64,000 nucleotides of DNA, taken from positions 3,100,001-3,164,000 of the forward strand of contig CM035354.1 of NCBI GenBank assembly GCA_020137815.1, written 5' to 3'. The notes below the pieces were generated by a model. That model had not been told where the DNA came from. It saw only the letters and a list, made by a program, of their open reading frames with translations, and ran no database searches. This document shows positions 1 through 64,000 of the stretch, piece by piece. Within the stretch, counting starts at the first letter, position 1, and every line of letters starts with the position of its first letter. Position numbers and translations under genes: made by a program. Source of the stretch: Hormiphora californensis (lineage: Eukaryota; Animalia; Ctenophora).

Positions 1-308
1 TAAAGAAGTTGCGGGGCTGTGAAATGTGAATCTGTAACATGTGATCTGTGTGATATCAGTGTATTTTATCAGTTGTAATACTCAGGGTTTGTTACTCGTC
101 TTTGCAGTTCTTGTTTCACCACCCCCCTCTCTCTTGGTATCGTTTTCTGGATTTCTTTCGAACTATTTCAGGCATCATTAGATATCCTTTAACCCCTTAT
201 CACTCAAGTCTCATTGTACCTCATTGTAATTTATTGTACTTCATTGTATCGTATCTGTGTCATATTATATATCCCCCACACGTTTTACTCACATCCCTTT
301 TCACCCAG

Positions 309-1200
309 ATTAAAGATCCAAAGAAACAGCGACTGTTGTACGAGGAGTGGGTTGGCCTTTTTGATAAATACAAGCACCCCGAACCTATTATCCATCCCTG
401 GTCACCTGAGGGTACTGCCTACGACCGCCAAATCTACTTTCCAAAACATATTGCCTGTAAGTATATATTATTGACTTGTTTGAGTCAGGCTCAATTGAGG
501 GTGGGTACTACCTCACCCACTGGGTAGTGTGGAGAGAGAGGAATGGTGGATGTATGAGGTTGATAGTTAAAGTTCTGTTTGTGTGTACAGTATAATTCGT
601 TGTGTGTGGTCGGTTTTGAGGTTTTTCAATGGTATTGTTCCGGCTCTCACCTATCCCTCCACTCTTCCTCCCTTTCTCTCACCCTTTGGCCTATTTACAA
701 TAGCCTACAATTCACAGTGGCATATATTGAGTGTGCTTTGGCCTATTTACAATAGCCTACAATTCACAGTGTGGCCTGTATTGAGTGTGACCTGGTGGGT
801 TTGGGTGCCTCACACACACAAGGCTCTCCGCTACACACACACCCACAGACTCCGGGGGCAGGTGGAATATGACGGAGGGCGCGAAGACCCACAGACAGTG
901 AGAGTATCACTCTTTGCGCGCGTAATATCTTACACACAACAAAACTGACCTCTCACACGCAAGAGAGAATGCTCCCGGAGAGTCCTCTGAATGCACCTGT
1001 GTTCTAAACAAATTATAAATATCCCCTTCTCTCTCTCAGTGGCTACACCGGAACAGTCCTGGTGGGTAAAGGAGTGGCAGCTAGATCGCAACATCAGCGG
1101 ACTAAAGGAGTACGAGTGGGACAAGAGGCCTGGTTGGAGGTCACTTATCACTCGCAATAATAGGAGATCTCATCTAGTGGGCTACGAAGATGACGTCTAA
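309..1200 (+). CDS. NDUFB9: NADH dehydrogenase 1 beta subcomplex subunit 9 (LYR family), 3' exons 309-456 and 1040-1200; 5' part outside the window
   Basis: Exon reads IKDPKKQRLLYEEWVGLFDKYKHPEPIIHPWSPEGTAYDRQ, resembling the NDUFB9 motif HPQPYIFPDSPGGTSYER. Phase-1 GT(457)/AG(1039) junction joins it to a last exon with ...WRSLITRNN...; stop at 1198-1200. Confidence 0.8.
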
Positions 1201-1423
1201 ATATATATATCAAAAGAGACAACAAGTTATATAGTGCCTTGGAAATTGTGTGCCCCCACGGGGCCGGCCTTGTTAAGTTATCACGTTTTGTATACAGTTA
1301 AACTCTCGATAATATATTCCAATTACCCATCTCCAGCGGCCAGCCCCATTACTCCTCCTGTCCCCTCCCCTCCCCGCTCTTTTTCTCCCCAGCCGTTAAT
1401 CACCTCTCTTCCTTTAGCTAAAG

Positions 1424-4280
1424 ATGGCTCACGGTGGATCATTCTCAATGCCAGGCTACAGCCCCTTTTCTGAGGACCTCGCCTTTGACATGAAGTCCAT
1501 GTCGCTGCAGGCTGGTCCCAACCCCAACAACAACCCGGGCGTGCACCTCCAAAATGTGTTCCATGCCAACCCAGGAGCGAGGGGAGCCGCAGCAGTTGGA
1601 GGGGCAGGTAACCAGTCTTCCGCAAACATGCAAAAAGATCAATTTATGTCAATGTTGGGCCTCCACTCGCCCCAGCAACAGTCACAGCAACAGTTCAGTC
1701 AGTATCCTGGGTTCCACCAGCAGCAACAACAGCAACCCAAGTATACCTCCCCTCAGCAGCACCAGCAACACCAATTCCATCAGTACCAACAGCAACAGCA
1801 ACAATTTGCTAGACAGCAGCTTCTCCAGCAACAGCAACAGATGATGGCACAGCAACAACAATCTAGGATTGCCCGGCCACCACAACAGCAACAACCTACA
1901 TCCCCCGGAGCGCCTATCCAGCGAGCCCCTGGGACCTCCCTGTCCGCCTCACCGGGCATGGCACCTGCAGCTGGCGCCTCGCCAACACAAAATAGCAGCG
2001 CTCTGTCTGCCAGTGCTTGTGAGTTCGTTCCAGTGTTTAGGAAACCCGAGAAGAAGTTGGTTCTGTATTCGTTTGAGAACTTCAAGAGGAAATCTAACTC
2101 CGATGATGCTATGGCTATTAACCAGGTTCGTGGAACTAATATCCTAAAACATGCCAATTAGGAAACCCACAGCAGTTGCAATTAGTTTCACTATCTTTCC
2201 TGTTCTGTATCACTATAATATCACCACTCAAAATACCATCTGATCTCCAACAATCTCTCTCTGTAGGTAAAACAGAAGATGGTAGAACTGCTAAAGAACC
2301 CCAGGAACATCGAGGACACCATCTTGCCCGTGGTGGACACTGTCAAGAGTTGGTCCACTGATATAATAACCTTCCACCAGATCGTCGAGGATGTCTTCGA
2401 GTTTGTAAGTGTTCTTACCAAATATGGTCATGATCACGTGGTGACCAAATATGGCTATCACGTGATAATATTCCATCAGATAAGATCGTCTTTGATTTGG
2501 AGTTTTATCAATACTAATCAATACTAATTTTTTATTAACCCCCTTTTCTTTCCTGCAGTCGGTTGATGATAACAACAGGCTCCCCAACAATGGAAGTTTC
2601 ATCCCTATTGGATGCAAAGTGCTCAACATCCTGGTTAAAACTATCACCCCGATTGAAGGGAACAAGAGTGTGACATTCTTTGATACCCTTGTCCACAAGT
2701 GTTGTCGGGAGTTTGATAATTGTATCAAGTTGGATCATACGATTCCTGCCAATGCTAACAGGATACGAAACATTGCGCTCATCATTGGAGGGCTGTTCAA
2801 TACCATAAAAGGTAAGGGCCGGGAGGGCTGTTCAATACCATGTAAGGTAAGGGAGAGAGTTGATACCATAAACGGTAAGGGAGAGAGTTGATACCATGTA
2901 AGGTAAGGGATACATAACTCTGGTGAAAACACAATTTCCATTCTTTTCAGAGGGTGAGATGAGGGTATACCTGTTTGCTGAGCAAGTTACCAACCTATGC
3001 TTGATCCTGGTCCAAGTGAGGACTCCCCCTGCGGTAGGTACCCCCCCCCCCTGAGTTGTAAAACTATCTAGCATTAACGAACTTACCACAACCCCCTGTT
3101 TCACTGTTGCCCTCGACAATGTTCGTTATATCATATTCTCGAATCGAGAATATGATATATCTAGAATCTCGATATATCTCTATCTGAATTCCAACCATTA
3201 TCGAACTAACCACGACACAACTCCCTCTACTCACCAATGTATATTGTATTTCTATCTGAATTCCATCCCGTTACCTCCAGCTCTAAGCACCAAAATAACT
3301 CTTGCCTTCCTTTGTTACAGCTGGAAGCGGTTGCTAAGATACTCCTGGCCAGTGGAGGTGATTTGAGGTGTCTGGTAGAGGAGATCCGGTTCAGCATCAT
3401 CCTTCAGCATCTCCAAAATGCCGCACAGAACCCCCAACTTGGCAGGTACTTTAAAATAAAACAGTCAAACAGCTCCATTTACCGGGTTTCCCGGCGGAAG
3501 GATTTTTACAAAACTCTGCAACTGTGATTATTCCCTGACTGTATTAATTGGACCCACACGCCACACAACTCCCCTCCCCCTTGTTGAATCCTCCCCCCCC
3601 CCCCCCCACCATTGTTGAATAACACCCCCCCCCCCCCCCGCAGTAAAACAAAGGCAATGCTGGATGATATTTTGGCGCTGAACGCTAATGGTTGGAAGAC
3701 AGAGCACCATGACCCGGACCAGCCCGACCAGTTTACTGGAGGTAGGGGTGGTAACAAGCTACAGAAGAGCTGGAGTACTGGGTCAGATGATTGTGCACCT
3801 GTCACCAATCCTGGTAATTATTAAATTAATTATTTAATCGGCAATTAATCTGTCTCATAACTAATCGGTAATAACTAATAACGATGTTACTGCTTTACTG
3901 CACGTGTGCGAGGTAGGAGCTGACACTTGACCAGTCTCAGAACAGTACAGCTCTTAAATCTCACTTGTCTCTTCTTTCTATACATGTCTCCATGTTTCCC
4001 CCTTCTTTCAGGTGACTGGAATGACTACGCTACAGATGAATACGATGAGGATGTACTCGCTCAAATGCTGTCAGTATATTTATATTGAGATTAATTAAGG
4101 CCTACACTTTGCATGTATAAGTATTCGGACCCCGGTAAATCGGGGCCCGGTAAATCAGGGTCTAAAATCTAACTGTATATCATCCCCCTCAGTAAATTTG
4201 AGGAAGAGGACGACTTCAGTGACGTAGAAGAGGACTTCAACAAGTTCATGGAGGAAGCAGCCCGCAAGTTCAAGAACTAA
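1424..4280 (+). CDS. PAIP1: Poly(A)-binding protein-interacting protein 1-like (Q-rich N-terminus, PAM2, MIF4G-like helical domain, acidic PAM1 tail); exons 1424-2125, 2267-2404, 2559-2811, 2951-3033, 3321-3446, 3644-3813, 4012-4069, 4193-4280
   Basis: PAM2 motif SALSASACEFVP. The C-terminus ...MLDDILALNANGW... and DDFSDVEEDFNKFMEEAARKFKN* resembles the PAIP1 LRSSNW and EEAYEKF segments. Introns are GT-AG. Confidence 0.8.
2786..2910 (+). repeat. Four tandem ~30-35 bp copies of the exon end plus 5' splice site (ataccat..a[a/c]g|gtaaggg) of PAIP1 exon 3
   Basis: Direct reading: ggtaaggg at ~2811, 2846, 2874 and 2902, each preceded by ataccat. Confidence 0.85.
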
Positions 4281-6206
4281 TTTTCCACGATCAGAGTTCA
4301 GTGAGGGACGGGGGAGGAACCCTTGCACGTGGAAATGGCGAGAAGGAGAGAGAGAGGAAGAGAGAGAGAAAGATGGACCAAGAATGTAAATAGCTGTATT
4401 TGTGTTTCCAAAAAAGTGAGATGTAGTAGAGCAAAAACAAGAGGTCCCTGAGTTGTCCGAATAAATTGTGTCAAGAGTGTTTCTTCGATCGATTATACTA
4501 ATTGTGTCTGAGTTTGAGGCTCCTCCTTTCAGGGGGTGACTATTTGTGAGTCTGACTTTACCAATTGAGTCATGATGATGACAGAGAGAGAGACAGAGAT
4601 ACCAGTTATATAATGTGCCGATATGAACCAAATTTGTTTGAGAAATGATACCAATGCCCAATATTAGTGGGCGAGAGAGAGGAGGCTTCCAGGTAGTGTC
4701 AAGGCAAAACCATCTGTGATGATGATGACGATTGAGAGTGAGAACACCCAAAAAAATATTAAAATTAGAAAATGCAATGTTTTTTGTAAACTTGGGAAAT
4801 AAATAAATGGGAATATAGACTTTTTAAATGTGTCCAGAAAAGTTCCTTTACCCATTAAATTATTTATTCCATGTTCTAATTGCCTATTTTTACTACCGTA
4901 TCTGATGAGTTTCACTTTTCTTCCGCTCCTCTGACACTCCAAGCCATCCAGTTCACATTTGGATTGACATGTTTCTCTCTTTCTGAGAAAGATCTGATGT
5001 GGCATATCTTTCTCTGTTGTTATATAATATCCATGTCATCAAACTGGTGCAAGATGATACTAATGAACAGTACACAGTGACTCAAATGTGAACCACTGGA
5101 CGGCTTGGTGTATACCTCCCCCGCCCCCCCCCCCCCCCTGTATACCTCCACCCCTTGGTGACGCGGCCACCCCTACACTAGCCGCGGCAGCGTGGCTAAA
5201 CGAAGCCCGCGATGGGATCACCAACTCCACCCCCCCCCCCCCCCTGTAAACCTCACCCGTCGACGGGCCGTCTTGTATACCTCCACCCCAAGATATCAAG
5301 GTATCTTTCCAGATCCATCATTCTGACACACATAATTGCTCCAGTTCCCACATGCTTGTCTCTGTAACTCTTGTACTACTACTAGTTCTCCACGATTATT
5401 TAACTAAAACAACACATTACCTCACTCACACAGGGTAGAAGATTCGGGAAAAGAGATTGGAAGATGGGGAAGGATTCGATTACCGTGCACACGATGAAGA
5501 GAGGAGAGAGGAGAACTGGAGAAATGTTTACAGCAGCGTTGTAGCTCTCCGTACTTCTCCACAGCAGATGCTGTAAGTGCTGTCTGTATATGTGTACACA
5601 ATGTTGTTTTGTTCAGTTAATGTTCTCAATTTGACGGGCCTTGTAATTGGTCAATCTAATTTAGAATTACCCAGATATCAGATAGATAAGTAGATTCTAT
5701 CTTAAAAACTACTATATTATATGACTATCTAGTCTTGATTGGTGTTTTGTATGTATCCTCCCACCCCTTAGGGCCCTTACTCAACAACTTCTTTATCAAG
5801 ATGACCCTAATTGGGCCCATAGAGTATTGGCATGGCCCTATTCTCATTGATTTCAAATGCACGCGAGAACAGCGGTAAGTTGTTGAGTTACTCAGCAAGC
5901 GGTCGGAGCATTGGCCTGACAGTTCCCTAGTCTGTCTGGTGAGTGGTGTCGCTGATCCGATTCGATCTGACGGATCACTGTCGCTATAACTGACTCAAAA
6001 CAGGGTCTGGAGCCGCGAGACAGCCCCCAAATTATTTTACTCCTCCTCCTCCTCCTCTACTTCAATAATTTACTTTTAAATTTATGTGCCTTTTTTACTT
6101 TTCCATTTAGTCAATTTTCCCTGTGCTCCCTACCTTTCTCATGATGACGTGCGGGCCCACGCACACGCGTGTGTCTGCAGTAATATTTGCCAGGCAATCT
6201 TCCCAC

Positions 6207-6271
<65 letters not shown>

Positions 6272-6330
6272 ATCTCTCTCTCACTCTCCTTCCCTCTATC
6301 TCTCTCTCTTTATATCTCTCTCCCACTACC
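6207..6330. repeat. (CT)n/(GA)n microsatellite; similar tracts at ~8160-8420, 9020-9240, 9850-9977, 10930-11090, 39380-39650, 51195-51310, 53540-53586
   Basis: Pure and degenerate dinucleotide runs visible directly. Confidence 0.95.
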
Positions 6331-7042
6331 TCGCAAGGTCCGCAACTTTTTTAATGATTGTCTGCATGATAGGAAGCTCTCTCTCTCTCGGCAACATTTG
6401 ACAGCAAGTAGTAGCTGGGCACACTTGTCCCTTTTGTTTCAAATCGTGTAGCCGTTTTTTATTTGTGTTTGCTGTTGCCCGGACTTTTACTAAAAGTCCG
6501 GGCAACAAAAAGCGAAGAAGGGACAGATGTACCTAAACTAGAGCTAAAAGTTTTAGTTTACAGTTCTGTCCTTTCTTCGCGTTCACTCAAAAATTATTAT
6601 CGGGTCGGTTATGAACTTTTTGGGATCTTTTGAACCCATCCGGCAACCCCAATACAGTTTTGAGCTGTGAGTCGTTATTGCATTGGATATACCTTCATTG
6701 TGTAAAATTAAAATGGATAGCGATGTAGTTTGAAAGTGTTATAAGTGGGTCCCGGCGACTGAGAGACTCTTTATTCCTCAAACGAAAGAGAGAGAAGTCG
6801 GAGTGGAAGTAGTGTGAGAGAGGAAGGAGAGTGAGAAGTGGGGGGAGAGTGAGAGAATAATAAGTAGAGTGAGAGAGGAAGGAGAGAAGGAGAAGGAGAG
6901 AAGAGAAGATGCATCTCTGAGCCGAAGAGATAGTTAGTGAGAGGGCCCCTCCCCTTTGTTGTTTGGAATGGTATTCGATTTCAGGCTCCCTTTGTCTTTT
7001 TTTGTGTCTGTGTGATGACCACCTTAGCTCTGCACAGATGTT

Positions 7043-7335
7043 ATAGGGGCAATATAGGGGAGAGAGAGGGGCAATATAGGGGGAGAGAGAGGGGCAATAT
7101 AGGGGAGAGAGAGAGAGAGGGGCAATATAGGGGAGAGAAAGAGGGGCAATATAGGGGGAGAGGAGAAAGAGGGGCAATATAGGGGGAGAGAGCTCTCGAG
7201 AGAGGGGCAATGATATAGGGGGAGAAAGAGAGCGAGGGGCAATGATATAGGGGGAGAGAGAGGGGCAATGATATATGGGGAGAAAAAGAGAGAGAGGGGC
7301 AATGATATAGGGGGAGAAAGAGGGGCAATATAGCT
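7043..7335. repeat. Purine-rich minisatellite, ~22-30 bp unit aggggcaat(g)atataggggagagag, about 11 copies
   Basis: Direct reading; produces spurious PYIAPLS-repeat ORFs on the minus strand. Confidence 0.9.
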
Positions 7336-9099
7336 AGGGAGAGGGAGAGGTACTATGAGGACAATACAGGAGGACCGCTGCAGATGTGTGCTTTTACACA
7401 CACTCCGCTTTTCGGCTAGACTTCGACCCCCCTCTTTACTTGTTCTAACCCTCCTATAATACATGTAGGGAGAAAGCTTTTGAGAGGGTCGAACAAGGCA
7501 CCCCTGTACACCAAAAGTAGACAATTAACCACCCACCCTCCGCTGATGCTGCCTACGTGTTTTGCCTCATTTCTTTCCCAAGTGTGCCTCTTTAAGCCTC
7601 AATATCCCACATTGCATGTGTAACTCAGTATCTGTGTTTGTGTACTTGTGCGTGCATCTATTTAGACTCTGGTGATATATTGAGAGGTATTAAGATCATG
7701 TGATAATGATATGTACCCACTTTTTAGGATATTTTGTGGGATATGATGAGGGTCGTGTGGGTTACATCTTATTGCATATTATACCTACATGTGTGTGTGA
7801 TTTGAATGTGATGACACGTGTAAAATACTAGTCGCTCAAGCGATCTGACTAGAATATAGATAACCTCACTTTCCCCTACGCTCTATCGCTGCCCCTCTTG
7901 ATAGACAAGAGCATCGTACAGTCCGTAATGCGAATTTCAGATCTCCTATCTATCTAACACCTCCAGTATCTCAAGTCTCAGTTCCTCTTACGGGCAATTG
8001 TCAGCGAGTCTTTCTAGCTCAGGGCTCTGTAAGCCACGCGCCCATAATATGCATGATAATATTATGTGGACTTGTACTACTACATGCAATGCGGTACCTT
8101 CTTGAAACGCGGTCCTTATTATTCTCTCTGAGAGGGGAGGAGTGCGGGAAGAGGGGAGAGAGCTAGGGAAGCAGGAGAGAGAGGGAGAGCGAGAGAGAGA
8201 GAGAAGCAGCAGAGGAAAGCCGGAGATAGACTAAGAGGAGAGTAGAGATTGAGAAAGGGAGAGAAGGAGAAAAGAAGAGAGAAGGAGAAGAAGAGCAGAT
8301 GAGAGGAGCGAAGAACGAAGGAGAGAGAGGGGCGAGGAGAGCAGAGGAGAGAGAGAGTAGAGAGAGAAGAGAGACGAGAGAGAGAGAGAGAGAGATAGGA
8401 GATGATGAGAGAGAGAGTGACTGAGATATCCGCATCTAGACTCTCTCATCGACAGATGACTCTCGATAAGCCTCTATCTCCGCATATGCCTACTCTGCAT
8501 CCTCTGCTTATTCTCCTCTCTTATCTCTTCTAAATTTTTTCCCAATCATAGCAGTATCAATGCAGAGTCAGTCTGTTGTACACTGCACCTCTCAATTAAA
8601 CTCTCGGGGCACGATCTACTAGCATAGTTATCAGTATGTCAACACTGTTGGGAAGCATAATTATCCATCCCTGTATTATATGTTTTTATATTAAATATAT
8701 CCCTCTTCCCTTGCTTTCAGCCCTCCCTCTCCCCTTGTAGCCCGCAACTTTATGTCTCTCCGTTTGGTCCCCATTTTGTAGACGATGATTGCTGATGTTT
8801 CTTAGGATCGAGTTAGGACTGTTCCTGGAAGCACTGATGATTGTTAAATTAGGGAGTTAATTGGGAGAATGATTTCTCATGATTTGCCTCTATTTATTTC
8901 TTGATGGTTATCTCTCCATCTATCTCACTCTCTCACCCTGGCGAATCAGCTGTGTCTCTCGTCAAGCGCGTATTGGATCGTCGTCGCATATCCGCCTACA
9001 CGCATGACCAATGTAGGCGAGAAGATGGAAGAGAGAGAGAGAGATGAGAGAGGGGAGAGAGTCGAGAGAGAGAGTGGATGAGAGATGAAGAGAGAGGAG

Positions 9100-9134
<35 letters not shown>

Positions 9135-9868
9135 GACGGTGAGAGGAGTACAGCGAGAGAGATCATTGGGGGTAGATGTAGTCGAGTGAGGGAAGGAGAG
9201 TGTAAGAGAGATGTGAGAGTGAGAGTGATGTGAGATGAAGGGCGTCTTCTCTCTGCTACTCAACACCCAGCACACATATCGAGTATGCTATAAAATGTAT
9301 GTGTTTGCCATCTCGCTATTACTTTTTTACATAAAATGTGAGGGTTGAATATTTGAACATTATCAATCTATAGAATCGGGAAGTACCTATATTGTGCCGT
9401 GCTTGTAAGAACCTAACTTACAAACACGGCACGACTTACAGTAAATTCTTACCGATCTTTTATCTCTTATGTTTTGAGGATGAGATTTGATGCTTGGATC
9501 CCCCTGGCCTTGTTAAGTAACCCTTTTTTAGTGCCCCTTTTTTTAGTGCCACACACACCTCCCAACTACCTAGCTGCCTTCACTTTCGACGTGATGACGT
9601 CACAAGCACCACACCTCTCTCTGACTAGATTTCAGATTTGTAGACAAGGTGCAGGTGTCTCACTCTCTCAGTCTACTGAGAATCTCAGCAGTAATGTACA
9701 CCACCACCAAGTAGCTGCCGGGGCGGTGCTGCTTTGTTAATTTTAATGGTAGCTCGTTATGTGTCCTGTGTCCTGTTTGTTAGCTATGGCAGGAGTCATG
9801 ACGAGTACATCACTCCCTACCGCGTGTGTGTATCACATTACGGCGGCTGAGAGGGAGAGAGAGAGAGG

Positions 9869-9979
<111 letters not shown>

Positions 9980-11016
9980 ATGAGTTACAGCGATGATTTG
10001 CCATCCCACACAGTGTGAGTCACACCTGTGTGTGTGGGCACCTTTGCAACGTGTAGTGATTCTAGAGTCCTCTATGTCTCCCCATGGCCCATCCCTCTTG
10101 TATTTATGACTGTCCATAACTGCATCTTGCCATCATTTGACAGATCTGTGAATGATTCACATCTGTCAGATGCACAGTGAATCCCTCCTGATGCTCCATG
10201 TGTGTAATATTTTGCCGCTGTCACAGGACAGTCTCTGTTGATAGAAGCCATGTCACACTTGTGTGATAAGGGAGATGAATTCTTTCGTTTTCTCGGCTCT
10301 GGGGGGACCTGCGTGTTTCCTCCCCCCCCCCCCCCCCATTTTCTCCCTTTTTTATTCGCCGCTCATCCTAATGGGATAGGATTCCTAATATTCTCTGTTT
10401 AGTACCTCGGTAAGGTACCCTTACTGTAGGTTCATCGGTACGGAGTGGCTTAGAACTTAGAATCGTGGATTTAAGCACATTAGGCTTACCTAGTGATTGG
10501 AAGAGACCTACCCTTTGACTTTGATATCTGGATGCATCCTCTCTTTCCCCATCCTTTCTACTTTGTGACATGTGTTAAATTTACACGCTTTTGAATCGAA
10601 AACATCACCTAACAGCAATCCTTATTTGTCGATTGACGTCTGCCTGTTTTGCCGTCAAGATCAGCTTCATTCGCTTCATTCTACCATTCTACCATTCTAC
10701 CTTTCAAAATGTCAGAGTTCAGGGTGACTGTTCTACTTCCTCCTCTCCTTCACTGTGTCCTGCCATTGGTCGCAGCTTGGGAGTTGGCGCTGTTATCGCG
10801 TCATTGGGTCATATGTTGAGCTAACATATATATGTTGAGAGAGAGAGAGTGTGTTGTTTTCTCAAGTGTTTATACTGCGCAGTGGGTGCTTGGTGATATT
10901 CTCTCTCAGTCGATCTCTCGAGATAAGAGAAGAGCAGAGAGAGAGAAGCGAGAGAGCGAGGAGAGGAGAGAAGAGCGTAGAGAGAGAGAGAGAGAAGAGC
11001 CTCTCTCTATCTCTCT

Positions 11017-11093
<77 letters not shown>

Positions 11094-11481
11094 CTGTAAT
11101 TCCCTGCTTACTATCAGCGTCACTGTCTTGATTGTTTGTGATACTGATACAACGTGTGATGTACAACACAGTTCAAAGACTCGGACCGGTGAACACTATT
11201 ACACTGTATAGTGGTAGTCTACAGCAGTGTAATTTGTCAGTCTACACTTGGAATGATCATTCTTGATCCGCTCTAGATCCGAGTATCAACCGCCAACTTG
11301 CCTTGTAGTAGAGGGGCTGAAGCACCGGGAGAGCTTGTATTGCTCTATATGTGACGTGTGTGTCAACTTGCCTTGCTTGACCCACTTTCTCCGAAAACGG
11401 TTAGAACGTAGCAAACCTCCAACTCGTCTTCCTTTGTTTTTTTGGCCAAGTCGATACTTTTGGTCCGTGATATCCAGCTCT

Positions 11482-12055
11482 GGGGGGGGGGGGGGGGGGG
11501 GGGTCCAGCCCTAAAAAAAGCTAAAGGTACCCTGATTTTGGTCGATGGCTTTTTTTATGTTAGCTTTTTTTAGCTTTTTTAGCTTTTTTTAGCCCTACTT
11601 TTTATGTTTTTTCAGCATTCATCTTGACACTTTTCCATTAAATTTTCATCCTTCCGGACGTCTATTGACTGCATTTGTTCATTTCCTGCACATTTTTTAC
11701 CATAATCTACCGTTTATGTCCATACATAGCAATTTCTGTATCCACCCCTACTGCCATTTTCTGGAGACATTTTTTCGATAAAAATATTATTCAAATTTGA
11801 TAAAAATAGTTTTAAAAAAGTTCAAAAAACGTTATAAAACGTTATAATAAAAGTTTAAAAAATTTGGCGTCAGCGGGATTCGAACCTATATGAATCCACT
11901 AAAAACTCAATTTTAGCTTTTTTTAGCTTTTTTTAGCCTATAAAAAGCTAAAAAAAGCTAAAAAAGGCTAAAAAAAAGCTAAAAAAAGCTAAAAAAAGCT
12001 AAAGGTACCCTGATTTTGGCCGATAGCTTAGCTTTTTTTAGGGCTGGACCCCCCC
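11482..12055. mobile_element. Non-autonomous foldback-like TIR element with poly-G/poly-C termini and internal 10-bp repeats (aaaaaaagct)
   Basis: TIR Gn-TCCAGCCCTAAAAAAAGCTAA ... TTAGCTTTTTTTAGGGCTGGA-Cn; 6-bp TSD agctct at 11476-11481 and 12056-12061. Confidence 0.8.
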
Positions 12056-12591
12056 AGCTCTAGAGACAAATATTTGTTGTTCAAAACACGATCAATTTGA
12101 AACTCCCTTCTCCGCGTCGCCTTGACTCCCTCCCACCTTTATATATGCAATGTGTAATGGCATAAAATGTTCCGTGTGTTTTTACTGCATGAGGCACAAT
12201 ATCCATTTACCAAAGCAATATTAGAGTAAACTGTGAGGGAGGGAGAAACTGTGAGGGAGGGAGAGAAAAAGTAGGGAATCAAGGAGAGAAAGGGCGAGTT
12301 TTAAATCCTCCTTTTTTGGTATTTAAGGGCTCCTTTGCTACTCCATTTTCAGTTCTTACTTCTGTTTTTAATATGGCTCAAAGCTAATAACAGTGGTTCT
12401 CTACTTCTTATTTTATCCGTTTAAATCCTACATGCTTGCCAGGTGGAGAAGTTAAGTCACGCACTAGCTGCTGTACATTTACTTCCAATGATAAATGATA
12501 ATGTAACTTGACTCATGATCCCTGCAGTTTAATGACACCATGACCTGAAAGGACTAGACAGCTACCAGTAGCCGGGAGACTATAAAACGCC

Positions 12592-15500
12592 ATGATGGAT
12601 AGTAAGACGATGGATCAGCTGGATGCCTGGAGGAGAAAGAGGACTCTGTCCAGTGCCCGGGGTATTAGTACCATTAGGAGAAATGAGACAAAGTGGGTTC
12701 AGATCCAACATAGGACATTCGCCAAGTGGGTCTCACAGCACACAGGTGGGTGGAGTGTTTATGGTACGGTACTACATGTGTTATTAGAGCCTAGCTATAT
12801 TATGTACAAGCTAGCTATAGCTGGCAAAAAACCATATATTAGATTTCGATAGGATTTCCTCGTACACGCAATGCGGGTATGAGGGAATCCACATACGTCA
12901 TACGGGTCCTCAGTCCCGTATGTTCAACTTCCAACCCGCCACCCTGCAGGAGAGAACGTAGAAAACCTGACGATAGATTTCACGAGTGGGGTGTTATTTC
13001 TCAAGCTGATGGAGGCCCTGTCTGGACAGAAAGTCCGGAGGTACAACTGTTATCCCCAGTCCATTACCCAGAAATGTGACAATGTACAGTTGGCCCTTCA
13101 GATCTGTGCCACTGAGGAAGTGAGGTGAGATATAATGAGTGAATAAGGGTGTAAGGATGAAAATTTGGTGTGTGAATGTGATAGCACCCTGGTGTATTTC
13201 CAAGGCCTTGGATGTAGTTTTACTAACTAACCACAGGAATGTATTCAAAATGTAGTTAATTTCAGATTGATCAACATCGGCGCCTCGGATATTGCCAATG
13301 GAAACTTGAAACTCATCCTGGGTCTGGTGTGGTCTCTCATTCAACGGTATCACCTCATATCGGTAGGCATGTGGTTTGAGAAGAGTTTTTTTATGAAACT
13401 CCAATTAATTTTAAACTTGAGCTCAAGTTTGAGAATCAAAACGGGTTCTTGATCTCAACTGAGATCAAGACGAAGTAGAATTAACGGGCCCGGGGCCATT
13501 ATGTTAGAACAAGATGAATTAACCCCATTATGTTTCAGTTATACGAGAGTAGTAAAAGATCCAGTAGCATTGGATCTAAGGATGAAAACTTCCGAGCCCA
13601 GTTAATTAAAGGCCTTAATAGGATCTTGGGTAAGGCCACAGGTGTGTTCGTGTGCAACCTGTTCGATTTCTAAATATGGTGTTGTTGGATGACCAAATAT
13701 GGTCATTGTGTGTGAATGTGTGGTCTCAGTTGATTTCTATTGGTTGTCAAGTTCATGGATGAAGTTCTCAGAAATATATATTGATTGTCTTCTTATGAAT
13801 TATAATGAGACAGTTCTCAGAGCTGCACTAATTCCAAAAAGTTCGCAGAGGCATGTTATATTTATAGCCACCCAAAAAGACAAGTTAAATATTAATTGCA
13901 CCCTTCATTTATTGACTTCTCGGAAAGACTAACCCCCCCACATTTCAGATAATGTGAAGTTTAAAGGTTAGTAACCTGAAGAACGATTGGAAAGATGGGA
14001 TGGCTCTAACTGCCTCTTGTAACCTACCTAGCACCTGTCTTTAACGTTGATTTCATGAGTATTGGTGAGTAATGGGGTGATCTTCTTCTTCCTCTTTTCA
14101 AACAATTTCCTATTCTACAGCTACTGTTTTATGAGTTCCCACATTCCCTCTCGTTACTTGTCCATTGTCCAACTCCCAAAATCCTCCCCTTCCCTTTCTA
14201 CCCTTCAAACTACTTTACTTACCCCCCCCCCCTCTCTCTCCAGAGCGTGGCCAGTACAAGGCGGCTACGGGTGCAGCGATGGATGCGGCAGAGGTCCACC
14301 TTAGAATACCAAGACTCATGTCTGCTGAGGATTTTACCAGGTAGGGTATTGGGGATCGCCCGTTCGTAACCCTGCCATTATTAACCACTTAGCAACCCAT
14401 TAGTAACTCATCCCCTAACTCATCCATCATATTCATAGTATAACATGTCATGGGGTAAAGATATTCCTTCTTTTATCAAATCTTGGTATATTTAGATCTG
14501 TTGAGATCATATTCAGTGATGTTGCATAATCTGACACTGAGTAGAAACATTGGAATGGAATGTGGTATCAGATTTTACATTCCCCACCACCACTGATCCA
14601 GTTATCATTCATCAAATCAACGGACAACCGTTCTCAATCTCATATTTCTGATTTCACCATCTCATCTTCAATTCTTCCATCTTCAATTCTTCCAACCCGG
14701 ATACAATTTAGATATGCCCATCTGACTCTTATAATCAGATGATTGACTTCCACCCCCTCCCTCTTTCAGTGACGACATTGACGAATTGAGCATGATAACC
14801 TATCTGTCCTATTTCCTGAATCCCGAGTTGAAGGGAGTCAGGGACCGGTACCTCCGTGATAATCCCCATTATGTTCCCCTTTACCGACCCTACATTGAAA
14901 CCGGGGGATCGGGGGACAACGGGAAGAAGAGCCCAATTAAAAAACTATTTTCATCGTACAAAGAAAAGCTGAAGAAACCATCAAAAGATCAAATTCAGCA
15001 GCAACAGAACCAACAACAATCGAGTACGGTGCCTTTTGGATACAAGGAGCCCTACAGGTTACCCACCCAGATGGAGGAGGAAGAGGAAGCTGTGACGTCA
15101 CAACCCACGGTGACGTCACCATCACAACATGACGTCATTACACGGCAATCCAGTGGTGACGTCAGTATCAAACATCATAAACCGGTGAAAAGGAGATCAA
15201 AAACACCCGAGAAACAGCACCGGAGTAGCTCTCTGACCACATCAATTGGGGAGGTGCCTCCTTTCTCCCCGCCTACCACGCACGGTGGTGAAGACCCCCT
15301 TATGTCACGTGACCACCAGATGACGTCACAGAATGTCTCCATGGAGACGAATCCCAGGACACCTCAGAACGTTTCCTTGGAGACAAATCCCGAGAACCTC
15401 TCAGAGCGATCAGGAGGATGTAGAAGAGGATGTCAGTGAAATGGAGCGGGATTTGATCCTTGAACAAATTCTCAACGCTGCTAGTAGTGATGATGAGGGA

Positions 15501-15623
15501 GAACAGCAACAGAGACGACCACACAGATCACGTGCTAGCACCACTGTGATGAGGAGACCCAGTGGGACCACCGCCACTGGGGTTAAACCTCAGATATCAG
15601 ATAGTGTTCCAGACAGGAGTTGA
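12592..15623 (+). CDS. Filamin/alpha-actinin-type tandem calponin-homology (CH1-CH2) actin-binding domain plus low-complexity linker; exons 12592-12745, 12950-13124, 13266-13362, 13539-13629, 13949-14064, 14244-14340, 14770-onward
   Basis: CH1 motifs KWVQIQHRTFAKWV and LINIGASDIANGNLKLILGLVWSLIQRY; CH2 motifs NDWKDGMAL and HLRIPRLMSAEDFTSDDIDELSMITYLSYF. Needs correction of +1 insertions near 13965, 14015 and 15391. Confidence 0.8.
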
Positions 15624-16963
15624 TGCCATTTTTCCGGGATCATGAGATTATGGCAGAGTACAAGTTGTTGTGTAACAATGTTAGCTCGGGGGTTTATGTG
15701 GCGCCATCACCACGGACATTACAGGTACTACAATCAATCTTTAGTGGAGCGAATGTCTTTATGTTTGATTACTTAATACTTTAGGACCTAAGTTTAGATG
15801 AACCTACATGCTTATTGCTTTTTTATTGTTTCAACCCTAATATCCAATACTCCTGTGCAGGTATGGAATGGAGTTATATTTATCAAGATCGGCCTCTTTG
15901 CAGACGGATGCTTCAAGTTCAACCTCCTTATACCAGATGATTTCCCGTACAGTAGACCCGCTATCAAGTTCCTTACCCCCGTCTTTCATCCGCAAGTAAA
16001 GGAGCAATGGAGAACTAAACCTGGTCAAGGCATTCCCAACTTGGACCCCACGGAAAGACAGGATCTGGTGAGTAGATCATTAATTTCTGGGGGAAATGTT
16101 CAAATGGTAGACTTGTGATGTGGAGTTGTTGTCGTTTTGGTTTTAAAACTCTTATTTGAATCCGATAACGTGCAGTCTCGTGGCTGCTCCCTCTTCCCCA
16201 GTTTTAACATTACACGCTACTGCAGTTGAAAGCAGGTGACTGTTTCTAGGCTCTTGAAAATACAATTTCCGTCTTTCTAGCATGTCTCCCATTCCGACTT
16301 CCCTCTCCGATTCCTCCCCAGTCCTTATCTAACACCCGATCCCTTCTCTCTAACACCATTTCCCTCCATTCGAACACCCTCTAACACCCTCCCACTCCCT
16401 CTCTATTCCATAAACCCCTCTCGAACACCCTCTCTATTCTCTAATACCCTCTCCAGTCTCCATACCAACTTACAGTTACAAAAAAAGAACCCGGGTATAA
16501 CACTCCCCCCACTCCCAGGCACGTATTACGATACACTAAGAGGTGCTTCTTCTCCGTTAATACTTTGGATTCTGTGAACTGTGTCGCAGCTGCTGCTATT
16601 CAGGATTCAATTGACACATTCAAAACACACGCCAGACAATGCGTTCACGAGTCTATAAGGTAAGGGGAAGCTCTAGACAGAGAGAGGAGAGAGTTCGAAT
16701 CAGTCGATGTTACAAGGTTTTTATGTGTACTTGTAGTAGAAGTTCTTTACTTTTTAGTATCCGACTTCTTGATAAACCCATTTTAGCTCCAACATCCCTC
16801 TCTCTCTCCTGACAGGTTAAACTTCGAGGAGCCTCCTGAAGACGGGGGAGGGAACTTGTTTGGATGTAAACTTCTTAACGATACTGAAGTGTCGATATTA
16901 AAGGACAAATTAGTCACGGGGGCCATGGAAAACAGACACGACTACGAATCATTATTCCAGTGA
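15623..16963 (+). CDS. AKTIP: AKT-interacting protein / Fused Toes (catalytically inactive UEV domain); exons ~15623-15724, 15861-16067, 16519-16659, 16816-16963; probably the C-terminal half of the CH-CH gene
   Basis: Reads FFRDHEIMAEYKLL...SGVYVAPS...VWNGVIFIKIGLFADGCFKFNLLIPDDFP...PVFHPQV..GELNLVKAFPTW...IWHVLRYTKRCF, colinear with AKTIP (GVYVQPS, WFGVIFIRHGLY, PVFHPLV, GELDV, IWQVL). No E2 catalytic Cys. One +1 indel near 16001. Confidence 0.85.
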
Positions 16964-17838
16964 ATAGATCTTTTTACTTCTTGCTTTTTGTTCATTTTAT
17001 AGGGTCTAAAAAATGTTTCAAGCCGTTTACCAATCAAATAATGATCTCTCGGCATGGGACGTGACACATCTAAACCATTGTCGGCCCTTCTCTAATTTTC
17101 TACTCTTCTGGAATCCCAGGCCCAATTCGGCACAGTGCAGAGATTTGTCTCCTGAAAGCAGAAAGTTGAAACAGGAAAGTTTTCTACCGACTTGAGTTAT
17201 AGCTTCAGACTGATTTTTGTGTGTATTTGAATTGTATGTAGAGAGAGGCTGTCTAGTTTCTAGGCAGGGTGTGTGTGTGTATGTGTAAAATTTAGTGCGC
17301 TTTTTGTACAGTTTGTAGTGAGGTATATTCTGTTACTTTTTTTTCTCATGTTGATTTTCAGTTATAATTTACTGACCCCCTTTTCGAAATATCCGTGTAT
17401 TTTCTCTGCTGGCAACGGGCCAGGTGTGTCTCGTGACGTGTGGAGCGCTTTTCAGCGCAGAATCACTGCACTACAGTCGGTGCGCGCGGTTACTGATTTT
17501 ACAGGTTATCGCGTGCTGCCAAAATGAATCTTTGCGCTACTTTTCACGTCAAGATTGTGTTTGGCGGCCGCGCCTGCTCACATTTCTAGAACTGGCACTA
17601 CCGGCCTTGGAATGAACAACTTTCACACACCGGACCCCTGAAGCATTTGGTCCCCTGTGTTTTAACTTCCCTTTTCCACAGCAGGGAGGAAAGAAATAAC
17701 ACGCAGCATGTAACAAGGTGGATCAAAAGCGAGAACTCATCAACAATTTGAGTATGAATAACTTAGAAACCATGATAACATCACTACACACAAAACATCT
17801 AATATTACTCTCAGGGTTTTATTGTGTGTGTGCTTTGT

Positions 17839-24005
<6,167 letters not shown>

Positions 24006-24206
24006 GTTGTTACGGTAACACACTGGTACCAGTAACCCTAAATTATAGAGTGTTTAGGTGGTGGATAGGTGGTTAGGTGGTCAGGGAGTAATTTGGAGTA
24101 CACAAAACGAAAACCAAGGACTGTTATGTACTACCAAAATAAAGGAATTAAAACATGTAAAATATATATTTTTAAAAAAGAAATTAAAATTATCCTCTCT
24201 GATCGT

Positions 24207-25073
24207 TCAGTCCTTTTGTGCGGACAGCCTCTGATAGACATGGTTTGCCAGTTCCAAGCACTGTTCATCTGGACACCGAGTCAGGACCACACCAACTCCT
24301 TTCACAATTTCCTCCTCAAACACACCCTCCCACAATCCCTCACAATCCATGGTGTTTCTTAGCAGGGTTAGAACCCGCAACAGAATGGCCGGACTCTCAC
24401 AGCTGTGTAGGAGGTGGATAGATGACATGAATACCAAGGATGTATCAAATAGGATCTCTGCTACGGTCATGTTGATGAGTATTTTCAGTGTAGACAACAC
24501 AACGTCCGATCGTTCGGTTGCTTCATGAGTAAACCGAGAAAGAATCTGGGGGATGGTGCGGAAGTGGTAGGAGAACGCCTTGGCGTCTTCCATAGAGGAG
24601 AGGTTGATATAAAGTGAGAGGATAAGAGGTAAATAGTCAGATTCCCTGTTACACAAATCACTGTCAACTTCGGAGAGAATGGGTTCCAAATACCGGTACA
24701 CAAGTGCTGGATTGGTCGAGATGGATATGAATATTTTGTAGCACATTACCCGTATTACCGTATTCGAGGACTCTGAAAACACTGCACAAATGTTAGTGAA
24801 ACAACCAGACCTATCCATCAACCGCTGCTTCTCCAGGAAAGCAGACTGCTCCAATAGATAACGGAGAACGGTCGTTATTTGAGGATTTGAAAAGCGGACA
24901 GCCGACGCCAGTACAGTAAAATCTACAGCACTTTTAGTGGGTTCCTTTTTTTCAGGTGGCTGTTTTTCGAGAGGTCCCTCCTCTTCCTTCCGTTGGAGAT
25001 AGCGCCATCCAAAGTAGATAGAGGCAGTTGCGGCGAGGCCAACTGCTGCGAACGATAGCTTTTTATCAATCAT
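24207..25073 (-). CDS. Single-exon protein with N-terminal TM anchor and armadillo-like helical repeats (ARMC10/ALEX-like), 288 aa
   Basis: Hydrophobic N-terminal helix followed by basic residues (FAAVGLAATASIYFGWRYLQRK); ARM-like LxxLxNLS/LxNM motifs (LSLYINLSS, LKILINMT, ILLRVLTLLRN). Confidence 0.65.
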   Translation of the reverse strand: MIDKKLSFAAVGLAATASIYFGWRYLQRKEEEGPLEKQPPEKKEPTKSAVDFTVLASAVRFSNPQITTVLRYLLEQSAFLEKQRLMDRSGCFTNICAVFSESSNTVIRVMCYKIFISISTNPALVYRYLEPILSEVDSDLCNRESDYLPLILSLYINLSSMEDAKAFSYHFRTIPQILSRFTHEATERSDVVLSTLKILINMTVAEILFDTSLVFMSSIHLLHSCESPAILLRVLTLLRNTMDCEGLWEGVFEEEIVKGVGVVLTRCPDEQCLELANHVYQRLSAQKD

Positions 25074-25506
25074 GTGCTTACATTCTATTCACTTGTCCTG
25101 ATATGAGGTCATTGCTAAACGAAATCGTTATGTTAGCATAAATAATCCCGGAAGAAACACTAAAACAGCTCATTTTTATGGAAATTCGATGTTGGTAAAA
25201 AATCAGGGACGGAGCTGGCTGTTGGGCCGGAAAGCCCAGTATGTCCCTGTGCGTCCACAGGTCATTTTCTCATTTTTTGCCAGTTTTTCTATTTTCTTCT
25301 TTTCTGTCTCCCAAAAAGTGGGTCCTGGACCCAGGTTTTCTTCGTGCCTTACGCTCAGGAGGTTGGCAAACGCTGCAGCGCGGGATAATTCTACTCAGGA
25401 GGTGAACCGTGAAAGCACATCCGACGTCGGTTTTTTGAAAAACGCTCAGTGCAGCGTAAAAAACGTGGGTCGATTTTTAAACCTTGTTTGAAAACAATAA
25501 ATGAGG

Positions 25507-26160
25507 TATAAACTCTGGCCACTGGCGCGTTATTTCAGATAACTTTCTCCCAGCGCGCCGCTGGGAGAAGTTAGCTGAAGTTTATCCGCCGCTGGCGGAT
25601 AAACTGGTTTAAATCACGACGACGATCCCGAGGCGGAGCCGAGGGAGAGGCGGAGGGGTTTAAACCTATAACGTGCCAGTGGTCAGAGTTTATAGGTTAT
25701 ATACCCTGCTTTAGTTGTTTATTTCAAGTATTACACACCAACAAGAGAGAGAACACTAATCAAAACACTCAAAGAGGACTGAGAAATAGTTAAAACACCT
25801 CACAATTGAGTGTACACTGTTTGGTAACAGTTACTAAGCAGTTGCTAAGGAAAGAGAGTGAAAGAAATAGCCTGATAAGGGGCATGTCACACATAACACA
25901 GAGGAAGAGATAGTGAGACAAAAGGGGAGATAAAGAGAGAGTAATTGACGGAATGTGTCCTTTCTTTCTCTCCAATGTAGTGTGTAAGTGTTGCACATAG
26001 TGTTCCCTCTGTATTTTAGTAAGAACTGATCATTTACACACACTTTGAATGTTCAAAATAAATAACCTGCCAGTGGGAAATAATCTGCCGCTGGACTGGC
26101 TGTTTATTGAGAGCACGCTAGTGGGACTGGCGGGTTATTTAAGTTAGCAGGGTATATAAT
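25507..26160. mobile_element. Multi-hairpin non-coding element, possibly a non-autonomous Crypton-like DNA element
   Basis: Nested inverted repeats: tataaactctggccactggc/gccagtggtcagagtttata, ttctcccagcg/cgctgggagaa, agtttatccgcc/ggcggataaact, ttatataccctgct/agcagggtatataa. Also contains ccgaggcggagccgagg. Confidence 0.45.
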
Positions 26161-26212
26161 ATTATAATAAATTACCCACACACCGTCATACTCTCATACT
26201 CCCTCTCTCTGC

Positions 26213-27379
26213 TCACTTGTCTCGAAAGTCTACATCTTCCACACTGACTGGGACAACCCTTCTCTTGGTTCCCCGAAGCGCAACAAGAGTTGATCTTAAC
26301 AAACTGAATCGTGTCTTTTCTCGGATGAAGGACATGGTTTCAGCGTAACTCTCCTTGTGCCTGTCACAGATCTTCCTGGCCGCTCGCTCCAAAACCTTCC
26401 CTACTTCTCCGGCAAAACCTCCCGACGTGGAGAATACGAGGGGCGTGAAGGAACCCTGCTCCACTTCTTGCACCCTTCGCATATAGGCAAGTTTCTTCTG
26501 ATTTTGGTGCTGTTTATACAGGTTCGTGATGGGCATCTTCAGGTAGGATGGGGCATTAGGATGGAAAACCCGTACATCCATGAAACTGGTCTGCATGTCA
26601 GACCATAAGCCACGACAGACTATGTCCATTCGTGCTTCAGCTTTGATATTTGCACTGATTGGCAGGTTGAATCCGTCACAGGGCAACATTGGCTGTTCAG
26701 TGTTAACGGGTTTAAATCCCGCATACCGAAGGATATCGGCTAAGGTATCCCGAAGGTGGTCATGTCTCCACATATCAAAGCCTCCAACCTTGCAGATCAA
26801 GGCGTGGTCACTGGTGTTTTGTGCCCCACAGCCGCATTTCCCTATCAGGTCCGGGAAGTGGAAGCCGTATCTGAGCCGAATGGCATCGACAAACTCAACC
26901 TGGTTGAGCTCATGGCCCAGTTTCTGCAGCGGTCGAGCAGTTAGCCAACTAGAAGCACCGGGTTCGGAGCACAGCTCCATCGCACGCTGTGTCTTCATAT
27001 CAAGTACTGCAAAGATATCTGCACGTTCCGTTGCATGCCTCTCATCAGTGGCGTCGGCACACTTCTTCTTCAACTTTCCGCTTTTCATCTCGGCATCCAT
27101 GATGTTATTTGGACAGTCCTCTTCCGCCAGGATAAGAGACACTAGTGGTCCGGTAGCAAAACGGGAATTATTGTATTCTTGATTAGCCGTTTGTACCGGA
27201 TTTTCCAATGGCATACCTCCCATCTTGACGGGGAGTGCTAGGATCCTCCTCTCAATGTCCGAGATATGCTTTCCCACAAATAGGGGTATCAGCTTGTGCC
27301 TCAGGATGTCTTCCATAAACAAGTGCCCTATATCAGGTAGTGTTCGCTGCAGGTACGACCACTTCATTTTTAAACCCAA
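26213..27379 (-). mobile_element. 5'-truncated CRE-like non-LTR retrotransposon (post-RT region, CCHC finger, restriction-like endonuclease)
   Basis: GASSWL, CGCG...HALIC..GG, RHD, ARMDI, FMDVRVFHPNAPS, KKLAY..RV..VEQGSFTPLVFSTSGG: a PD-(D/E)xK RLE domain typical of CRE-clade elements. Confidence 0.85.
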
Positions 27380-28025
27380 GCGCGGCTTAAAAAACGCGCG
27401 CCGGGGACTTGCAGCGCGTCCACGAGAAACAAAAGTTTTAAAAAGTCCGAGTACTTTTTTTACTTTTTTTACTTTTTTTTAATTATCAATTTTTTAATGT
27501 GTAGGCGTTTGATTAAGTTATTTTTCTGCACAACCCACACAGGGACCATATGATGACTTGATTCACACCTCACCGTGTCTAGTGGCTGCTCTGCACCGTT
27601 TCACCCCTGAGGTCCCTAGTGGGTTGTGGAAAGAAAAAAAGTACTTTTTTTGGCCAACCTTGAAATCCGGGTGTTTGGAGTCTCACTTCTCAGCACTCAC
27701 AGTTTTTAGGGTTTGGGGTAAAGTTGGAAAACGTTAAAATCTGGGTGCCTTTCATTGCTAACAAATCGTAGTTTTGGCGCGTGCGACGGGTTAGGGCTAT
27801 CCGTTAGGGTCTGGTTAGGGTTTGGTTTGGGGTTATCGGTTAGGGCTATCGATTCTCTAACTGATACCGTTTAGTTTACTCAAATCGGCCATGTGGTTCC
27901 ATGGCTATAGCCGTTTGAAAAAAGTCGGTCTAAGTATACTCTTTTGGTAGCGCGCACCTGTAAACAGGCTGCAAGGCACCCAGATTATAATCGCGCCCGG
28001 TAAAGTTGGGTTGGGGTTAGGGCTT
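27378..28025. repeat. Non-coding repeat with degenerate TTAGGG/GGGTT motifs and GCGCGC palindromes (possibly a Helitron/Helentron-type non-autonomous element)
   Basis: gggttagggc, ccgttaggg, ggttagggtttgg and ggggttagggc between 27788 and 28023; boundaries approximate. Confidence 0.35.
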
Positions 28026-28123
28026 GACATTTGACAAGTCCACTACGTAATGTGAAATTAAAACTATTCGTAGTTGACCATTCGAATTATTTTGAAGATA
28101 GACACGTTTTCCTTTTCAAGGGT

Positions 28124-29653
28124 ATGCTTATACTGTACAACCTTCTTGGTCTGCTACTACTTGCGTACGTCTCCTTCAACGTCTACATATGGAACACTCG
28201 CCGGAAAGTCAAGCACTTCCCTTCAGTTCCATGCGAAAAGGGTCTTCTTTGGTTCAGGGGATGTATTTTTGAGATAATCAGGAGGAAAAGGATTTTCAAA
28301 GAAGCGGGAAATGCTGTTCCTCTCGACTTTTTGATAATTATGATCGATATTTCAAAAGAAAATCAATGGGATGCTTTTGTAGCTCCTCTGTTTTTCAGAA
28401 ACCTCCTTTTTGTCCAAGATTTGGGATCCGTTGGTCAGGTTTTGCCCGACCGGCATAATTTTAACAAAACTCCAGCAGTGAACCGACTATTTTCGAAAAT
28501 CGGGAATGCTCGAATTTTCGGGCAGTATGGTCTTCTCAACGATCCCGGAACCGCACTTTGGGCCGCCAAGCGACGAGCGATGGACCCAGCTTTTCACCGA
28601 AACTTTCTGAGGACCATAATGCTGCAAATGAACCAGGTGACGGAGAATCTCATACGGAATCTTGAAGCAGTGAGCGCTAGTGGAGAAATATTTGATATCA
28701 CTAACAACTACAACCGTACCGCTTTGGAGGCGATTTCCGTTTGTGGTTTTGATTGGACTATGGATATGATCGAAAAACACGGAGACGAAATTATTGCAAC
28801 ATCTGATTATCTTTTCGGAATACTGCAACTGGCTTTTGAGGAACAGAGAAGCATTGGATTCCCATGGTGTCGACGCAAAGAAAAGGCTGAGCTAAGCAGG
28901 AGGCTGAACCCTATGCGGAAGTTGATTCGAGATCACCTCCAGACGCGAATTGATGAGATGAACAGCGGAAGTGTTCAAGAACCAAACATTCTTTCTTACA
29001 TCATCAGGGCAAACCAAGTTTCTGATGAGCTAACGATTGAAAACATAGTTGATGAGTACGTGACTTTCCTAGTGGCCGGAATGGAGACAACTTCGATTAC
29101 ACTTGCAATGGCCACCTTCTACATGTCTGTTTATCCTGAGGTGTTGGATAGGGCAAAAGAAGAAGTTGAGAGAGTGCTTGGAGACCGGGAAACAATAGCA
29201 TTCGATGATCTTACTGAGCTGAGGTATATCGAGCAAATCGTAAAGGAGACTCTTAGGTTGAAGCCTCCTGCTCGAAGCACTGGAAGAGTTGTAATGACGA
29301 ATAACGTATCCTTCAACGGTCAACACGTCCCAAAGGACACTCTGCTTATGATACCAACTATGGCAATTCAAGTTGATCCAAGGTACTGGGAGGATCCACT
29401 AACATTCAAACCTGATCGATTTGACCCGTCTGTGAAGCGCCAAAACTACACCTTTATGCCCTTTATGCTGGGACCCCGAAACTGCGTTGGGAAGAACTTT
29501 GCCATGTTGGAAATGAAAGTTGTGCTGGCCAAGGTGATCCAGAAGTTTGATTTGGTCAACCCTAACCCGGAAGTAAAAGATCTTGTGATGCTTGGAAAGA
29601 TTACTGCCCGGCCGAATGATGGAGTGAAACTAAGGCTAAAGAAGTGGGACTAA
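28124..29653 (+). CDS. Cytochrome P450, CYP46 (cholesterol 24-hydroxylase)-like, intronless, ~509 aa from ATG 28124
   Basis: N-terminal TM anchor; C-helix WAAKRR; I-helix AGMETTS; KETLR (ExxR); DPLTFKPDRF; heme motif FMLGPRNCVG. The RIFGQYGLL and DPLTF.PDRF segments resemble CYP46A1. Confidence 0.9.
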   Translation: MLILYNLLGLLLLAYVSFNVYIWNTRRKVKHFPSVPCEKGLLWFRGCIFEIIRRKRIFKEAGNAVPLDFLIIMIDISKENQWDAFVAPLFFRNLLFVQDLGSVGQVLPDRHNFNKTPAVNRLFSKIGNARIFGQYGLLNDPGTALWAAKRRAMDPAFHRNFLRTIMLQMNQVTENLIRNLEAVSASGEIFDITNNYNRTALEAISVCGFDWTMDMIEKHGDEIIATSDYLFGILQLAFEEQRSIGFPWCRRKEKAELSRRLNPMRKLIRDHLQTRIDEMNSGSVQEPNILSYIIRANQVSDELTIENIVDEYVTFLVAGMETTSITLAMATFYMSVYPEVLDRAKEEVERVLGDRETIAFDDLTELRYIEQIVKETLRLKPPARSTGRVVMTNNVSFNGQHVPKDTLLMIPTMAIQVDPRYWEDPLTFKPDRFDPSVKRQNYTFMPFMLGPRNCVGKNFAMLEMKVVLAKVIQKFDLVNPNPEVKDLVMLGKITARPNDGVKLRLKKWD

Positions 29654-30065
29654 AAACAGTTAGACGATTACGGATTAGCCATCTCAAAAACATTTCTAAC
29701 ATTTTTTTTCAGACATTTTTTTGACCTTGATTCTTGAACAATAATGACAGTAGGGACAGTTGTACTCTGTCATATTGACCGCCTGCACAAAGCGTGGCCC
29801 AAAGCGTTGTCTACGACAGTCGACATCAAAGACGCAGTTCGCTGACATTGAATGCTTTTTATTGCACGTTTTGGACGTCGAGGACAACGCTTTAGACGGC
29901 GCTGTGCGGCCGGCCAATATGACGGAGCACCTCTGTACATTTTAGTACACATTTAGTACACATTTGGTGCATGTATAAATTTCGAATTGATTCATTCAGC
30001 ACTTTGTATCAATTATAATTCCATTTCTAATTCCCATCCCTCAACCCTCCTAGTTTGGTGGTAGT

Positions 30066-31747
30066 ATGGCATCCGATCAACTTCTCACTGATGATCTCTC
30101 CCAGGATATGTTCAGTGAAGGTACACCGATCCATAGACCATTATAAATATTACTGCTCCAATATCTGATTGTTATTATCCAATCAACACATTAAATGGTA
30201 ATATAATGTACAGGGTGTCCCACTGTCTTTGCATCACCTGCGATTTTGGGTCATGACCGGGCTCCATTAAACTAACCAAAACTCATCGAAAAATTGGTCA
30301 AATGGTTCTAACAAAAACCAGTGTTCTAGAGAATTGTCTGGCGAACATTTTGGTTGCAAGATTGACTTTCCAAGTCTTACCAATCGTCAGATATATCGTC
30401 GTAAAGTCAAAATTACGTGTTCATGAAATCCGACCGGGGTTCACGTTTTGAAAAATTCACAAATGCAAAGTTGCTCGGATCACATTGCATCCCTCATAAG
30501 AGTTGTAGGAAATTGTCTGGCGGTCATTTTGGTACCCGGGTTTTTATCCTAGCTCAATGTTTAGAGTGTCTTATGACTGTCTAAAGACGAAATTCAACCA
30601 GCATTTTTGAGGGGATCACGTGTCATCAACAAATGGGTAAAATGATTTGAAATTTACAAGAGCTTCATTGGAATCGTCTAAGCTTCATTTTGATACCATG
30701 GTTTTTTCCATAGCTCTACGTTGAAGTTGCGTTATGACTGTAGGAACATGAAGATTTTTCTATGCTGAGTCTTAGTTGGTATCGGCTCACAACCCCTAAT
30801 TAGGTGGCTCGGTGTCGTGTGTAATCCCATGATAATCAGCACATATCGTCTCAATTTCATCTAGACACTTGACAGGGTTGTTATGACGATTTGGCAAGGC
30901 CCCTGTTAATGTGTAGGATACGCAAGTGGTCTATCTCAACCCTATCATGCACTAAGATGTTATTCAAGCAGCTATGAGCTTCATAATAGGGCAAAATGCA
31001 ATGCGATACCTGAGACCACTTTTGGGAAAATTCCAGTTCTGACAGTCATAAGACACTCTAAACATTGAGCTAGGATAAAAACCCGGGTACCAAAATGACC
31101 GCCAGACAATTTCCTACAACTCTTATGAGGGATGCAATGTGATCCGAGCAACTTTGCATTTGTGAATTTTTCAAAACGTGAACCCCGGTCGGATTTCATG
31201 AACACGTAATTTTGACTTTACGACGATATATCTGACGATTGGTAAGACTTGGAAAGTCAATCTTGCAACCAAAATGTTCGCCAGACAATTCTCTAGAACA
31301 CTGGTTTTTGTTAGAACCATTTTGACCAATTTTTCGATGAGTTTTGGTTAGTTTAATGGAGCCCGGTCATGACCCAAAATCGCAGGTGATGCAAAGACAG
31401 TGGGACACCCTGTACTACGCGATCTCATTCCCCCACCAGGTCTCATTGCAGTTGTGAAACCAGCGATCCAGACCGTCGATACTCAGGTCCAATCGCTCCG
31501 GTTTACCCAGCTAAAACTAAAGGACTCCATTGACAGGCTATCGGGTGATTTGGATCAGATATCCAGCCTGCAAAAAGAGCTCCCGAACTTGGAGCACTAC
31601 GTTAAAAAGTTGACCAGCATAAAACGTCGGGTGGCCACTGTAAACAATGTCCTTTCCAATGTTCAGGACCGAGTTACTGGGTTGCAGGGGAGAGTTGAGA
31701 AAGAGCAGGCAAAGAAACGAACATTACTGAGTGCTACCGTGTCGTGA
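30066..31747 (+). CDS. SNAPIN: SNARE-associated protein Snapin (BLOC-1/BORC subunit); exons 30066-30120 and 31440-31747
   Basis: Spliced product QDMFSEGLIAVVKPAIQTVDTQVQSLRFTQ..L...YVKKLTSIKRRVATVNNVLSNVQDR matches the Snapin pattern FAEGL...LRPAVQ.LD...YVKKL...RRRV..VNNIL.NAQER; phase-1 intron. Confidence 0.9.
30211..31412. mobile_element. Tc1/mariner-type MITE with ~370-bp TIRs and TA TSD, in the SNAPIN intron
   Basis: TA|CAGGGTGTCCCACTGTCTTTGCATCACC ... GGTGATGCAAAGACAGTGGGACACCCTG|TA; arms 30211-30581 and 31041-31412 are near-perfect inverses; no transposase ORF. Confidence 0.93.
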
Positions 31748-31980
31748 GGGATATGGTTTGTTGTGAGTTTTTGATTTTCTGTGTATTTTGTGTTGTCTGG
31801 TTATTGAAATATGACGGGTTTGTTTATCCCTCAAAGCATTTTGTTGTTCTCAATCATGTTCAATATCCCCTTCCAATATGTTTTTCTATCAGCAATAAAC
31901 TCGCCCTCCCTCCCCCAAGTGATAGCACGTTATAGGAATAACCAAACCCAAAATAACCTAGTTCTTCTCCACAGCAGGGA

Positions 31981-54440
<22,460 letters not shown>

Positions 54441-55575
54441 AGGGATAATGTAGGAGGGACAGAACTATGGAGCAAAGACACTCAGAAAAAAAAAGAGAGA
54501 GAGAAAGAGAGAGTGGGAGAGAGAGAGAAATTGTTATCTTGCTTTTTGTGTATCATGTTTGTTTGTGTATCTCTGTGTGTACGTATATTTTAACCAGTTT
54601 GACACGTTTTTAATCCGCTATAATAACATGATATACTACCCTTGAATTGTACAGATAATTGATTAGAGATAATTACTGATTTCCCTTGGATGAATTACCT
54701 AAATATCCGTGTTTTTGTTTGAGCTAAAGTCCCTGGTCCCCCCCCCCCCCCCCCCCCCCATTCACTGTATGGCGGCGCCATACCCCATTTGATTTGACAG
54801 TGCGCTCAGATGGGTCGCGGCGCCAGACAGCCCATTCATGGATTCTAAAATCGATGGAAATGTGCAAAATTAACCCTCGGATAAATTAGGCTGTTCGAGG
54901 CATCGTTCCAGCAGTGTATACTCTACATGCATGAGAGAATAACCATGATGGCTGTGCTGGGAAACAAAAAAGGGGTGCTCGGTATGACATTCAATAATCA
55001 ATTCACGGCTTCACATCTCAGATCATGACAGCTTCAAATTTCATGTACGCGCGCGGCTCAATAGTGTACCACATTGCCCTTGTGAGACACTGCTCACAAT
55101 ATCCAGGTCACCCCTCTACAAGGTAATGTCGTTCGCGCGTTACGTAAAGTTGTTGAAATGACAGCGGGGAGATCTCTCACATGGCAACCGGACCACACAC
55201 ACACACACACACACACACTGCAGCACTGGTCACAGCATGCACCCCCTTTTTTCTCGAAAAACATAGGAACAGACGTTGTTTTGTTGGTGTTGTAGTAAAT
55301 GTGTAAAAGTATAATGGTAAACAGCAGGCATTAAGTCAATAAACGTCAAAACAATATAAGAAACTAAACATCAATCTCTCTCAGCTTACATTGATCTCTG
55401 ACTAAAACTACAATAATATACAACCGCATGTAAGTCATGCAAACATAATAAGTTTTGTTCTAAATAATAAGTTCTGTCAATGTGTATCAAACACCCCTGC
55501 AGCCCCCATAGCAACCCCATACCTGCATGGTTGGTTGCTATAGCAACCCCCACAGCTGCATTCTCTGAAATTCAG

Positions 55576-58500
55576 TTAGGGACATGTTTCCCATACCAGC
55601 ACACAGCTATCATCTCCCCCAATTGAAACCAGATATTTGTCATTGTATGTAAACCTCACCCCCGCAACATGTGCCGAGTGTCCGAAGAATTTCTTGTGTT
55701 TCGAATATTTTTCTCTCGTCGGATACTGGAATAACTTTACAGTTCCAAAATCATCACCCGTCGCAACGACACTGGAACCGTGAGCAACGGTCGCAGCATT
55801 AACATCGAACTGTTTGGAGTCCCGGGGCCAAATTCCAACTAGGTTTTCACCTAACACAGTTGTACTAGAGTGGAGAGTCAGCCCACCGGCTGGTTCTATC
55901 TCACTCTGATATCCCTCGGGGCACTTTATGTAGACGGTCTGGTAGGTAGAAAGGGATACCACCAATTGGGTACTATCATGCGACCAATCCAACTGCAATA
56001 CACTCCCAGGTAACCGGCGTGTAATTGTAACACGGGTATAGGTAGCTGTAACAGGCGTTACAGTGTAAAGGGAGACAGAGGAATCACCACACCCCACAGC
56101 TAGGTACCTCCCGTCTGGACTGAACCGTACTGCTTGCACCTGAGCGCTGTTATCCCTGATCAAGTGGACCTGTTGGAGGTTAGGGGAGAGGACTAGGACG
56201 GACCCGTCCAGACACCCCACAGCCAGATGGGATCCGTTGGGGTGGAAATCTGTGGAAAGGGCTGCAGATTTCAATGTTGTAACGGCATCCATAACTCCCG
56301 TCCCTAGATCCCATAACCTCACGGTTCTATCACTTGAAACAGTGGCAGAAAGCTGTTTAGAAGGATGACACGTGACACCCCAAACCTCTCCACTCCCATG
56401 ACTTTGAAGGACAACTGAAACATGACCTGACCTCTCATTAACGGTTAGGATCTCACCCTTACTAGTTCCAACCGCTATACATCCCTTAGCACGAGACAGC
56501 GACTTTATGACGGATTTAGGGGTAGCCGCTTCAATTGCAAAAGTCTTGCTACGTTTCATTGATTGATCCCACAACTTGACCACACACTTCCCATTGCTTT
56601 CCTTCCCGCCCGAAACAATCAACCCATCCTTTAGAGTTGTGTACAGAGCGAATACAGGTCCAGAGTGACATGCTGATATGACCCGAGTTAGGGTCGTGTC
56701 CTGCCATACAAACACGTGACCTGATATGGACCCAGTGTAGGTTATTCCACCCGTGCTGAATGCCACCGATAGCATCGTCTGCATTTTAACTCCCATGTTT
56801 TCTGGGATTTTCACCTTTTTAGGGAGGAGCTGGGTACCTGCAAGGGACCAGAAGCTGACGTGACGTTGGCCCAGGGAGACCAGGTGGGCGTCACTGTCTG
56901 GCCGGAACTCCGTGTGAAGTACCCGGAGGTCGGTGTTTTGGACTTGTGCCAGAAGAGTTCCATCGGACCAATGCCAGATGGCCATTGAGTGAAGTGGGTC
57001 CAACCCCGCTGAAACAAGCAGCTTTCCACTACTACTAAAGTTAACTGAGCACACCCCTGCACAATGGAATCCCTGGAGAATGGATAGAGTTTCCATGGTA
57101 GCAGCATCCCAAACCAGCACCTGAGCCTCTACTCCAAGCTGACCGGAAGCAACAACATTCTTAAACTTGGGGTGTTTATTTGAAGCTAAACACAGAATAT
57201 CATCTGTATGTTCAGTGTAAAATCTTTGCTCCTTCCCCGCCTCTAAACTCATTACAACACCCAGCCCGGCAGCATGGAACACCACCTCTCCATCTTCTAG
57301 GTAATGAAGGTTGTGTCGAGCATCGTAGCCCCGATACCCAAACACCCTCTTGAGCTGCAGCGAGTTTACCTCATTACACGACCTTCGTCGGGTGACGTTA
57401 CATCCACTCGTCTGGTGCCGGGATATCTTCATATCTGGCTCGATGGTAGACCCCTTCTGGTCCGGCCGGACCCCATCTCCCACTATTCTAACTGGGTTAG
57501 TGTAGGTCTTGTTGGTGTAATCGATGGAACACTCAAACTCAACATCTGAATCATATCCATCTTCCTCATCCTCGGTCTCACTGTCTTCGCTGTCCCCACC
57601 AGATCCCACGAGACCCCGGTGAGACCAGAGCATGACCGCCGTGTCTCCACCTCCCGTGGAGACCAGGAAGTTGTCTCCCGCCGTCCACCGCACATTCGTC
57701 ACGTGAGCACTGTGACCCACGTACTTTTTACTTTTTGCGTGTTTTTGTTGCGATGGAAACTCAAATAGTTTCACCACACCAAAATCATCTCCGGTGGCAA
57801 TGATCTTCCCGTCCTGACACACATGAGCAGCATTTACATCCGTAACATCACTTGTAGCAGGCCAAATCCCCTCACACTGTGGGGACAGGACACAACTCCA
57901 CCCCGACCACTTCTGGGACGGAATGTCCGAGGTCCTCAGGGGGATCCTGTTGCCTTTTGGGATTTCAAAGAACAGGACTTCCTTTGCTCCACTGTTGGTC
58001 ATCAGTAACGATCCAGTGGCATCCCATGTCACGTGTGTTATGTAGCTAGACGCTCCCTTACAAACACACACCCTCTTCCACTCTGGTAGCGAGTAGATGT
58101 CCACAAAGTTGTCATGGGAAGCGACAGCCAGGTAGTTGTCACCACTGAAAGCCAAATCAGATATGTTTTCTTTCCGGTGATGGAAGGTCTTGGTAACAGT
58201 ATAATCATCCGTGTTCAGAATCTGTACTGAACCATCCTTGAATCCTACTGCCAGTAATTTACCAGACGCAGAGAACGCAGCAGATCGGGAGGGTGAGGGA
58301 AGGGATTTATTTAACACTACCGTCTTATCAGCCGCATCCCATATTTTCAGTGTTTTGTCATCGCTAACAGTCGCAAAGACCTGTTCGGTGGGATGAGGTG
58401 TCAGGCCCCAGACTTCTCCCTCGGCATGCCCTCCCACCAGGAGACTAACCTGCCCTTGTTTGCTTATCTGGAAGATGTTCCCAATCCTAGTCCCAACAAC

Positions 58501-61500
58501 AATCTTCCCCGCTCCCAGGGCAATCCCCCTCACCGCCTGGGTCTTTTTCATGTCCAACATAGGATTATCCGTCTTGAACGAGCTTAAATAATACTTCTTG
58601 AGTAGATTACTAAGACCTTCATCCCACAAACACACCGTTCCATCCTTTCCTCCCGTTACGTATCCCTTCTCCAGAACTGTGATCACGTGGCATGCCCCCG
58701 TGTGGGCCTCAACCGTGGACCTGAGATTGGATCCCTGCCAGATGTACAGCATTCCATTCTCACCGCCACTCACAGTTACATCTCCCGGTGCACAGGCACA
58801 ACACAGCATGGTGCACTGTTTCCCCTTTTTACCAAACACACCCCGTTTTGAGCTCATACTGGCGCCTTTCATCGTCCAGAATGAGATGTGTTTAACCCCA
58901 ACCGTGACTAACCCATCATTCGTTCCCTGCTTCCATTTCAGAGAGAAGATCCTGCTTTTATTTCCTCTCACAGCAGCCAACTTTTCACCCTTTCTCCAGC
59001 CCCACACCACAATAGTATGGTTATCATCCAGACCAACGGAGGCCAAGAGTTTACCATCCGAGCTAAAATCAACCGCACAAACACCCCTCTGGTGCTGGCC
59101 CTTTAGGATCGATATTGTGGCTGTTTTCTGGATATCCCAAACGTGAATCGCAGGATCCTTCCCAACCTGTCCCGTTGCTGCATAATCCTTCATAGGATGG
59201 AGTGCCAGACAGAGAATGTCATCTGTATGTTTGTTATAGAATCTCTGGGTGTGGTTCTCACTGTCGTACAGAATCCCCAGTGCCGCCACGTGGTACACGA
59301 CCTCCTTATTGGCAGTAAAATGGATGTTGTTCCGGGAGTCGTAGCCACGGTACCCAAACACAAAATCAAGTAATAGACCACCATCCGGTGCAGGGGGCCT
59401 GGCCACACTCTTACCCCCAACCTTCCTCTTCGCCACCTTCTCTGGCCTCTCCTTTTTCCTGTCATACCTCACTTGTACCTCCTCCTCAACCTCAGAATCA
59501 AGCTCTGCATCCGAGGTATCGCTCTCCTCCGTGCAGCTATCCGTGGTGATGGAATGAGGTCCAGGTACGGCCATACCCTGATAAACCTTCCACTGGAACA
59601 CACTGTGATCCGCTCCTCCCACACTCACAACCATCTTCTTGGTATGGTTAAACCTTACACCTGTAACGTGGGCTGAGTGGCCAATGTACCTTCGACACTT
59701 GGAACCCGGATCAGGGCATGGGAAGTGGAAGAGCTTGACGTTTCCATAGTCGTCACCGGCCACAGCTAACTTGGCCTGGATATCCACGTCAACAGCATTA
59801 GTATCGTTCACATCCTTCATGAATTTTGGGTATATGCCCTGGACTTGGTCACTGATGACACGAGTATGTGTTGCCGGGGTGATGGGGGTGGTGGATGTAA
59901 TCTCTTCACCAGTGGAAACTTTGAGCACCTTGCTCTCGCTCACACCCGCGTTGGAGAGGAGGTGATCACCGTCTTTAGACCAATCGAGATGGGTGATAAA
60001 GGAAGTGTGAACACGGAAAATAACTGGTTTTGTAAAACCCTTTGAGGTACTAAACACAAGGATTAGTCCATCGTTGTAACCAGCTGCCAGGTAATCTCCT
60101 GAGGAAGGGAGATGGGTTAACATGACTGATTTCATTTCCATAATTTCATCTGGGTGATAGAGGGTAACCCTTGGTTTTCACGTTTATAGGAGTAAAACAC
60201 CTTTGCAGCCTCTGGAACGTGCTTTGCGCACCGGCAAGAGTCAGGTAGCTACCAACACGTACCGTTAGGTGAGAACTTTATCTCATGAACAGTTTGACCA
60301 GTTCCAACTAGTTCAGCGATCTTCTTCATGGCGGGGAACTCCAGCAACACAAGATCTCCATTCTTGAGGCCAACACACAGCTCCTGGCCGTTGGGAGAGA
60401 AAGCAAGGGAACGCACCGCATCCGACATTGTTGATATAGAAACGGTGAAGTGCTTGATAGCATCCCACACACGAATTGTACAGTCATCGGAACCTGAGGG
60501 TGAGAAAGGGAGTGTAACCACGGTTACAATTAACCGATTAAATTATTAACCGAGCGATAGTTAGATCCGGTATACTACTCTGGGCCTAGCTATCAATTAC
60601 TAATTAAATAGTTTGCCATAGTTTGTTAATTGGGAGGTATGTCCTCATAATAATGTATTATATTAATTCATGACCAACCTGTCACAAAAATATCCTTCTT
60701 GGGATGAGTTGCAAGGGCCCACATCTCCCCCTCACTATGTCCACTAACAAGAATCCGCGGTCTACTCCTGTCCTTGATATCCACATCAATCACACAACTC
60801 GTCTTCGTTCCCACCACAATGTGATCCTGATAATAATAGTAAATGATAAAGATTTTGTATGTCTAACTTCACTTCCATATCCAACAATTGAAATGTGGCA
60901 CATACAGTGACTAGTTAGATTTAGAAGTTTGTATCCTGGTAGAGTGCTCGATCCGGGGATGCGGAGAGCTGAACTATTGTGACAAGTGAAACAAGGTTTT
61001 ACAAAATCAACAAATGTTTCACGCAAAAGCTGCGATCGTCAGGAGCTTTTGCGTGAAACATTTGTTGATTTTGTAAAACCTTGTTTCACTTGTCACAATA
61101 GCACATACAGTGACCATTTAATTTACCTGATACCAGCACACCGCCCGGAGGCACAAGTTATCCGCACCAAGATTAGTGGTAGAGAGGTCTATCGTGGTGA
61201 TTAGGGTCAGGGAGTAACTCCAGAGTTTAATGATACCATCTTTACCCCCGCTGGCAATGCCTTCAGCGGAGCGGTGTAAAGCAAACACAGCGCCGGTGTG
61301 AGCTCCAGAAACGATGGAGGTTAGCTCTCCCTCACTCCACTGGTAGATGTCACCTAGGGGGGGGGGGGGGGGGAGGTATTGGGGTTATAAGTTGAGTTAT
61401 AGGGGGAGTTAGGGGGAGGGGTATTGGGGTTAGAATAATAATAAAGAGTTAGGGTGTCCGGTGTAGGGTAGGTAACTAGGGGTAGTTAGAGTAAAGGATA

Positions 61501-62188
61501 AGTAACAAAATTCAGTAATCAAGACACCTGATAGTGTTCCAGAAAAGCATTTCCCTTCAGATCCAAACACTAGACACATCTGACTCTGAACCTCTCCACC
61601 TGTACCTCCCTTTCCAGCTACTTTTCCCACTTTTATCCTCAGCGCATTCCCACAATGTTTCCAGAAACTGATATGCTTTACACCACAGGAAACCAGACTA
61701 CTATCATCATCAGGCCGGAATTTAACATCAAAAACACGCTCAGAGTGGGCGGTGTGAGAAGCAAGTAACTTTCCCTTCTTCCAATCATAAACACACACCC
61801 TACACTTGGTAGCTAGATCCACTGACCCCAGAAGATTACCACTGGAACTGAAATCCAGTGCGGTCACCCCTGCAGTATGGTGCCCAGATAACAGGGAAGT
61901 GATGGATAGAGTGGTGCTATCCCAGACACAGATCAGGGGACTACTCCCAACCTCTCCCGTTGCCACCGTCTTCAGATCGGGGTGAAGGGCCAGGGAGATG
62001 ATGTCGTCAGTGTGTTCTATAAAATACCGCTGGGATTTCTTGACAGGATGATAAATTACAGCGGCAGCCGCTACAAAGTAGACAATTTCCCCAGTGGCGA
62101 GGTAGTAGACGTTGTTGCGGCACTGGTGACCCCGGTACCCATATATCCAGTCCAGGCGAAGTTGGGCCCGCGGTGGGGCACCGACCAT
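55576..62188 (-). CDS. EML6: Echinoderm microtubule-associated protein-like 5/6 (three HELP+WD40 TAPE modules); exons 62188-61528, 61353-61127, 60826-60679, 60493-60263, 60098-55576
   Basis: Three HELP motifs (LDWIYGYRGHQCRNN, LDFVFGYRGYDSRNN, LKRVFGYRGYDARHN) and GDDFG..KLF..P / GHSAHV repeats. EML5 vs EML6 is not resolvable. One -1 homopolymer indel near 60728. Confidence 0.92.
60912..61100 (-). mobile_element. Second copy of the Penelope-like hairpin + tail insert, in an EML intron
   Basis: Same sequence family as 54089-54259 in reverse; 14-bp TSD gcacatacagtgac at 60898-60911 and 61101-61114. Confidence 0.7.
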
Positions 62189-62523
62189 CGCTAAAGACAA
62201 GATAGGGTTGTGAAATTATAGGGGAGAGAGGTCCGAGGGTTAGTGGAGACTGACTGGATCGCTAAAGACGAGATAGGGTTGTGAAATTATAGGGGAGAGG
62301 GGTTAGTGGAGACTGAAAAGCTGGGAAACTAGTATAGGGGTTAGTTGGGTATTATTGGAGTGGGGGATATGGAAGTAAAAACAATCTGAGAAACGAAAAT
62401 AATACTTTTGAAAGGTGAATCTTTAGTTACACTTTTTACACGAGTAATTTATCTCTTATCGCCTCAAACTAAAAGAAAACGTTCACTTTGCTCGGGAAGA
62501 CGATCATCTCCAAGTTCATAAGT

Positions 62524-64000
62524 TTACTCGGGGAGAAGGTCATCTCCAAGCTCCTCATCCCCAAATTCGTCATCATCCATCACCCTAGTTCGGGCAGCGG
62601 TCCTTGGACGAGGCGGCAGTTCCCCTATCGGATCGCTATACGTAGCATCAACTGCCTTCTTTCTACCACTCGCAGTATCCCTCGGCGTAGCAGCGGGTGC
62701 AGTTTGGTCCTCAGTCCGGCGTGTACCTGAGTTCTGTCTGGAGTTCCGAGCACTTGATCTCTCGCTACCCCCACTTCCCCTCTGCCTTCCACTCCTCCGT
62801 CCACTATTATCCCGCCTTTGATCCCGCAATTCCTTAGCCTTTTCCGCTTTTTTCAGTTTATTTGCATACTCGTTAGCCTCCTTCAAACCTAGATCACTAC
62901 AAATCCGAACCAGGAACTTGAGGCACTCAACGTTTTCAGGGAACTTCAGGTGGATCTTCTTGTAAGTAACGAGAGACTGTTGATAGTTGCCACTGCGCCT
63001 ATAGCAACTAGCTATCATCAACTGCCACTTGACCTCCTGGGGCTCAATTAGGGAGGCCTTCTCAAAGTATTGAATCGCTTTCTCATGGAACTGGCCATCA
63101 ACATAAAACGCACCAAGCCACGAAATGGTGCTAATATCGGAGGGAAAGTACTTGTGGGATTCGAGGAAGTATTGGAATGCCTGGGATCTATCACTGTCCT
63201 GATCGTAGATAGCCCCAATACTAGACAGGATACCAGGATCAGTAGGGACAATCGTTATCAGATGCATAAACCAATCCATGCTCTGCTGAACGTCCTGTTT
63301 CATGTCGTACAGAATTGCTATTTGGTAAATAACTTCTGGACAATTGTTTAGAATGGCATGGAGCTTTCTCAAAACACTCCAAAGCACCCTCGATATTGCT
63401 CATTGTCTTGTAAGTTAGGCCCAGATTGTACAAAGCCTCAGCACACCCTGACTCAATAGATAGCGATTCTTGATAGTAGTCCCGGGCCTTTTCAAGTTCC
63501 CCGGCCTTGAAGTGGATGTTGCCTCGGTTGACAAGAGCGTATGGGTTGTATCTGTCACTCTCAATAGCCTGATCCGCATACTTCTCAGCCTCCTTGTTCT
63601 CTCCTTTCAGGTAGTAGAGGAAGGAAAGGTTGTTCGCGGCTGTGGATGCGATCTTGCTGTCTTTTTTCTCAAAAACTTTGAGAGCCTCAACAGCTTTCTG
63701 GAAATCCTTCTGTCTCAGGTACATGATCGCCTTGTTGATCTCCAACTCACTCGCCAGTTCAGTGTGCTGGGAGTCCCTCACACAATCCACACACCAGTCA
63801 AATCCAAGCGCCTCCGAGTTCTCAATCACGGGAGCGATCAGTTTTGCAGCCTGGATGATACACTTTTCCGCATAGCGACGTTTGCCCCGTTCAATCTTTC
63901 GGAGCTCGTCATCCTTGATAGCCTCCATGACCAGGGAGGAATGAGGATCCTCTCCGTATTGAAGATACCGGTCCTCGTCCTCGATCCCCTCGATAGGAAC
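62524..64000 (-). CDS. IFT88: Intraflagellar transport protein 88 (TPR protein), 3' part; 5' end outside the window
   Basis: EAIKDDELR, AAKLIAPVIE, DRYNPYALVNRGN, EVKWQLMIASCYRRSGNYQ, FPENVECLKFLVRICSDLG, YSDPIGELPPRPRTAA, DDEFGDEELGDDLLPE. The two ORFs join after removing one base near 63368 (FEKLHAIL). Confidence 0.95.

What the first reader, a model, noticed from the sequence alone, without database searches (positions are those of the whole stretch)
12592..16963. Apparent fusion of a filamin-type actin-binding domain (CH1-CH2) to AKTIP/FTS
Seen: a complete CH1-CH2 tandem with no filamin Ig or spectrin repeats runs through a ~280-aa disordered linker straight into a full AKTIP-type UEV domain on the same strand, with no intergenic gap. 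Established: AKTIP/FTS is normally a stand-alone UEV protein in the FTS-Hook-FHIP dynein cargo-adaptor complex, and tandem CH domains bind F-actin. Inference: the fusion could tether FHF/dynein cargo machinery to actin, an architecture I do not recognise. At the junction the linker-frame stop TGA (15621-15623) overlaps the ATG of MPFFRDHE (15623-15625). So this is either one protein with a 1-nt assembly deletion (e.g. gtt-cc[c]-aga) or two cistrons with a TGATG stop-start overlap.
Basis: partly seen in the sequence, partly recalled or inferred. Interest (0 to 1): 0.82.

Follow-up and report, generated by a model that had tools for sequence, protein, structure and literature searches.

The report
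Comb-jelly actin-binding AKTIP fusion gene
This comb-jelly gene joins an actin-filament-binding module to AKTIP/FTS, a subunit of a dynein cargo adaptor; the fusion is real and is kept as one protein in several other comb jellies, but the copy in this assembly carries five one-base frame breaks that are either local assembly errors or recent decay.

Summary
Window 12592-16963 (+) is one 10-exon gene. It encodes CH1-CH2 (closest to filamin and alpha-actinin actin-binding domains), a linker of about 265 aa, and an AKTIP/FTS-type inactive E2 (UEV) domain.

The CH2 end, the linker and the first 38 AKTIP residues lie in a single exon (14770-15724). The architecture is conserved:
- Two full-length single ORFs from other species have CH+CH+UQ_con and nothing else (P0155, 854 aa; L011, 742 aa, transcript-like). 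P0155 aligns to the window end to end.
- Four more genomic ORFs (P0001, P0002, P0159, P0160) read straight from CH2 into AKTIP.

The ATG at 15623 is an internal, non-conserved residue, so the two-cistron reading is rejected.

This copy has five frame breaks of one base each: about 13960, about 14015, within 15324-15436, within 15605-15613, and within 15996-16006. All splice sites and both ends are intact, and the neighbouring aconitase gene is clean. I put local assembly error at about 55% and real recent decay at about 38%; reads are needed to decide.

The genome also has an intact, intronless, stand-alone AKTIP on another contig, plus Hook and FHIP candidates. [quoted passage not shown] I found no paper describing this architecture.

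The parts
12592..12745 (+). Exon 1: start codon (ATG 12592 or 12595), basic N-terminus and start of CH1
   Evidence: 84% identical to residues 1-51 of the full-length orthologue P0155. Donor GTGGGT.
12950..13124 (+). Exon 2: CH1 core
   Evidence: Pfam CH E 4.8e-6, profile positions 23-73. Aligns to P0155 residues 51-108.
13266..13362 (+). Exon 3: CH1 C-terminal helix
   Evidence: Pfam CH E 9.8e-4, profile positions 82-108.
13539..13629 (+). Exon 4: inter-CH segment and first CH2 helix
   Evidence: Aligns in part to the P0155/L011 inter-CH region. AG/GT splice sites.
13949..14064 (+). Exon 5: CH2 core, with two +1 frame breaks (about 13960 in a T-run, about 14015)
   Evidence: tblastn of P0155 gives three pieces in three frames. 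They are collinear and leave no amino-acid gap. Pfam CH E 0.019 on the middle piece.
14244..14340 (+). Exon 6: CH2 (ERGQYKAATGAAMDAAEVHLRIPRLMSAEDFT)
   Evidence: Aligns to P0155 residues 221-252.
14770..15724 (+). Exon 7: last CH2 helix (DELSMITYLSYFL), a linker of about 265 aa with conserved short motifs, and the first 38 residues of the AKTIP homology (RQELMPFFRDHE...RTLQ). It has two frame breaks, one within 15324-15436 (+1) and one within 15605-15613 (-1). TGA 15621-23 overlaps ATG 15623-25.
   Evidence: Alignment A2 shows conserved motifs on both sides of each break. Orthologous genomic ORFs P0001, P0002, P0159 and P0160 are uninterrupted over the whole stretch.
15861..16067 (+). Exon 8: UEV core, with a +1 frame break within 15996-16006
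   Evidence: Pfam UQ_con E 4.3e-10. P0012, the same exon from a close relative, is intact and reads QVRENGELNL where the window shifts frame.
16519..16659 (+). Exon 9: C-terminal helices of the UEV domain
   Evidence: Aligns to P0155 residues 763-808.
16816..16963 (+). Exon 10: C-terminal tail (DGGGNLF..., helix KLLNDTEVSILKDKL) and stop codon
   Evidence: Aligns to the C-terminus of P0155 and ends at the same position (...SLFQ* versus ...VIFQ*).

Best explanation
The locus is this comb jelly's orthologue of a gene conserved in a clade I take for ctenophores. The gene encodes one polypeptide of about 725 aa. It has an N-terminal tandem-CH actin-binding domain, a mostly disordered linker with conserved short motifs, and a C-terminal AKTIP/FTS catalytically dead E2 (UEV) domain with its C-terminal helix. 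I take the five one-base frame breaks to be local consensus errors of a long-read assembly, so the animal probably makes the intact protein. Probable function (inferred, not shown): the UEV end joins Hook and FHIP in an FHF-type dynein adaptor, as AKTIP does in other animals. The CH-CH end binds F-actin, so that FHF-bound cargo or the adaptor itself is anchored at, or handed over from, actin-rich structures. A second, stand-alone AKTIP would keep the ordinary role. Confidence by layer: single fused gene by descent about 0.95; breaks are artefacts about 0.55; actin-FHF tether about 0.3-0.35.
For: Architecture:
- P0155 (854 aa) has CH x2 (E 1.2e-28) plus UQ_con (E 3.1e-17) in one ORF and aligns to all ten window exons.
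- L011 carries a 742-aa intron-free ORF of the same design, flanked by 485 and 494 nt of untranslated sequence.
- P0001, P0002, P0159 and P0160 read without a stop from the CH2 helix into the UEV domain. P0159 and P0160 lie on contigs of 0.5 and 1.9 Mb.

Domain identity:
- The orthologue's ABD matches the filamin-B ABD over residues 31-255 (E 1e-32) and alpha-actinin (about 1e-29).
- Its C-terminus matches human AKTIP in the FHF structure 8QAT (E 1.6e-31), against 4.7e-14 for the best active E2. Leu replaces the active-site residue.

Artefact reading:
- All five lesions are single-base. Four are insertions, and all sit in or next to 2-3 nt runs.
- They fall within about 2 kb.
- All 18 splice dinucleotides, the start and the stop are intact, and there is no substitution-type nonsense codon in about 725 codons.
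- Linker motifs are conserved on both sides of each break.
- The assembly this genome appears to be was built with wtdbg2 from PacBio CLR reads, gap-filled with long reads and polished with Pilon, at 3.2% heterozygosity (PMC8527503).

Function:
- A Hook candidate keeps the FTS-binding motif as EERMVLSAWYE, and there is an FHIP (PF10257) hit over the family cut-off.
- The FHF interfaces of FTS are described in PMC11996680.
Against: - The assembly is not generally error-prone in coding DNA. The adjacent aconitase gene (about 780 codons, 9 exons), a 293-codon ORF and the paralogous AKTIP (222 codons) have no frameshift. Five in about 1.3 kb of coding sequence therefore needs a special local cause that I could not demonstrate.
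- An intact paralogue exists that could make this copy dispensable.
- No read, transcript or protein from this species was available. A search able to find a full-length product found none.
- No experiment links the ABD or the UEV of this protein to actin or Hook.
Confidence: 0.55

Rival explanations
1. Same conserved fusion gene by descent, but truly broken here. It would be a recent unitary pseudogene, or a null allele of the sequenced individual, tolerated because the intronless stand-alone AKTIP on contig C7 covers the essential role.
For: - There are five frameshifts in 2.18 kb of coding sequence, while neighbouring genes have none.
- An intact paralogue is present.
- The species has very high indel polymorphism. 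Five indels could therefore accrue with few substitutions, and the lack of nonsense substitutions is weak evidence.
- The window's branch is the longest in three-way comparisons (0.18-0.19 against 0.07-0.12). This is equally expected if the other two species are closer kin.
Against: - All lesions are exactly 1 nt and four of five are insertions. Natural indels are usually deletion-biased and vary in size (general knowledge).
- Every splice site, the start and the stop are intact.
- Conserved motifs are kept in every frame piece.
- Exon 8 differs from the intact copy of a close relative at only 3 of about 66 residues, at least one of them changed on the relative's side.
- The gene is kept intact in at least five other sequences.
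Confidence: 0.38
2. There are two cistrons. A CH-CH-linker protein ends at TGA 15621-23, and a separate AKTIP starts at the overlapping ATG 15623. This would work by re-initiation or by an independent spliced-leader mRNA using the AG at about 15611.
For: - The TGATG overlap is present, and TTCCAG lies 10 nt upstream.
- Spliced-leader trans-splicing is common in this group (PMC8527503).
Against: - In six orthologous sequences the ORF runs through this point, with R or T where the window has Met.
- The AKTIP frame is homologous upstream of the ATG: RQEL in the window against SEL or AEL in relatives and paralogues.
- The upstream frame is itself broken three times, and the downstream AKTIP part is broken in exon 8. 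Neither 'cistron' is intact as assembled.
Confidence: 0.04
3. The frame changes are decoded in vivo by programmed ribosomal frameshifting or RNA editing.
For: Four of the five shifts go in the same (+1) direction.
Against: - The five sites share no slippery or stop-codon context.
- Orthologues need no recoding at the same positions.
- Neighbouring genes show nothing of the kind.
Confidence: 0.01

Closest known systems
AKTIP / FTS (Ft1; Drosophila Pendolino), the UEV subunit of the FTS-Hook-FHIP dynein cargo adaptor (PDB 8QAT chain D)
   Same: - The C-terminal 220 aa of the orthologue match human AKTIP at E 1.6e-31, far better than any active E2.
- The active-site Cys is absent (Leu in its place).
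- A C-terminal tail with a helix follows the UEV.
- Hook with the SAWY motif and FHIP are present in the genome.
   Different: - Known AKTIPs are stand-alone proteins of about 220-300 aa with a short disordered N-terminus. Here that N-terminus is replaced by about 500 aa, a tandem-CH domain plus linker.
- None of the other long AKTIP relatives tested carries CH.
- The C-terminal tail is shorter than the human 'belt'.
Tandem-CH actin-binding domains of filamin, alpha-actinin, plectin and spectrin
   Same: CH1 and CH2 align over their whole length to solved ABDs: filamin-B 1e-32, filamin-A 2.5e-31, alpha-actinin about 1e-29, plectin about 1e-26.
   Different: - There are no filamin Ig repeats, spectrin repeats or EF hands, so it belongs to none of those families.
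- The lead of filamin over alpha-actinin is small.
- A search of the own genome with exon 2 (CH1 core) found no other copy at E <= 0.001.
Spectraplakins (MACF1/ACF7, Shot): an N-terminal ABD coupled to a microtubule-system module
   Same: The design logic is the same. A tandem-CH actin binder at one end of a long flexible protein is joined to a module of the microtubule transport or anchoring system at the other end.
   Different: - The microtubule-side module there is a GAR/EB1-binding tail that touches microtubules directly. Here it is a subunit of a dynein adaptor.
- The two share no homology outside the ABD.
- This is an analogy only, from general knowledge, and was not tested.

Membership tests
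AKTIP/FTS (inactive E2, UEV) | UBC/UEV fold recognised by the UQ_con profile | tested here: met
   Window exon 8 gives PF00179 at E 4.3e-10. Full-length orthologue P0155 gives E 3.1e-17.
AKTIP/FTS (inactive E2, UEV) | Closer to AKTIP than to catalytically active E2 enzymes | tested here: met
   Orthologue C-terminus: AKTIP (8QAT_D) 1.6e-31 against UBE2A 4.7e-14. Paralogue: 1.3e-35 against 1.1e-14. Window UEV pieces are 72-74% identical to the orthologues.
AKTIP/FTS (inactive E2, UEV) | No catalytic cysteine after the HPN-like motif | tested here: met
   The window reads FHPQV..NGELNLVKAF. In the alignment to UBE2A, the orthologue has Leu at the active-site column.
AKTIP/FTS (inactive E2, UEV) | Binds the Hook C-terminal coiled coil and FHIP | not testable with these tools
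   Only the partner genes could be checked: a Hook candidate with EERMVLSAWYE and an FHIP PF10257 hit of 37 bits, over the cut-off.
AKTIP/FTS (inactive E2, UEV) | Stand-alone architecture (UEV with only short disordered flanks) | tested here: not met
   About 500 aa of CH-CH plus linker precede the UEV in one ORF in P0155 and L011. The window's other AKTIP (L002, 222 aa) does meet this feature.
Tandem-CH actin-binding domain (ABD) | Two CH domains in tandem, of type 1 then type 2, alignable to solved ABDs | tested here: met
   PF00307 matches in two stretches in P0155. There is a full-length match to filamin and alpha-actinin ABDs. CH hits fall in window exons 2, 3 and 5.
Tandem-CH actin-binding domain (ABD) | Binds F-actin | not testable with these tools
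   Needs co-sedimentation or imaging.
Filamin | Filamin Ig-like repeats (PF00630) after the ABD | tested here: not met
   P0155 has only CH and UQ_con. The real filamin hit P0161 carries PF00630 and is only 31% identical.
Overlapping-cistron (stop-start) gene pair | Conserved stop and start codons at the junction, each cistron intact | tested here: not met
   Orthologues read through with R or T at the Met position. Both halves are frame-broken in the window.

The most novel reading that the evidence does not exclude
Ctenophores keep, beside an ordinary AKTIP, a dedicated ABD-AKTIP fusion that physically couples the FTS-Hook-FHIP dynein adaptor to actin filaments. As a 'Rosetta-stone' fusion it would point to an unrecognised functional link between FHF and filamin/actinin-type actin structures in animals generally, for example capture or release of endosomes at the cortex, or actin-to-microtubule cargo hand-over.
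Probability: 0.3. Interest if true: 0.7.

Novelty: new variant of a known kind. Interest (0 to 1): 0.55.

Why it matters
AKTIP/FTS is known only as a small stand-alone subunit of a dynein cargo adaptor. A lineage-wide fusion to a canonical actin-binding domain is a natural experiment. It suggests that this adaptor can be wired directly to the actin cytoskeleton. It also gives a compact, testable construct: ABD, linker motifs and UEV.

It shows gene duplication with division of labour as well, with one fused, intron-bearing copy and one intronless stand-alone copy, in a lineage I take for ctenophores.

In practical terms, the locus is a flag for this reference assembly. Either a roughly 2-kb stretch is poorly polished, or a conserved gene has just died in this species.

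Tried and rejected
- Word search with the 222-aa exon-7 piece found one distant orthologue only (P0157) and nothing from a near relative.
- A search with full-length P0155, able to catch a product of about 725 aa from this species, found none. The indels could therefore not be checked against transcripts.
- AlphaFold2 on the L011 ORF with a 9-row alignment gave mean pLDDT 46. I judged it unusable and made no fold search. Only its secondary-structure outline agrees with the domain plan.
- Three-taxon branch lengths cannot separate decay from phylogenetic distance.
- Homopolymer and N content show nothing special around the locus.
- Searches of the own genome found no second copy of the CH or linker part that could be an intact haplotig.
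- Two literature searches (AKTIP + calponin homology; AKTIP + ctenophore) gave no relevant paper.
- The FHIP 'stop inside' flag proved to be an intron tail, not a lesion.
- Exons and frame pieces were searched separately by reference.
- Nothing in the window looks human.
Full report
**What is there.** The window is G000:C5:3100001-3164000 of a 110.69-Mb, 45-record genome.
- Its size and record count fit the published Hormiphora californensis assembly, 110.6 Mb in 44 scaffolds (PMC8527503).
- This identification is an inference. I did not verify it by sequence. Nothing in the window resembles human DNA.

Reading 12400-17100 in three frames and aligning a full-length relative gives a 10-exon gene on the + strand:

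| Exon | Coordinates |
|---|---|
| E1 | 12592-12745 |
| E2 | 12950-13124 |
| E3 | 13266-13362 |
| E4 | 13539-13629 |
| E5 | 13949-14064 |
| E6 | 14244-14340 |
| E7 | 14770-15724 |
| E8 | 15861-16067 |
| E9 | 16519-16659 |
| E10 | 16816-16963 |

All nine introns are GT...AG and 136-451 nt long.

**Domains.**
- Exon by exon, Pfam finds CH in E2, E3 and E5 and UQ_con in E8.
- E7 holds the last CH2 helix (DELSMITYLSYFL), a linker of about 265 aa and the first 38 residues of the AKTIP homology (RQELMPFFRDHEIMAEYKLLCNNVSSGVYVAPSPRTLQ).

**Frame breaks.** The coding sequence changes frame five times:
1. +1 at about 13960, in GTTTAAAGG.
2. +1 at about 14015, in GCCTCTT.
3. +1 somewhere in 15324-15436.
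4. -1 in 15605-15613, just before the AKTIP homology.
5. +1 in 15996-16006, in GTAAAGGAGC, inside the UEV core.

Apart from these there is no in-frame stop in about 725 codons. The start and the stop lie where the orthologues have theirs. If each break is treated as a single-base indel, all exon phases fit.

**The fusion is conserved.** I searched 1.84 billion representative proteins with the genome's second AKTIP (see below).
- The two best hits have 295-380 residues in front of the UEV.
- P0001 and P0002 are open from the CH2 helix, through the linker, into AKTIP.
- A member of the P0002 cluster, P0155 (854 aa), is a complete single ORF. It has CH x2 (E 1.2e-28) and UQ_con (E 3.1e-17) and no other domain.
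- P0155 aligns with every exon of the window. E1 is 84% identical.
- A metagenome scan returned L011, a 3.2-kb intron-free contig. It has 485 nt of leader, a 742-aa ORF of the same architecture and 494 nt of trailer, so it looks like a transcript.
- A word search with P0155 added P0159 and P0160. These are genomic ORFs on contigs of 0.54 and 1.93 Mb that again read from CH2 into the UEV.
- P0157 is a further exon-7 orthologue.
- P0012 is exon 8 of a close relative. It differs at only 3 of about 66 comparable residues and is intact (QVRENGELNL) exactly where the window shifts frame.
- Among the five other AKTIP relatives with room for a tandem CH domain before or after the UEV, none has CH.
- The only other CH hit to P0155 is a true filamin at 31% identity.

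**The junction.**
- All orthologues read ..(S/A/T)EL(R/T)PFFRDHE.., and the stand-alone paralogues read SELEPFFRDHE and TELQPFFRDHE.
- The window reads RQELMPFFRDHE in the AKTIP frame from 15611.
- The Met at 15623 is therefore an ordinary internal residue, and homology runs upstream of it.
- The AKTIP half also has its own frameshift in E8.

Together these points dispose of the two-cistron reading.

**A second AKTIP.**
- G000:C7 (L002 1138..1806, - strand) holds an intact, intronless 222-aa AKTIP. It is 74% identical in the UEV exon. It matches human AKTIP in the FHF structure 8QAT at E 1.3e-35.
- Another species expresses its counterpart as a 217-aa ORF on 1-kb contigs (L012, L013).
- In a maximum-likelihood tree the fused and stand-alone forms make one clade (100/100), apart from 27 other AKTIPs. 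The fused forms make a clade of their own (100/99).
- The duplication is therefore lineage-specific. Which form is older was not resolved.

**Error or decay?**

*For assembly error:*
- All five lesions are exactly one base.
- Four of the five are insertions.
- All sit in or next to short runs.
- All fall within about 2 kb.
- Splice sites and both ends are untouched.
- The conserved linker motifs survive in every frame piece: VR..YL...P.YVPLY.PYIE, KSPIKKLFSSYKEKLKK, YKEPY, I(K/R)HHK, VS..ERD.ILEQI.NA and EL.PFFRDHE.
- The likely source assembly was built by wtdbg2 from PacBio CLR reads, had its gaps filled with long reads, and was polished by Pilon in a genome with 3.2% heterozygosity. Local unpolished patches are plausible in such an assembly.

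*For real decay:*
- The assembly is clean next door. Aconitase (about 780 codons in 9 exons, 24053-17842, - strand), a 293-codon ORF and the paralogue have no frameshift.
- A paralogue could buffer the loss of this copy.
- Indel polymorphism is unusually high in this species.
- Branch-length comparison is uninformative.

I put error at about 55%, real lesions at about 38%, and other readings at about 5%. Only reads can settle it.

**How it probably works (inference).**
- The orthologue's first 255 residues align end to end with solved actin-binding domains: filamin-B 1e-32, filamin-A 2.5e-31 and alpha-actinin about 1e-29.
- The last 220 residues align with AKTIP, and Leu replaces the E2 active-site residue.
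- In the human FHF complex, the dead E2 domain of FTS packs on HOOK3 coiled-coil 4. A C-terminal FTS helix in a 'belt' binds the other face of the coiled coil and docks on FHIP. The HOOK motif involved is EEKxxxSAWYN (PMC11996680).
- This genome has a Hook candidate reading EERMVLSAWYE and an FHIP hit above the Pfam cut-off.
- The fused protein keeps a conserved C-terminal helix (KLLNDT.....KDK).

The simplest model has two ends. The UEV end sits in an FHF-type adaptor. The ABD, on a flexible arm of about 265 aa with conserved docking motifs, holds that adaptor or its cargo on F-actin. None of this is tested.

**Comparison and novelty.**
- The gene is an AKTIP by its UEV and carries a filamin/actinin-type ABD.
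- It fails the stand-alone architecture of AKTIP, and it fails the Ig repeats that define filamin.
- It is best called a new domain architecture of known parts, conserved in a clade I take for ctenophores.
- Two full-text searches found no description of it.

**Limits.**
- The species behind the related sequences are unnamed, so 'ctenophores' rests on their high similarity to this genome.
- The AlphaFold model was too poor to use (pLDDT 46).

Noticed in passing
G000:C7, L002 1138-1806 (- strand): An intact, intronless, stand-alone AKTIP paralogue (222 aa). The fused copy's AKTIP part has three introns, so a retrocopy origin of the stand-alone gene is possible.
   Followed up: partly
window 15093-15328: Five perfect TGACGTCA palindromes (CRE-like) lie inside the linker-coding part of exon 7, four of them within 72 nt. 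The whole 64-kb window has seven against about one expected. This could be a peptide repeat (VTS/DVS) or an intragenic regulatory cluster.
   Followed up: no
window 15725-15860: The 136-nt intron between exons 7 and 8 is absent from the genomic ORFs of four other species (P0001, P0002, P0159, P0160). The close relative that gave P0012 seems to share it. This points to lineage-specific intron gain or loss.
   Followed up: partly
L016 about 5966-5373 (- strand; G000:C4:6035372-6035965): In the Hook candidate, the open frame with the FTS-binding motif EERMVLSAWYE runs on into about 190 aa of tandem PHHHPPSPPPSLTTTL-like repeats. This may be intron sequence or an unusual C-terminal extension.
   Followed up: no
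window 17842-24053 (- strand): A mitochondrial-type aconitase gene with 9 exons, fully open, starts 880 bp after the stop of the fusion gene in tail-to-tail orientation. I used it as the control for assembly quality.
   Followed up: partly
window 26216-26998 (- strand): A 261-aa ORF (MKTQRAMELCSEPGASSWLTARP...) that looks like a mobile-element protein.
   Followed up: no
window 6100-11200; L002 320-830: Long (CT)n/(GA)n dinucleotide tracts give LSLSLS/RERERE pseudo-ORFs upstream of the gene. Similar tracts lie beside the paralogue.
   Followed up: no
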